In this document: positions 1-64,000 of the stretch, piece after piece
Layout: the number at the start of each line of letters is the position of its first letter
Position numbering within the stretch: position 1 is the stretch's first letter
From: an uncultured delta proteobacterium
GTDB lineage: Bacteria > Desulfobacterota > Desulfomonilia > Desulfomonilales > Desulfomonilaceae
DNA length: 64,000 bases
Assembly: GCA_963789265.1 (NCBI GenBank)
Contig: CAWBKB010000001.1
Span: 704,001-768,000, forward strand
Reading direction: 5' to 3'
The notes under the pieces: generated by a model
Told to the model about the DNA's origin: nothing
Database searches by the model: none
Seen by the model: only the letters and a program-made list of their open reading frames with translations
Program-made: the position numbers and the translations under genes

Positions 1-363
1 CTGATCATGGCTCATCTTTGCGGCCCCGTCATGTTTTACACTATGGGAATAGTCCTGGGACTGGGTTGGGGCGTAGCCATGCCGGTGTTGAGCGGCCTGA
101 TATTCGACGTCTCTGTGCCGCGATTCCGGGCTCTGAATACCAATTTTGCCATGGAAATGTTTCAATGCGGTTTTTTTGTGGGGCCGCTGGTAGGAGCGTC
201 TATACTGGTCCATTCGGGCTACGGAACATTATTCTACGCTTGCGGCGGTCTCTTGTTTGCCGGTTTGGCCACAGCTCCAGTGCTCTGCAGAAAAAGCGGG
301 ATAACCCCGGAAACCCCAAATGAGGAAGAAATATGGAAACAGAAAAAAGCAAAGAACCGGTAG
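1..363 (+). CDS. MFS transporter, C-terminal part (truncated by window edge)
   Basis: Hydrophobic helices; 'D...PRFRA..T', 'G..VGPLVG' pattern typical of MFS TM10-12. Confidence 0.75.
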   Translation: MIMAHLCGPVMFYTMGIVLGLGWGVAMPVLSGLIFDVSVPRFRALNTNFAMEMFQCGFFVGPLVGASILVHSGYGTLFYACGGLLFAGLATAPVLCRKSGITPETPNEEEIWKQKKAKNR

Positions 364-1374
364 AGCCCGAAAAGCAGTTCGAAGTGGGCTTTTTCCGGCC
401 TTCAGACGCAAAAGGCATCGTGCAGCTATTTCGAGCAGTTTATGGTGACGGGTACCCGATCAAGATCTATTATGATGAAGAAGCGTTAACTGAGGCCAAC
501 GCCAAAGGGCAATACTACTCAATAGTAGCCCGTACGTCATCCGGCGAAGTCATCGGCGTGGAACATTTATTTCGCTCAGCCCCGTACCAACGCCTCTACG
601 AACTCGGTGCGGGCCTGGTGTTGAAAGAGTGGCGAAGACTGAGTGTCAACATGCGCATGCTGCGGTATGTCTTTGAGGAGTGGGTGCCCAAACAAGACAA
701 TATCGAGCAGATTTTCGGTGAAGCGGTTTGCAACCATACGCACCTGCAGAAGGCTGTGCAACAATTTTCCCACATTGAAACCGCTTTGGAAGTCGCTTTG
801 ATGCCGACTGAGGCATACGATAGAGAGCGGAGTGCCGCAGGCCGCGTAGCCGTCCTTTTTGCAACCAGGTGCTACAAGCCCAAGCCGCACACGGTCTATC
901 TGCCTCCTCAGGTACCAGAAGGAATTGCGATCGATTTATTCGCGGCTTGACGACCGCCGCGACCTTGCCGCGGGCGAAAAGAAGATGCCGGGAAATGTGG
1001 CCTCCAAAGGAGAAATGACTGTTTTTGATTTTGCCGGGGTTGCTCGCGTTGCTTTGCATGAGACCGGCCATGATTTCGCTGACTACGTTGGAAATCTCGA
1101 ATCACAGGCCCTGTCTCAAGAAGTCGTGGTTATCCAGGCCTGGCTCAAGTTGAGTTCCCCGTGGAGCGGCTCCGCAGTAGACATCCTCAGAAACAAAGGA
1201 TATTTTCTTGGCGGTGTCTTGCCGCGGTGGTTCGGTGAAGACGGCCTTTTGATGCAGAAAGTCCTGTGCGAGCCGGACTTTGAAGGAATCCAGCTATATT
1301 CTGACCATGCCAAGGAAATCTGCGCGATGGTAAAAGAAGACTGGAAGAGGGTCAAGACGTCGGGCAGTCAGTAA
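333..1374 (+). CDS. GNAT-like acetyltransferase-fold protein, split by an apparent +1 frameshift at ~911
   Basis: ORFs 333-950 and 859-1374 join if one G is removed from cag(g)taccag, giving ...VYLPPQ-YQKELRSIY.... N-terminus has a GNAT-like pattern (RPSDAKGIVQLFRAVYG...ELGAGLVLKEWR). Confidence 0.6.
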
Positions 1375-1393
1375 GTCATACCAGGAGGCGAAT

Positions 1394-1723
1394 GTGCGAA
1401 TCGACGTGAAGAAGGATCAAAATCTCTTGATCGTGTCGGTTGAGGGCAGGATGGACACTGTCTCGGCCCCGGAGTTTCAGCAGAGAATGGAAGAGTTGCT
1501 GGACCGGGAAGGACAGGGGATCCTTATGGATTTTGAAAGACTGGAATACGTCAGCAGCGCGGGTTTGCGGTCCATACTTATCGCGGCCAAGAAGGCCAAG
1601 TCCTTGGGAGGCCAAGTCTCGTGTTGTTCGCTCCAAGACATGGTCAAAAAGGTCTTTGATGTTTCGGGGTTCACCGGCATGCTTCCAGTGTACGATTCAT
1701 TGGAAGATGCTTTGAACCGATGA
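1394..1723 (+). CDS. STAS-domain anti-sigma factor antagonist
   Basis: GRMD..SAP and 'DFERLEYVSSAGLR' phosphoserine motif; RBS ggagg upstream. Confidence 0.92.
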   Translation: MRIDVKKDQNLLIVSVEGRMDTVSAPEFQQRMEELLDREGQGILMDFERLEYVSSAGLRSILIAAKKAKSLGGQVSCCSLQDMVKKVFDVSGFTGMLPVYDSLEDALNR

Positions 1724-1802
1724 ACAGTGCCGGAAAACGACCATCAACACAACATGCAGCCCAATCTCCATCCTGTCATGAAAAGCGTCGGGGTTACGTC
1801 TC

Positions 1803-2774
1803 ATGAAGATTGCAGTGACACTATTCCTGGTGCTTTGCGTATGCCCCATTTCCAATGTGGGTGCTGAAACTTCTCTGAAAAAGGCTTCGTTCGCCCCGCA
1901 ATGGATTCCGCAGGCACAGTTCGCAGGTTATATGGTTGCACTGGACAAGGGATTTTACCGGGATGGCGGGCTGGACCTCACGCTCCTGGTGGGCGGACCG
2001 GGAAAGCCCGCCTTTGCGTCGCTCGATTCCGGCGAAGCGACGTTTTGTACCGACTGGCTTACCAATGGCATCGAAAAAAGGGCCTCCGGCATGCCCGTGG
2101 TCAATCTCGCACAAATCATCCAACGCTCTGCGCTGATATTAATTGCCAAGAAGAAGAGCGGAATAGAGCATCCACAGGACCTTAACGGAAAGAAGGTAGG
2201 TCTCTGGGCAGGGCAGTTTTATCTTCAGCCCAAGGTTTTTTTCGAGAAGTATGGGCTCCACGTAAACATTATCCCTAACTATTCCTCAGTCAGCCTCTTC
2301 CTCAAGGGAGGTGTCGATGCTATGTCAGCGATGTGGTACAACGAATACCACACTATTATAAACAGCGGTTATAATCCTGATGATCTGACCCTCTTTTTCT
2401 TCAGCGACTACGGTCTCAACTTTCCTGAAGACGGAATATATTGCCTGGAAGATACTCTTCGGAAGGACCCCGAGATGTGTAAGGCATTCGTGCAGGCTTC
2501 TCTCAAGGGGTGGCTCTATGCCTTCGCCCATAAGGACGAAGCCTTGAATATAGTCATGAAACATGCACGGGCCGCACACACCGGGACAAACAGGGCGCAT
2601 CAGCGTTGGATGCTCGCGCGTATGCAAGACTTGATCATGCCTAACGGGGATAGGAGTATTTTAGGGAGACTCAACCCTGCGGAATATACCCTAGTGGGCG
2701 ATATATTGAAGCGCTATCACGTTATTGATGAATTGCCGAAGTTCGCAAATTTCTACCGGGGCCTGGAGCATTGA
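1803..2774 (+). CDS. NMT1/THI5-like substrate-binding protein
   Basis: Signal peptide; 'QWIPQAQFAGYMVALDKGFY..GLD', 'PQDLNGKKVG', 'FVQASLKGWLYA'. Confidence 0.88.
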   Translation: MKIAVTLFLVLCVCPISNVGAETSLKKASFAPQWIPQAQFAGYMVALDKGFYRDGGLDLTLLVGGPGKPAFASLDSGEATFCTDWLTNGIEKRASGMPVVNLAQIIQRSALILIAKKKSGIEHPQDLNGKKVGLWAGQFYLQPKVFFEKYGLHVNIIPNYSSVSLFLKGGVDAMSAMWYNEYHTIINSGYNPDDLTLFFFSDYGLNFPEDGIYCLEDTLRKDPEMCKAFVQASLKGWLYAFAHKDEALNIVMKHARAAHTGTNRAHQRWMLARMQDLIMPNGDRSILGRLNPAEYTLVGDILKRYHVIDELPKFANFYRGLEH

Positions 2775-4714
2775 TCAAGCTGCGCAAGAGCATCAGTCTG
2801 AAGATAACCGTGCTGGTGTTGTGCGGCGCCTCAACAGTCTTTGCCCTAGCCCTTGCTTACAGCTATGCATACTCCCGTCGGATGATCCTCGCACAAGCGG
2901 AAAAGAGCGCTACAAGCCTGACTTTGTCGGTTGCACGCAGGATAGAGCAGGAATTTCGCGCGGCGGGCGAGGTACCCAAGGCCCTGGCCGCTGTACTGGA
3001 AACTAGCAATCCGGACAAGGAGACCTTATTGCGCCTCATCCGCCGCATGGTCCGGGAGAGCAGGGAAGTGTACGGATCTACCGCGGCATTCGAGCCGTAT
3101 GCGTTCGATCCGAAGCTTCGCTGGTTCGCACCTTATTACTACAAGGGAAAGGACGAGATCGAGTACGAGCAGCTCGGATCGGAATCGTACGACTATTTTA
3201 CCAAGGACTGGTACCATCTCCCGAAAGTGCTCAGGGCTCCGGTCTGGACCGAGCCGTACTTCGATGAAGGCGGAGGCGGGGTGGTGATGACCACCTGCGC
3301 CCGGCCGTTTTTCGAACAGGGAAAAGACCGCGGCTTCAAGGTGAGAGGTGTTGTCACGGCAGATGTTTCTCTCCAGTGGTTGACCGATCTGGTCTCTACC
3401 GTACATGGAGGCCGGACAGGATACTGTTTCATAATCTCCGACACCGCCGCGTTTGTAACTCATCCCAACCCGAAATTAATAATGTCCGAATCCATGTTCA
3501 GCCTGGCGGAAGAGCGGCACGCGAAAGTGTTGCGTACAGCGGGTTTGGACATGATACGGAAAAAATCGGGCTTTATGAACATCGGTTCCACGCTGACCGG
3601 AGATGAGTCGTACCTGGCTTATGCCCGGATTCCGTCACCGGGCTGGTCTTTGGGAGTGGTCTTCCCGAAAAATGAGCTTTTGGCTCAGATGAACAGCCTG
3701 CACCGGAGGACCGGGCTCCTGGCGGCAGGCGGCCTGATTCTACTCCTGGCGGTAAGCGGACTGGTCGCCCGGTCCATTGCCCGGCCCCTGCGCAGTATGG
3801 CCGCGGCAACTGAACGGGTCGCACGCGGCGATCTGGAGATCGATCTGTCGGACATCCACAGCGAGGATGAGGTCGGCCAACTTGCCCGATCGTTCACGGC
3901 TATGACCGGGGACCTGAAGAAATATATCAAGGACCTTACTGAAACCACCGCGGCCAAACAGAGAATCGAAAGTGAGTTATCCATAGCGGCCCGTATTCAA
4001 AGGAGCATGCTGCCTACGGTTTTCCCTGCCTTTCCGGACAGAGACGAATTCGATATTTATGCGATGATGCGTCCTGCCAAAGAGGTCGGCGGGGACTTCT
4101 ACGATTTCTTCTTTTTGGATGACGACCACTTGTGTGCGGTCATAGGGGATGTATCGGGGAAGGGCGTGCCCGCGGCCCTTTTCATGTCAGTGACCAAATA
4201 CCTGATCGAGGCGGCGTTAGGCATGGGTGAAGCTCCGGATCGAGCATTGGCCAGAGTCAACCGTCACCTGGCGGATAACAACGAATCCTGCATGTTCGTG
4301 ACAATATTCATGGGCATATTGAATGTTAAAACCGGAGATTTTCTTTATGCGAACGCGGGCCACAATCCGCCCTTATTGTGGGATCGGGACCGTGAGCCGA
4401 GCTTCCTCGAGCCTCCCGGAGGGCCGGTGGTGGGCATAATGGACGATGCAGTCTTCGGCATGGACCGATTGAGTTTCAAGCCCGGAACAGTTCTACTGGC
4501 CTATACGGACGGTGTGACAGAGGCATTTAGCGCGGACGGCATCGCTTTCTCGGACAAAAGATTGGTTCTAGCTGCAACCCCGGTACGGGAAAAGTGCGTG
4601 AAAGAGATTACCGACGATCTCGTCAAAGTGATTGATTCCTTTTGCGTGGGTGCTCCTCAGGCCGACGACATAACCATCCTGGCTTTGCGTTGGGAGCGAA
4701 GAGACTTAGAGTAG
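2771..4714 (+). CDS. Cache-HAMP-SpoIIE (PP2C/RsbU-like) membrane phosphatase
   Basis: Two TMs; Cache motif 'WTEPYFDEGGG'; HAMP 'DEVGQLARSF'; PP2C motifs 'EVGGDFYD', 'DVSGKG', 'YTDGVTE', 'DDIT'. Confidence 0.93.
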   Translation: MIKLRKSISLKITVLVLCGASTVFALALAYSYAYSRRMILAQAEKSATSLTLSVARRIEQEFRAAGEVPKALAAVLETSNPDKETLLRLIRRMVRESREVYGSTAAFEPYAFDPKLRWFAPYYYKGKDEIEYEQLGSESYDYFTKDWYHLPKVLRAPVWTEPYFDEGGGGVVMTTCARPFFEQGKDRGFKVRGVVTADVSLQWLTDLVSTVHGGRTGYCFIISDTAAFVTHPNPKLIMSESMFSLAEERHAKVLRTAGLDMIRKKSGFMNIGSTLTGDESYLAYARIPSPGWSLGVVFPKNELLAQMNSLHRRTGLLAAGGLILLLAVSGLVARSIARPLRSMAAATERVARGDLEIDLSDIHSEDEVGQLARSFTAMTGDLKKYIKDLTETTAAKQRIESELSIAARIQRSMLPTVFPAFPDRDEFDIYAMMRPAKEVGGDFYDFFFLDDDHLCAVIGDVSGKGVPAALFMSVTKYLIEAALGMGEAPDRALARVNRHLADNNESCMFVTIFMGILNVKTGDFLYANAGHNPPLLWDRDREPSFLEPPGGPVVGIMDDAVFGMDRLSFKPGTVLLAYTDGVTEAFSADGIAFSDKRLVLAATPVREKCVKEITDDLVKVIDSFCVGAPQADDITILALRWERRDLE

Positions 4715-5020
4715 CCAAAGGCGCACCGCTTCCATAATATGACGGTCAAAGCGTCCCGCGAGACTCCTGATGCGGTCACAAAGCTCTTTGGGCAAGGCAC
4801 AGCGGAAAGTGGTCAGGCCGCCATTGAAGATTTCAGGCCCATTGGCTGCAGGAATCAATTTGGTTTCGTCTATGAGGCGCAGATAGTGCCACAGAGCCAA
4901 AGCTATCTGCTCCTGGCGAGGCACACCCGATTTGTTCAGTTCTGAGTAGTCTGCCTTCCTCACGAGAACAGTGACTATTTCGAAGCTATCAGCCTTATCA
5001 ATCTTACCAGCGTTTATCAA
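4706..5020 (-). CDS. Hypothetical protein, possibly a tandem ribbon-helix-helix
   Basis: TTG start with ggggga RBS; two beta-helix-helix-like units (VTVLVRKADYSEL...IALALWHYL; TFRCALPKELCDRI...IMEAVRLWL). Confidence 0.5.
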   Translation of the reverse strand: MINAGKIDKADSFEIVTVLVRKADYSELNKSGVPRQEQIALALWHYLRLIDETKLIPAANGPEIFNGGLTTFRCALPKELCDRIRSLAGRFDRHIMEAVRLWLL

Positions 5021-5187
5021 TTACCGTCCCCCAATGGCCCCTATTAAGAAATTATGAGAAATGTACTATAAATGAATTATTAATGGAGAGGGGACCTTTT
5101 GTCCAGAGAATTTGATTCTTTTCCGACTGTTTTGCGATACAACAGCCTTGGGAGCGAGGATTTGTCGTCTTTCTTCAGGGCAAGAAT

Positions 5188-5670
5188 TCACCGCAGAGAG
5201 CGCAGAGACCGCGGAGAATTCTGGTTTCGTCGGGCGTCTATCTGATGGAGCCGACTTGTTACGGCACAGGCGCTAAAACAGCATTCATCCGTTGGTCAGC
5301 AGGCTATTGTCCCAGAGGGACATTTTGATAGTAGACCGGTGCTTTCAGCGCCGGGAACGAGCAAAAAAGAGAACCCGTGCGTCCCAGAGGGACGCCTGAA
5401 TGTAATCGTAGAAATCAGCCTTTCAAGCGTCCCTACGGGACGCAGAAGCGGTCATTATTGGTCGCTTTCCCGGCAATGAATTGCGGGGCTGCTCTCACGG
5501 AGGCCCTTTGGGGCTCATAAGGTTGCAAGAGATGCTTCGTTTTAACGCCCACGGCTTATTCTGGTCCGTGATAGTAAAGCATTTTCGGCTCGACTATTCT
5601 CGATTGTGGCTCACATGATGCTTAATAAACTATCTTCTTACTCTGCGTTCTCGGCGCACTCTGCGGTGAA
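5188..5670. repeat. Inverted pair of CACCGCAGAG..CGCAGAG-type repeats enclosing a MITE
   Basis: 5188 ttcaccgcagagagcgcagagaccgcggag versus the reverse complement of 5641-5670 (ttcaccgcagagtgcgccgagaacgcagag). Confidence 0.7.
5265..5553. mobile_element. Degenerate MITE of the CATAGGCGTTAAAA family
   Basis: Ends cacaggcgctaaaac/gttttaacgcccacg; internal cgtccc..gggacg and cccggcaatgaattgc.ggg hairpins shared with 41725-41987. Confidence 0.65.
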
Positions 5671-5895
5671 TCTTGATTGTGCACCGAGGATGGTTTCAAA
5701 CTTGCCGTGCTCTGCTTCCCAAATTTCCCTACGGTCTTTTCTCAGCCCTTGGCTGATATAGAACTTGATGAGAGCTTGATATCCTCCCATTCCTTTTAGC
5801 GGTGCAATTCTTTTCAGATCTTCCAGCACGTCCTCCGGAACTCTGATGGAAATGTGCTTCATTGGCCGATCTTTATGCAGAACAATCTTCTTCAT
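5638..5895 (-). CDS. CopG/BrnA-like RHH antitoxin; C-terminus runs into a repeat
   Basis: 'ISIRVPEDVLEDLKRIAPLKGMGGYQALIKFYISQGLRKD' matches the CopG-antitoxin pattern. Confidence 0.7.
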   Translation of the reverse strand: MKKIVLHKDRPMKHISIRVPEDVLEDLKRIAPLKGMGGYQALIKFYISQGLRKDRREIWEAEHGKFETILGAQSRFTAECAENAE

Positions 5896-6021
5896 AACGT
5901 TCTCTCTCCTCGGGGTAACAGGGTCGAATCCGCTGGTAGCTAATATTGGAGTTCCATCAAGGACAAAGCTCCAGTGCTGTCGAATTAACGCTAATCCCGG
6001 CGGTCACGCCACCGTCGTGAC

Positions 6022-6143
6022 CGTCACCCCGGACTTGATCCGGGGCCCAGTAGTCCCGCATTTTACGGGATTGAAATTCACCGAGTCGCGGGACTGGATT
6101 CCGGCTCTTGCCCCGGATCGATCCGGGGCTGGCCGGAATGACG
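6022..6143. repeat. Palindromic REP-like element (GTCACCCCGG...CTGGATTCCGGC...GCCGGAATGAC)
   Basis: Internal hairpins; the same motif forms the core of the MITEs at 49616 and 53338. Confidence 0.7.
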
Positions 6144-6227
6144 GCAACCGCACGCGGATTACCACAACAGCAAAGAGCATAAGATGTGCAGATCTCGCAG
6201 GACGCCTGAGAACACCATCGCTCGCTG

Positions 6228-6491
6228 CTACGCCCGCCTCAAGGAGCATTCCATGCAGTTGCACTGACGGGAGAAGTCCGCACGACGCCTAGAATGTTCT
6301 GCGATAGAATCAATCTGTTCGTCTGTGAGATCCTCATAAACTCGGGCTGCCAACGCGAGAATCTCGTCAGGTTTCTCTAACGGCTCCACGACCAGACGCA
6401 CCTTTTGTCCCTCTGCAAGCTTCAGATCGAACGGCGCAACAAGGCGAAATCCTCCGTGTTCATAGACGGCTTCGACAGTTTCAGTTGCCAT
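6228..6491 (-). CDS. AF2212/DUF104-like antitoxin
   Basis: 'TVEAVYEHGGFRLV...L.EGQKVRLVV' signature; RBS gagagg. Confidence 0.8.
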   Translation of the reverse strand: MATETVEAVYEHGGFRLVAPFDLKLAEGQKVRLVVEPLEKPDEILALAARVYEDLTDEQIDSIAEHSRRRADFSRQCNCMECSLRRA

Positions 6492-6527
6492 GCGAATGCT
6501 CCTCTCTGCCCTGGCCCACTCTGATCT

Positions 6528-7235
6528 CTACTGAGGCGGCTGCCAGAAGGGTCCGGTCTTCTCGATTTCCTCAAGGATGGTCAGGACCTCATGAAAGTAT
6601 TCTCTGCTGCGGGCAAGCCAGTCGGCATCAAGACGCCTGCGAAAGAATTTCCCCGAGAAAAGCCGGAATAAGTCCTTGAGAGGGATAATTCCTTCAACAT
6701 TAGCCGAATCAAATTGAGACCAATTTCTCACATGCTCTTCCGACCGGAAGAGATTCATAGTGCTTCAGGTGTACGCCCAGTCTTCCATCCATTTCCGCAA
6801 CGGGACTGCAACATAACCGATTATTCCTTCCGGCTCAGTTTTTACAATGGTCCCATCAGACACTTCCACAACTACAGGACCGCCGCAATCTAAACACACA
6901 CTATTAATTTGGACCGTCTTCCCCGGGCACAGCCAGCAAACTGCCAGCGACTCGAATCTTCATTGACCAAACCACTTTTGCCTACCGTCAATGGTGATCC
7001 TATACTGAGTCGGGACATTGCTGAAGGGAGCAAAGGAAGCGATCAGACTGGTATTGGGGTAGAGCCAACAACCAGGGATCTTCAGGTCGATGAGTTCATG
7101 GAGTTTTTGTCGGCCCTCGTCCGGTGACACTCCCAAATCTTTTGCGAGGTCAGTGTAATGGGGTGCGTGACCGGTGTCCATCAACCCCTTCAAGATGATT
7201 CGGAACGTCTTGCCAAGTTGTGCTGGATCACTCAT
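6528..7235 (-). CDS. MerB (alkylmercury lyase)-like selenoprotein with two in-frame UGA (Sec) codons, 235 aa
   Basis: Continuous frame ...PFSNVPTQYRI...KWFGQ-U-RFESLAVCWLCPGKTVQINSVCLDCGGPVVVEV...WAYT-U-STMNLFRSEEHVRNW; TGA at 6960-6962 and 6765-6767, each followed by a hairpin. Confidence 0.85.
6735..6752 (-). promoter_or_regulatory. Putative bacterial SECIS element for the second UGA
   Basis: CUCUUCC-GGUC-GGAAGAG, a perfect 7-bp stem with a G-starting tetraloop, 12 nt after UGA 6765-6767. Confidence 0.8.
6932..6948 (-). promoter_or_regulatory. Putative bacterial SECIS element for the first UGA
   Basis: GCUGGCA-GUU-UGCUGGC, a 7-bp stem (two G-U pairs) with a G-starting loop, 11 nt after UGA 6960-6962. 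Confidence 0.7.
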
Positions 7236-7306
7236 GGGGCACCTCTCGATTCACTTGATTGGCCGATGCCTTTTCTGGGCATCCTCTTATCTTAGAGGGC
7301 GCAACC

Positions 7307-7450
7307 TCAAACCAGCAAGTATTTCCTCATTATCTCTTCGTTTTCCCTCAATTCATCCATGCTGCCCTGAAACCGGATGACGCCATTGTCAATGAGGTAG
7401 CCGCGATCACTCAGGTACAGTGCAACTTTCTGATTCTATTCGGCCACTAC
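7307..7450 (-). pseudogene. C-terminal remnant of a LivF-type ABC ATPase
   Basis: Minus frame reads VVAE*NQKVALYLSDRGYLIDNGVIRFQGSMDELRENEEIMRKYLLV; the 'EQN' glutamine codon is TAG and no Walker motifs lie upstream. Confidence 0.65.
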
Positions 7451-7750
7451 ATCCTACGCGACCATGCCCACGGCCAATTTGAACGCGTCGAGAACATCGT
7501 TTGTGTACGTACTTGCCGGGCGGCTATAAGTGTCAACAATACTGATTTTTATCTCCCCGGCCGCGTAGGCCCGGCCGCCGGCGATCGGCAGCCCTACGAT
7601 GGCCAAAGTTCAGACGATCAAGCTCGCGGTCTATTTCGTGACATGACCTCCATGTCTTGGCGGATTAACTCGCGGAGACTATAACAACAATGTGGGGATT
7701 GCAGAAGCGGTGGATCGTGCCCATTATGATATGGTGAGAAAAAACAGAAT

Positions 7751-8110
7751 ATGCGTGCAAAAAAAGATAAGCCGGTCAAAGCTAAGGAATCCGATTCCAA
7801 CATAAGTTTCTATCCCGCGTGGTGCAAACGGTGCGGAAATTGCGTTGCATTCTGCCCGAAGAAAGCCCTGGAGACAGACGAATGGGGTTATCCCCGCTTG
7901 GCCAGACCTGATAGCTGCATATCCTGTCATCTCTGTGAAAAGCTGTGCCCGGATTTTGCCATCACCGTGGGGGAAAAGGCTCCTTCGAGCGTTGCCAAGC
8001 GTGCATCCTCGGTCCCGTCTCCCGGAACTCACGGTTCGCCGGTAAGCGCTCATCACAGTCCCGAGCGCCTCGCACCGGCTCCGCATGAAGAGGAGGAGGC
8101 CGATGAATAA
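7751..8110 (+). CDS. korD: 2-oxoacid:ferredoxin oxidoreductase delta subunit (2x[4Fe-4S])
   Basis: CKRCGNCVAFCP and CISCHLCEKLCPDFAI; first gene of the kor cluster. Confidence 0.85.
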   Translation: MRAKKDKPVKAKESDSNISFYPAWCKRCGNCVAFCPKKALETDEWGYPRLARPDSCISCHLCEKLCPDFAITVGEKAPSSVAKRASSVPSPGTHGSPVSAHHSPERLAPAPHEEEEADE

Positions 8111-9239
8111 GAACAGGGGCCGCCTCCTCCAGGGAAATGAGGCCATAGCTCGGGGAGCGCTGGCCGCGGGGTGCAACTTCTACGCGGGTTACCCCATAAC
8201 GCCGTCAAGTGAAATCATGGAGCTTATGGGCCTCGAACTACCTGTACGCGGCGATGTTTTCATCCAAATGGAAGATGAGATCGCGTCGATGGGCGCATGC
8301 ATCGGAGCGAGTTTGGCCGGTCGCAAAACGATGACGGCCACGAGTGGTCCGGGATTCTCGTTGATGCAGGAAAACCTCGGTTATGCATGCATGGCGGAGA
8401 TCCCGGTGGTAGTTGTGAACGTGATGCGCTTGGGGCCTTCAACCGGTATGCCCACTAATGCGGCTCAGGGCGATCTGCAACAGGCGCGTTGGGGCACACA
8501 TGGAGACCACCCGGCTATAGTGCTCTGTCCGGCTACGGTATCCGAATGCTTCGATGTTACGGTAACCGCATTCAATCACGCGGAGCGATTCCGCACACCG
8601 GTGATACTACTCGCAGACGAAATGGTGGCGCACACTCGAGAAAAGGTTGTCCTGCCTGAAGCCGACGACATCGAAGTCATCAACCGTCGCCGTCCCACCG
8701 TGCCGCCGGAGTGGTATGTGCCGTACAAAACCGACGGGAGTCTCATTCCGCGGCTGGCGGCCCTGGGGGAGGGGTATCGCTACCATGTAACCGGCCTGAC
8801 CCACGACGAGCGGGGATTCCCAACCAGAAGACAAGACGAAGCCGCCTCATTCTACAAGCGGCTTTTCGCAAAGATCAGCAGTCAATTTGCATATCTGGAA
8901 ATGGTAAAACAGTTTGAGCTTGACGATGCCGAACTGCTGATAATTGCCTACGGATGCGTGGCAAGAGCGGCCCGTGCCGCGGTACGTCTGGGGCGGGAAA
9001 GAGGCATCAAACTCGGATTACTTCAGCTTCTCTCACTGTGGCCTTTTCCTCGTCGCGCGGTCTCCGAGGCTCTTACTGCGAAAAAAGCAGCGGTGGTGGC
9101 CGAGCTGAACTTGGGCCAAATCCGGCGGGAAGTGCTCCGGGTCAACGACGGTCGCACCCGTGTGCTTGGCCTCAACAAGGTTGACGGGACCATGATCACC
9201 CCTGAGGAAATTCTCAATCGCTTGCGAGAGATAAAATGA
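8103..9239 (+). CDS. korA: 2-oxoacid:ferredoxin oxidoreductase alpha subunit
   Basis: GNEAIA, YPITPSSE, QMEDEIAS, TATSGPGFSLMQE. Confidence 0.93.
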   Translation: MNKNRGRLLQGNEAIARGALAAGCNFYAGYPITPSSEIMELMGLELPVRGDVFIQMEDEIASMGACIGASLAGRKTMTATSGPGFSLMQENLGYACMAEIPVVVVNVMRLGPSTGMPTNAAQGDLQQARWGTHGDHPAIVLCPATVSECFDVTVTAFNHAERFRTPVILLADEMVAHTREKVVLPEADDIEVINRRRPTVPPEWYVPYKTDGSLIPRLAALGEGYRYHVTGLTHDERGFPTRRQDEAASFYKRLFAKISSQFAYLEMVKQFELDDAELLIIAYGCVARAARAAVRLGRERGIKLGLLQLLSLWPFPRRAVSEALTAKKAAVVAELNLGQIRREVLRVNDGRTRVLGLNKVDGTMITPEEILNRLREIK

Positions 9240-9269
9240 AAATCGTTGAGCGGGCAGCAGGATTCTAGG

Positions 9270-9459
9270 TCCCGCGAGACGCGGGATACGCTGAGAACGC
9301 AGAGAGGAGGAAACCGCCTGAAGATCGCGCCGGAAGCCAGAAAGATACCCAGTCAGGACAGCATGTCTCCACCGGCCTAGACTCTAACGTGCTGTGCCGA
9401 GCTGAGAGAATTGCAAAGAAAAGAGACTTCTCTGCGCTCTCCGTGATCTCCGCGGTGAA
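9270..9459. repeat. CGCAGAG-family inverted-repeat insertion between korA and korB
   Basis: gctgagaacgcagagag (9291) ... ctctgcgctctccgtgatctccgcggtgaa (9430-9459); same family as 5188/5641. Confidence 0.6.
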
Positions 9460-9471
9460 CGATCATCTAAA

Positions 9472-10323
9472 ATGAATGTCCAAGTAAGCCGAAGCGTGGT
9501 CTACGACTGGCTGCGCCATGACAAGAAATTTCCCCATGTCTGGTGTCCCGGATGCGGCCTTGGGATACTGCTGGGTTCGCTCGTTCGAGCTTTCGTGCAA
9601 AGCGGCCTGACCAAAGATGAAGTTGCTTTGGTGTCCGGCATCGGCTGCGCGGGGAGATTGCCGGTTTACGTGGATGTGGGCAGCGTCCACACGACTCACG
9701 GTCGGGCGCTCACGTTCGCTACCGGCATCAAGCTTGCCAAGCCGGAACTCACGGTCGTAACCGTAATGGGAGACGGCGATGCACTGGCCATTGGCGGCAA
9801 TCATCTTATTCACGCGGCGCGGCGCAACGTAGACATTGTCGCTATAGTGGTCAATAATCAGACTTACGGCATGACCGGCGGACAATATAGTCCTACGACT
9901 CCATTGGGCTCGAAAGCGTCCACCGCCTGGTTCGGGACCATTGAACCCTCTTTTGATATTGGTGCCCTGTGCGTTACCGCAGGGGCCGTATTCGTGGGCC
10001 GTACCACGGTTTATCATGTGGACCGCATGGATAGGCTTCTAGCGCAGGCATTAAGCAAACGTGGATTCAGCGTTGTGGAGGTCTTATCCCCCTGCTACAC
10101 GAATTTCGGCAGGCAGAATCGCCTGGGCTCGCACGTGGAGATGATGAAGCAATACAAGGAGCGCGGGGTTCCGGTTCAACGATGGGAAAAGATGAGTGAA
10201 TCGGAACGTGCCGGGCGCTTTCCGATAGGTGTCCTCGCGGACAGGGAATTGCCCACATTTCTCGATTCCTATCGCCGCGCGTGTGAGATTGCGGCAAAAT
10301 GGCGCGCGGAGGGGAAAATATGA
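9472..10323 (+). CDS. korB: 2-oxoacid:ferredoxin oxidoreductase beta subunit (TPP-binding)
   Basis: WCPGCG, SGIGC, HTTHGRA, GDGD...NNQTYGMTGGQ. Confidence 0.93.
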   Translation: MNVQVSRSVVYDWLRHDKKFPHVWCPGCGLGILLGSLVRAFVQSGLTKDEVALVSGIGCAGRLPVYVDVGSVHTTHGRALTFATGIKLAKPELTVVTVMGDGDALAIGGNHLIHAARRNVDIVAIVVNNQTYGMTGGQYSPTTPLGSKASTAWFGTIEPSFDIGALCVTAGAVFVGRTTVYHVDRMDRLLAQALSKRGFSVVEVLSPCYTNFGRQNRLGSHVEMMKQYKERGVPVQRWEKMSESERAGRFPIGVLADRELPTFLDSYRRACEIAAKWRAEGKI

Positions 10324-10936
10324 GAAACAAGGTTTCACCTTCATTGCCGGTGCCGCGAGTAGAGGTCCGATTTGCGGGCTCGGGTGGACAAGGAGTGATA
10401 TTGGCAGGCATGGTCCTGGCTGAAGCCGCAGGGGTCTTCGACGGACGTGAAGTTGCAATGGTTCAGTCTGTACGGTCCGGAAGCCCGCGGTGGAACCAGC
10501 AAAGCCGAGGTGATTATCAGTGATTTCCCCATCGACTACCCGCTGTGCACTCAGGTTGACCTATTCGTTGGCTCTGAACCAGGAAGCCTGCGACGCCTAT
10601 TGCTGGGACCTTAAGCCCAATGCGTGGATCGTCGTGGACCGCGACCTTATCACACATCCTCCCACCAGTCGGGCCATTGCTTTACCCTTTACAGCGGTAG
10701 CTCGGGATAAACTGAAGAGAATCATGGTGGCTAATGTTGTGGCCCTTGGAGCCATTTCCGAACTTACAGGGATCGTCACGAGACGCTCGCTGGAAAGGTC
10801 TCTGCTAAGCCGTGTGCCGCGAGGCACCGAAGAGCTGAACAAAAAGGCCCTCAGTCTGGGCGTGAAGCTCGTACGTCACACCGAAGGGCAAAACGACGCC
10901 GAGGAGAGCCGGGATCCCGGGGTAGAGAGCACTTAA
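10320..10936 (+). CDS. korC: 2-oxoacid:ferredoxin oxidoreductase gamma subunit, apparent frameshifts at ~10470 and ~10570
   Basis: RFAGSGGQGV...QS/YGPEARGGTSKAEVIIS...LFV/ALNQEA...MVANVVALGA is restored by removing two extra Gs. Confidence 0.85.
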
Positions 10937-11034
10937 CGAGAGACAAAAAGGTTCTGGAGCGGTTGCCAAAGAAAATGTCCGCGTGGGCGCTCGATGCTTA
11001 GAATGCGAAGGGTCAACGTAGTGTGGGTTTTGCT

Positions 11035-11355
11035 GTCATTCCCGCGTATGCGGAAATTGAGTAGGTCGGCCCGTGGCCGTCCCGCGCTTCGCGGGATCGG
11101 GCACGGCCCGACTTACACCTGGATCGTAGTCCTGGGTGATCCCGCTGAACGTGGAGCAAGTCGGACATAAGTTTTGGCAACTACTATGATCGCAGTGCCG
11201 GTGAGCGTGGGAAAGAGATCTCCAGACCTTCGGCTTGATGGGATGAGCATGCTGCGCAGCAGGTCGGCTCAGTGGGATGAGCATCTTGCCCGCCGGGTCG
11301 TCATACCCGCGTACGCGGGAATTCAGAGACCTGTGGGGCAGGTTTTCCAACCTGC
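11035..11355. repeat. Cluster of REP-like palindromes
   Basis: gtcattcccgcgtatgcggaaatt, gtaggtcgg..cccgacttac, gtcatacccgcgtacgcgggaatt, gcaggttttccaacctgc. Confidence 0.6.
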
Positions 11356-11498
11356 CGGAAACGCGTTTTGGGAAATCGGACAAAAAAATGGGCACTTGTT
11401 GTAGCTGACGACTTTCTTCCGAGACTCAGAGTTGATATTCTGCCCGCATGCCGCCCTCCACACGCCAACGATTCCGAAGTCCGAACGGAGACGCAGAG

Positions 11499-14240
11499 AT
11501 GAAAGACGAAGACAGGTCCCGAGAACAACTCCTCGGAGAATTGGAGAACCTGCGCGGACGCGTTGCTCAATTGGAAAGAGCAGAAGAGGCTAAGCTCGGG
11601 GCCGCGGACAAGGTCGGCAGAGAGAGTGAAGAGCGTTTTCGTTCACTATTCGACAATATGCTTGAAGGCTTTGCCCACTGCAAGATGATTTTTGAAGGCG
11701 GTAAGCCGATAGATTTTGTCTATCTCAGTGTTAACTCAGCATTCGAAAGATTGACAGGTCTGCAAAATGTCGGCGGCAAGAAAGTGACGGAAGTGATACC
11801 GGGCATCAAGGCTTCCAATCCTGAATTATTTGAGATCTATGGAAGAGTAGCTTTGACCGGAGACCCGGAAAAGTTCGAAACCTATATAGATTCTCTGGGA
11901 ATTTGGTTTTCTATCTCCGTGTATAGCACTGAAAGAGAGCACTTTGTCGCAGTGTTTGACAATATCACCGATCGGAAACGAACCGAGGAAACACTGCGGG
12001 AAAGCGAGGAGAAATATCGTCTGGTCGTGGACAATGTTCACGAGGCAATACTTGTTGTTCAAGACAAAAAGCTCCAATTTGCGAATACGGCTGCCATAGA
12101 TAGTCTGTCATACAGCGCTGAAGAGTTGCTCTCCACCCCTCTTGCAGAATTCATTCACCCTGACGACAGGGGGCTGGTTCTCGGACGCTATCTGGCAAGG
12201 ATGAAAGGAGAAGATGTACCAAGCCGCTATTCCTTCAGGATGTTGTGCAAAGACGGAACAGAGAGATGGGTCGAAATCGAGTCCAGTTTGATTTCCTGGG
12301 AAGCAAGGCCCGCGGCCCTGGTCTTCCTGGTTGACATCACCGAACGCGTGCGAATGGAAGAGGCTCTTAAAGAGAGCGAGGAACGATACCGAACTCTTGT
12401 GGAGCAGAGCTTTGATGGCGTGTTTTTCTACAAAGGGCCCAAGATCGTTTTTGCCAACCGGCGCCTCCATGAGATGTTTGGATATGCCCAAGGGCAATTG
12501 GAAGGAATAGATCACTTGCTGTTGTGTCATCCCGATCACCGGAAGTTCGTTCGCGAAAGGATTTTGGCGCGATTGCGGGGCGAAGAAGTGGTTTCACGGT
12601 ACGAGATCGTGTTTCAGCGGAAAGACGGCTCAACTTTTGAGGGGCAGATCAATGCAAAAATGGTAAAGATAAGGGGAGAGGCGGGCATACAAGTGTGGGT
12701 GAGGGATCTGTCGGAACAAAGGAGTGCCGAGAAGGTTCAGAGGCGTTTGGCCACGGCCGTGGAACAAGCGGCGGAAGCAATAGTCATCACCGACCTCAAG
12801 GGTAACATAGAATACGTTAACCCCGCCTTCACTCGCGTCACCGGTTACGCTGAGGAAGAAGTGATGGGGGAGAAGCCTAGCTTACTTCGATTTGGTGACG
12901 TCGGCCCGGAATTTTATGAGGAGGTGAAACAAATCTTTTTCAGAGGGGAGTCCTGGGCCGGCCGTTTGAGCAAGAAGCGCAAAGACGGCACCCCTTACGA
13001 GGAAGATGTCACCGTCAGCCCGGTGCGGGATCAGTCAGGCCGAATCGTTAATGTGGTCATCGTAAAGCGTGACGTAACGAATGAGGTGCGTCTACAGAAA
13101 CAGCTTCTCCATGCTCAAAAGATGGAAGCAGTCGGTACCCTGGCAGGGGGAATTGCACACGACTTCAACAATCTCCTCCAGGTCACTCTGGGATATTCAG
13201 AATTGTTACTCACCTCAAAAGACGAAGAAGACCCGGAATACGAAGATCTCTCCAGAATACTTCAGGCGGCCAAAAGTGGGGCCGAGCTTGTGCAGAGACT
13301 GCTCACATTCAGCCGAAAGGTGGAACCCAGGGCCGTCCTCTTGAATCTCAACAAGCACATCGTGCAAGTGCAGAAACTGTTGCGGCGGACTCTTCCCAAG
13401 ATGATAGATATACAGACGGATTTGTCCGGCGACCTTGCGGAAATCAATGCCGACCCAATTCAAATGGAACAAGTGCTGATGAATTTGGCGGTCAACGCGA
13501 GTGATGCCATGCCGAATCGCGGCAAACTCATCCTTGAAACAAAGAATGTCACGCTTGATGAGGAATATTGCCGGACGAATGTTGCAACTCATCCCGGAGA
13601 ATATGTGTTATTGAGGGTTTCGGACACCGGCCAGGGAATGGAAAAGAAAACCATCGAGCACATATTTGAGCCGTTTTACACCACCAAAGAGTTGGGGAGA
13701 GGAACCGGGCTGGGCCTTGCGATGGTTTACGGAATTGTCAAGCAGCATGGAGGTTTCATAACCTGTTACAGCGAAGTCGGCAGAGGCACGGCTTTCAGTG
13801 CCTTTTTCCCGGCCATGGGGAAACCTACGGACTCGGAAGTGAAGAAGATTGGAGAAATCCCCGCATCCGGAACGGAAACTATTCTCCTGGTCGACGATGA
13901 ACCACCCGTACGTGAATTGGGCGAGCGCATTCTTGCTAAGGCCGGATACACGGTACTTGTGGCAGGCAATGGCATCGAGGCTCGTGACCTATTTATAGGG
14001 AACGGGAAACAAATAGCTCTAGTAATACTTGACCTGGTAATGCCCGATATGGGAGGCCAGGAGTGTCTGTGCGAGCTTCTTAAGATCGATCCTCGAGCAA
14101 AAATCCTCGTGGCCAGCGGCTATTCGCCTGACGACGGCATGAGGGGCATCCTCGAACTCGGCGCAAGGGGATTCGTCCACAAGCCCTTCAGATTTAAGGA
14201 GTTGCTCCAACAGGTCCGTGAAGTACTTGATGAAATGTGA
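11499..14240 (+). CDS. Multi-PAS hybrid sensor histidine kinase/response regulator
   Basis: Four PAS-like segments; 'AGGIAHDFNNLL' H-box; N/G1/F/G2 boxes; C-terminal receiver (LLVDDE...LDLVMP...KPF). Confidence 0.95.
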   Translation: MKDEDRSREQLLGELENLRGRVAQLERAEEAKLGAADKVGRESEERFRSLFDNMLEGFAHCKMIFEGGKPIDFVYLSVNSAFERLTGLQNVGGKKVTEVIPGIKASNPELFEIYGRVALTGDPEKFETYIDSLGIWFSISVYSTEREHFVAVFDNITDRKRTEETLRESEEKYRLVVDNVHEAILVVQDKKLQFANTAAIDSLSYSAEELLSTPLAEFIHPDDRGLVLGRYLARMKGEDVPSRYSFRMLCKDGTERWVEIESSLISWEARPAALVFLVDITERVRMEEALKESEERYRTLVEQSFDGVFFYKGPKIVFANRRLHEMFGYAQGQLEGIDHLLLCHPDHRKFVRERILARLRGEEVVSRYEIVFQRKDGSTFEGQINAKMVKIRGEAGIQVWVRDLSEQRSAEKVQRRLATAVEQAAEAIVITDLKGNIEYVNPAFTRVTGYAEEEVMGEKPSLLRFGDVGPEFYEEVKQIFFRGESWAGRLSKKRKDGTPYEEDVTVSPVRDQSGRIVNVVIVKRDVTNEVRLQKQLLHAQKMEAVGTLAGGIAHDFNNLLQVTLGYSELLLTSKDEEDPEYEDLSRILQAAKSGAELVQRLLTFSRKVEPRAVLLNLNKHIVQVQKLLRRTLPKMIDIQTDLSGDLAEINADPIQMEQVLMNLAVNASDAMPNRGKLILETKNVTLDEEYCRTNVATHPGEYVLLRVSDTGQGMEKKTIEHIFEPFYTTKELGRGTGLGLAMVYGIVKQHGGFITCYSEVGRGTAFSAFFPAMGKPTDSEVKKIGEIPASGTETILLVDDEPPVRELGERILAKAGYTVLVAGNGIEARDLFIGNGKQIALVILDLVMPDMGGQECLCELLKIDPRAKILVASGYSPDDGMRGILELGARGFVHKPFRFKELLQQVREVLDEM

Positions 14241-14295
14241 TTCGTTCGCTATTCGTTGGTTGCTACGAGCAATGCTTTTGGAATTGAGAGAGGCA

Positions 14296-14695
14296 TCAGT
14301 TTATTTCTAACGCTTTCTTGACGGCTTGAATCAACTGCTTGATGTCATAAGGTTTATTCACAACACCCCGTGTGTGCTTTTTGACCGCGTCTTTAAGCTC
14401 ATCCTCGGCCGAAGCACCCGTAGCGATGAGGACGTTCACGGCGGGATTGATTTTCAGCAGTTCCTGGAGACACTCTTTACCTCCCATCTCAGGCATGACG
14501 AGATCCAATATCACTAATGCAATCTTGTTTTGCTCGCTTTTGTATACTTGTAGGGCCTCGTTTCCATTGACGGCGGTTAGAACATCGGTACCCGCCCGTT
14601 CGGAGGATGCGTTCAGCCACGTCTCTTACATAATCGTCATCGTCTACCAAAAGGATGGTCTCTGGGCCTTCCGTGGCAAACGCAGACTCTGACAT
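14296..14695 (-). CDS. Single-domain response regulator, apparent frameshift at ~14590
   Basis: ETILLVDDD...GY/DVLTAVNG...ILDLVMPEMGG...KPY across two frames; similar to the receiver domain of the convergent kinase. Confidence 0.8.
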
Positions 14696-15019
14696 GCGAT
14701 CACATCCCTGTATGCCTCCGACATGAAAAGAGCGACTCCAAATGCAGTCAACCTTTAGATGTACACAACTAAACTAATTCTTAAATCGTTTTAGTCAAGT
14801 TCGAGATTAAAATATCTCCGGGCGGATGACTCTCCGGGAATTATACCGATTCGCCTTCAAGCAAGTGGCACCGTGCTTCCGGTAGGGGCGGCCTCCGCGC
14901 GGGGCGGCCCGCAATACCCTTTCAAGGTTTGTCGCTTGTTCGAAGCCGCATTGCTATCATAATAAGGGCAGGCCTTGATAGGGAAAGGGGATGACATCCC
15001 CCACAATTTGTGCTCTCTG

Positions 15020-15898
15020 TCAGTGTGAGGACACGTGCCTCGTGCCCCGATCGGCTGGGATTTGAAGCACCCTGTACAGAAAAGAAATCAGCTTCTCGAA
15101 TGAGTCAGCCAACACCGGCTTCTGGGAGGGGTATTCAATTCTGGGGTCAAAATAGACGGTGAACATGTGTTTTTGACCGGGATAAATATGCATTTCAAAG
15201 TATCGGCCGTATTGCTGTAGCTTGGCCGCCAATTGCTTTGCGTACTTCACGTCGTACACGTCGTCGTCTTCCCCGTGGAAGATCAACACTGGGGGCAGAC
15301 AGCGAGGATCGTAAGGCGTTATCCAAGGTTCCCCGCCATAGTTCCACACAACTGCCTTGATTCGCGGATCCCTACAAGCATACGTCAGAGCCGCGTTGGC
15401 AGGCTGAGAGAACCCTTCCAGAACGATCCTGTTGGGGTCCACTACAGGCCAATTATAGAGGTAATCGACGGCAGCGCGAATCGACTGTAGGTACCATTCA
15501 TCCGTAAAAAAGAGTTTTGCCGCTACGACGCCCTGCGCCACCGCGCCCTTTGCATAACCGAGCCCCCTGTCCCACGCAATTGGGCCGGGTGATAAGGATT
15601 CGGGATAATTCGACGGGTCTATGATGATGACCGCGAAGTTGCGATTCGCTAGATTTTGGCAGTAAACGTGGTATTGAAGGAAGACTTGAGATCCTACGCC
15701 CACGCCGACCACTACCCCGGGAATCCGTGTCTTGACTGGATGGTCCGGAAGGAAACAATAGGCCGGCAACGTCTTGCCGTTTTGCAGGGGAATATAAGTC
15801 TTGAACTTCCCCGCATAACTGTTGGTGTTTAAAAAACTGAGGATCAGAACAAAAACCGCGACAGCGTACGCAGATCCACGGATGACTCTCAATTCCAT
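15020..15898 (-). CDS. Exported alpha/beta hydrolase (dienelactone hydrolase-like)
   Basis: Signal peptide; VDPNRI.L.GFSQ, PVLIFHGEDD, YPGQKHMF. Confidence 0.8.
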   Translation of the reverse strand: MELRVIRGSAYAVAVFVLILSFLNTNSYAGKFKTYIPLQNGKTLPAYCFLPDHPVKTRIPGVVVGVGVGSQVFLQYHVYCQNLANRNFAVIIIDPSNYPESLSPGPIAWDRGLGYAKGAVAQGVVAAKLFFTDEWYLQSIRAAVDYLYNWPVVDPNRIVLEGFSQPANAALTYACRDPRIKAVVWNYGGEPWITPYDPRCLPPVLIFHGEDDDVYDVKYAKQLAAKLQQYGRYFEMHIYPGQKHMFTVYFDPRIEYPSQKPVLADSFEKLISFLYRVLQIPADRGTRHVSSH

Positions 15899-16010
15899 AC
15901 TCCTTCAAATTGCAAAACACAAGGTAACGACGGCGACAGTATCACCATCTGCCAAAAATGTCAAGAAACTCATAAGGATGCAAAAATACTCTAAGTATCC
16001 GTCTTGCTTT

Positions 16011-16786
16011 TTACGGCCGGGAATCTCGGGCTCGTAACACGGCTTCCCGGAAGTCTGCGAAAGTAATCTTCATAAAGCTATTGAACCATCGTTCGTAGTT
16101 GAGTTTTCCCGCATGCGGGGGAATCGTGTGATCTCGATCTTCCGGGCAGAGGCGGTAAGGTTCGCCTTCCTGAGAAAGGCGCCCCGGCGCGCAGGCGAGG
16201 CGAGCGGGGACCATGTACAATTTCTGAGTGGAATATGCTTTCATCATGTCGTATTTGCAGCGAATGGCATCATCAGGCAATGGATTGTACATGACCGCGG
16301 GCCCGCCCGGCGGAAAATGGTTAATACGCCACTTCCAGTGAAAAAAGTCTCCGGTGCCGTTGTACAAGGGAACTCGAGAAGCTGAGGCTTGATCCCGATC
16401 CTGGCCGAACATTCGTGCGCCAGAAAATTCACCGAATCATGGTCCGGATGGCCCCCTTCATAAGCGTCTACGAAGATGACGTCCGGCCTCACTTCGTTAA
16501 GCAAATTGGCCGCGCAATCTACTGCATCTTCAAGCAACGAAACCAACCCCAGATCGGGAATCCTCAGCAAATGCGTGCGGGATTGATCCAGCCCCAGAAC
16601 GTCCATTGATCGTTTGAGTTCGGACTCTCTGATTTCCCTTTTTGTAAAGCGATTGCCCGATGTCGCCCAAGCCGCGTGGATATCGGCTCCTGAGTCTAAT
16701 AGGAGCTTCATGGTGCCCGAGATCACTACCTCGTCATCCGGATGGGCGAACAGGAAAAAATATTTTGCGTCTGGGCTCAACTTCAT
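16011..16786 (-). CDS. PIG-L/LmbE-family deacetylase, apparent frameshift at ~16370
   Basis: AHPDDE, R..E, GGHPDHD, and 'KYDMMKAYSTQ' in the second frame. Confidence 0.8.
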
Positions 16787-16866
16787 ATTCTAGTCTATTT
16801 CTCGGCCGGACCTCTTACGATTGTCCACTTTGCCGGCACAATCTCGCATAGGTGCAATTGCAGCCG

Positions 16867-17181
16867 TCAATGTATCAAGTGGGCACGGCCACCATCCGGA
16901 GAGGTTTTGAGATGGAGGTGCGAGTAGATGTCCTCCAGGAGGGCTTCCTTGCATGCAGGGCAAAGGACAAATACATCATCCTCGTAAACCTGACGGTTCA
17001 GATCTTCCTCGCTGTACGGTGAGACGCTTCTCAGGAGTTGTGTCAAGTCCGGCTCGCCGCTCTCTTCTTCCAATTCGGGAATTACTCCATCGAACATCGA
17101 CCGAACCCGTACGACGACCTGGTATTTGAGAGCCCCCTGGGGAAGACGACTTCCGCATCGTTGACAATGCATCCTGCTCAT
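16867..17181 (-). CDS. Hypothetical protein with two CxxC pairs (zinc-binding)
   Basis: CQRC near the N-terminus and LCPAC near the C-terminus. Confidence 0.7.
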
Positions 17182-17185
17182 GACA

Positions 17186-17214
17186 TTGACAGAACCTCCC
17201 GGTCAGATTATAAA
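17186..17214 (+). promoter_or_regulatory. Sigma70-type promoter upstream of hemB
   Basis: TTGACA-17 nt-TATAAA. Confidence 0.55.
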
Positions 17215-17253
17215 AAAAACGTTGCCGGTGCGCCAGCAAAATCATCGGAGATC

Positions 17254-18255
17254 ATGATGCATTTCCCTGAATACAGAGCCAGAAGGCTCCGGAGGACCGA
17301 AACCCTCCGAAGCATGGTGCGGGAAGTTCAACTGGATCCCCAGGATTTCATTCTCCCTTTTTTTGTCAGACCGGGCAAAGGAGTGAAGAGTCCTATTGCC
17401 AGTATGCCGGGACACTTCCAACTCTCACCCGACATGGTCATACGGGAGCTGAAAGAGCCTGTGGACAGAGGCATGCCTTCCATTCTGCTTTTTGGGATTC
17501 CGGAGAAAAAGGACCCCACCGGGTCGGAAGCCTACGCTAAAAACGGAATTATCCAGCGGACAGTGCGCGAGGTCAAGAACGCTTTTCCTCACCTGGTGGT
17601 GGTAACGGATGTTTGCCTCTGCGAATATACCGATCACGGCCATTGCGGAGTAATCCGAGACCAGGATGTGGACAATGACCTAACGCTGGAACTCCTCGCC
17701 AAGATGGCACTTTCACATGCTCAGTCAGGGGTGGACATTGTCGCGCCCAGCGACATGATGGACGGGCGCGTAGGCGCAATTAGGGAAGCTCTGGACGAAG
17801 GAGGATTCGACTGGCTTCCTATAATGGCCTACTCGGCAAAGTATGCTTCCGCCTTCTATGGGCCTTTTCGTGATGCCGCCGAATCCCCCCCCAAGTTCGG
17901 TGATCGCCGTTCGTACCAAATGGATCCGGCCAATTCAGATGAAGCCATCCGCGAGGTGGCGATGGATGTGGATGAAGGAGCCGACCTGATAATGGTCAAG
18001 CCGGCTTTGCCATACTTGGATGTTATCTGGCGTGTACGCAATTCGTTTGATCTGCCGCTGGTTGCTTACAATGTGAGCGGAGAATTTGCCATGATAAAGG
18101 CAGCGGCACAGAACGGCTGGATAGACGGAGATCTTTGCATGATGGAAGCCTTGACCTCCATCAAAAGAGCCGGTGCGGACCTGATAATTTCCTATCATGC
18201 CTTGGAAGCCGTCCGCATCCTTCAAGAGGGGACCCGAACTTCGAGGACAAAGTGA
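17254..18255 (+). CDS. hemB: Porphobilinogen synthase
   Basis: [42 protein letters not shown]. Confidence 0.97.
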
Positions 18256-19325
18256 TCCCTTCGCAATTGAGATTAGTCGCCTGGGAGATGACCCGGGCCT
18301 GTAATCTGGCCTGCGTACATTGCCGAGCCGGTGCATGCTCGCAACCCGATCCCGAACAGCTTAGCCTTGCGGAAGGCCGGTCGCTCATCGACGGCATTGC
18401 AAAGGTCGGCAAACCCATACTCATCATGACAGGAGGTGAACCCCTGCTGCGGTCGGATTTTTTCGATCTGGCGGCTTACGCTAATGCAGTGGGTTTGAGA
18501 GCTGTTCTCGCCACAAACGGGGTACTGGTAACACGTGAAGTTGCCGGTGAAATTGCTTCCGTAGGGATACCACGGGTAAGTATCAGCCTGGACGGCCCCA
18601 CTGCGGAGGAGCATGACGCTTTCCGGAAGGTCCCGGGCGCTTTTGAATCGTCTCTTGCCGGCGTGGAAAATTTGCGTAAGGCCGGGGTATCAGTTCAGAT
18701 CAATACCACCCTCACAAGGCGCAATTGCAGGCAATTGGGCCAAATCATGAATCTGGCTCAAGAGATCGGCGCTGATGCCTTTCATGTCTTTCTCCTGGTA
18801 CCAACGGGGCGGGCCAGGGATATGGTCGGCGAAGAGATGGGGCCTCGGGAGTACAGGGGAAACCTTGCTCGAATTCTACAGACTGGCAAGGGCTTCCAAA
18901 CTTGAGACTAAGGCCACATGTGCTCCGCAATACTATAGGATTCTCAGGCAACAAGCCAAGATCGAGGGCTTGGAGGTGTCCGAGCAGACATTCGGGCTCA
19001 ATGCCCGCACTCGTGGTTGCCTCGGAGGCATCTCCTTCGTATTCGTGTCCCACAAAGGGGAATTGCAGCCATGCGGTTACTTCGACGTCCAGGCCGGAAG
19101 CGTTCGGGAGTCGGAGTTTTCAGATCTGTGGGAAAATGCGCCGCTGTTTAAAGATCTGCGCCAATTAAGCCTCCTCGAGGGAAAATGCGGAAAGTGCGAC
19201 TTTCTGAGATCTTGCGGCGGCTGCCGGGCCCGAGCATTCGAGCTGACAGGGAGGTACATGTCCGAGGAGCCGTACCTGCCGCGTATCAGCCGCCTGCTTT
19301 GCGAAGAATCGGGACCGCAACCTGA
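18252..19325 (+). CDS. ahbD: Radical SAM/SPASM heme b synthase of the siroheme pathway, apparent frameshifts at ~18856 and ~19278
   Basis: [62 protein letters not shown]; overlaps the hemB stop. Confidence 0.8.
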
Positions 19326-19523
19326 GCACGCCTTCACTGGCGTGAACTTCGAGTGAGACTCACGGGCCGTTAAGGACTTCGGAGCGGGATTGGTGGGACA
19401 GGCATCTTGCCCGTCTCTGAAAGAATGACAGGCAAGATGCCTGTCCCACTGTGGCCTTGTACATGTCCGCAACTCGTGCAATCGGGCATTTACTCAAATC
19501 CCACACTGTTTTCGGAGGAATGG

Positions 19524-20153
19524 ATGATCATCGAGCAGATTCAAGTCGGAAGCTTCGAAATATTTTGCTACATACTAGGAGACCCTGAAGCAGGGGAAGG
19601 CATCATCATAGACCCCGGCGGAGCCCCGGAGCCGATCGTGAAAAGGGCCCAGAGCCGAGGCGTCAGTAAGATAAAATGGATCGTCAATACCCACAGCCAC
19701 GTGGATCACATAGCAGGGAACAAGCGTATGCAGGACGCTACAGGAGCACCCATTGCAATCCACGAGGCTGACGCAGGTGCTTTGTCTCGTCCAAACATGA
19801 GCATGCTCGCAATGTTTAATGGAGAGCCTTCTCCACCCCCCGGCCTTTTGCTCAAGGATGGCGACACTATCTCTTTTGGCAATCAATCCGTAAAGGTCAT
19901 CCATACTCCGGGACACTCCCCGGGGGGGATCTGTCTATATTTTCCAGGATACGTGATTACGGGCGACACCCTCTTTGTAGGCGGTGTGGGGCGAACCGAT
20001 CTGCCGGGCGGTTCGTACCAGGTGCTTCAGTCTTCAATTCGCGAAAGACTGTTCACGCTACCTGAGGACACGATCGTACTCCCGGGTCACAACTACGGGT
20101 CGACTCTCACCTCGACCATAGCCAGAGAAAAGGCTGAGAACCAGTTTATCTGA
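19524..20153 (+). CDS. MBL-fold metallo-hydrolase (glyoxalase II-like)
   Basis: THSHVDH, HTPGHSPG, TGDTLF, GRTDL, PGH. Confidence 0.93.
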   Translation: MIIEQIQVGSFEIFCYILGDPEAGEGIIIDPGGAPEPIVKRAQSRGVSKIKWIVNTHSHVDHIAGNKRMQDATGAPIAIHEADAGALSRPNMSMLAMFNGEPSPPPGLLLKDGDTISFGNQSVKVIHTPGHSPGGICLYFPGYVITGDTLFVGGVGRTDLPGGSYQVLQSSIRERLFTLPEDTIVLPGHNYGSTLTSTIAREKAENQFI

Positions 20154-20166
20154 AAGATTGAATTTT

Positions 20167-20398
20167 GATTCGATTTCGCTTTCGAGCAAGTGACACCGTG
20201 TTTCTGGAGGGACAGGCATGCTGCCTGTCGTCATGCCCGCGGACGCGGTCCCGCGTTTCGGCGGACAGTAGGACCGGCCTCTGTGCCGGTTGTCCGCGAG
20301 CCGCCGGCAGGGGACGCCGGCGCTACTCCGGATCGGAGTCCGGGGTGATCCCACGGAACGCGGGACAGGCAGTCCCGCACGAAACAGCACGCCTAGTG
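20167..20398 (+). mobile_element. Degenerate MITE of the TAATACCGATTCGC family with REP cargo
   Basis: ttcgctttcgagcaagtgacaccgtgttt...gtcgtcatgcccgcg...gtccggggtga shared with the 43332 and 54119 copies. Confidence 0.6.
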
Positions 20399-20549
20399 GC
20401 TGTCATTGCGAGGGCCCAACCTACCAATTCTGCCGCGTCTCAGTCGTCAAGACCGGGACAAAACTGAGATGCTTTCACGAGGGACGCGGGATTCCTCCTC
20501 GCAATTGTAGAATGAAAGCGGGAAATTCCATTGAATGCTATCCTGTCGG

Positions 20550-22169
20550 TCAACCGTTCCTCCGCTTGCGCAAGAGCGACAGCATTGAGCGCATCTCCTT
20601 GCACTTGAGGACATAGGCGGCAACAGCAAACACTACCAATCCCGCCGTGATGCAGCCCAGTAGAGCCAGCCCATTCTGGGTGGTGAAGCCGCTATGCCAT
20701 TCCCCGAGCCCACGTCCGTATAGCAGCGAAATCCCCATTATCAGCGAGGCAATCGAAATTTTGGTCAAAGAGCTTGCGAATTCGGCCGTCGGGAAGTGTC
20801 CCAGCCTTTTCACTAAAATAGCGAAGAGCACTGCAACATTAAAAGTGGCCGCTAATGCCGTCGCCAGCGCCAAGCCTCCCTGCCTCATTGGGCCCATGAG
20901 GAGCAATCCCGCGACCAAATTCACGGCGACCGCGCCAATGGAGATCCAGAGGGGCGTCCTGGTGTCCATCATGGAATAAAATGCTTGAGTGACGACCTTC
21001 AGTCCCGAAAAGGCCCAAAGTCCCGCGGTATACCATAGGAGCGCCTTAGCGGTTTCCTGGGTGTCCAGCCACGTGAAGCGCCCTCGCTGAAACAGCACTG
21101 AAATTATAGGTATTCTGAGTAGAATCAGAGCCACGGACGCGGGAATAATGAAAAAGGCAATGAGACGGAGTGCGAAGGAGACTGACCGCGACAGAGCCGG
21201 CAGGTCCCCGCTGCTTGCTTGCCGAGACATGGAAGGCAGCACCGCAGTTCCCAGGGCCACGCCGAATACACCAAGAGGAAGTTCCATTATTCGATCGGCA
21301 TAATAAAGCCACGAGACAGCACCGGATATCCAAGAAGCCAAGATGGTCCCGACCATCACATTGATTTGAGAAACAGCCCCACCAAAAGCCGCAGGAACGA
21401 AGAGCTTCCCAACCTTTTTCAGTGCCGGTTCCCTGAAATGGAAATCAGCCCCCAGTTTCACACCCACTCCAACCAGAAACGGAAGTTGAAGCAGAAGCTG
21501 AAGAATCCCCGCAGCTACCACACCCCAGGCCAACGCATAGTACGGCTCCATATTGAAATAAAAACATAGTACCGCTATGCTGGCTATCATCGTTAGGTTG
21601 AGGACCACAGGGGCTGCCGCCGGCGCTCCGAAGTGCCCCATGGAATTGAGAACTCCCGCGGCCAATGCTACCAACGAGATGAAAAAAATATAGGGGAACA
21701 TTATCCGATTGAGATGCACAGTGAGTTCGAATTTGGACGGGTCCGAAATGAAGCCTCCCGCGATTAATCGGACAATCCATGGACTGAACGGTCCTCCGGC
21801 CAGAGTCACCACAAGCAGCACAATGGCCGCAAAAGTAAAAGTAATCCGTGCGAACCGTGCTGCGTTGGAACTGCCGTGTTTCTGCAAAGTCTCAACATAC
21901 GTGGGGATAAATGCCGCGGAAAAGGCACCCTCTGCGGAAAGCCTCCGCAAAAGGTTCGGAATGCGGAAGGCAACGAAAAATGCATCCGCGCCGGGGCCGG
22001 CACCCAAGTAGAGAGCGGTGATCATGTCCCGTGCAAAGCCCAGGATTCGGCTGAGAGTAGTCCAGCAACTCACCACCCCGGCCACGCGGGTCATGGCCTT
22101 TTGTTCGGAGAAGCGTTCTTGCGCACGTTCGATCGTTATAAGTTGACTTGAGGTGCTGTTATCTGTCAT
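20550..22169 (-). CDS. murJ: Lipid II flippase
   Basis: SRILGFARD, DAFFVAFRIPNLLRRL.AEGA, YYADRIMELPLG. Confidence 0.96.
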   Translation of the reverse strand: MTDNSTSSQLITIERAQERFSEQKAMTRVAGVVSCWTTLSRILGFARDMITALYLGAGPGADAFFVAFRIPNLLRRLSAEGAFSAAFIPTYVETLQKHGSSNAARFARITFTFAAIVLLVVTLAGGPFSPWIVRLIAGGFISDPSKFELTVHLNRIMFPYIFFISLVALAAGVLNSMGHFGAPAAAPVVLNLTMIASIAVLCFYFNMEPYYALAWGVVAAGILQLLLQLPFLVGVGVKLGADFHFREPALKKVGKLFVPAAFGGAVSQINVMVGTILASWISGAVSWLYYADRIMELPLGVFGVALGTAVLPSMSRQASSGDLPALSRSVSFALRLIAFFIIPASVALILLRIPIISVLFQRGRFTWLDTQETAKALLWYTAGLWAFSGLKVVTQAFYSMMDTRTPLWISIGAVAVNLVAGLLLMGPMRQGGLALATALAATFNVAVLFAILVKRLGHFPTAEFASSLTKISIASLIMGISLLYGRGLGEWHSGFTTQNGLALLGCITAGLVVFAVAAYVLKCKEMRSMLSLLRKRRNG

Positions 22170-22295
22170 AAAGAGAATTTCCGTAAGAGGTCCTGTGGCC
22201 CGGGGGTTGGTTCAGGAAACGGAACCCGCGGTCGATTCAAGAGAATAGCCGGACTTCCAAGTATCAGGAACGTCGGCGTTTAGAAGGAGCTGTTA

Positions 22296-22565
22296 ATGGC
22301 CAACCATCCTTCCGCACTGAAGAGAATGCGTCAAAATGACAATCGACGCGTTCGAAACATTTCCTACAGATCGACAGTCAAGACTGCCGTGAAAAAGTTT
22401 CTGCATTCCGCTGACACCCATGAGCCCGAGGCGGGCAAACTTTTCAGCCTCGCGACTTCCTTGCTTCACAAAGGCGTGACGAAGGGCATTTTCCACAAGA
22501 ATACTGCTTCCAGGACTATTTCAAGACTCGCCAAGAAGCTCGCTTCCAGTGATCCTGCGAGGTGA
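22296..22565 (+). CDS. rpsT: 30S ribosomal protein S20
   Basis: MANHPSALKR..Q...RN...S..KT..KK; KGIFHKNTASR; divergent from murJ. Confidence 0.97.
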   Translation: MANHPSALKRMRQNDNRRVRNISYRSTVKTAVKKFLHSADTHEPEAGKLFSLATSLLHKGVTKGIFHKNTASRTISRLAKKLASSDPAR

Positions 22566-22821
22566 AAACATTATATAAACGTCCTGGAAGGTTTTGCCCT
22601 ATTCGCCCATAAGACATCCCCAGGACACTGACCCGGCCTCAGCCGGATAGGCCGGGTGGCTCTGTTCGTCAATTCCTGACGGCCGGCGAGATTGCCTGCC
22701 CCCTTGTTCAGCCGACGGATAATCTCGCGCTTCGCGGTACCACCCCAGTGTAGCGGGAGATCCCTCGCTTCGCGAGACCACTCTACTGTAATGCGGGCAA
22801 GATGCCCGTACCCTTTCTCCC

Positions 22822-24765
22822 TCACCGGCCGGGATCTCCGATCAATATCCACCCCGCCCAATTCGGCGGCTTGCCGCTAAAGGAGGCATCAAGGCCGGCC
22901 GGAATATCACCCGCCAATCCTGCCGGAGATTTGCCGGTCAAAGTCTTTCCCGCCGCCTTCTTCAGCATTTCCAATACGAACGGGTCATTAGGTCCCCAGT
23001 TAGGTTCGGAATAATTGAGCAGCCCCATGCGTACTCCTGCATACGCCATCCCGATGGCCAGCAGAAGTGGCCCTTCTCCCAGAGGGGCCTCAGAATCTTG
23101 AAGATCTAACCACGAAATTGGGAGCACCATGAGGTTCGTCGCAAGTGGAGCGTCGAACAGCCGCTGTGCCTGGAACCTACGCCGGCCGCGCTTGTCGGGA
23201 GCGAAGAAGAAGCAAGGCTGGTGACTCGTTTCAACCCTGTCGCTCATTGCCAAGGGTACGGCGAGGACTTCCGTAACTTCACGTTTGTTCTTGTATTCCA
23301 GTAACCGATCTATAGTCGCTGTTGCGCCCACCCAAACATCAAATTTCTTGAACATTTTCTGGATGCTGACCACAATGTCCGATGGTTTCGGATAAACCGG
23401 ATTGGTGAGGATGAGATGCTCTATCTTCGCTTCCTCGCCCAATTTCTGCGAGCCCTTCTTGCCCGGGGATTGGCCGGCGGCACTTTCCCGTAAGTCTTCT
23501 TCACGGATCCACGGAAGCGACTCGAAAAGGAGAAGATCTCCGCCGGCAGTGGTTTGCAGGTTTTCCTGGAGCGGTGATCGGAGGAATCTCAGAGTGTCAG
23601 CCGATGGGATGACGGAAACCAGACGGTCGCGTCCGAAGGGGAGATCCTCCGCGTCCAGCATCGCTGACAACGGAAGATACCAAAGAGACCGATCCGGTAT
23701 GACGAAGACGGTGGTCTTGTCTTCAGGCAATGGCGGAACCTTTCCGAGAAGGGTCCTGTAAATGCGCCTGCACGGCTCTTTCCACGCGTGTCCCATGAAG
23801 CTGGACCGCTCGCCGGTCGTAAATTCTCGGAGCTTCTCCTGAACCTGGAGGACACCCTTGTCGATTTGAGCTCGATTCTCAGGAACTTGATAGTAGATTG
23901 CTTTCTCAGTTGTTATGACACCTATTGCCATGCGGTCGGGGAAAAGATTGAAATCCAGAATCATCTCGTTCTTTCCCAACAGATTGCGCCGTACTTCTTC
24001 GAGTGACAAAGCGGCTCCGCGTCGCAGCCATTCGTACCGCAGGGAACTCTTGTGAAGAGACCTGCGAACATTGACAAGTTTGGTCTTAAGAGCCGCCTCG
24101 GTCCTCCGTACATCGGCAGTCGGCACATCTTCCTTGATTTTCAAAAGCCTGTTGAGGATCTCCGACTCTTCTTTTAGAAGGCTGCTCGGCACGTCGAAAA
24201 ATGCAAGGACTCCTGCCTTTTTGAGTGTGAGGTTCCGTCGGCAGATCCTTCGCTGCTCCATCAAGTGAAAGACCTGGCCGGCCAGGTCTTCTCGAGGTTC
24301 GAGCTCTGCGGGCCCCAGAATCTTCGTAGCAAGTTCGTCAAATATCGGAAACCGCTGTTCCATTTCGTCCAGCAAAGGGTTGCCAGGAGGAATATCATCC
24401 ACGATCGACTCAAAATGATCCAACACGCTTCGGTATTTCAGGATTGCGTCGTCAACCTGGCCTGACAAGTAGGTCTTGCGTGCGAGCTTGATTTCCCGAT
24501 CAAGCTTCTCCAGCATAGTCGCGGTTTCAACTTCACGGCTCGGCTCTTCCGGTGCTTGTTCCCGGAAAAGCCAGTGATACCTTTGGGCTCTGTCTGCCTC
24601 TCCTTCCGCAAGCTTCGGGCCGTTCGTGGCGTGCGCTGCACATTGCCGTTCGGAGGGGGGCGCAGGTTCTCTATGTCCGGATGCTGCCGCGGCTCCCGAG
24701 CAGAGCGCAAGCACGAAGCACCATGAGAAGATGGCCACGCGAAGAAGACCGTCACATCGTTTCAT
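22822..24765 (-). CDS. Exported CHAT-like protein with a degenerate active site
   Basis: Signal peptide; VIPDRSLWYLP, GEG....G..YAG, 'PPNWAGWILIG'; no HG or AC catalytic motif seen. Confidence 0.7.
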   Translation of the reverse strand: MKRCDGLLRVAIFSWCFVLALCSGAAAASGHREPAPPSERQCAAHATNGPKLAEGEADRAQRYHWLFREQAPEEPSREVETATMLEKLDREIKLARKTYLSGQVDDAILKYRSVLDHFESIVDDIPPGNPLLDEMEQRFPIFDELATKILGPAELEPREDLAGQVFHLMEQRRICRRNLTLKKAGVLAFFDVPSSLLKEESEILNRLLKIKEDVPTADVRRTEAALKTKLVNVRRSLHKSSLRYEWLRRGAALSLEEVRRNLLGKNEMILDFNLFPDRMAIGVITTEKAIYYQVPENRAQIDKGVLQVQEKLREFTTGERSSFMGHAWKEPCRRIYRTLLGKVPPLPEDKTTVFVIPDRSLWYLPLSAMLDAEDLPFGRDRLVSVIPSADTLRFLRSPLQENLQTTAGGDLLLFESLPWIREEDLRESAAGQSPGKKGSQKLGEEAKIEHLILTNPVYPKPSDIVVSIQKMFKKFDVWVGATATIDRLLEYKNKREVTEVLAVPLAMSDRVETSHQPCFFFAPDKRGRRRFQAQRLFDAPLATNLMVLPISWLDLQDSEAPLGEGPLLLAIGMAYAGVRMGLLNYSEPNWGPNDPFVLEMLKKAAGKTLTGKSPAGLAGDIPAGLDASFSGKPPNWAGWILIGDPGR

Positions 24766-24786
24766 CCCCGTCCTCGTGTCTATAAG

Positions 24787-25401
24787 CTATTTTTCGCTCT
24801 TTTCTTGCTCGTCCACGGTCACCCACCATTGGTCGTCCTTTTCCTTAAACCACCACGCGGAAAAATCCGTATTTAGAATGCTTCTGGCCAGTTGTCTTCC
24901 CATATCGGTCCGCAGCCTCTTCCTGGTAGAATCTATCCAGTCGCGTGCATAACGATTCCCCAGGTCTCCAAGTTCCTTTAACTGAAGGATCATTTCAATT
25001 TGGTCTGCGTCGCGTGCGAACTCTGCTTCCGGGGTGGCTCGAGCGTTAAATTCGTCAGACAGCGACCGTATCTCTTCTCCGAAGGGGAGGTCTGCGGTCA
25101 TGTCTCTAACTGCAGCTTCTTCGTCCGCCTTGACGTATTTTTTATTGACGTAGTTCAAATCCCCGGTTCTAGCCTCCACAAGGTCATGAAACAGGCACAT
25201 GAGAACCACCCGTTCAGTTGCCACATTGCCGGAAAGCCGGCCTAACGTGTAACCGATGACCGCGGCCCGAAGGCTGTGTTCTGCAACGGTTTCATGTCCC
25301 GTGCCGAGAAATTGAAAACCCGACCGAGGCGTCCGTTTCAACATTCCCACCTCGAACAGGAAATCCGCAATCGCTTTCAATTCTACCATACGGCCTCGCA
25401 T
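24787..25401 (-). CDS. HD-domain phosphohydrolase (YfbR/HDDC2-like)
   Basis: LKRTPRSG, ETVAEHS, FHDLVEARTGD, DADQIE. Confidence 0.9.
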   Translation of the reverse strand: MRGRMVELKAIADFLFEVGMLKRTPRSGFQFLGTGHETVAEHSLRAAVIGYTLGRLSGNVATERVVLMCLFHDLVEARTGDLNYVNKKYVKADEEAAVRDMTADLPFGEEIRSLSDEFNARATPEAEFARDADQIEMILQLKELGDLGNRYARDWIDSTRKRLRTDMGRQLARSILNTDFSAWWFKEKDDQWWVTVDEQEKSEK

Positions 25402-25582
25402 CCAGTTCAAAGTCCCGGCTTCACTACCATGATTCCCTTTCACTAGCAAGAGTCTCGCCCTTGACGCAGCCTTCATTTTTCGGGCGCTTCGGTCTATAAT
25501 TCGATATGGAACTGTTTGCCGGTCATTTGGCGACCGGCACCCCACGTGTCGCGAATTTCGCGTTAAGTTAAGCGGCAATTTC

Positions 25583-25679
25583 GTAGGATGTGCTGAGCGA
25601 AGCACATCGATTGTGTAAGACGGAGCGCTGACGTGGCCGATGCGCTTCCCCTGCCTTGGCTGGGTTCAGCACATCCTAC
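25583..25679. repeat. GTAG-type REP palindrome
   Basis: gtaggatgtgctga ... tcagcacatcctac, a perfect 14-bp inverted repeat with an inner gaagcacatc/gatgcgcttc pair. Confidence 0.75.
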
Positions 25680-25827
25680 ATTCTGAACAGCAGTTTTTAT
25701 TACGCATCAGGCTTAACTTAATGCAAATGTGCGTCTCGCGGGACCGGTCCTACCCAGCGACAGTAAGGCCGGCGTCCCTGCCAGCCACTTTTCGGATAGG
25801 ATATAGAACATCTTTGAGAGGTTTGTT

Positions 25828-26694
25828 CTGGACCCATCTCTGAATCTCCAATCTGTAGAAACTTGCGATCTTTGCCTCGGCCGAGTTCACGATCTTCTCT
25901 TTGCAAAAGAGGGATTCCGCCATGTCCGGTGTCGGGGGTGCGGACTGGTTTTCGTCAATCCTCGACTGGCCGGCCATTTGGAATTCCAGACAGAATCAGG
26001 AACGGGGAGTATGGGGGAGGACCGACTGACTCCGGCCCAAAAGCGTCGATTGCAGCGGGAAGTTAGCGGGCTGGAACCCTTTCGCCGGCTTAATTGCATG
26101 CTTGAAGTGGGCCCGGGGCGGGGCTGGTTCTTGTCTGTAGCTGCTCATTCGGCTTGGGAGACGTGGGCGGTCGAGATAAACCGTCAGGCGGTGCAACATC
26201 TCGACACGAAGGGTCTCCATCGCACGTTGGTCGAAACGGCAGAAGATTTCGAAGCGCCGTCGGATTCGATGGATATTGTCAGAATGTGGGATGTAATAGA
26301 GCACCTGCAATCGCCTCGCAAGGCCGTGACAAATATACGCAGGGTCTTGCGTCCAGGTGGTCTGCTCAGGTTGGCAACTACCAATTTTGCCTCTTTTTCC
26401 CGTTGGGTAAACGGACCCGAGTGGGTGTACCTTAACGGAGCGGACCACATTTTCCTTTTCGAACCGGCCACTATCAGGCAACTGCTTTCGGTGTGCGGAT
26501 TTTCAAAAATTACTATCCGGACCAGATCCTTCAATCTCAGGAGAAAACTCTATTATCCGGAAACAGACTTGCCTGCCAGGTTCTCTTTCTTGCGGCCGTT
26601 CAGAAAGCTCATGGATGCTGCCGCAGGTTTTACTATGTACGGCCACCAGATGATCGTCACTGCGATCAAGCCGGCGGCGAAGGAGGGATTATGA
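25828..26694 (+). CDS. Class I SAM-dependent methyltransferase with N-terminal zinc ribbon, apparent frameshift at ~25936 (start uncertain)
   Basis: Upstream frame CDLC...VRCR(G)CGLVFVNPR joins LEVGPGRG, WDVIEHL..P, LRPGG. Confidence 0.75.
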   Translation: MDPSLNLQSVETCDLCLGRVHDLLFAKEGFRHVRCRGCGLVFVNPRLAGHLEFQTESGTGSMGEDRLTPAQKRRLQREVSGLEPFRRLNCMLEVGPGRGWFLSVAAHSAWETWAVEINRQAVQHLDTKGLHRTLVETAEDFEAPSDSMDIVRMWDVIEHLQSPRKAVTNIRRVLRPGGLLRLATTNFASFSRWVNGPEWVYLNGADHIFLFEPATIRQLLSVCGFSKITIRTRSFNLRRKLYYPETDLPARFSFLRPFRKLMDAAAGFTMYGHQMIVTAIKPAAKEGL

Positions 26695-26970
26695 ATGCGA
26701 ATTCGTATCAGCTCTTGAACTCTTTGTCCTCAAGATTTATGCTTCTCACTATGAAATTCACACTTGTCGAATGAGCCGGAGCTCCTTTTCTTCATTGCTC
26801 TCAGAGCGGTAGAAGGCGCCTTTCCATGCCGCTGTGTCACAGTGATTTAACGTCGCTGCATAAAAATCGTCTAACTATATGTAACGCGTGAAGTAAGTTC
26901 GTCGCGGCAAAAAAAAGTAGGACGGAGCTTCCCCAATAGCCCTACACAACAAGGCTAAGGAGGAATAAGC

Positions 26971-28045
26971 ATGTGGAAACTGATTAATACAACATACCTT
27001 CTCGCGATCTTAATCGCCATGGCGATGGTTTTCAACATATCGAGCGTGAGTTTGGCAAAGAGCAATCAGGCCGGTACGCCTCCATCTCCACAGCCAAAAG
27101 GTGGGATCGCCACGGTAGTCGGGGTGGACCAGCCCGACAATTGTCTCCGCATCAGGAGCGGGCCGGACAGCCAGTACAGACGTAATCGGATGCGCCAACA
27201 TGGGTGACCGGTTAAAAATTACCGGCGTCTGGACATCAAACGATTGGGCCCAACTGGCCGACAATGGATGGGTTTACGGACCGGAAATCTCCACTGATTT
27301 GCGACCTCCGCAAACCGCTTATTCCGGACCACCGACTTACGTCGTCAGCGAGGTGGCAGTGCCCGATTATGACGACTGGGCCTATTTGCCGGATTATGGA
27401 TATGATACCTACTGGTATGGAGACGTGCCGATATTCTTCTATAACGTGGCCGTATGGCGCTGGTGTCACCCGTGGTGGTGGTGGCATGGTCTCCAGGCGT
27501 GGTGGTGGCGGGACGGCTTCAATGGCCGAAGACACTGGGACCCGCACTCATTCAGAAACTTCGCCAGGACTAGAGGCAGAAATGTTGCCGCCGCTGGGCG
27601 TGGCAATATATCCGCACTCAACCGAATGGGTAGAACCACTAGGGGTGCGAGTATCGCATCATTAAACGGAAACCGATTCAATGCGAACCGTGCGAACATT
27701 ACATCACCCAATGTACGCCGATTTAATGCGAACCAATTCAAAGCGAATCATCCGAACATTAGATCATCCAATGTGAACAGATTCAATGCGAACAGATTCA
27801 AGGCGAACAGGTTTCGCACAAACACAAAGACGTTTCACTCGCGAACCTTTTCAAATCCATCTAGGTTCCGATCTGGGTCTGCAAATGCGTTTCGTTCTCG
27901 GAGCTATTCGGTGCCGCACTCGTTCCGCAGCGGCAGTTTCGGAGGTAGTCGCTTTAGCGGTTTTGCACGATCACGAAGTTTCAGCAGCCCCCGGTTCGGA
28001 GGAGGCAGCTTTCACGCTATGGGCGGCGGCGGACGTCGCAGATAG
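26971..28045 (+). CDS. Exported SH3-like protein with aromatic-rich and N/R/S/F/G low-complexity tail, apparent frameshift at ~27178
   Basis: Signal peptide; CLRIRSGP...Y/DVIG...G..L......WAQL..GWV SH3b pattern; NRFNAN repeats. Confidence 0.7.
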
Positions 28046-28164
28046 TGCAATAAGCCAAGGTTAATGTTCAGAACGACCGGAAGTTGCTCTCAAGAGCGGC
28101 TCCCGGTCCTTTCTATTCACAAGATAATCTCGAATCCTGGTACGTACTTATCGGCTGAGCCGTT

Positions 28165-28381
28165 TAATACCAATGCGCCATCAAACAAGTCACAATCCCG
28201 GCGAGGATATGATGGGGCATCCCGCCCGGAACGCGGGACTGTCTGCCATTCGTCACCCCGGACTTCGATCCGGGGTCCAGTCTGGATGCCCGCGTGCGCG
28301 GGCATGACGACCGGCAATCACGCCCGGGCGTGACTGTCCCACTAAAAAACGGTGTCACTGGTTTGAAAGCGAATCGGTGTA
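28165..28381 (-). mobile_element. MITE, TAATACCGATTCGC family
   Basis: Reverse complement closely matches 43332-43549; ends taatacc/ggtgta. Confidence 0.8.
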
Positions 28382-28718
28382 AAGTGGACGGCTCGCTGTA
28401 TCAAATTCGAACATGTATCGCTTGTCGGTTCTGTCGAGTAGTACAGTGACGCATGCACTGCTTTTCAAAATTTCTTGATCTTGCCCCTATCACGACCGCT
28501 GACCTCAATAATACAAGCGATTCCGACCATCAGTTGAAAAGGAGGTTCAAATTTGCCGCGCCGTCGAATTCGGATCGCACTATGATGAAATGGATCCAAT
28601 ATGGTAACATAAAGGTTTTCGCCAAATCGTGCACAGAAGAGTGAATCGTCTTGACTTCGTGGATAATTTAGCCTATTTTATCAACGTGTTGGTTGTATAA
28701 TTTGAAGTGAGATATGAA

Positions 28719-29627
28719 ATGACGGCACGCGCACAACTCCCTAGCACTCCCCCCGCCCAGCGGGCAAAGATCCTCGTCGAAGCGCTACCGTACATCAGGA
28801 CCTTTCGAGAGAAACGTGTTGTGATCAAGTACGGCGGCAGTGCCATGACGGACAACCGCCTTAAGGGGGATTTCGCGGAGGATGTGGCGCTCATAAGCTT
28901 TGTCGGGATTAAGCCGATAATTGTTCACGGCGGCGGACCCCAGATCGGCGAACTTCTCAAGAAAATAGGCAAAGAGAGCCGCTTTGTTCGGGGGCTGCGC
29001 GTTACCGATGAAGAAACCATGGACGTTGTGGAGATGGTCCTCGTGGCCAAGGTAAACAAAGATGTGGTTTCCATGATTAATTATCACGGCGGCAAGGCCG
29101 TAGGAATCTCCGGCCGGGACGGGCATCTCATAAAAGCCAAGAAAGCGAGACCCGCAAGACTCGCCGACATGGATGAAGACTTGGGTTTGGTCGGTGAGGT
29201 GGACAGAATCAATCCGGACTTGATAACTTCACTGGAGGAGCATGGTTTTATTCCGGTCATAGCGCCGGTGGGAGCCGGTCCGGGGCAAAAGCCCTATAAT
29301 ATCAATGCGGATACCGCTGCTGGGGCCCTGTCGGCTGCCCTCGGCGCGGAAAAACTCATTGTGCTGACCGACGTTCCGGGCATAGTGGATGAAGACGGCG
29401 GTCTCATTTCCAGCCTCTCCGAAGACAAGGCCGAAGATCTTATCCATAGCGGCGTTGCCTCGGGAGGCATGATTCCCAAGATTCGGTGCTGTCTGACCGC
29501 ATTGCGTGGCGGGGTACCAAAAGCGCACGTTATCGACGGGCGAGTGCCGCACGCTCTGCTGCTCGAAATACTAACGGATCAGGGTATTGGGACGGAGATT
29601 GTGCGAGAGATCCCACCTGGTGGTTGA
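28719..29627 (+). CDS. argB: Acetylglutamate kinase
   Basis: VIKYGGSAM, VHGGGPQI, GLRVTD, NINAD, GGMIPK. Confidence 0.97.
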   Translation: MTARAQLPSTPPAQRAKILVEALPYIRTFREKRVVIKYGGSAMTDNRLKGDFAEDVALISFVGIKPIIVHGGGPQIGELLKKIGKESRFVRGLRVTDEETMDVVEMVLVAKVNKDVVSMINYHGGKAVGISGRDGHLIKAKKARPARLADMDEDLGLVGEVDRINPDLITSLEEHGFIPVIAPVGAGPGQKPYNINADTAAGALSAALGAEKLIVLTDVPGIVDEDGGLISSLSEDKAEDLIHSGVASGGMIPKIRCCLTALRGGVPKAHVIDGRVPHALLLEILTDQGIGTEIVREIPPGG

Positions 29628-29688
29628 AAGAAGCCGGACGTGTGGGGAAGGGAGAGATCATCAAATGCTTGCCGAAAGAGGGGAGGTC

Positions 29689-30888
29689 ATGGAATCCTTT
29701 GATTTCATCGCCATGAACAGCGAATACGTTTTCAATACTTACGGTCGAACTCCCGTGATGCTGGTACGAGGCTCCGGCTGTAAGGTCACCGATAGTAACG
29801 GCCGAACATATCTGGATTTCATCGGAGGTCTGGCAGCCTGCTCCCTGGGCCACGGCCATGCAGGTTTAGCCTTGGCCATTTCGGAGCAAGCCAAGAAGCT
29901 GATTCACGTGTCCAACCTGTTCTATATCGAACCCCAGATCAAGTTGGCGAAGCTCCTGGCCGAAAACTCCTTCGCTCAAAAGGTCTTCTTTTGCAACTCG
30001 GGCGCTGAAGCTAACGAGGGGGCAATCAAGCTCGCGCGAAAATATTTTCACGACCGGGGAGAGCATCAGCGCTATCACATCATCACCATGGACGGATCGT
30101 TCCATGGCCGAACTCTCGCCACCCTGGCGGCCACGGGCCAGACGAAGTACCGGCAGGGCTTTGAGCCTGATGTCCAGGGTTTTTCCCATGTGCCATTTGG
30201 GGATATTGAGGCACTGGATCAGGCCGTATCGCCAGACACTGCGGCAATTATGATCGAGCCGATCCAGGGCGAGGGTGGCGTACGCATGCCGCCTGCGGAT
30301 TTTCTCTGTCAAGTTAGAGAATTGTGCGACAAAACCGGCTGCCTGCTCATCCTGGATGAAGTCCAGACAGGCATGGGGAGAACGGGAAAGCTCTTCGCTC
30401 ACGAACATTTCGGCATTACTCCGGATATCATGACCCTGGCAAAGGGTATTGCCGGTGGAGTTCCCATGGGCGCGCTATTGGCGACCAATCAAGTGGCTCA
30501 AGCACTTGGGCCGGGAACCCACGCGGCCACATTCGGCGGCAATCCGCTGGCATCCGCGGCAGGTCTTGCCGTCGCGGCGGAGATCCTGTCACCGGGATTC
30601 CTTGATGGCGTCAGCGACAGGGGCAATTATCTACGATCGCGGCTCGAAGAATTGGCCGGTCGTCATGAAGTAATCCGCGAAGTTCGAGGGCTTGGCTTGA
30701 TTCAGGCTATTGATCTGAAGGTAGCCGGCGCGGATGTCGTTGCCGCATTGAGAGCGGCCGGGATCTTGGTCAATTGCACTGCTGAAACGGTGTTGCGCTT
30801 CCTTCCGCCTCTCATCGTTACCGATCGAGAGATCGACCAATTGTTGACTGCTCTGGACGCGATTCTGAGCCAAGCGAGAGGTTGCTGA
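29689..30888 (+). CDS. argD: Acetylornithine aminotransferase
   Basis: CNSGAEANE, SFHGRT, EPIQGEGG, DEVQTG, TLAKG, TFGGNP. Confidence 0.95.
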   Translation: MESFDFIAMNSEYVFNTYGRTPVMLVRGSGCKVTDSNGRTYLDFIGGLAACSLGHGHAGLALAISEQAKKLIHVSNLFYIEPQIKLAKLLAENSFAQKVFFCNSGAEANEGAIKLARKYFHDRGEHQRYHIITMDGSFHGRTLATLAATGQTKYRQGFEPDVQGFSHVPFGDIEALDQAVSPDTAAIMIEPIQGEGGVRMPPADFLCQVRELCDKTGCLLILDEVQTGMGRTGKLFAHEHFGITPDIMTLAKGIAGGVPMGALLATNQVAQALGPGTHAATFGGNPLASAAGLAVAAEILSPGFLDGVSDRGNYLRSRLEELAGRHEVIREVRGLGLIQAIDLKVAGADVVAALRAAGILVNCTAETVLRFLPPLIVTDREIDQLLTALDAILSQARGC

Positions 30889-30890
30889 GC

Positions 30891-31790
30891 ATGGACCGGG
30901 TAAGACACTTCTTGAGCCTGGCTGATTATTCGCGGGAGGATATTCTGGGTCTGCTCAATCGGGCTCGGGAGATGAAAAAGGGCATTCCCGGCAAAGGACC
31001 GGCTCGGCCGCTGGAGGGGCGCTCAATCGGAATGATATTTGAGAAGCCCTCCACACGCACCCGCGTCTCCTTCGATGTGGGCGTTCAGCAGCTTGGCGGT
31101 CATGCGATTTTCCTAAATTCGCGCGAAATACAGATCGGACGGGGCGAGCCCGTCAGCGACACCGCGCGAGTTTTGTCGAGGTATCTTGATGGAATCGTCA
31201 TTCGGACATTTGGCCATGAAATTCTGGAGGAGTTTGTGAAGTGGTCAACCGTGCCGATTATTAACGGACTTTCCGATTTGCTGCATCCCTGCCAGGTGCT
31301 CGGCGACCTACTCACGCTTCAGGAAGCTGGCATTGACATCAACAATATGAAAGCTTCTTGGGTCGGGGACGGAAATAACGTTGCAAACTCCTGGATCAAT
31401 GCCGCCGAACTGTTAGGATTCGAACTAGCTCTGGCATGCCCCGAAGGGTACGATCCCGAAGTAAAATCCAAGTCTGGAAGAGTTCGCGTCATGCGGGATC
31501 CCGTCGAAGCAGTTCGAGATGCCGACGTGATCTCGACTGATGTTTGGGCCTCAATGGGTCAGGAAGATCAAGTTCCTGAAAGGCAGCGAATATTCAAGAA
31601 TTATCAGGTGAATCTCACCCTGTTGGCGGATGCTGCACAGAAAGTTTACGTGCTGCATTGCCTTCCTGCGCACCGGGGCGAGGAAATTACCGATGAAGTT
31701 ATGGAATCGGATCACTCACTGATCTGGGATCAGGCGGAGAACAGACTTCACGTGCAGAAGGCAATATTGGAGATGTTGGTCGGAATGTGA
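30891..31790 (+). CDS. argF: Ornithine carbamoyltransferase
   Basis: STRTR, HPCQ, WASMG, HCLP. Confidence 0.97.
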   Translation: MDRVRHFLSLADYSREDILGLLNRAREMKKGIPGKGPARPLEGRSIGMIFEKPSTRTRVSFDVGVQQLGGHAIFLNSREIQIGRGEPVSDTARVLSRYLDGIVIRTFGHEILEEFVKWSTVPIINGLSDLLHPCQVLGDLLTLQEAGIDINNMKASWVGDGNNVANSWINAAELLGFELALACPEGYDPEVKSKSGRVRVMRDPVEAVRDADVISTDVWASMGQEDQVPERQRIFKNYQVNLTLLADAAQKVYVLHCLPAHRGEEITDEVMESDHSLIWDQAENRLHVQKAILEMLVGM

Positions 31791-31876
31791 ATCTCGGATT
31801 CCGTTTGAGGGAACTCGTCAGAGCCTATTGAGGGTTTGTCACCAGGTTGAATTCAGCCGTGAATCACGGAGGCTTC

Positions 31877-33091
31877 GTGAACGAAAAGAAGGTTAACAAA
31901 ATCGTATTGGCTTACTCGGGCGGCCTCGACACGTCCGTCATCCTACGATGGTTGATCGAGACTTATAACTGCCCCGTCGCGGCTTTTGCCGCGGATCTCG
32001 GGCAAGGGGAGGAATTGGCGCCCCTTGAGGAAAAAGCAAAGGCCACCGGAGCGGACTCCATCCACATTGCGGACTTAAGAGAGGAATTTGTCCGGGATTT
32101 TGTTTTTCCCATGTTGCGAGCCAATTCTGCTTACGAAGGCACCTACCTGCTCGGAACCTCGATCGCTCGGCCTTGTATAGCCAAGGCACAGATGGAGGTG
32201 GCCGCAAGGGAAAATGCGGATGCGGTGAGTCATGGCGCTACCGGAAAAGGGAACGACCAGGTTCGTTTCGAGTTGGCGTATCTGTCAATAAATCCTGAAA
32301 TCACAGTGATTGCTCCCTGGCGAGTTTGGAACATGCGTTCCAGATCGGACCTCATTTCTTATGCCCAGGCGAACGGGATACCGGTGACTTCAACTGCGGA
32401 GAAGCCGTACAGCATGGACCGAAATCTGTTCCATCTGAGCTTCGAAGGGGGAATATTGGAAGATCCGTGGGCAGAACCTCCGCGGGATATGTTTGTGCTG
32501 ACCGTAGATCCGAGGGACGCTCCGGACAGCCCGGAAGAGACCATCGTCACGTTTGAAGCCGGAAATCCGGTTGCAATCGACGGAAAGACTCTGTCTCCGG
32601 CAAAACTGTTGGCGCATCTCAATGTCATTGCCGGCCGCCATGGCGTGGGGCGAGTTGATATGGTGGAGAACCGCTACGTGGGGATGAAAAGCAGAGGAGT
32701 TTACGAAACTCCAGGCGGTACGATTCTGCATGTTGCCAGGCGTGCACTGGAATCCATCACACTCGACCGTGAAGTGATGCACTTGAAAGATGAGTGGATT
32801 CCTCGGTATGCAACACTTGTATATAACGGGTACTGGTTCGCTCCGGAACGGATGATGCTGCAAGCCGCGATCGACGAGGCTGCGGCCGCGGTTTTCGGGG
32901 ACGTGAGATTAAGACTCTATAAAGGAAGTGCTATTGTAACCGGGAGAAGATCGGATCGCTCATTGTATGATGAAAGATTCGCCACGTTCGAAGCGGACCG
33001 GGTCTATTCTCAGGCCGACGCGGACGGATTCATAAGACTCAATGCGTTGCGCCTGAGAATCCGCTCAATGATGCAACGTAAGAGAAGGTGA
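31877..33091 (+). CDS. argG: Argininosuccinate synthase
   Basis: [31 protein letters not shown]. Confidence 0.97.
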
Positions 33092-33140
33092 ACAGCGCGA
33101 CAAAGCAATTTATTGCTCGCGGATTGCGGCGGAGACGTGG

Positions 33141-34538
33141 ATGGTGAAACGGGTGCAAAACAAAGAGCATTCGGGATCTGGAAAACCTGCGGGCATCCGG
33201 AAAGGTCGCTTCGCGGCTTCGATGGACCCCGCGTTTGCCCGTTTCAATGCTTCCGTCTCCTTTGACAAGAGACTCTTGGAGTATGACATTGCCGGCAGCA
33301 TAGCTCACGTCAAAATGCTCGGCATGCAGGGAATCATATCTCCTGACGATGCCGGCACCATCGAAAGAGGCTTGTCTGAAGTCCTGCTGGACTTTCAGCA
33401 GGGGCGATTCGAATTTCGCGAAGACCTGGAAGATGTTCACATTAACGTTGAAGAGGCGTTGAAATCGAAGATCGGCGAAGTGGCAGGCAAGCTTCACACT
33501 GCGCGAAGTCGAAACGATCAGGTAGCGCTCGATCTTAAGCTCTATTTGAAGGATCAGAACGACCGGGTAAGAGCCGATCTTTTGTCTTTGATGGCTGCCC
33601 TCACGGACAAGAGCGAAGAGAATATTGATCTTATCATGCCGGGCTACACTCATCTTCAGCGAGCCCAACCGGTACGTCTCTCACATCACCTTATGGCTTA
33701 TTTCGAGATGTTTCACCGTGACTGGTTGCGCTTCACAGACACATTAGGGCGTACCGATGAAATGCCTCTGGGGTCCGCGGCCCTTGCCGGCGCCACCTTT
33801 GACATCGACCGGAAAGCAGTTGCAGATCATCTGGGATTCTCCCGGCTCAGTGCCAACTCCATTGATGCAGTTTCAGATAGAGATTTCGCGGCGGAATTCC
33901 TGTTTGATTCTTCTATGGCTATGCTGCATCTATCCCGGCTTGCCGAAGAGCTGATCATCTGGTCCTCCTCCGAGTTCGGCTTCTGCACGCTGCCTGATGC
34001 GTACTGCTCGGGTTCGAGTATCATGCCCCAGAAGAAGAACCCCGACGCGTGCGAGCTGATACGCGGCAAGACGGGACGCGTGTATGGACATCTTGTGGCC
34101 CTTTTGACAACCTTGAAGGCGCTTCCGCTCAGCTACAACAAAGATCTGCAGGAAGACAAGGAGCCGGTATTTGACGTTGTGGATACTCTGCGTGGATCGC
34201 TGGAAATTATGGCCGGTTTGATACGGGGGATTGAATTTCGGTCGGACGCGATGTTTGCCGCTGCATCCGACCCGTCAATGGCTGCAACCGACTTGGCTGA
34301 CCGACTGGTCCGGCAAGGGGTTCCTTTCAGAGAGGCGCATTCGAAAATAGGTGCCATGATTGGCGCGGGCTCGGCCATCGGGTCTCGTGACCATATTGAG
34401 GCCGGGTTGCCCACACCCGAGGAAATGGTTGAGGCGCGAAGTCACAAGGGCGGTACCTCTCGTGCACGGGTAATGGAACAGATTCAGGCTGCGCGGGCTT
34501 TCATGCGGGCTCAGGCCCACGGTCCTTGGAAGCGGTAA
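33141..34538 (+). CDS. argH: Argininosuccinate lyase
   Basis: HTARSRNDQ, PGYTHLQRAQP, GSSIMPQKKNPD. Confidence 0.96.
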   Translation: MVKRVQNKEHSGSGKPAGIRKGRFAASMDPAFARFNASVSFDKRLLEYDIAGSIAHVKMLGMQGIISPDDAGTIERGLSEVLLDFQQGRFEFREDLEDVHINVEEALKSKIGEVAGKLHTARSRNDQVALDLKLYLKDQNDRVRADLLSLMAALTDKSEENIDLIMPGYTHLQRAQPVRLSHHLMAYFEMFHRDWLRFTDTLGRTDEMPLGSAALAGATFDIDRKAVADHLGFSRLSANSIDAVSDRDFAAEFLFDSSMAMLHLSRLAEELIIWSSSEFGFCTLPDAYCSGSSIMPQKKNPDACELIRGKTGRVYGHLVALLTTLKALPLSYNKDLQEDKEPVFDVVDTLRGSLEIMAGLIRGIEFRSDAMFAAASDPSMAATDLADRLVRQGVPFREAHSKIGAMIGAGSAIGSRDHIEAGLPTPEEMVEARSHKGGTSRARVMEQIQAARAFMRAQAHGPWKR

Positions 34539-34558
34539 TACACGGGAAAGAAGAAGGG

Positions 34559-35605
34559 TTGACGAAGCGGTGGCGAGGAATCTCTTTGATTCTTATTGTC
34601 TCGTCTTTTCTCACCGGCTGCGGATACAAGACGAGCCCGCGGCCTGCCGCGGCCGCAATACCGGGAGATGTTGGTCTGGTTGAGGCCCGCGGCTATCCTG
34701 ATGAGGTGACTCTCAAATGGCACGTCCCCCTGTCGAATACTGATGGGTCTCTTGTGACCGACCTCTCAGGCTTCAAAGTCTACCGAACGGCCCAAAAGGT
34801 TGGCGAAGAGTGCGAAAATTGTGAAGAAAAGAAGAAAATGTACGCAAACGTGGATTTCCAGAACCCGACTAACGCAGTTATAAACAAAGGAGAAGTCTTG
34901 TATGCCGATAAAGGGGTGACGCCCGGCAACATTTACTCTTATCATGTAGGCGCTTACAATTTAAGGGGTCGGGAAGGGCCGGAAAGCCAGGTTGTGACGG
35001 TAGTTTATGACAAGCTTCCTCCCGCACCGGAGGGCTTGCGGGGCGGGGTCCGTGCCGGTGCGGTGACTCTAGAGTGGACAGCGCCCGCTCAAACGGCGGA
35101 AATCGAAGGTTACCTGGTCTATAGGGGAATTACCGATAAACCTGGTGAGATGAAGGTCGTCGGCGGCACGAAGAAGAATGAGACCGCCTATATAGACAAG
35201 GATGTGGAAAAGGAAAAGACATACTATTACCTTGTGAGGTCGTTCGAAGTTAACCGAGGCGTTTCACTGGAATCCAGTCCATCCACTGTGGTAAAAATGT
35301 CTGTGCCGTCCGTTCAATGGAAACCTCCCGAGAACATCAATACGGTTGCAACTCCGGATGAAATACGCATTTGGTGGGATAAAGTGAAAATCCCGAATGA
35401 GGAGACTCGTTACAATATTTATCGGCGCGAAGCTGGCAATATGTTTATCAAGATTAACTCGAAGCCCCTTAGCGATCCTTGGTACGACGACAGGGACGTG
35501 CGTAAAGGCGTCACATACCGATATGCCGTTACTGCGTTTCCCGCTGGAAGACCCGAGGAAGAATCGCGGAAGGCAGGTTCCGAGGCCGTCAAATTCCGTC
35601 CGTAG
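34559..35605 (+). CDS. Lipoprotein with three fibronectin type III-like domains
   Basis: Lipobox LTGC; repeated LxW...Y.VYR...Y.D..V..G..Y.Y.V units. Confidence 0.85.
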   Translation: MTKRWRGISLILIVSSFLTGCGYKTSPRPAAAAIPGDVGLVEARGYPDEVTLKWHVPLSNTDGSLVTDLSGFKVYRTAQKVGEECENCEEKKKMYANVDFQNPTNAVINKGEVLYADKGVTPGNIYSYHVGAYNLRGREGPESQVVTVVYDKLPPAPEGLRGGVRAGAVTLEWTAPAQTAEIEGYLVYRGITDKPGEMKVVGGTKKNETAYIDKDVEKEKTYYYLVRSFEVNRGVSLESSPSTVVKMSVPSVQWKPPENINTVATPDEIRIWWDKVKIPNEETRYNIYRREAGNMFIKINSKPLSDPWYDDRDVRKGVTYRYAVTAFPAGRPEEESRKAGSEAVKFRP

Positions 35606-35617
35606 TCGGAAGTGTAG

Positions 35618-36901
35618 ATGCATCATTTTCATTACGTTAATGAGGAACTTTACTGCGAAGATGTCCCCATAAGCCGAATTTGTCGGGATGTGGGCACTCC
35701 TCTGTTCGTGTACAGTCGAGAGACTCTGGAAAGGCACTTCAAGATCTTTCAAGAGCCTTTTCAGTCGGTAGATCATCTGATCTGCTATTCAATGAAGGCT
35801 TGTTCCAACCTGGCAATTCTCAGGATATTCGCCAACCTGGGAGGAGGTCTGGACATTGTTTCCGGCGGCGAGCTCTACCGAGCGTTGAAAGCCGGCGTCG
35901 ATCCGTCACGGGTGGTCTACTCAGGCGTGGGCAAGAAAGCCTCCGAAATGGATGAAGCCCTGACCGCTGACATCCTTCTGTTTAACGTCGAGTCGGAAGA
36001 GGAATTAAGCCTTTTGGATCGGCGAGCCCGTGCCCTTGGGAAACGAGCCCGCATAGCGTTACGCGTCAATCCGGACGTGGATCCGCTGACTCATCCTTAC
36101 ATCTCTACCGGCTTGAAAAAGAACAAGTTCGGAATCGACGTGGAACGATCTGTCGAGCTTTACCGCGAAGCCCTCCGCATGGACGGAATCGAACCTCTGG
36201 GTGTAGACTGTCATATCGGCAGCCAGGTCATGGAATTGGCGCCGTTTCTGGATGCTATTGACCGAATTAAAGAATTAATTGAAATTTTACGTGCCGACAA
36301 TGTTGAAGTTCAGTATCTGGATATAGGTGGCGGCCTTGGCATCCCTTATGATGACCAGGAGGCTCCGCCGCTGCCGGCTGCTTATGGAGCAGCCATTCTT
36401 CAGCGCCTGGAAGGTATGAACTTGACATTGATACTGGAACCGGGGCGCCTGTTGGTGGGGAATGCCGGCATCTTGGTCACCGAAGTTCTCTATCAGAAAC
36501 AGGGTCCGGACAAGAAATTCGTCATCGTGGATGCTGCCATGAACGATTTGATTCGTCCGAGCCTTTACGATGCATACCATTCAGTGTGGAAAGTGTCCAA
36601 AAACCGAGCCCGGACAACTCGCCGCAAGCGGATCATCGCAGACCTGGTGGGTCCAATCTGCGAGTCAGGGGACTTCTTGGCGCAGTCAAGAGAAATCGAG
36701 CCCGTTGAGTCGGGTGAATTGCTGGCGCTCATGAGTGCCGGCGCCTACGGCTTTTCCATGTCCTCAAACTACAACTCACGCCCAAGAGCAGCCGAGGTCC
36801 TTGTTGAGAAGGACAAATACTTCGTTATCCGGGATCGGGAAAGTTACGAGGATCTGATTCGAGGAGAACGAATACCCCGGAAGTTCTCCAAATCCCGCTA
36901 A
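35618..36901 (+). CDS. lysA: Diaminopimelate decarboxylase
   Basis: YSMKA, HIGSQ, EPGR, GPICESGD, MSSNYN. Confidence 0.97.
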   Translation: MHHFHYVNEELYCEDVPISRICRDVGTPLFVYSRETLERHFKIFQEPFQSVDHLICYSMKACSNLAILRIFANLGGGLDIVSGGELYRALKAGVDPSRVVYSGVGKKASEMDEALTADILLFNVESEEELSLLDRRARALGKRARIALRVNPDVDPLTHPYISTGLKKNKFGIDVERSVELYREALRMDGIEPLGVDCHIGSQVMELAPFLDAIDRIKELIEILRADNVEVQYLDIGGGLGIPYDDQEAPPLPAAYGAAILQRLEGMNLTLILEPGRLLVGNAGILVTEVLYQKQGPDKKFVIVDAAMNDLIRPSLYDAYHSVWKVSKNRARTTRRKRIIADLVGPICESGDFLAQSREIEPVESGELLALMSAGAYGFSMSSNYNSRPRAAEVLVEKDKYFVIRDRESYEDLIRGERIPRKFSKSR

Positions 36902-36912
36902 AGGAGCAGAGG

Positions 36913-37785
36913 ATGTTTTCAGGAACCTTTACCGCCATAGTGACACCGTTCAAAAACGGCCGAGTAGATGAAGCGGCTCTTAGGGAATTGATCCGCTTCG
37001 GTATTGACGGAGGGGTGAGTGGATTCGTCCCCTGCGGCACAACTGGAGAATCCCCTGCCCTGAGCCATGAAGAGCACAACCGTGTCATCGAGCTTACGGT
37101 CAAAGAGGTGGCCGGCCAGGTCAAGGTGATCGCAGGGACGGGCTCAAACAGCACCCAAGAGGCGATATCTCTAACGCGCCACGCCAAGTCGGTGGGCGCG
37201 GATGCAGCGTTGATGGTTTCGCCTTACTACAACAAGCCGACACAAGAAGGATTGTATCAACATTTCAAGGCCGTTGCCGAGGCCGTTGATATTCCCATCA
37301 TCCTCTACAACATTCAGGGACGAACGGCAGTCAACATAGAAAACCGGACCGTGGAACGACTCGCCGGAATCCCGAACATCGTCGGAGTTAAAGAGGCGTC
37401 CGGGTCCATACTCCAGATGAGCGAAGTCCTCAGGCTTTGCGGGTCGGGATTTGACGTTTTGTCGGGAGACGACCAGATGACGTTCCCTCTGATGGCCCTT
37501 GGAGGAAAGGGCGTTGTCTCGGTTGTGTCTAATATTGCACCCGAGAAAATGTCATCCATGGTGAACGCTATGTTGGCGGCCGAAGTTGAGAAAGGTCGCG
37601 CCATGCATTTTGATATCTTCGAGCTGAGCCAGGCGATGATGATAGAGACCAACCCGATTCCTGTTAAGACTGCGCTGGGACTTATGGGCAAGATTCAACC
37701 GGAGTTCCGTCTTCCTCTCTGCCCTCCGTCCGAAACTAATCTCGAGAAACTGAAGACCGTCCTGGAGAAGTACGGGATTCTTTAG
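36913..37785 (+). CDS. dapA: 4-hydroxy-tetrahydrodipicolinate synthase
   Basis: GTTGES, PYYNKP, LYNI..R, GVKEAS, NPIPVK. Confidence 0.97.
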   Translation: MFSGTFTAIVTPFKNGRVDEAALRELIRFGIDGGVSGFVPCGTTGESPALSHEEHNRVIELTVKEVAGQVKVIAGTGSNSTQEAISLTRHAKSVGADAALMVSPYYNKPTQEGLYQHFKAVAEAVDIPIILYNIQGRTAVNIENRTVERLAGIPNIVGVKEASGSILQMSEVLRLCGSGFDVLSGDDQMTFPLMALGGKGVVSVVSNIAPEKMSSMVNAMLAAEVEKGRAMHFDIFELSQAMMIETNPIPVKTALGLMGKIQPEFRLPLCPPSETNLEKLKTVLEKYGIL

Positions 37786-37798
37786 AATGGAGTCAAGG

Positions 37799-38602
37799 AT
37801 GAAAATTGCCGTCAGCGGAGCCGCGGGCAGAATGGGCAAAAGGATCCTTGCCTTGGCTCACGAGCATTCGGATATCGAGATCGCAGGTGCGCTGGAACAC
37901 CCCGAGCATCCGGCGATTGGTAGCGATGCCGGTGAGACCGCGGGCATTGGACATATTGGTGTTCCCATCAGCACCGACGTCAAGGCAGTGCTGGAAAAAT
38001 GTGACGCCCTGGTTGAATTCTCCGCTCCGGCGGTCTCTGTTGAGCATGCCAAGGCGGCCGCGGCCGCGGGAAAGGCTATTGTGGTCGGCACCACGGGCTT
38101 TTCAGAGGACCAAAAGCAGGATCTCTCACAGGTGGGGATTCGGACGCGATGTCTTGTATCTCCTAACATGAGCATGGGGGTCAACCTATTGTTCAGTATA
38201 ACAGAGAAGGTTGCCCGTGCCCTGAGTTCCGGATACGACGTGGAAATTATAGAAGCGCATCACAGAATGAAAAAAGATGCCCCAAGCGGTACAGCGGACA
38301 AGCTGGCTCAGATAGTTGCAAAGACACTCGGAAGAGACCTGAAGGATGCCGGCACTTACGGCAGACATGGTATCATAGGGGAGCGCAAACCGCACGAGAT
38401 AGGCATAATGGCCATCCGTGGGGGAGACATCGTTGGTGACCACACAGTGATGTTCGTTACGAACGGCGAGCGCATAGAGTTGACTCACAGGCTTCACAGC
38501 AGGGATGCATTGGCCAATGGCGCAATTCAAGCCGCTCTGTGGTTGGTTGCTCGCCCAAACGGGCTATATGACATGCTGGATGTATTGGGCCTGAAGGCAT
38601 AG
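37799..38602 (+). CDS. dapB: 4-hydroxy-tetrahydrodipicolinate reductase
   Basis: GAAGRMG, GTTG, EAHHRMKKDAPSGTA. Confidence 0.97.
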   Translation: MKIAVSGAAGRMGKRILALAHEHSDIEIAGALEHPEHPAIGSDAGETAGIGHIGVPISTDVKAVLEKCDALVEFSAPAVSVEHAKAAAAAGKAIVVGTTGFSEDQKQDLSQVGIRTRCLVSPNMSMGVNLLFSITEKVARALSSGYDVEIIEAHHRMKKDAPSGTADKLAQIVAKTLGRDLKDAGTYGRHGIIGERKPHEIGIMAIRGGDIVGDHTVMFVTNGERIELTHRLHSRDALANGAIQAALWLVARPNGLYDMLDVLGLKA

Positions 38603-38604
38603 CA

Positions 38605-39348
38605 ATGAGACTAGCGAGGTTTGCAGTCAATAATCAGGTTTTTCGCGGTCGCCTCGAGGGAGAGAAGCTTTTCCCGATTGAGGAAGGTGCCTTTTCGGGT
38701 GAGTTCTCTTTGGAGCAGGTCAAGTTGTTGCCACCTTCGCTTCCCACCAAAATTGTGGCTATTGGCCTGAACTATCGCGATCATGCCGAAGAAGTAAAAT
38801 TACCGCTCCCTGACGAACCTCTTCTCTTCCTTAAGCCGCCATCCAGTGTGATCGGTCCCGGCGATCGGATTGTCTTGCCGGCTCAAAGCGCACGCGTGGA
38901 TTATGAGGCGGAATTGGCAATCGTCATCGCAAAGACTGCCAAGCACGTGTCGCGAGATGCCGCGCACGAGTACATTCTGGGCTACACCTGTCTCAACGAC
39001 GTCACCGCCCGCGATTTGCAAACCAAGGACGGCCAATGGACCAGATCCAAGGGCTTCGATACCTTCTGTCCCGTAGGTCCATGGATCGAGACTGCTGTAG
39101 ATCCTTCAGATCTCAAGATCGAACTTTTTCTAAATGGAGTGCGCAAGCAAGAATCGCGAACTTCCAACCTCATTTTTGACTCTTATAGTCTTGTGGAATT
39201 TATTTCCAATGTCATGACCCTTCTGCCCGGCGATTTAATCGCCACCGGGACCACGTCGGGAATAGGTCCCATGAAAGCGGGTGATGATGTTGAGGTTCGA
39301 ATAGAGGGGATAGGGTCGCTGAAAAATGTTGTCGTCGGCAGCACCTGA
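38605..39348 (+). CDS. Fumarylacetoacetate hydrolase family protein
   Basis: IGLNYRDH, DYEAEL, NDVTARD, KGFDTF. Confidence 0.93.
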   Translation: MRLARFAVNNQVFRGRLEGEKLFPIEEGAFSGEFSLEQVKLLPPSLPTKIVAIGLNYRDHAEEVKLPLPDEPLLFLKPPSSVIGPGDRIVLPAQSARVDYEAELAIVIAKTAKHVSRDAAHEYILGYTCLNDVTARDLQTKDGQWTRSKGFDTFCPVGPWIETAVDPSDLKIELFLNGVRKQESRTSNLIFDSYSLVEFISNVMTLLPGDLIATGTTSGIGPMKAGDDVEVRIEGIGSLKNVVVGST

Positions 39349-39870
39349 TGAGTCCTAATGCTTATATTGCCTTTGGTTCCAACCTTGGGGATCGCGAGCT
39401 AAAGTACCGGGAAGCCTTGGCCGCTCTGGCCGAGCTTCTGGTCACAACCGTTAGGAAGCACTCCGGGCTTTACGAAACCGAGCCGGTAGCTCTCACGGAC
39501 AACGGTTTGAAGTTTCTCAACGCGGCTGTGGCCCTGAAGACCGATCTCTCCCCGGTCGAACTGATGAAGATGTTGCGTGTCATTGAACTCAATCTCGGGA
39601 AGTCGCCCACTCATCGAAGTGACTTGTCTCGGGTCATTGACCTGGATCTGCTTTTGTACGAAGACCTCCGCATTTCCGGGGACGGATTGGAAATTCCGCA
39701 TCCAAGAATGCACCATCGGGCATTCGTGTTGGTGCCGTTGAGTGAGATACGCGGCTGAGGCCGTGCACCCGGTGCTGGGATGCGCCGTTGGAAGGCTCCT
39801 GGATCTCCTGCCTTCTTCAGAGCGGGCGAAGTGTGTACCGTGGCCCTCCTGCGGGCCCGGCGGGAACTGA
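39348..39870 (+). CDS. folK: 6-hydroxymethyl-7,8-dihydropterin pyrophosphokinase, apparent frameshift at ~39750
   Basis: GSNLGDR, YETEP, FLNA, RVIDLDLL, PHPRM..RAFVLVPL; the conserved 'HPVLG' tail lies in the next frame. Confidence 0.9.
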
Positions 39871-39871
39871 C

Positions 39872-40141
39872 ATGTTTATCGTAAGATTTTTCCTGGTAGT
39901 GCTCCTGACGTGTATGGTGCTCAAGATCTTGTCTATGGTAGGCCGGTACCTGGGGTCTCAGTTCGGAGCACCTCAAGTCAAGGCCGATAATAGTCCGACA
40001 GGAATCAAGGAGATGGTCCGCGATCCCGTGTGCGGCCTGTATATTCCCGGCGATGGGGCCGTCGGATTGATCGACGACGGCAAGGTCATTCACTTCTGCT
40101 CGGAAGAGTGCCGACAAAAGTTTATCAATAATCAGAAATGA
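39872..40141 (+). CDS. Membrane-anchored YHS/TRASH-domain protein
   Basis: N-terminal TM; MVRDPVCGLYI...FCSEECR. Confidence 0.85.
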   Translation: MFIVRFFLVVLLTCMVLKILSMVGRYLGSQFGAPQVKADNSPTGIKEMVRDPVCGLYIPGDGAVGLIDDGKVIHFCSEECRQKFINNQK

Positions 40142-40148
40142 CAGTCAG

Positions 40149-41681
40149 ATGGCTATCCTCACAGAAGGTGCAAAAATACTTATCGCTGACGATTCCGAGA
40201 TTCTGAACAACATGCTGAAGGACGTGTTCGAGGAGAACGGCTTTGAGGTGGTACAAGCTTTCAATGGAATTGAGTGCAAGAGCGTCTTTCTCCAACACCA
40301 GCCCGACGTGGCCTTTGTCGATGTGCAGATGCCAAAGATAGACGGTATCGAAGTGCTTCGTTATATAAAAGAACGGTCACCGCGCACCATTGTAGTGATG
40401 ATGACCGGCTCTGGTAACGAGGAAACCGCTGTCAAAGCCATGAAACTGGGGGCAGATGAATATTTGAGCAAGCCCTTCCCCACGGTGGAAGTAGTGGCGC
40501 TGGCTACCAGACTTCTGGAAGATCGCCATGCGGGCGAATTGAACGTCAAGCAAAACAACAAAACCCGTCGTAGCGAGCGACACCTCGCGCATTTAACCAC
40601 AATCATCAACGAAGCGCTGATAACGACCGATCCGGCAGGCCGAATCCAGTTTGTCAACAATGCAGTGTCCAATCTATGGGGATATTCTGCCGAGGAGCTG
40701 CAAGGCAAGGACATACATTTTCTGATCCGCGGGGAGGGCAATACCCTTCTCTACAGGGATTTGGTGAAGGATAGCATCCATGACGGGAAGATCGAAGGGG
40801 AATTTCACTTCAGGAGAAAGGACAAAGGTTCCTTCCCGGGTTATCTGTCTACTTCCGTGATTAAGGAAAGTGGACGCATCACAGGGATCGTGATCGTCGT
40901 GGCAGACCTGACCCGACTCTATGAGGTGGAGCGAAGGCTCAAGCAAACGGAGAAACTGGCTTCGTTGGGCAAAGTGGTGGAGGGAATCGCCCATGAGGTT
41001 AGGAATTGCCTGACTTCTTTAGGAGGATTTGCCCTTCGTCTGCAAAGGATCACGTCGGGCGATCCGCTTTGCGGCAAATACACCGGTATCATGCTGAATG
41101 ATGTATCCCGCCTGGAACAGATGGTCAAAGACATTGAGGACTACGTTCGCTTCTCCAAGTTTTATACATATCATTTCGACAAGACCGAGCTTGTCCCGAT
41201 AATGAAACGGGCGCGTGATAAGTCGGCTCAAATGCTTTCAGCAGATACAACTGCGGCGGTGTCGTTCATATTGAAGGCCGATGCCGCCCTTCCTCTTATC
41301 TACGCAGACCCGGTCGCTCTGGAAGAGGTTTTTTACAATCTTATTCTAAACGCATACGAAGCTATGCCCCGAGGGGGGAGACTGAAAGTAACCCTCACAA
41401 AGCTGCCGTCAGCCGTATCGGTCTCGGTTTCCGACACAGGGGTGGGAATTCGCAGCGAAGACCTCTCCGATATCTTCAACCCCTTTGTCAGTTCCAAGAC
41501 CGCTGGAGCGGGAATGGGGCTTTGCAAGGTGTATCTTCTTGTCGAAGAACATCGAGGAATCGTGAATGTGACTTCTCAGCTCAATAAGGGAACCACTTTC
41601 GAGGTTCTCCTGCCGGTGGAAAGGCTCCTGACCGGACTGTTTCCCTGGGAGGTCGCATCACCCGGAGGGTACTTCAAATAG
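40149..41681 (+). CDS. Receiver-PAS-histidine kinase
   Basis: IADDS/DVQMP/KPF receiver; PAS; IAHEVRN H-box; N/G boxes. Confidence 0.93.
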   Translation: MAILTEGAKILIADDSEILNNMLKDVFEENGFEVVQAFNGIECKSVFLQHQPDVAFVDVQMPKIDGIEVLRYIKERSPRTIVVMMTGSGNEETAVKAMKLGADEYLSKPFPTVEVVALATRLLEDRHAGELNVKQNNKTRRSERHLAHLTTIINEALITTDPAGRIQFVNNAVSNLWGYSAEELQGKDIHFLIRGEGNTLLYRDLVKDSIHDGKIEGEFHFRRKDKGSFPGYLSTSVIKESGRITGIVIVVADLTRLYEVERRLKQTEKLASLGKVVEGIAHEVRNCLTSLGGFALRLQRITSGDPLCGKYTGIMLNDVSRLEQMVKDIEDYVRFSKFYTYHFDKTELVPIMKRARDKSAQMLSADTTAAVSFILKADAALPLIYADPVALEEVFYNLILNAYEAMPRGGRLKVTLTKLPSAVSVSVSDTGVGIRSEDLSDIFNPFVSSKTAGAGMGLCKVYLLVEEHRGIVNVTSQLNKGTTFEVLLPVERLLTGLFPWEVASPGGYFK

Positions 41682-41724
41682 CATCCTTCGATAGAAACAA
41701 GGGCTAGGAAAAGGGTCCCGGCGA

Positions 41725-41987
41725 CATAGGCGTTAAAATAGCGAGCCTGCCCTCTGTGAGCCCTGGAGGGGCTCAATGATAGTAGCCCGGCAATTCATTG
41801 CCGGGTGGGCGATAAGCAATGATTCAACCTTCGTCCCCGTGGGGCGCCCGAAGGATGCATCCTTCGGGCGCCCCACGGGGACGAAGAAAAGTCTCTTGGC
41901 GGTTCATTCCCGGCGATAAATCGCCGGGCTATTATCAGGATGTCCCTCCGGGACGAAAAGGACTCGAAGCTTATTTTAACGCCTATG
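41725..41987. mobile_element. MITE with 16-bp perfect TIRs and 11-bp target duplication
   Basis: CATAGGCGTTAAAATA...TATTTTAACGCCTATG; flanks ggtcccggcga/ggtcccaccga; long internal palindrome. Confidence 0.85.
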
Positions 41988-42048
41988 GGTCCCACCGAAG
42001 GCCATTTTAGGGCGCATCAGATAAGTGAAGCTTGCAGCGGAGAGTAGT

Positions 42049-42666
42049 ATGCAACTCCGGATATTAATTCTCTTGGCAGCGGCTCTGAGCCTGGCAATCA
42101 GTGCCGTGCCGGGTACAGCACACGCGGACATTTTTGTCCGAATCCACCAGGACGGTCAAAAAGAATTCACCAACAGGCCGTCAGGTCCGGGTTGGATATT
42201 TTACATGACCGAGTCGGGGTACGAGCCTATCGTCCGTTTTTCAAAAGCAGGCAAGCCGAAAAGTCTGGATCAAATCATCAATGAGATTGCAAAAGAGTAC
42301 CGGGTCGACGCCTGCCTTGTCAAAGCTATCGTTACCGCTGAGTCAAACTGCAATCCGCTGGCAAAATCCGCAAAGGGGGCTCAGGGCCTGATGCAACTCA
42401 TGCCCGCAACCGCCAAGGGTCTCAAGGTCGAGAAGCCGTTCGATCCCAGGCAAAACGTTGTGGGCGGGGTGAAATACATAAAGGGCCTGATGGCTTCGTA
42501 CGGAGACCTCCGGGTAGCCCTTGCGGCATACAATGCCGGACCCGGTGCGGTTCACAAATACTTGGGCATACCTCCTTACCGTGAAACCATTAACTACGTG
42601 GCAAAAGTGATCCGTTATTACAATAAGTTCAAGCGAAATCCCACTCTCAAGATAGCAGGCAGCTAA
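42049..42666 (+). CDS. Lytic transglycosylase (SLT domain)
   Basis: AES, GAQGLMQLMP.TA, ALAAYNAG, PPYRETINYV. Confidence 0.93.
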   Translation: MQLRILILLAAALSLAISAVPGTAHADIFVRIHQDGQKEFTNRPSGPGWIFYMTESGYEPIVRFSKAGKPKSLDQIINEIAKEYRVDACLVKAIVTAESNCNPLAKSAKGAQGLMQLMPATAKGLKVEKPFDPRQNVVGGVKYIKGLMASYGDLRVALAAYNAGPGAVHKYLGIPPYRETINYVAKVIRYYNKFKRNPTLKIAGS

Positions 42667-42681
42667 TACGAACGGAAGCAC

Positions 42682-43254
42682 ATGAAAAAACATCTTCCCA
42701 ATTTTCTTACATTAGGCAGACTTATCCTTGTGCCGCCTATCATAGTGCTTCTTTTCTTTCCTGCCAAATATCCTTCTCTGGTAGCAGGCATCATCTTTCT
42801 AGTGGCCTCTCTCACTGATTTCTTTGACGGATTTATCGCGCGGCGATTCTCCTTGGAGTCTTCTTTCGGCCGATTCTTGGACCCCATAGCCGATAAGATC
42901 CTGGTAACGTCGGCTCTAATAATGCTGATAGCTCTTGGTCGAGTCCCCGCCTGGGTTGTGATGCTTATCATCACCCGTGAGGTCGCGGTAAGCGCACTCA
43001 GGGCCATCACAAAAAGTTGGGACACAACATTAAAACCGAGCCGGGCGGGCAAGCTGAAGGCTGTTTTTCAATTCGCCGCGTGCGTGCCGCTTATCATCCA
43101 CTACAATTACACGTTGATAGTGCCGATCAATTTCCACGTCCTTGGCACGGTCCTCATCTACATAGCCCTGATTCTTACTCTGTGGTCCGGAGCAGACTAC
43201 TTTTTGCGATTCTACAAAGAATACGAGATCCGTGAAGAGAGCGGGGGATTTTAG
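42682..43254 (+). CDS. pgsA: CDP-diacylglycerol--glycerol-3-phosphate 3-phosphatidyltransferase
   Basis: PNFLTLGR, TDFFDGFIARR, GRFLDPIADK. Confidence 0.93.
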   Translation: MKKHLPNFLTLGRLILVPPIIVLLFFPAKYPSLVAGIIFLVASLTDFFDGFIARRFSLESSFGRFLDPIADKILVTSALIMLIALGRVPAWVVMLIITREVAVSALRAITKSWDTTLKPSRAGKLKAVFQFAACVPLIIHYNYTLIVPINFHVLGTVLIYIALILTLWSGADYFLRFYKEYEIREESGGF

Positions 43255-43331
43255 GCGGGGCGGCGGGCTCGTCCGTGCGTTTGGTCGCGGCGAGTGCGAG
43301 AAGGCATATCCTCTTTTACTCTTCATCAAGT

Positions 43332-43549
43332 TATTACGATTCGCTTTCAAACAAGTGACACCGTGTTTTTAGTGGGACAGTCACGCCCGGGCGTGATTGC
43401 CTGTCGTCATGCCCGCGTACGCGGGCATCCAGACTGGACCCCGGATCGAAGTCCGGGGTGACGATTGGCGGGCAGTCCCGCGTTCCGCGCGGGATGCCCC
43501 ACCATATCATCGCGGGGATTGACACTTGCTTGATGGCGCACTGGTATTA
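43332..43549 (+). mobile_element. MITE, TAATACCGATTCGC family
   Basis: Near copy of 54119-54313 and 28165-28381; ends in gcgcactggtatta. Confidence 0.8.
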
Positions 43550-43950
43550 CGCATTTACGCGAAGGGCGATCTTTTTTCCTGGATAGCCTCGCAATCGTGG
43601 TGAGCGTCTATTCAAGTGGTATACGCTCTCGGCTCTGAACATGAGGGTAAGTCGTGTTACCGGCTACGAGACGAGTAGAAACGGCCTGATCGAAATTTCC
43701 CTTGCCAAAAGCCCGGACATTGTGAAAATGTAAATCTTTTGGTCTAGAATCGGGATAATCTCATTTCTTAGGGCGAGGCGCTATGAGAGAGGGCCTCTTT
43801 ATCTGTGCCATTCTCGTTGCAACAAGCTGATATCTCAGTTGTTATTACCGATACGATATCCGTTTCACAGGCGTCTTAAACGACCAGCAACAACAGTACC
43901 TGGCGTAACATGTGGATCAATATGAACAATATTGGGGGGGGACACTGAAC

Positions 43951-44835
43951 ATGGCATCGCTTGATATCGCTAAGCTATTCCGGGACGAAGCGGGAGAACT
44001 CATTAACGCGAGAGATAAATGCATCCAAATCCATGGTACGGACATCCGGGCGGCTGGCAATGAAGTCGAGATTGCGGTCCGCAAGTTCTTCCAGCGGATG
44101 CTCCCGAAGCGATTCCATGTCACACAAGGCCACCTCATTGACAGCAACGGACTGGTCAGCCCCCAACTCGATCTCATTGTATCGGATAATGCAAGCATTC
44201 CTTCCCTTTTGACGACTGCTGACGGGACATCCTACATCCCAGTAGATTGCGTTTATGCCGTCGCAGAGATCAAGTCGACGTTTTCTAGTTCCGAGAGGTA
44301 CATTGACAAGTTTGCGAAAACCTTGCACTTCATCCGAGAGGAGATGAGCCGTCCGCTGCTAGAGAACACGATATACGATGGGTTGAGCGACTCGACCGTC
44401 ATGCGTGATGTGTTCCTGGATAAGCCGAACAAATACCTGAACCCACTGTTTTCATTCATGGTATTTGTAAACTCAGGCGGTGCTGACGAGGTTGTCCTCG
44501 AAAAGGCTTTCACCTGTACTCCCCGCGAGGACTTACCCGGAATTACGGTCTTGCTCAACAAGGCTGTTGTGTGGTACGGGAAAATAGTCAGCAACAAATT
44601 CTCTGTCGAAAAATACCCTTGGATGGGGCAGTCAACAGGAAAGGCTTGGTTTATATCGCTAATTCAAGGAGCCGCGGACACGGGATCGGCGGAAGGCAAT
44701 CACCTCTGCTTCAATTACTATGTGTTGCTAGAACACTTGAACCAGTCATTTCTCGAACCACCCGATCTCCGGTCTTACTTCGAAAGGATGCTGGTTGGCA
44801 GGGTGTCGACGTCTAAGAAGATAGGGGATTCCTAA
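43951..44835 (+). CDS. DUF6602-like PD-(D/E)xK nuclease-fold protein
   Basis: G..vE...R.F....LP..F.V..G..ID..G..SPQLDLIVSD...P...V.AV.EIKS pattern. Confidence 0.7.
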   Translation: MASLDIAKLFRDEAGELINARDKCIQIHGTDIRAAGNEVEIAVRKFFQRMLPKRFHVTQGHLIDSNGLVSPQLDLIVSDNASIPSLLTTADGTSYIPVDCVYAVAEIKSTFSSSERYIDKFAKTLHFIREEMSRPLLENTIYDGLSDSTVMRDVFLDKPNKYLNPLFSFMVFVNSGGADEVVLEKAFTCTPREDLPGITVLLNKAVVWYGKIVSNKFSVEKYPWMGQSTGKAWFISLIQGAADTGSAEGNHLCFNYYVLLEHLNQSFLEPPDLRSYFERMLVGRVSTSKKIGDS

Positions 44836-45638
44836 CTCCCATACCAGCCGACCCGCCGGGTTCGTCTTGCATGGTAGTAAATCGTCATTGAAAGAGAGCC
44901 CATGCCAGCCCTGCTGGGCCGCTGAATCGGAAGTTTGCCCGCTACTCGAATTTCCAGTGCTTGCGGGCGCCGCCACTCCTTGACCCAACTCCGGTCCTTC
45001 TTTCGAACCCATTGCTCGGCAAGTGCCATGAACGCGGTCCGAGGACCGGAATCCAGTAACTCCCGGCTCCTATCTATTTGTTCTTACTTCAACCGTCCCT
45101 GAGAAGAAATCGCGACCTTGCCGCTACGAAAAGTTGGCTTTCCGCTGCAAACTCGCTGCACAGGTGTGCAGGCGGCATGAGAGCGCCACGCCTAGCCGAA
45201 GTTGCTCGAGGGCACATGGGCTCTTTTCGTTGTTAGGCACAGGACACGTGCCATTGGTAACAACCAGTAAAAGTTACGTAATTTTTATAAGTAATACTTT
45301 CCATGGGTTGCAAGGCTGACCTTCCACGCAATACCAGTAAGGCAACAGAACAAGTTTACTGGTGGCCCTCCGTCTCTGTATAGACTTGTCTTCCAGGACG
45401 TAATTGTCTCGGCCTCTCCCGTCAAAATTCCGCGTTGCAGCCGGACTCCTTACATTCACCTTTACCCGCCTATGAAAATCGAAATCCGAGGGGCAAGCTC
45501 GACGTCGGCAGGGGGGGCTAACAAATTTCCTTGCAGGTCATAAGATCCGTAGGAACTGGACGACCTCCTCTCTGGGATTGGCTGACGATTTGCAGACACT
45601 TTTTCAGGGGGGCAATAGAAATGATTACGCCGGGTTAT

Positions 45639-45711
45639 TGGCGGAGGGAGAGGGATTCGAACCCCCGGACCTTTCGGTCAACGGTTTTCAAGACCGCCGC
45701 CTTAAACCGCT
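45639..45711 (-). repeat. 73-bp duplication of the tRNA-Ser 3' part (att-like site)
   Basis: Identical to 47523-47595; lacks the first 13 nt of the tRNA. Confidence 0.95.
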
Positions 45712-45871
45712 TACCTTCGCCAGTCCAACGGCGAAAATGAAATTTTGGGATGCCTCACATTGCCGGCATGAAGTGAAGGACAATGCTCCTTGAAGGTTAC
45801 AAATGTCGAGGGACACTCAGCGCCTGGAGAGGCATGCAATCCCTGCCAAAATACTGGAAGCGAGGGGAGTG

Positions 45872-46171
45872 CTACTTGTTACGATCCAGGTGTCCGATCT
45901 GCAAAAGATACTGATTATAATCAGACTCGCTCATAGGACACTCCAGAAGAGCCTTCGTTTCCTGGAGGGATCGAAGCTTAAGCTGTCTTGTCATGCTTTT
46001 CAGGTTATCCGGGCCAATGTCCTTGTATTTAGCGCTGTGAGACACAAATGTCTTGATCCCTGATTCTCGGCCCCCATATTCATGGTAGAAGTATACGTGA
46101 TCCTTGGATTTATCACGCCGAAAGCCCTTACTAGTAAGACTTGCCTCAGCAGTCTTGCGATCGACTTTCAC
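45872..46171 (-). CDS. HicA-like toxin (dsRBD-fold RNase)
   Basis: L..KGF......DH.YFYH...T.VSH....DI....LKSM..QL; small and basic. Confidence 0.7.
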   Translation of the reverse strand: MKVDRKTAEASLTSKGFRRDKSKDHVYFYHEYGGRESGIKTFVSHSAKYKDIGPDNLKSMTRQLKLRSLQETKALLECPMSESDYNQYLLQIGHLDRNK

Positions 46172-46173
46172 CG

Positions 46174-46599
46174 CTAGACCTCGACAAATCTTTCACGAAA
46201 GAGTCGCTTTAGTTCTCTAGCCCGCTTCAGCGCCAGATCCGCATCCAACGACTTGTAATGGTCGTAAAAATGTACCAAGAGCAATTTGAATTCCTGTATG
46301 GCTGCCTCCTTGCTTTCACCGGTGGCGAAGATATCCAAACGTTCATTTTCGGCAAACCAGAGCTCTTCTCCCCGGCTGATCCTTATTGCGACCGGCTTCA
46401 ATGCCCTCAGTTTTATTCCTTCGGCAACAAAGTCCGATTGAGGCACCGTGAATTCTTTGTCGAGCCTTCTTTGAAGTTCTTCCAGCGAAGGGCTCCAAGA
46501 GGATGGTGCGACAGGCGCAGGCCGGTACCCGAGTTTCCGCACTTCTTCATTCATGTCTTCGTCATACGAACTGATTCTGGGAGCAGGATTAGACATCAT
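46174..46599 (-). CDS. HicB-like protein
   Basis: 'WFAENERLDIFATGESKEAAIQEF' resembles the HicB partial RNase H motif (G.T.EEA). Confidence 0.55.
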   Translation of the reverse strand: MMSNPAPRISSYDEDMNEEVRKLGYRPAPVAPSSWSPSLEELQRRLDKEFTVPQSDFVAEGIKLRALKPVAIRISRGEELWFAENERLDIFATGESKEAAIQEFKLLLVHFYDHYKSLDADLALKRARELKRLFRERFVEV

Positions 46600-47309
46600 T
46601 CCGCGTCCTCACTCCTAATATAGTCCCGGTAATTTTGAGTGATAAGCTCATTAAAGAGTGCCGCAGACTGAGCATGGGCCTCTTCAAGGTAATTCCGGAC
46701 CCCGGACGGTTGCAATTCTCCCATTTTCGCATGGTAAAGATCAAGCAGGATTGCCTCTTGACCCGTTTGGTTGTTCAGAATTGACTCGATATGCGTAGTC
46801 ATTTTTGCACCCGCAGTGGGCACAACGAAGGTCATAGACAAGTTCTCGAATTTGCTCGGCAATAGTTCCAAGAGTTTTTCACCTAGAACAAAGAAATATT
46901 CAAAGGGGATTAAGCCCTTTTCTCTCACAAAAGGGATGATATTGATGTGCCGCAATCCTACGCCGCTAAGGGTATTGACCGGGATGACGCTGCTGAACAG
47001 ATCTACCAGATTCAGGCATTCTGCCTCAAAAACCTCAAAACCAAGGTAAACCCGTGAGTAATGGCCAAATCTATTTAGGGATAGAATCATCCCGGCGCTG
47101 CCGTCACTTCTTTCAAAGCGATATGGTTCATACGCCAATAGCATCCCTGGTTGAACGACAGGCACGATCAAATTGGGATAGCGGTCCCTGATCAGGTCTT
47201 GAATCTCATGGCGACGGCAATCAATGGCTGTTTCAGCCGGAAAGGTAATCTCGAAAACCACTTCTGCAAGAGGGGAGTTTGAGTGCCTCTCGTCTGGAAC
47301 CTTACGCAT
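46596..47309 (-). CDS. TIGR04255-family protein
   Basis: N.PL.EVVFEI.F, Y.GFE.F, VGLRHINII, LLDL...L..AH...F...IT. Confidence 0.7.
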   Translation of the reverse strand: MRKVPDERHSNSPLAEVVFEITFPAETAIDCRRHEIQDLIRDRYPNLIVPVVQPGMLLAYEPYRFERSDGSAGMILSLNRFGHYSRVYLGFEVFEAECLNLVDLFSSVIPVNTLSGVGLRHINIIPFVREKGLIPFEYFFVLGEKLLELLPSKFENLSMTFVVPTAGAKMTTHIESILNNQTGQEAILLDLYHAKMGELQPSGVRNYLEEAHAQSAALFNELITQNYRDYIRSEDAE

Positions 47310-47522
47310 ACGTATTTTTTCCTCGCACAGTGCTCGAAGTTCACAGTATAAATATATATCGAAAGATTTCGGGGCCAAGGACGCCCGCTCGATCATGTGG
47401 ATCCCATCCCTCAAAATCGCTGGTCCCCCGGATGGTTCCCTGAAGGAACGAGCCCAGAAAAATCCGCCCACACTTCCCAGACATTTCTGTGCGCGGTATC
47501 ATTAATGATATCGTTAGGTTAC

Positions 47523-47608
47523 TGGCGGAGGGAGAGGGATTCGAACCCCCGGACCTTTCGGTCAACGGTTTTCAAGACCGCCGCCTTAAACCGCTCGGCC
47601 ATCCCTCC
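47523..47608 (-). tRNA. tRNA-Ser(TGA)
   Basis: 86 nt GGAGGGA...TCCCTCCGCCA; anticodon loop CTTGAAA; long variable arm; GTTCGAATC; encoded CCA. Confidence 0.97.
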
Positions 47609-47616
47609 ATAAGTGA

Positions 47617-47646
47617 ATGCTAGCCCAGCCACAGTTGTCCTGTCAA
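47617..47646 (-). promoter_or_regulatory. Sigma70-type promoter of tRNA-Ser
   Basis: TTGACA-18 nt-TAGCAT, 8 nt before the tRNA. Confidence 0.55.
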
Positions 47647-47694
47647 GGAGCACTTTTATGCTAAATCACCCCTCAGTCACGGGAGGCGCATAAT

Positions 47695-47767
47695 TGTCAT
47701 TGCGAGCGGGGCGAAGCAATCTCCGCACTGTCAGTGCCCAGATTGCTTCGCCCCGCTCGCAATGACA
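47695..47767. repeat. TGTCATTGCGAG-family palindrome
   Basis: tgtcattgcgagcggggcgaagcaatc / gattgcttcgccccgctcgcaatgaca; relatives at 57018-57099 and 20401-20505. Confidence 0.85.
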
Positions 47768-47811
47768 CTGTATCTTTGATTGCCCCTGTAAGAGAGTGAT
47801 CGGATGCAAAA

Positions 47812-48786
47812 TCAACCCACCATGTCTACACTGTGGTTCCCACTCAATACCATGATCGACCTGTTTTCCGTGTCCAACATGACCGGCGCGCCGTGCGGCA
47901 GAGTCAAGTTGGGAAGAATATGACCATGCGGAAATCTTGAAATCACAGGAATAGGCCGGTCGCCGATAAGGCCAAGCAAGATGCGTTCGGTTTCCGCAGA
48001 CAGATCCTCGCCATCCGGTCCAATGAAGTGGCCCAATATCAGTCCTGCAACTCTTGTCAAAACGCCGGCCAGCTTCAACTGAGTCAACATCCGGTCGATT
48101 CGATATGGGGGCTCGTGAATATCCTCGAGGAAGAGGATTGTGTCTTTGAATTCCGGAAAGTGGCGCGTGCCCAGCAGCGACGTCACGAGCGACAAACAGC
48201 CTCCCAAAAGTGTTCCCGAGGCTTTGCCGGCCCGAACAATTTGAGCCGAGTTCTCAGCGGATGGGAAGAGATTCCGTCCGGTGAAGGATTCCGTCAACGC
48301 CTGCATTAACGATTCCTCGGATGCGCGATCCAATCCTTCCGCGACTTGGCCTGCGACCATCGGACCTGAAAAAGTAATCAGACCGCAGCGGGTGTAGAGT
48401 GAGAGCTGGAGCGCGGTCACGTCGCTCATTCCAAGCAGGATCTTCGGATCGACTGCAATGGCCTCGCGGTCAATGGAATCGAGCAAGCGCATAACACCAT
48501 AGCCGCCTCTAGCGAAAAAAATTGCCCGTACTGCCGGATCTTTCAACATGGCATTCAGGTCCTGAGATCTCTGGCTGTCGTCTCCTGCCAAGTATGAATT
48601 GCTTTCAGCGAGATGCAGACCTCTGCGAACCTTGAATCCTTTTTCCTCAAGAAACTTTAGTCCCTGCACCAGGAGTTCGGGAATCGGGGGGCCGGATGCC
48701 GCGACGACGCCTATGGTCTCACCGGCCTTAATGGGCCGTGGGATTAATAATCGCTTCGCACCTGAAGACTTTTTCGTTATTTTCAT
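47812..48786 (-). CDS. LD-carboxypeptidase (peptidase S66)
   Basis: RGGYG, GMSDVT, GGCLS, LFLED..E, FPHGH. Confidence 0.92.
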   Translation of the reverse strand: MKITKKSSGAKRLLIPRPIKAGETIGVVAASGPPIPELLVQGLKFLEEKGFKVRRGLHLAESNSYLAGDDSQRSQDLNAMLKDPAVRAIFFARGGYGVMRLLDSIDREAIAVDPKILLGMSDVTALQLSLYTRCGLITFSGPMVAGQVAEGLDRASEESLMQALTESFTGRNLFPSAENSAQIVRAGKASGTLLGGCLSLVTSLLGTRHFPEFKDTILFLEDIHEPPYRIDRMLTQLKLAGVLTRVAGLILGHFIGPDGEDLSAETERILLGLIGDRPIPVISRFPHGHILPNLTLPHGAPVMLDTENRSIMVLSGNHSVDMVG

Positions 48787-49067
48787 ACCGAATCGGAATA
48801 TGTCTGTCTAAACATGGCCGGGGCAGCCGCTGGAAAAGGCTTTTACCAGCCGGCAAGGCAAAGGTCAATCATAGTAAATTGCCAACCCCGGACGCGTGAT
48901 TTCACTCCGCGCAATAACAGAAAACCGAAGATTATCCGCGCAACTTAGAGATTACATTCGTAACGAAAATGATATTGCTTTGCGGTGCTTGAAATGATAG
49001 CCTTTCGCCATTCGTATCTATTATATGCAGGCAATCATGTAGAACACGCATTGCAAGGGGAGGAACC

Positions 49068-49331
49068 ATGAAAGCATTGTTGATGTGTGGGGTCGTCCTG
49101 GCTATGGTTTGTGCGGAGCCAATTTTCAGCACGGGCCAGACACTGGGGGTGCGCTACGCAGTATGTGCACGTTTGAAGTTTGTACGGGGGGTCAAGTCAT
49201 TGAAGTGCTCCAAACCCGTGCCTTTGGAGGATCCGACCCAGAACGGCGACACAGTTTGTCATGGCATGGGCAAAGATTTCAATACGCTGGATGAGGCTCT
49301 TCGATGGACGGCGGCCAACTGTAGCAACTGA
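49068..49331 (+). CDS. Small exported Cys-containing hypothetical protein
   Basis: Strong RBS ggagga; signal peptide; four Cys in the mature part. Confidence 0.55.
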   Translation: MKALLMCGVVLAMVCAEPIFSTGQTLGVRYAVCARLKFVRGVKSLKCSKPVPLEDPTQNGDTVCHGMGKDFNTLDEALRWTAANCSN

Positions 49332-49359
49332 AATGTGACGATTGCGGCCTGTGACGCTG

Positions 49360-49553
49360 TAATACCGATTCGCTTTCAATCACGTGAGAATGGGCCGATA
49401 GCAAACGGCACTGACCTGGTGCCATGATGGTGCTCAGGTCAGTGGCACCCAACATCCAGTCAAGATCGGGTGCTGGGTGCCACGGATCTGGGCTTTGTCA
49501 GATCCGTGCTGTATTTCCTTGATTGTTCACCGTTTGATCGCGCACTAGTATCA
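49360..49553 (+). mobile_element. TAATACCGATTCGC-family MITE ends with a different interior
   Basis: taataccgattcgctttcaa...gcgcactagtatca; interior tggcaccca/tgggtgcca and cacggatctg/cagatccgtg hairpins. Confidence 0.65.
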
Positions 49554-49615
49554 GATCCCCCACATAAGTAAATGGTTATTCCTTCTTCTCTTTTTAATGG
49601 CCTCGGCTTAAAAGG

Positions 49616-49790
49616 CAATGCTGTTGACTTAAGGGACCTCCATCTACCCCACCGTCACCCCGGCGAAGGCCGGGGTCCAGGGGAGATTAGGAAAACCTGG
49701 ATTCCGGCCTCCGCCGGAATGACGAGGTCAATGCCTCGTCGAAGGAAAAGCTCCTGGGCAAGAGACGTCCGGCTTAAGTCAACAGCATTG
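49616..49790. mobile_element. MITE with 18-bp perfect TIRs and 11-bp target duplication
   Basis: CAATGCTGTTGACTTAAG...CTTAAGTCAACAGCATTG; flanks ggcttaaaagg/gggttaaaagg. Confidence 0.9.
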
Positions 49791-50396
49791 GGGTTAAAAG
49801 GGGTGGTAAACTGCAAGCCTATCACAAGGACATGACCGCACAGCTTCTTTGCTTGGGGGACGGGCCTTACCGCTGCAACGGAAAAGCGGAGAATTGTGTT
49901 CAGACTCACCTGTTCTTGGCTGGGGGAGGAATGCGAACCTTCTTCTGTCACATTTCATTCCGTCTTCCTACAAAGATATCATGAGGCCGAGGTTTAACCA
50001 CAGAGGCTCGGAGAACACAGAACCGTCAGATGGTAGTCAGATGGTAGGGGCGGGTTTCAAACCCGCCCCTACATGCTCGGCGCACGGCCATGACTGTAAT
50101 TAGCATGGAGGCCCGTAGAAATTGCGGAGGTCACTCAAAGAAAGTATACGCCGCCCGCGTAGGGCCTGGCGTGGCACAAGATGCAAAGATGCCGGTAGGA
50201 TGCTGGTGAGTCCCGCGGCACGCGGAACGAACCGCACCGTTCGCGGTTTTTTCTCGATTGATGCGGTTCTCCCGCGTAGAACGCGGGCTCACCGGCATCC
50301 TGCGCCGATACGGGCCTCGACGCCTAATACGGAATTATGGCCGTGCGCTGGGCACCTCCGTGTCTCTGTGGTGCAAACTTCCGAACGGAGGGGGTT

Positions 50397-53261
50397 ATGA
50401 GAAGAATTTTTGCAGTCATTGCGGTGTTATGTATGCCTATTGTCTTCTTGCCGGCTGTCGGGTCGGCCCAGTCCAGGGCAGACGCGATACGGCTCCACAA
50501 GGAAGCGGATGCCTTGAAACAAAAAGCCCGATCTTATTCAGACCTGAAACAGGCAGAACAGAAATACCTCCAGGCCATTGCAATTTATCAAAGGGTCGGG
50601 GAACGAAAAAATCTAGGAATCGCCTGCCAGAGTGTGGGGATTATCTATAGCGATTGGGGTCAGTACGCCAAGGCAGTGGAATTCTACGAGAAGTCTCTTG
50701 CTATCACGAGACAGATCGGACCCGCAAAGACTGAAGGGCAAATCCTGAACAACCTGGGACTTGTATATAAGGCTTGGGGTCAGTATGCCAAGGCCGTGGA
50801 ATTCTACGAGAAAGATTTGGCGATAGCCAGAAAGATCGGGGATGTAAAGGCGGAAGGGACCGTCCTGGGCAACCTGGGAATCGTATATGATGAACAGGGT
50901 CAGTATGCCAAGGCCGTGGAATTCTACGAGAAAGATTTGGCGATAGCCAGAAAGATCGGATACGTAAAGGGTGAAGGTTACACCCTGAACAACCTGGGGG
51001 TCATATATTGGTATCGGGGTCAGTATGCCAAGGCCGTGGAATTCTTCCAGAAAGACTTGGCCATATTCAGAAAGATCGGGGATGTGAAGGGTGAAGGGGC
51101 AACCCTGGGCAACCTGGGGGTCGTATATGGGGCTTGGGGCCACTATGCCAAGGAAGTGGAATTCTACGAGAAGTCTCTTGCTATCAGCCGAAGGATCGGC
51201 GACGTGAAGACTGAAGGCAAAACCCTGGGCAACCTGGGGCTCGTATATCAGGACTGGGGCGAGTACGACAAGGCTTTGACGAATTTTCAGAAGGTGCTGG
51301 CAATCTACCTCAAAATCGGAGTTCCGACCAAGTGGCCCAAGGAATCCATCGGCAATCTCTATCTGGACAGGGGTGAGATCGGAAAAGCCGAGCCGTTTAT
51401 TAAAGAAGCGAACTACACCAGGTCCCTGGGGAGGCTCAGCCTGCTCAAAGCGGATTACGGAAAGGCAAAAGAGTATTACGGGAAACTTCGTCAAGACGCT
51501 GAGAAGAATCAGGATTCAGCGGATCTCTTCACATCTTATACCGGCCTGGGAATGACATACGAGAAGATGGAAGACAACCCTGCGGCCGCAGACTATTTCC
51601 GCAAAGCCATTGATCGTACGGAAGACCTGCGTGCCGGTCTGAATCCTGCCGAGAAAGCGGAGTTCTACAATGTCAGAGTCGGCGGCTTTTACAGGACCGC
51701 TCCTTATGAGGGGCTTGCGCGAGTACTGGTTAAACTGAACAAGCCCCTGGATGCCTTAAAGGAATCCGAGTATACCAGAGCCCGTATGTTTGCGGAACGC
51801 ATCTCGAAGAGAGCGGAAGGGTCTGCTCCGCACATTCCACAGGACGTGCTGGAAAAAGATTCACAACTCAATGATCAGCTCGCAGGACTAAGTAAGAACA
51901 TCCAGAAAGCGTACGAGAAGCAAAACAAAGAGGTCATAGCCGCACTTGAGCCCCAGATGAAGACGGCAAAAGAAAACCTTGCCGCGCATATTGACATGCT
52001 CCGCAAACAGTATCCGCTCTTTGCCGCGACCAAGTACCCGCAACCAATGGGGCTGGATCAATCTGCCCTGAAAGATAACGAATGGGTACTGGCGTACCAG
52101 GTCACGGATCCGGGAATCATCATCTACCTCACCAGAGGGAAACATCTCGTTAAGGGACTGTTCAAACCCACTCCGAGAAAACAAGTGGATGAACTGGTCA
52201 GAAAGTTCCGTCAGCCGATGGAACTGGGGCCTGACGATGACCTCAAACAAAAGTTGGCGGTGTTTGATTTTCAATCCGGCAAGCGACTGTCAGACCTCCT
52301 TCTTGCCGACATCCTTCCGGATCTTCCCAAGAATACTCCGGTAATCATCGTCCCTGACGGTTCGCTCGGAGTAGTCCCGTTCGAGATGCTGGTCTTAAAC
52401 GATGGCGGAAGGGTAGTTACGAACGGCAATAGACCTCAAACCTCCGGTGCCGAATTCTTCGGAGATCGCAATCCCATTTCTTATTACCAGTCAATCACGG
52501 CATTGACTCTGGCAAGAACCCTAGGGAAGCAGGAGAAGCCCGGGCAGAAACTATTAGCAATGGTTGACCCTGTTTTCTCTTCCGACGATCCTCGGCTGGT
52601 GAAACTTGCCAAACAGGAGAAGGACAAGCTTTTGGCCACTCTTCCAAAAGACCTTACCATGTCTATCGAGACTGAGAGCGGCCTTACTTTTCATAGGCTT
52701 CCGCTCACCGCTGAACTTGGCGAGTCCCTGAAGAAATCCGACCCTTCCAGGACCGATCTGTACGAAGGGATGACCGCCAAAAAGTCGGTCCTCCTCGGGA
52801 AAGACCTTACTCCGTACCGCTCCTTGGTGTTCGGCACACATGGGTATGCCGGGGAGGATCTTCCTGGAATACAAGAGCCCGTGCTGGTACTGAGCCTTGT
52901 TGGTGAACCCAAGGGTCACGACGGATTCCTGAGACTGAGCGAAGTCATGGGCTTGAAGCTCAACTGCGACGTAGCCGCGCTGACCGCGTGCCAGAGCGGC
53001 CTTGGGCGGCAAATCTCGGGTGAAGGCACAATGGGAATGGGAAGGGCCTTTCAGTACGCAGGAGCAAAAAGTGTATTGATGAGTCTGTGGTCTGTGAGTG
53101 AAACGGCGTCCGTGAATCTCGTGGAGAGTTTCTTCAAACATTTGAAGGAAGGGAAAAACAAACTCGAAGCGCTACGACTTGCCAGGCAAGAAATACGGAA
53201 GGCAGGATACGATCATCCCTTTTATTGGGCACCATTCATCTTGGTGGGTGAAGTGAACTGA
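50397..53261 (+). CDS. Exported TPR-repeat + CHAT (caspase-like) protease
   Basis: Signal peptide; 40-aa TPR units; IVPDGSL..VPF, FGTHG, LTACQSG, HPFYWAPFILVG. Confidence 0.93.
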   Translation: MRRIFAVIAVLCMPIVFLPAVGSAQSRADAIRLHKEADALKQKARSYSDLKQAEQKYLQAIAIYQRVGERKNLGIACQSVGIIYSDWGQYAKAVEFYEKSLAITRQIGPAKTEGQILNNLGLVYKAWGQYAKAVEFYEKDLAIARKIGDVKAEGTVLGNLGIVYDEQGQYAKAVEFYEKDLAIARKIGYVKGEGYTLNNLGVIYWYRGQYAKAVEFFQKDLAIFRKIGDVKGEGATLGNLGVVYGAWGHYAKEVEFYEKSLAISRRIGDVKTEGKTLGNLGLVYQDWGEYDKALTNFQKVLAIYLKIGVPTKWPKESIGNLYLDRGEIGKAEPFIKEANYTRSLGRLSLLKADYGKAKEYYGKLRQDAEKNQDSADLFTSYTGLGMTYEKMEDNPAAADYFRKAIDRTEDLRAGLNPAEKAEFYNVRVGGFYRTAPYEGLARVLVKLNKPLDALKESEYTRARMFAERISKRAEGSAPHIPQDVLEKDSQLNDQLAGLSKNIQKAYEKQNKEVIAALEPQMKTAKENLAAHIDMLRKQYPLFAATKYPQPMGLDQSALKDNEWVLAYQVTDPGIIIYLTRGKHLVKGLFKPTPRKQVDELVRKFRQPMELGPDDDLKQKLAVFDFQSGKRLSDLLLADILPDLPKNTPVIIVPDGSLGVVPFEMLVLNDGGRVVTNGNRPQTSGAEFFGDRNPISYYQSITALTLARTLGKQEKPGQKLLAMVDPVFSSDDPRLVKLAKQEKDKLLATLPKDLTMSIETESGLTFHRLPLTAELGESLKKSDPSRTDLYEGMTAKKSVLLGKDLTPYRSLVFGTHGYAGEDLPGIQEPVLVLSLVGEPKGHDGFLRLSEVMGLKLNCDVAALTACQSGLGRQISGEGTMGMGRAFQYAGAKSVLMSLWSVSETASVNLVESFFKHLKEGKNKLEALRLARQEIRKAGYDHPFYWAPFILVGEVN
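50600..51320 (+). repeat. About six tandem 120-bp repeats encoding TPR units
   Basis: ggtcagtatgccaaggccgtggaattctacgag-like sequence recurs at a 120-nt period (about 50658, 50778, 50898, 51018, 51138, 51258). Confidence 0.9.
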
Positions 53262-53337
53262 GAGAAGAGAAACTCAACCACAGAGACACAGAGCACACAG
53301 AGAAAACCGTCAGATGGTACGGCGCGGGTTTCGAACC

Positions 53338-53511
53338 CAATGCTGTTGACTTAAGGGACCTCCGTCTACCCCACCGTCACCCCGGCGAAGGCCGGGGTCC
53401 AGGGGAGATTAGGAAAACCTGGATTCCGGCCTCCGCCGGAATGACGAGGTGAAGGCCCGTCGAAGGAAAAGCTCCTGGACAAGAGGCATGCGGCTTAAGT
53501 CAACAGCATTG
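53338..53511. mobile_element. Second copy of the CAATGCTGTTGACTTAAG MITE, inserted into a REP hairpin
   Basis: Near-identical to 49616-49790; flanks ggtttcgaacc/ggtttcaaacc. Confidence 0.9.
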
Positions 53512-53666
53512 GGTTTCAAACCCGCCCATACATGCCGTCATGCCCCATACGGGGGAACCAATTGTAGAGGCAGACCCATGTGTCTGCCTTGGGCGGACAC
53601 GCGGGTCCGCCCCTACCAGGAACACGGTGTCTCTGTCGAGATCGTGACACGAAAGTTGCTATAGTT

Positions 53667-53764
53667 CTGGTTCCCAGGCTCTGCCCGCAAACTGGATTCA
53701 TTTCACTATCATAGTCGAGGCAGAGCCTGGCGACAGGCATTCCTAGGCAGAGCCTGGGAACGAG
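53667..53764. repeat. GTTCCCAGGCTCTGCC...GGCAGAGCCTGGGAAC palindrome family
   Basis: Second copy at 58514-58641. Confidence 0.8.
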
Positions 53765-54118
53765 AAAAAAGACTAATTTGACGCCCAGAATCGTGCCACA
53801 ATTAAGCCTGGTCAGCATTTTAGGTGCCCTCACCCCAGCCCTCTCCCAGAGGGAGAGGGAGCTGATCCAAGGTCTCTATTAGCGTCCCCTCGCCCTTTGG
53901 GAGAGGGTCAAGGTGAGGGGATTTCGTGTTACGATTGCGTCCAGTTCAAGAGTTTTGAAACAGTTTCTCCCTGCCGACGTTTCGCAAACAACCCCGCGTT
54001 CCGCGGGGAGGCCGGTCTGACTGGCAACCGGCAAGATGCCGGTCCTACTGTCCCGCTAAACGCGGGAATGACGGCTGTGGTACCAGAATACGAGACCGGA
54101 TTTGCTTGAAAGTAGTAC

Positions 54119-54313
54119 TAATACCGATTCGCTTTCAAACAAGTGACATCGTGTTTTTAGTGGGACAGGCATCTTGCCTGTCGTCATGCCCGCGTACGCG
54201 GGCATCCAGACTGGACCCCGGATCGAAGTCCGGGGTGACCAATGGCAGGCAGGATGCCTGCCCCACCATATCCTCGCGGGGATTGTCACTTGTTTCATGG
54301 CGCACTGGCATAA
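54119..54313 (+). mobile_element. MITE, TAATACCGATTCGC family
   Basis: Near copy of 43332-43549. Confidence 0.8.
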
Positions 54314-54355
54314 GTAATTTCCCCGCGTCTTCTTCCTTGTTTCACGAGACCGGTA

Positions 54356-56948
54356 TCAGGTATTCTTCAGCTCTTCTGCATCAATTGGTAGCCGACGGAT
54401 GCGTTTACCCGTAAGGGCGAAGATGGCATTCCCAACTGCCGGGGCGATAGGCGGTACGCCGGGTTCTCCCACGCCTGTCGGCGGTTCTTGGCTCGTTACA
54501 ATATGAACGTCGACTTCAGGCATTTGGTCCAGGCTCAACATTGGATAGTCGTCGAAATTGCTCTGCTGAATCCTGCCGTCCTTCAAGGTTATAGCATCGT
54601 GCAGGGCCGCAGTCAGACCGAAGACGATTCCGCCTTCTATTTGCGCCTTGACAATATCCGGGTTGACCACTTTGCCGCAGTCCACCACGGCCACTACCCT
54701 GTGGACGCGCACTGCTCCATTCCGGCCGACCGATGACTCCGCCACGCAGGCGACGAAGCTTCCGAATGATTTGTGCAGGGCTATGCCCCGGCCGCGATCT
54801 TCAGGCAGTGCCGAGCCCCAGTCGGCCTCCTCTGCGGCCAGGTTCAAGACAGCTCGATTCCGCGGGTGATTTGCGAGAAGCGTGCGCCGGAAATCATAAG
54901 GATCTTTCCCCGCCGTGTGCGCGAGCTCATCCATGAAGCTCTCAACTACGAAGGCAGTGTGAGAATGGCCGACCGAGCGCCACCACTGCACCGGCACTCC
55001 AATCTTAGGACTGTGCAGGTCAACGAGCATGTTGGGGATCTCGTACGGCATGTCGTAAGCTCCTTCAACCGATGTCACATCTATACCGTCCTGCAACATG
55101 GCCCCTTCAAAAGGCGTTCCGACAATTATTGATTGGCCGACGATTGTGTGATGCCACGCAACGGGGGCTCCGTTTGCATCGAGTCCGGCGGAAATTCGAT
55201 CGTACCACATCGGGCGATACCAGCCGCCTTTCATGTCATCTTCACGAGTCCATATCACTTTGACTGCTTCTTTGGCTGCCTTGGCCACATGCACAGCTTG
55301 GACTACGAAATCGGACTTGGGATTGGCGCGGCGCCCAAAGCCGCCTCCAAGCAGGGTGGTATGAACCTTGACCTGTTCCGGCTTGAGTCCCGCAACTTGC
55401 GCCGCTGCGCTTCGATCCACAGTTTGGAACTGAGTTCCCGTCCAAATTTCGCAACTGTTATCCCGCAGATCAACCACACAATTCAGAGGCTCCATAGGGG
55501 CGTGCGCCAGGTACGGGACCTCATATTCCGCGCTGATTTTCTTAGCCGCTTTCGACAGGGCTTGTGAGGTGTCGCCCTCTTTCTTCGCTACTGTTCCGGG
55601 AGTTTGGGCCATCTTCGCGTACTGCTCTCGCATGCTCTCAGTGGAAAGCTGCGCGTTGGGCCCTTCGTCCCAGACGATCTCGAGAGCATCCCGGCCGACC
55701 GTCGCCGGCCAAAAGCCTGTTGCGACAACCGCAACGCCGGTGGGTACTTGAACTACGTCTTTCACCCCGGGAACGGCCCTGGCCTTATCGGCATTGAAGC
55801 TCGCAACTTCTCCTTCGAAAACCGGGGCACGGGCCACCACTGCGGTGAGCATGTCGGGGATATTGATGTCTATTCCGAAGACCCCCGTCCCGTTCGTCTT
55901 TTCAGGAGTGTCCAGACGTTTGACCGGCTTGCCGATGACCTTGAATTCGGATGAGTCTTTTAGCGGAACTTCTTTAGGCTGAGGCATGTTCGCGGCTCTG
56001 GCGGCCAATTGACCGTAGGTCAGACTTTTGCCGCTCGAATGGATTACCTTGCCCTCTTCAGCGCGGCAGCTTGTTTTATCTACGTTCCACACATCGGCGG
56101 CTGCGGCAATGAGCATTTCCCGAGCGCTCGCACCGACTCGACGCGATCTCTCCCACTCGCTCGGCACACTCGTACTGCCGCCTGTGCCCTGAATACCCCA
56201 TTCGGGATGGTTGTACGCCGGATCTACGGGTGCGGCTTTTACTACGATTTTCTTCCAATCACACTCCAATTCCTCAGCCACGAGCATTGGCAGGGAAGTG
56301 TAAACTCCTTGCCCCATTTCCGAATGATTGGCGACAATAGTTACCGTTTCGTCGGCTGCGATGCGAATAAACGCGTTTAGGGACGATCCTCCCGAGTTTC
56401 CGGCCAATTGACTCGACGAACGCGGGGTGCTCGAGTAGGCGGCAGGCATTGCGCCTTGGCCCACGCTCATCTGTGACGCCCGATGTATCGCGCGGCGAAT
56501 TCGCTGATATGTTCCGCATCGGCAAATGCTGTGAGACATTGCGCGGTCGATATCTTCATCTGTGGGGTCCGGTTTTGCGGTCAAGAGAGCCGCGGCAGTC
56601 ATAATTTGGCCTGAATGACAGTAACCACACTGTGGCACTTGCTCCTCGATCCACGCCATCTGCACGGGGTGGTTTCCATCGGCGGAGAGCCCTTCGATTG
56701 TCACGATCTCTTTGCCCATCACCTTTGAAACAGGAGTACCGACAGGACCGGACGGGTTTTCCATCCACATGCACTGTACAGGCTCCGCAAATCGCCTTGC
56801 CGCAACCGTACTTCGTGCCGGTGAGACCAAGGTTTTCTCGAATTACCCACAAAAGTGGGGTTTCGGGCTGGACAGCCACTACATACTCTCTGCGGTTGAC
56901 GTTGAGCTTCACCTGCTGGAAGCTTTCCTCATCGATTTTCTCTGACAT
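54356..56948 (-). CDS. Fused (2Fe-2S) + molybdopterin-binding oxidoreductase (IorA/IorB-like, xanthine oxidase family), apparent frameshift at ~56740
   Basis: GTKYGCG...[20 protein letters not shown], then in frame [36 protein letters not shown]. Confidence 0.85.
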
Positions 56949-57287
56949 AGATTCCCCCTTGATCTGCTGCCGGACGGTAAAATAATTTGGAATTGTTCAC
57001 TTGCCAAAGAACACCACTGTCATTGCGAGGGCGTAAGCCCGTGGCAATCTCAGAATCAGCAGAAATAGATTGCTTCGTCGTACTACTCCTCGCAATGACA
57101 CTATCTCGTAACCTGGCTCTTGGGCAACGGTAGCATTTCGAAATAATTTGGCTAATTCAGAGCTTTGAGTGACACAAATTGCCCTGAGTCTTTCAGGAAT
57201 TTCATTACGATTTATCAGCACAAGAAATTATGCGCAGCCCTACTAACATATTGGACAAGACACACCAATCAATAAAATGTTGCCTAT

Positions 57288-58330
57288 TCAGCCCTTGGGC
57301 GGGTAAGCCGCTTCGGAGGGAATCACTTCAATTTCTTCTTTATTTGCTCGGCGCAGGATCGCGATTTTTACCGGTTGACCCACCGGCCATTCAGTCAGAA
57401 AGCGATGTAGATCATCCAGTGTGCCGACAGGCTTGTCAGCTATTGCGACGATGATATCACCATCACGCATTCCTGCACGATCCGCGGGACCGTTCGGATA
57501 TACCCTGATTATCTCAACAGCGTGCTCAACCGGGAGATTATGCAAACGCACGATGCGCCGATCCAGCCGACGTATGCCTGCTACAAGTCCGAGATAGCCG
57601 CGTTTGACACGCCCCTGAGTTATTAACTGAGGTACAATCCAATTTGCCGTATTGGAGGGGATGGCGAAGCCAATTCCTTGGGCCATTGCTATTATAGCGG
57701 TATTGATGCCGACCAGATGACCTCGGGAATCAACCAGGGGGCCGCCCGAGTTGCCCGGATTGAGAGGCGCGGTATGTTGAATAATGTTCTCGATCAACCG
57801 ACCGTCTCGGCTCCGAAGCGCTCGGCCGACCGCGCTTACCACACCGATTGATACAGTCGAGTCGAACCCCAAAGGATTTCCGATAGCAATCACGAGTTGA
57901 CCGGCTCTAAGCTTGCCCGAATCGCCCATAGCAGCATAAGGCAACCCTGACCCGTCCACGCGAATTACTGCGAGGTCGGTCGGAGGATCCTCGCCCACAA
58001 GTGTGGCGTGACGGGTTATCCCGTCATTGAACTTCACTTCCACCGTTTCCGCACCGGAGACAACATGGCTATTAGTAAGGACGTAGCCGTCCGGTGCGAT
58101 TACAACACCCGAACCGGTCCCGCCCATTGGAAAAGCCTGTCGCTCATCGCTGGACTTGATCCGGACTCCGATGCTGGTGGCGCAACAGCTTCCACCACCG
58201 TCTCAACTGCCCTGGAATATGCATCAAGCAACTCTACATCTGATGCCTTTGCATCCCGCACTCGGCAACGACGATCCTTCAGTGCCGAGTTGTCATCATG
58301 GTCCGGTCCGATTTTGGATTGTTCAGACAC
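57288..58330 (-). CDS. HtrA/DegP-like serine protease with PDZ domain, apparent frameshift at ~58180
   Basis: LLDAYSRAV...; GSG, LTNSHVV, DLAV, NPGNSGGPL; C-terminal PDZ. Confidence 0.88.
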
Positions 58331-58513
58331 CTTTCTATCCTTGGCTTAGCGATCTGTTTCTTAAATTCAGTCACGTATGCTGATTTACCTATGCCTGTAG
58401 CCGGAACCCTCTTCCGGTAGGACCGGCCTCTGTGCCGGTCGCTTATGATTCGCCGGCAGGGACGCCGGCGCTACCGTGCAAGTGGCACCGTACTTGTGAA
58501 ACGCAGTACTTTT

Positions 58514-58641
58514 CTGGTTCCCACGCTCTGCCTGGGAACCCATATCTCGCGGGCTCTGCCCGCAAACTGTTTTTCATTTCACCGTAATAGACGAGGCAGA
58601 GCCTCGTCAGCAGGCATTCCCAGGCAGAGCCTGGGAACGAG
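58514..58641. repeat. GTTCCCA.GCTCTGCC palindrome family copy
   Basis: Matches 53667-53764. Confidence 0.8.
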
Positions 58642-58656
58642 ACAACAGAGATGTTC

Positions 58657-61600
58657 TCATGCAGTATCACTCTTTCTCTCTCTTGCCCTGCGAGGCGCCA
58701 CAACGACTACCCCCCCGCTGGACGGGGCGGGTAAATGGCCCGAATGGAAAAATGATGTACGGTTGAGGACTTTCTCCTGAAACTCCTCGAGGTACAAATA
58801 GATCACCGGGGTGATGTAAAGGGTGATGAACTGGGATACCACCAGCCCGCCGACAACCACAAGTCCTAGAGGCCGGCGAGAGGCTGCATCGGCCCCGAAT
58901 CCCACCGCGATGGGCAAAGCACCGATGACCGCAGCCATGGTTGTCATCATGATGGGCCGGAATCGGTCCATGCTCGCGTCGTGAATCGCTTGTTCGGCTG
59001 ATTCACCCGCCTCCACCCGCTGTCGAGCGAAGTCTACTATCATGATCCCATTCTTCTTTACGATCCCCATCAGCATGAACAGGCCGACGAACGCATAGAG
59101 CGAAGCTTGTTCACGGAACAAAAGGAGTGTCAACAATCCTCCTACCATGGCCGTAGGAAGAGTAGAGAGCACCGTGAGCGGGTGAACATAACTCTCGTAC
59201 AGTATGGCCAGGATCACGTACATGACGAACACGGCCAATGCCATTAGGATGGTCAAATCACTTACGGCTTCCTGGAACGTCAGGGCTTCTCCCTGCAGAT
59301 TGGCACGCATGGTTGAAGGGACCACTTCCTCTGCAGCGCGCTTGATAAAGTCGGTGGCATCGCCCATTGCCACCCCGGGCTTCAAGTTAAAGTAAAATGT
59401 CACGCTCGGGAACTGATTCAGGTGATTTACGCTCTGAGGACCAAGCGTAGTCTTCCACGTGACCAGAGCGTCGAGGGGCACCAGGTTTCTTCCATCATCG
59501 GATTTTATATACAAGAGCGAGAGGTCCTGGGGCTTGGAGCGTTCAGCATCCGCCGCCTCCAGAATAACCTGGTATTGATCTTCAGGTTTTTTGATCAAGT
59601 AGAGGTAATTCTGCGCGTACGCGTTCTTCAGAAGAGTCAAGATCCGCGTCTCCGAAACCCCATAAATCTTGGCCTGGTCTCGGCGAATTTCTATGTTCAG
59701 GTTCGGGGTGTTGTGGAAGTAGTCCGACGAGACCGTTGCGAATCCAGGATATCCTCTAAGCTTGCCCATGAGTTTTTCCGACACCGCGTAGACTTGCTTT
59801 GGATTCACGCCGGAGATGGAGAAAGCATACTGCCCTTGATTGCGGTTAGTAGCCCCTGTGCTGATCTCCAACACCGGAAAGGGCCGCAAAAACGGAAAAA
59901 GCCCGGGAATGGCGGCCAGCCTGCCCATTAATCGCCCCGAAACGTTTTGAATGGGTGCACGTTCCCCGGGGGGCTTCAGGAAACAGAGCAGCAATCCCTG
60001 GTTGGAGGACAAAAACGAACTGTTCCCCGTCATCGTAAAGGTGGCTTTAACACCGGGGTCCTGTCTGATCAGCTCGTCGGCCTTGTCCTGGAGGCCCCGC
60101 ATCTGTTCGGGAGAGGAACCTTCCCGGGCTATCATGACACCCCAGATGAAGCTGCTGTCCCCCACGGGAAGGAAGGTCTTCGGAATCAGCATGAACAGCC
60201 CAACCGTACCAACAAGGCAGACTATCCACAACAGCGCCGAGATCCATCGACGTCTCAAAAACCACCAGAGCGACGCGCCGTAAGCTGCAAGCACACGTCT
60301 TTCCGCTCCACCGATAACGCGTTCCATCCATGTCTGCTTTGATCCGGGACCTCGGTCGCCAAGCAGTCGTGCGCACATGAGGGGAGTCAGTGTCAACGAC
60401 ACAATGCCTGAAGCGAAGATCGCGACCACGATGGTAATGGCGAATTCCCGAAAGATGCGGCCCATCAGTCCGGACATGAAGACCAGCGGGATAAATACTG
60501 CCGCGAGAGAAATGGTCATAGAAAGGATGGTGAAGCTGATTTCCAAGGCGCTATTGATGGCCGCCTGGAGAGCTTTCTCTCCGTGCTCCATCCGGCGCAC
60601 GGTGTTTTCAAGGAACACGATCGCGTCGTCAACAAGGAAGCCGATAGCGAGTGTGAGCGCCATGAGCGAGAGGTTGTCGAGGCTGTATCCCAGCACCCAC
60701 ATTGCCACGAATGTGAGCAGCAGTGATAAAGGGAGCGCCACGACCGGGATCAGGGTGTCGGTTGCCCGCCCGAGAAATAGGAAGATAACTATTACCACCA
60801 GGGTAAATGCTATGACGAGAGTCAATTGCACATCATCCACAGAATTTACGATGGTCTGCGAACGGTCATAAATCGTCGTGAGACGAACGGATGGCGGAAG
60901 TTCCGCGCTGATCCCCGGCAGCAAGTCACGGACGCTCTTTGCCACCGCAACTGCATTGGATCCGGCCTGGCGGAAGACGGCGACGACGACGGTGGCGGAC
61001 GGGACAGAGTAACCTCTGAGCCAAAAACGCATGTTGATCCGCTCGTCCTGGACCGAGTCAACGACTTTGGCCACATCGCGCAGGTACACCGGTGCCCCGT
61101 TTTTAGTGGCAACTATAAGATTGCCGTACGCTTTGGCGTTTTCCAGTTGGCCTTGCGGGTTAAGCAGTGCCGTACCCGAGGCACTATCGAATTGCCCCGC
61201 GCCTAGGTAACTAGTGCCGTTTTTAATGGCAGCGGCCAAGTCATCCATAGTTATGCCGCGAGCCCACATTCTGGACGGGTCAGCCTTGATACGAATGGCA
61301 GACTTCGTGCCATAGACATTTACACGGCTCACGCCAGGCAAAATGCTGATCCTCTCCCCTACCTGGGTGTTCGCATAGTCATATATCTTGCCCCGGGTTA
61401 CTGAATCGCTGGTCAGTGCGATGTACAAGATCGGCTGATCGTTAGGGTTGGTTTTGGAATAAGTCGGAGGGGAGGGGAGATCGACCGGCAGGCTACCGCT
61501 GGCCTGCGTGATCGCACTCTGCACGTCCGTGGCGGCAGCGTCGATGCTCTTTTCCAGGACGAATTGTAGCGTCAGGGTAGTATGCCCCTGGGTGCTCTTG

Positions 61601-61845
61601 GAAGTCACGAGTTCCAGCCCGGGAATCTGCATGAACTGCCGCTCCAGGGGAGTAGCGATATTGTTGGCCATTGTGTCGGGACTCGCTCCCGGGTAGTCCA
61701 CGTCGACCTGGATGACCGGATAATCCACCACCGGCAACACGTCTACCGGTAATCGCACATAGCTCAACACACCGAACAGGATCACTGAAACCGTCAAGAC
61801 CACGGTCATCACCGGGCGGCGGATGAAAGGTTCCGAAATGGTCAT
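58657..61845 (-). CDS. RND efflux permease (MdtB/MdtC-like)
   Basis: FIRRPV, PGASP, GFLVDDAIV..EN, GIVKKNGIMIVDFA, RFRPIMMTT. Confidence 0.95.
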   Translation of the reverse strand: MTISEPFIRRPVMTVVLTVSVILFGVLSYVRLPVDVLPVVDYPVIQVDVDYPGASPDTMANNIATPLERQFMQIPGLELVTSKSTQGHTTLTLQFVLEKSIDAAATDVQSAITQASGSLPVDLPSPPTYSKTNPNDQPILYIALTSDSVTRGKIYDYANTQVGERISILPGVSRVNVYGTKSAIRIKADPSRMWARGITMDDLAAAIKNGTSYLGAGQFDSASGTALLNPQGQLENAKAYGNLIVATKNGAPVYLRDVAKVVDSVQDERINMRFWLRGYSVPSATVVVAVFRQAGSNAVAVAKSVRDLLPGISAELPPSVRLTTIYDRSQTIVNSVDDVQLTLVIAFTLVVIVIFLFLGRATDTLIPVVALPLSLLLTFVAMWVLGYSLDNLSLMALTLAIGFLVDDAIVFLENTVRRMEHGEKALQAAINSALEISFTILSMTISLAAVFIPLVFMSGLMGRIFREFAITIVVAIFASGIVSLTLTPLMCARLLGDRGPGSKQTWMERVIGGAERRVLAAYGASLWWFLRRRWISALLWIVCLVGTVGLFMLIPKTFLPVGDSSFIWGVMIAREGSSPEQMRGLQDKADELIRQDPGVKATFTMTGNSSFLSSNQGLLLCFLKPPGERAPIQNVSGRLMGRLAAIPGLFPFLRPFPVLEISTGATNRNQGQYAFSISGVNPKQVYAVSEKLMGKLRGYPGFATVSSDYFHNTPNLNIEIRRDQAKIYGVSETRILTLLKNAYAQNYLYLIKKPEDQYQVILEAADAERSKPQDLSLLYIKSDDGRNLVPLDALVTWKTTLGPQSVNHLNQFPSVTFYFNLKPGVAMGDATDFIKRAAEEVVPSTMRANLQGEALTFQEAVSDLTILMALAVFVMYVILAILYESYVHPLTVLSTLPTAMVGGLLTLLLFREQASLYAFVGLFMLMGIVKKNGIMIVDFARQRVEAGESAEQAIHDASMDRFRPIMMTTMAAVIGALPIAVGFGADAASRRPLGLVVVGGLVVSQFITLYITPVIYLYLEEFQEKVLNRTSFFHSGHLPAPSSGGVVVVAPRRARERKSDTA

Positions 61846-62987
61846 GACTTCTTCTCCCCGTTAGCCTCGGAGGGCTTTCCCTTGGAGTGGGGCTTCACCA
61901 CAGCAACCTTGCCTCCAGGCATCACTGCCAGTTGACCTGTGGTGATCACTCGTTCGCCCGGTTTGACCCCTTGGGCGATTACGACTAATTCATCATGCCG
62001 CTGACCCAGCTTCACCGGCCGCAGCTCCGCGGTCGAATCCTCTTTGACTACGTACACGAAAGGCCCCTTTGCAGACATCTGAGGCGCTGATGCCGGGACG
62101 ACAACAGCGTTTGGCAACATGCGCAAGATGAGGCGTACCTTGATGAACCGGCCCGGCCAGAAGTGATGATCTTTATTGGGAATTGTAACGCGAAGCTTGA
62201 CCGTTGCGGTACTCTCCTGAACGGAATTATCCAGGAAGGTGAGTTTTCCTACTCGTGGTTTGTCGGAATTGCCCGGCAGTCGCACTTGGGCCCTGAGTGT
62301 ACCGCGCTCCATATTCCGCTGTACGGCTGTAAGGTCGTTCTCGGGGATGGTAAAATCAGCATAAATTGGATCCAGTCGCTCGATGACGAGGAGTGAGCCG
62401 GTGTTTGCCGCCACCACGTTGCCTACGTCTACAAGCCGCTGCCCCACGCGGCCATTTATGGGCGAGTGGATGAAGCAGTATTCAAGATTCAGGCGAGCGG
62501 TTTCGACCTGAGCTTGGCTCTCTTCGACTTGGGCTTTATCTATTTCCAGAGTATTCTTCTTCTGGTCGTAGTCCGACTGGGAGACGGATTTTGTCTTAAG
62601 AAGTCCGGCATAGCGGCCAAAATCTATCTTGGCAAGTTCCGATGCTGCCTTCTTCTCAGCCAGAGTGGCCTCGGCCAGGTGGAGTTGCGCCTGGTACGGC
62701 CGTGGGTCGATGGTGAAGAGCAGGTCCCCGGCCTTCAAGTCAGCTCCGTCGGTGAAATGAATCTTGGTGATGCGGCCCGACACCTGCGGTTGGACGGAGA
62801 CCACTTCTCTCGCGACGGTCTTGCCTACGCCGTCAAGATAAACAGGCACGTCCTGCGCAACGGCGGCAGCAACCGATACCGGTGCCGGCGGACGCTGGAA
62901 CGCGGACTGGGCATTCTTTTCACATCCTGCGAAGACGAGGGCCAAGAGACAGGCCACCCCAAGCGCTATTACAGATCGTGTCTGCAT
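61842..62987 (-). CDS. RND periplasmic adaptor (MdtA-like lipoprotein)
   Basis: Lipobox FAGC; V.PQVSG, IDPRPY, SPINGRVG, WPGRF. Confidence 0.95.
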   Translation of the reverse strand: MQTRSVIALGVACLLALVFAGCEKNAQSAFQRPPAPVSVAAAVAQDVPVYLDGVGKTVAREVVSVQPQVSGRITKIHFTDGADLKAGDLLFTIDPRPYQAQLHLAEATLAEKKAASELAKIDFGRYAGLLKTKSVSQSDYDQKKNTLEIDKAQVEESQAQVETARLNLEYCFIHSPINGRVGQRLVDVGNVVAANTGSLLVIERLDPIYADFTIPENDLTAVQRNMERGTLRAQVRLPGNSDKPRVGKLTFLDNSVQESTATVKLRVTIPNKDHHFWPGRFIKVRLILRMLPNAVVVPASAPQMSAKGPFVYVVKEDSTAELRPVKLGQRHDELVVIAQGVKPGERVITTGQLAVMPGGKVAVVKPHSKGKPSEANGEKKS

Positions 62988-63110
62988 GTGATCAATCTCC
63001 GTTATTCGTGTAAAAATCCCTCACTCTGACGTGGGTTCATCTTTAGTAATAACACTCCGGCCATTAGGATCAACATTTAGTCACCCACTTCCGGAACTAT
63101 CCGGCCCGGG

Positions 63111-63812
63111 CTACGACCGGCCTAGCCTCGTGGGCTTCCCGGACCTCTGCCTCGCCGTTTCAGGAGCTCGAATGCCGGACCACAAAACGTTGGCCATTTC
63201 CTTCAAACAATCAGGCAAGGGCTTTGAAGGGTTTAGCGCCCACAGGACAGTGGTGCCGATGAGCGCTTGTTGAAATTGAAGCGCCAAATCAATGGGTTTC
63301 ATATCGTCACGTATCTCACCTTGTTGCTGTCTCACTGCCATTAATTCTGCGAGCACCAGTCGATCAGCTTCAAGATCGTCCGCCATCTGTTCACGCATAG
63401 ACTCGCTGGAAAACAATGGCACAAGAATGCTCCGCACTAAGGCAGGAGAGTCGGCAAATTCCTTATTCAGCGTCAAAACGAGCTTTGAAATCACTCGATC
63501 CATTGGCTCAGCAGAATGAAGGGCTCGTGAAAGCATTCCTCGGAATTTCCCTCTCTTTAATTGGCGAACATGGATAAGGATATGTTCCTTGCTGGGGAAA
63601 TAGTTGAAGAAAGTGCCTTTGCCCACATCAGCAGCGTTGGTGATATCTTCGACAGTAGTTTCTGCAAACCCACGTTCGGAAAAGAGATGCAAGGCGTGCT
63701 CAATGAGGCGCTCGCGTGTTTCAACGCATCGCCGCTCGCGCCTGCTGAGTCGTTTTTCACATGATTGAGGACCGGATATTTCCGGCGTTACAGAATCGCT
63801 CATTTCCGTCAC
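63111..63812 (-). CDS. TetR/AcrR-family transcriptional regulator
   Basis: A..LFSERGFAETTVEDI..AADVGKGTFFNYFPSKE. Confidence 0.95.
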   Translation of the reverse strand: MTEMSDSVTPEISGPQSCEKRLSRRERRCVETRERLIEHALHLFSERGFAETTVEDITNAADVGKGTFFNYFPSKEHILIHVRQLKRGKFRGMLSRALHSAEPMDRVISKLVLTLNKEFADSPALVRSILVPLFSSESMREQMADDLEADRLVLAELMAVRQQQGEIRDDMKPIDLALQFQQALIGTTVLWALNPSKPLPDCLKEMANVLWSGIRAPETARQRSGKPTRLGRS

Positions 63813-63816
63813 CAGT

Positions 63817-63865
63817 CAGACCTTCAGTCTGTTCTGACTATAAGTCAGGTATGAGGAATAGTCAA
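63817..63865 (-). promoter_or_regulatory. tetR promoter with two tandem palindromic operators
   Basis: TTGACT-17-TATAGT (63865-63837); palindromes CTGACT-ATA-AGTCAG (63834-63848) and CAGAC-CTTCA-GTCTG (63817-63831). Confidence 0.65.
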
Positions 63866-63880
63866 ATCGCGGCGGGATAC

Positions 63881-64000
63881 TAATACCGATTCGCTTTCAA
63901 ACAAGTGACATCGTGTTTCCGGTAGGGGCGGCTTTCAAACCCGCTCTTACATGTCGTCATGCCCGTGTACGCGGGCATCTGTAGGGGCGAATGGCATTCG
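63881..64000 (+). mobile_element. TAATACCGATTCGC-family MITE (cut by window edge)
   Basis: taataccgattcgctttcaaacaagtgacatcgtgttt is identical to the start of the 54119 copy; followed by GTAGGGGCG REPs. Confidence 0.75.

Follow-up and report, generated by a model that had tools for sequence, protein, structure and literature searches.

Gene Organization

The window, that is, the whole stretch of 64,000 nucleotides that was analysed, carries on its minus strand a gene for a MerB-like protein with two in-frame UGA codons (Table 1). In an ORF list made under translation table 11, it appears in three pieces (6960–7235, corresponding to 91 aa, 6765–6899, and 6528–6758), all of which lie in one minus-strand frame, as the preliminary description had already noted for the first and the last of them. 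The sequence between the two TGAs (RFESLAVCWLC...WAYT), which had been described as open, is indeed stop-free, and translation of positions 7235 to 6531 with TGA read as U gives 235 residues, including U92 and U157, with no further stop. The three fragments are one intact gene. Its product comprises a winged-helix-like portion (residues ~1–66), a MerB catalytic domain (71–192), and a C-terminal helical extension (193–235).

Table 1. Features of the MerB-like gene in the window, and position of its paralogue elsewhere in the source genome.
Feature	Position	Strand	Remarks
MerB-like gene	6528–7235	-	235 codons plus TAG (6528–6530); two in-frame UGA (Sec) codons
Shine–Dalgarno-like GAGAGGU	7241–7247	-	5 nt upstream of ATG (7235–7233); putative role, from sequence
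UGA codon 92	6960–6962	-	predicted selenocysteine; in register with MerB Cys96
GAG codon 95 (Glu)	6951–6953	-	in register with Asp99, proton donor of MerB
SECIS-like hairpin 1	6932–6948	-	7-bp stem with two G-U pairs, loop GUU, 11 nt after UGA-92
Cys114-Leu-Asp-Cys117	6885–6896	-	β-hairpin turn; invariant; Cys114 aligns with MerB Cys117
UGA codon 157	6765–6767	-	predicted selenocysteine; in register with MerB Cys159
SECIS-like hairpin 2	6735–6752	-	7-bp stem CUCUUCC/GGAAGAG, loop GGUC, 12 nt after UGA-157
Second di-Sec paralogue	G000:C1:1734019–1734774 (= L175:1520–2275)		found by PF03243 search and translation

Relationship to MerB

Translated through both TGAs, the protein (P0001) matches the Pfam MerB model PF03243 with 76.2 bits (cut-off 27) over residues 71–192, a region that spans both UGAs, and a phmmer search against the sequences of the PDB returned MerB and MerB2 only, besides one marginal unrelated chain. 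In an alignment to the MerB of plasmid R831b, U92, E95, C114, and U157 fall on Cys96, Asp99, Cys117, and Cys159, respectively; the MerB-like spacing that had been proposed for U92-x-x-E95 and U157 is thus borne out, with both TGAs in the Cys96 and Cys159 columns. The structure predicted by AlphaFold2 from a 67-row alignment (A2; mean pLDDT 92.3, pTM 0.87) likewise has the MerB fold: MerB and MerB2 structures make up the whole of the top 11 Foldseek matches in the PDB (E 1.1e-9 to 2.7e-6, TM 0.47–0.67), and the next-ranked ones are winged-helix domains that cover the N-terminal ~66 residues only.

Fold, Pfam domain, and the register of four positions are what the protein has in common with MerB (EC 4.99.1.2; PDB 3F0P and 3F0O; MerB2, 5C17), the Foldseek values for the shared fold being 1e-9 for E and ~0.57–0.67 for TM. 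It differs by a sequence identity of ~20 %, by Sec for both catalytic Cys and Glu for Asp, by an extra invariant Cys three residues past the Cys117 equivalent, and by an additional C-terminal helical segment of ~40 residues. Instead of the canonical signature Cys96/Asp99/Cys117/Cys159 it reads Sec, Glu, Cys, and Sec in register, and it remains below the cut-offs of the NCBIfam MerB models NF033555 (32.8 bits, cut-off 200) and NF009710 (37.5 bits, cut-off 193). A published survey of mer genes filters MerB by precisely these four canonical residues, 99Ser and 117alt being the only variants described in the part of that source available to us (PMC8261052). In the present family, Glu95 is found in 67 of 67 rows of A2, and Asp occupies this position in four relatives from the protein search described below. 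Cys114 and Cys117 of the window protein are both invariant, the latter being specific to the family, and the CxxC turn that they form sits between strands 107–113 and 120–126 of the AlphaFold2 model. As far as the accessible part of PMC4999995 describes it, the MerB fold consists of two fused treble-clef zinc fingers, in which a former metal site has turned into the active site. The Cys114/Cys117 pair may possibly be a zinc-knuckle relic, a product-transfer pair, or a resolving pair.

Conservation of the Two UGA Codons

Species-representative genomes contain at least 599 pattern matches, at least 577 of which encode a full-length relative, and metagenome contigs, searched with ~155-aa ‘Cys92’ proteins as queries, yielded at least 600 matched stretches, at least 551 of them with a full-length relative. 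The best 80 loci (L014–L093) among the at least 577 in genomes, mostly metagenome-assembled genomes labelled as delta proteobacteria, Desulfobacterales, Syntrophales, or Desulfomonilia, contain 81 copies of the gene (82 with the window), while another 80 loci (L095–L174) were drawn from the at least 551 metagenomic relatives. TGA stands at both columns in 80 of the 82 genome copies, the remaining two being L083 (TGC and TGA) and L082 (early stop, unalignable), and in 78 of the 80 metagenome copies, one of the others carrying TGT and TGA (L146) and one being truncated. A conserved in-frame UGA with Cys in some relatives, the combination that marks a selenoprotein, is accordingly what was found at column 92. 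Furthermore, among 401 genomes drawn evenly from the same phylum, 39 contained strong matches (at least 175 bits), 44 in all, of which 41 have exactly two TGAs; the other three have three TGAs, two TGAs and one TAG, and one TGA and one TAA, respectively.

The protein search returned 70 relatives. About 40 of these are ‘full-length’ with W at both columns and stem from metagenome contigs of ~1–2 kb, about 20 have C at column 92 and terminate directly after residue 156, seven end after residue 91, and P0031 is the single record with Cys in both positions. The W residues presumably stem from gene calls under the TGA=Trp code (code 4), because the DNA fetched for relatives (on other contigs) shows TGA and not TGG. 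Cys92 forms, in turn, are over-represented in this search since the pieces into which U/U genes are cut are too short for its length window.

A conceivable objection is that no selenoprotein is encoded here at all, and that the locus is a decaying pseudogene, a set of three small ORFs, a gene in which UGA means Trp, or an assembly error. This would account for the three fragments that gene callers produce, for the W at both columns of some database proteins, and for the occurrence of broken copies, such as L082 with its early stop, the match with one TGA and one TAA, or the one with an extra TAG. It is at odds, however, with the pooled DNA data, in which TGA, never TAA or TAG, occupies both columns in 158 of 162 copies, the relatives sharing ~55–85 % protein identity. 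Two of the remaining copies have a Cys codon at column 92. Moreover, the frame is otherwise open and conserved at the protein level, and the other ORFs in the window terminate at ordinary table 11 stops. An error in sequencing is contradicted by the contigs of three public DNA runs (all from one study, the source sample possibly being part of it), in which both TGAs are retained without any difference at 6960–6962 or 6765–6767; a neighbouring variant in these contigs, at position 6959, replaces the Arg of codon 93 by Gly, which is typical of the family. The public runs listed for this stretch include no RNA run.

SECIS-like Hairpins and Constraint at the RNA Level

Each UGA is followed by a hairpin, GCUGGCA-GUU-UGCUGGC (6948–6932) and CUCUUCC-GGUC-GGAAGAG (6752–6735), respectively, and both had been correctly located in the preliminary description, spacers of 11 and 12 nt included. 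A GGUC-type apical loop ~11 nt from the UGA is also known from the minimal SECIS of Escherichia coli fdhF. In the selD gene of the source genome itself, which reads SG-U-AAK, the UGA is followed after 13 nt by CUCCAGG-GGA-CCUGGAG, and this hairpin has the same architecture as those in the window, namely a 7-bp stem with a small G-initial loop. An Rfam scan of positions 6000–8000 (E≤10) returned three chance-level matches, the best of which (E 9.5) belongs to an unrelated model, and no SECIS.

When the stem pairs were surveyed in the pooled 158 U/U genes, counting distinct sequences, six of the seven pairs of hairpin 1 were present in at least 124 of 125 sequences and the innermost one in 100 of 125. 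For hairpin 2, at least 90 of 92 distinct sequences retain the six inner pairs. Its outermost pair is C-G in 59 sequences, has changed on both sides to a compensatory U-A in 14, and does not form in 15. Loop sequences are similarly uniform, with GUC or GUU in hairpin 1 (120/125) and GGUC in hairpin 2 (89/93). Both DNA-verified Cys92 relatives (L083 and L146; n=2 only) retain hairpin 1, which weighs neither for nor against its role in Sec insertion. Part of this conservation lies at the protein level, because the hairpins overlap the conserved peptides SLAVCW and LFRSEE.

The two levels are separated by a synonymous-site test, in which the entropy of codon choice at well-conserved residues of 81 genes was compared with the family-wide usage for the respective amino acid. 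Across the whole gene, eight codons fell below 35 % of background: S96, L97, C100, L162, F163, R164, S165, and E166. Within hairpin 1, S96 is TCG in 75 of 76 genes, L97 is CTG in 77 of 81, and C100 is TGC in 61 of 61; within hairpin 2, F163 is TTC (81/81), R164 CGG (80/81), S165 TCG (81/81), and E166 GAA (79/81). The synonymous codons of the invariant residues G22, A24, P25, C114, C117, G118, and R201 vary freely. The frozen codons hence coincide with the two hairpins, codon choice elsewhere being at background, and such a restricted freeze is a further argument against the view that the gene encodes no selenoprotein.

Selenocysteine Machinery

The source assembly (6.06 Mb in 9 contigs, 95.6 % complete) contains the complete set of genes that the preliminary description had recommended to look for, that is, selA (507 bits), selB (a SelB wing domain with 72.7 bits within a 738-aa frame), the tRNA-Sec gene selC (71.3 bits), and a Sec-type selD (359.6 bits) with one in-frame TGA. 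This again does not fit a locus devoid of selenocysteine. Co-occurrence with SelA does not discriminate, as nearly all genomes of the phylum sample contain SelA (371/401); with 36 of 39, carriers of the gene are not above background, and one carrier that is 99 % complete (G148) gave no SelA match.

In view of these sequence data, the gene in the window is genuine and almost certainly encodes a selenoprotein with two Sec residues, and the chance that there is none must be considered very small. The readings as a code-4 gene with Trp, as a pseudogene, or as a sequencing error were rejected owing to the conserved TGA pair, the codon freeze in the hairpins, and the agreement of independent contigs. 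The preliminary description had predicted a 235-aa di-selenocysteine organometallic lyase and had named four ways in which this prediction could fail (other residues than Cys in the homologues, a lack of Sec machinery, deviating reads, or a fold other than that of MerB); all four came out in its favour, which supports the predicted enzyme.

A Second Di-Sec Subfamily

The PF03243 search of the source genome brought to light another frame with two in-frame TGAs (C1:1734349–1734750), which belongs to the paralogue listed in Table 1. It reads ...YAA-U-AVD... and ...DSF-U-KES... around the two UGAs, with ECAHC at the Cys117 position. Although it is only 20 % identical to P0001, both U columns and the CxxC are in register; a phmmer search with P0001 at E≤1e-3 did not recover it, and it lies below all NCBIfam cut-offs. 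Differences from the window protein include a U-x-x-D as in canonical MerB (the window protein has U-x-x-E) and a longer N-terminus. A hairpin UUCUUCU-GGUC-AGAAGAA begins at base 16 from the second UGA, at an offset identical to that of hairpin 2 in the window gene, and for the first UGA the RNAfold minimum-energy fold contains no comparable 7-bp hairpin at ~+11 to +15 nt. In the 401-genome sample, the paralogue has 27 matches in 26 genomes (41–78 % identity, besides the 99 % self-match of the source genome). Since 26 of these 27 carry two TGAs, a di-Sec active site is recurrent and maintained among the MerB-like proteins of this phylum.

Comparison with SaoL and Other Published Selenoproteins

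The closest described counterpart is SaoL, the ‘selenocysteine-assisted organometallic lyase’ (NF040728; Haft & Gwadz, bioRxiv 10.1101/2022.07.06.499078). As far as the accessible part of this source describes SaoL, both proteins are MerB-fold (PF03243) selenoproteins of anaerobes that are truncated in databases at a UGA, both have Sec at the Cys159 equivalent and an acid at the Asp99 position, and for both the substrate may be non-mercurial. SaoL, however, has a single Sec as part of a CU dipeptide and retains Cys as the equivalent of Cys96, whereas the window protein has T-U (A/S/T-U in its relatives), Sec at both positions, and Glu instead of Asp. Likewise, SaoL marks a nine-gene SAO locus according to the same part of the source, while the window family has no recurrent neighbourhood over 81 loci. 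In line with these differences, the window protein reaches 44.9 bits with NF040728, below the cut-off of 140. At the sequence level, the family is distinct from both SaoL and canonical MerB.

Two reviews of selenoproteins (PMC9312934, PMC13188914) list, in the portions available to us, MerB or alkylmercury lyase solely as the one-Sec SaoL entry, and the more recent of them, from 2026, states in the same portion that the vast majority of 119 selenoprotein families have one Sec (PMC13188914). The preliminary description had left it undecided whether the two-Sec form is catalogued; a search of the main texts of freely accessible literature found no description of a MerB relative with two Sec, SaoL being the only MerB-like selenoprotein that it brought up, and the family appears to be absent from selenoprotein catalogues.

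Genomic Neighbourhood and Mercury Context

On one side, the gene in the window is flanked by an AF2212-like small ORF (6231–6491) together with other antitoxin-like ORFs, on the other by a divergent ferredoxin and 2-oxoacid:ferredoxin oxidoreductase cluster (7751–10320). A 31-codon minus-strand frame at 7310–7402 resembled the tail of an ABC ATPase and gave no match in a Pfam search. Clustering of 538 neighbouring ORFs from 81 loci found no conserved partner gene: the commonest cluster occurs at 10 of the 81 loci, and the top clusters (CCG/Fer4, FAD-binding oxidase, acyl-CoA dehydrogenase, sensor kinase, and radical SAM) occur at 4–10 loci each.

No mer genes adjoin the gene in the window, as had been noted before, and no MerA above cut-off was found in the genome (best match 387.5 versus 454.45 bits), which justifies the earlier caution that the substrate may not be an organomercurial. 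The source genome does contain the mercury methylation marker HgcA (468 bits, cut-off 275). Across the 401 genomes, HgcA above cut-off was found in 19 of 39 carriers versus 100 of 362 non-carriers, a comparison confounded by relatedness and genome size, and it is likewise present in 14 of the 26 carriers of the second subfamily, which are related genomes and not independent observations. This enrichment is modest and a weak hint towards mercury.

Proposed Mechanism and Alternatives

In MerB, a pair of chalcogenolates takes up the metal of R-M+, and a carboxylate protonates the carbon. Because Sec92, Glu95, and Sec157 occupy the catalytic positions of MerB, protonolysis of the MerB type is the likeliest chemistry, and the window protein is probably an organometal(loid) lyase. 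The gene would thus give rise to one 235-residue cytosolic MerB-fold enzyme, with SelB and tRNA-Sec presumably inserting Sec at UGA-92 and UGA-157, each insertion being directed by its own hairpin 11–12 nt downstream and within the coding sequence. At neutral pH, selenolates are completely ionised, and they hold soft metals more firmly. Sec92 and Sec157 may hence clamp a soft metal as selenolates, the foremost candidate being methylmercury or another organomercurial, upon which Glu95 would protonate the leaving carbon and the carbon–metal(loid) bond would be cleaved. The metal could then be passed on, possibly via the Cys114-x-x-Cys117 pair or small thiols, and the gene would act as a stand-alone unit independent of MerA and of a mer or SAO operon. 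An organomercurial as substrate is a possible, albeit tentative, assignment from these sequences.

The weak point of the lyase reading is product release from a bis-selenolate site without MerA. Hg–Se bonds are very strong and the bis-selenolate complex of Hg(II) would be very stable; together with the missing MerA, this makes catalytic turnover on mercurials doubtful. Glu in place of Asp at the proton-donor site also counts against a lyase.

It is therefore also conceivable that the di-Sec protein does not turn over but serves as a soft-metal trap, chaperone, sensor, or single-turnover scavenger of methylmercury or Hg(II), in which Sec92 and Sec157 would hold the metal, possibly along with Cys114 and Cys117 in a putative Sec2Cys2 site that would go back to the zinc-finger origin of the fold. 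The strength of the Hg–Se bond would suit such a function, as would a stand-alone gene in a genome with no MerA above cut-off to take over a product, and the invariant CxxC in a hairpin turn, which is found in the divergent paralogue, too. The conversion of a former metal site of the fold into the active site, as given in the accessible part of PMC4999995, points in the same direction. However, an acid that is invariant at the proton-donor position is expected for catalysis and not for binding, and two Sec residues would be a costly investment for a stoichiometric sponge, so that a role of this kind seems unlikely to us.

Another scenario is a redox re-use of the MerB scaffold, in which a Sec92–Sec157 diselenide, or selenenylsulfides with the CxxC, would reduce or isomerise a substrate. 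According to the available part of a review (PMC13188914), the majority of selenoproteins in catalogues are redox enzymes that carry U/C-x-x-C/U motifs, and the two Sec are accompanied here by an invariant CxxC. The three catalytic positions of MerB are nevertheless kept in register, acid included, and the fold is not thioredoxin-like, as Foldseek matched only MerB and winged-helix structures. A conserved adjoining redox partner is lacking as well, with Fe–S and FAD genes at merely 6–10 of 81 loci. We consider this option improbable, and the lyase remains the reading that we adopt.

Significance

With selenocysteine predicted for both catalytic metal ligands, the family would feature unusual enzyme chemistry, and selenoproteins with two Sec are rare in any case. 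This large family of anaerobic bacteria is by no means marginal, given at least 577 full-length relatives in species-representative genomes, at least 551 in metagenome contigs, and its presence in 39 of 401 genomes of the phylum sample. It is nearly invisible in protein databases and in surveys of mer genes, because gene callers fragment it, and annotation pipelines require, for this family as well as for the paralogous subfamily, a model with two recoded UGAs.

To our knowledge, it is an open question which enzymes are responsible for the mer-independent degradation of methylmercury in anoxic sediments. The family offers a concrete candidate for a methylmercury degrader in lineages that produce methylmercury. 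It is a rather speculative proposal at this stage that the missing methylmercury degraders of anaerobic sulfate reducers and syntrophs, which act independently of mer, are stand-alone di-Sec MerB-like lyases of at least two subfamilies. Roughly half of the sampled carriers have HgcA and are methylators in their own right. If the proposal were true, two selenolates would cleave the Hg–C bond and thereby link the cycles of selenium and mercury at the level of an enzyme.

Genes with in-frame TGAs elsewhere in the source genome

The source genome (G000) encodes a second MerB-like protein outside the window (Table), which is only 20% identical to the putative lyase encoded in the window and likewise contains two in-frame TGAs, both of which fall on the catalytic columns of MerB (U-A-V-D and F-U-K). 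The column of MerB Cys117 is occupied by a CxxC motif in this protein, and a hairpin with a GGUC loop is found 3' of the second UGA. Both TGAs are retained in 26 of the 27 matches to this gene in a sample of 401 genomes from the same phylum. The selD gene of G000 encodes a selenoprotein as well, its UGA being followed after 13 nt by a 7-bp hairpin (CUCCAGG-GGA-CCUGGAG).

Table. Features in the window and in the source genome (G000)
Feature	Location	Strand	Remarks
CopG-antitoxin-like small ORF	window 5638-5895	-	24.3 bits, below cut-off of 28
AF2212-like small ORF	window 6228-6491	-	29.5 bits, above cut-off
31-codon frame	window 7310-7402	-	ends just upstream of lyase gene with …YLIDNGVIRFQGSMDELRENEEIMRKYLLV and a stop
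Second MerB-like gene	G000:C1:1734019-1734774 (L175:1520-2275)	+	outside window
selD	G000:C7:193442-194362 (L011)	-	selenoprotein, SG-U-AAK
HgcA	G000:C4:258989-259975	-	468 bits, cut-off 275

Copy number and decay

Several genomes of the phylum sample carry two copies of the di-selenocysteine gene on separate contigs, and a Desulfobacteraceae MAG contig harbors two near each other on the same strand (L059:3121-4702), both with the TGA pair. Decayed copies occur occasionally: one reference locus (L082) has an early stop at codon 22, and of two in the phylum sample (G325:C14:4059-4754 and G315:C7:9717-10409), one combines a TGA with a TAA and one has an additional TAG.

Genomic neighborhood and possible mercury methylation

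Directly 3' of the lyase gene lie antitoxin-like small ORFs on the same strand, and the AF2212-like one begins 37 nt beyond the lyase stop codon; no partner toxin was recognized among the window ORFs beside the lyase gene. The 31-codon frame on the other side, which looks similar to the C-terminal end of LivF-type ABC ATPases, gave no match in a Pfam search and may be a gene remnant, because stops precede it. Among 81 loci (including L014-L093, the best 80 of 577 confirmed reference-genome loci with relatives), 6-10 have a GlcD/GlcF-like pair, consisting of a CCG/4Fe-4S protein plus an FAD-binding oxidase, about 1 kb 3' of the di-selenocysteine gene on the same strand. This proximity may simply be synteny within a lineage, with no functional link behind it. 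Finally, as G000 encodes HgcA, with no in-frame stop within the matched region, the source organism is, judged by its gene content, a candidate mercury methylator.
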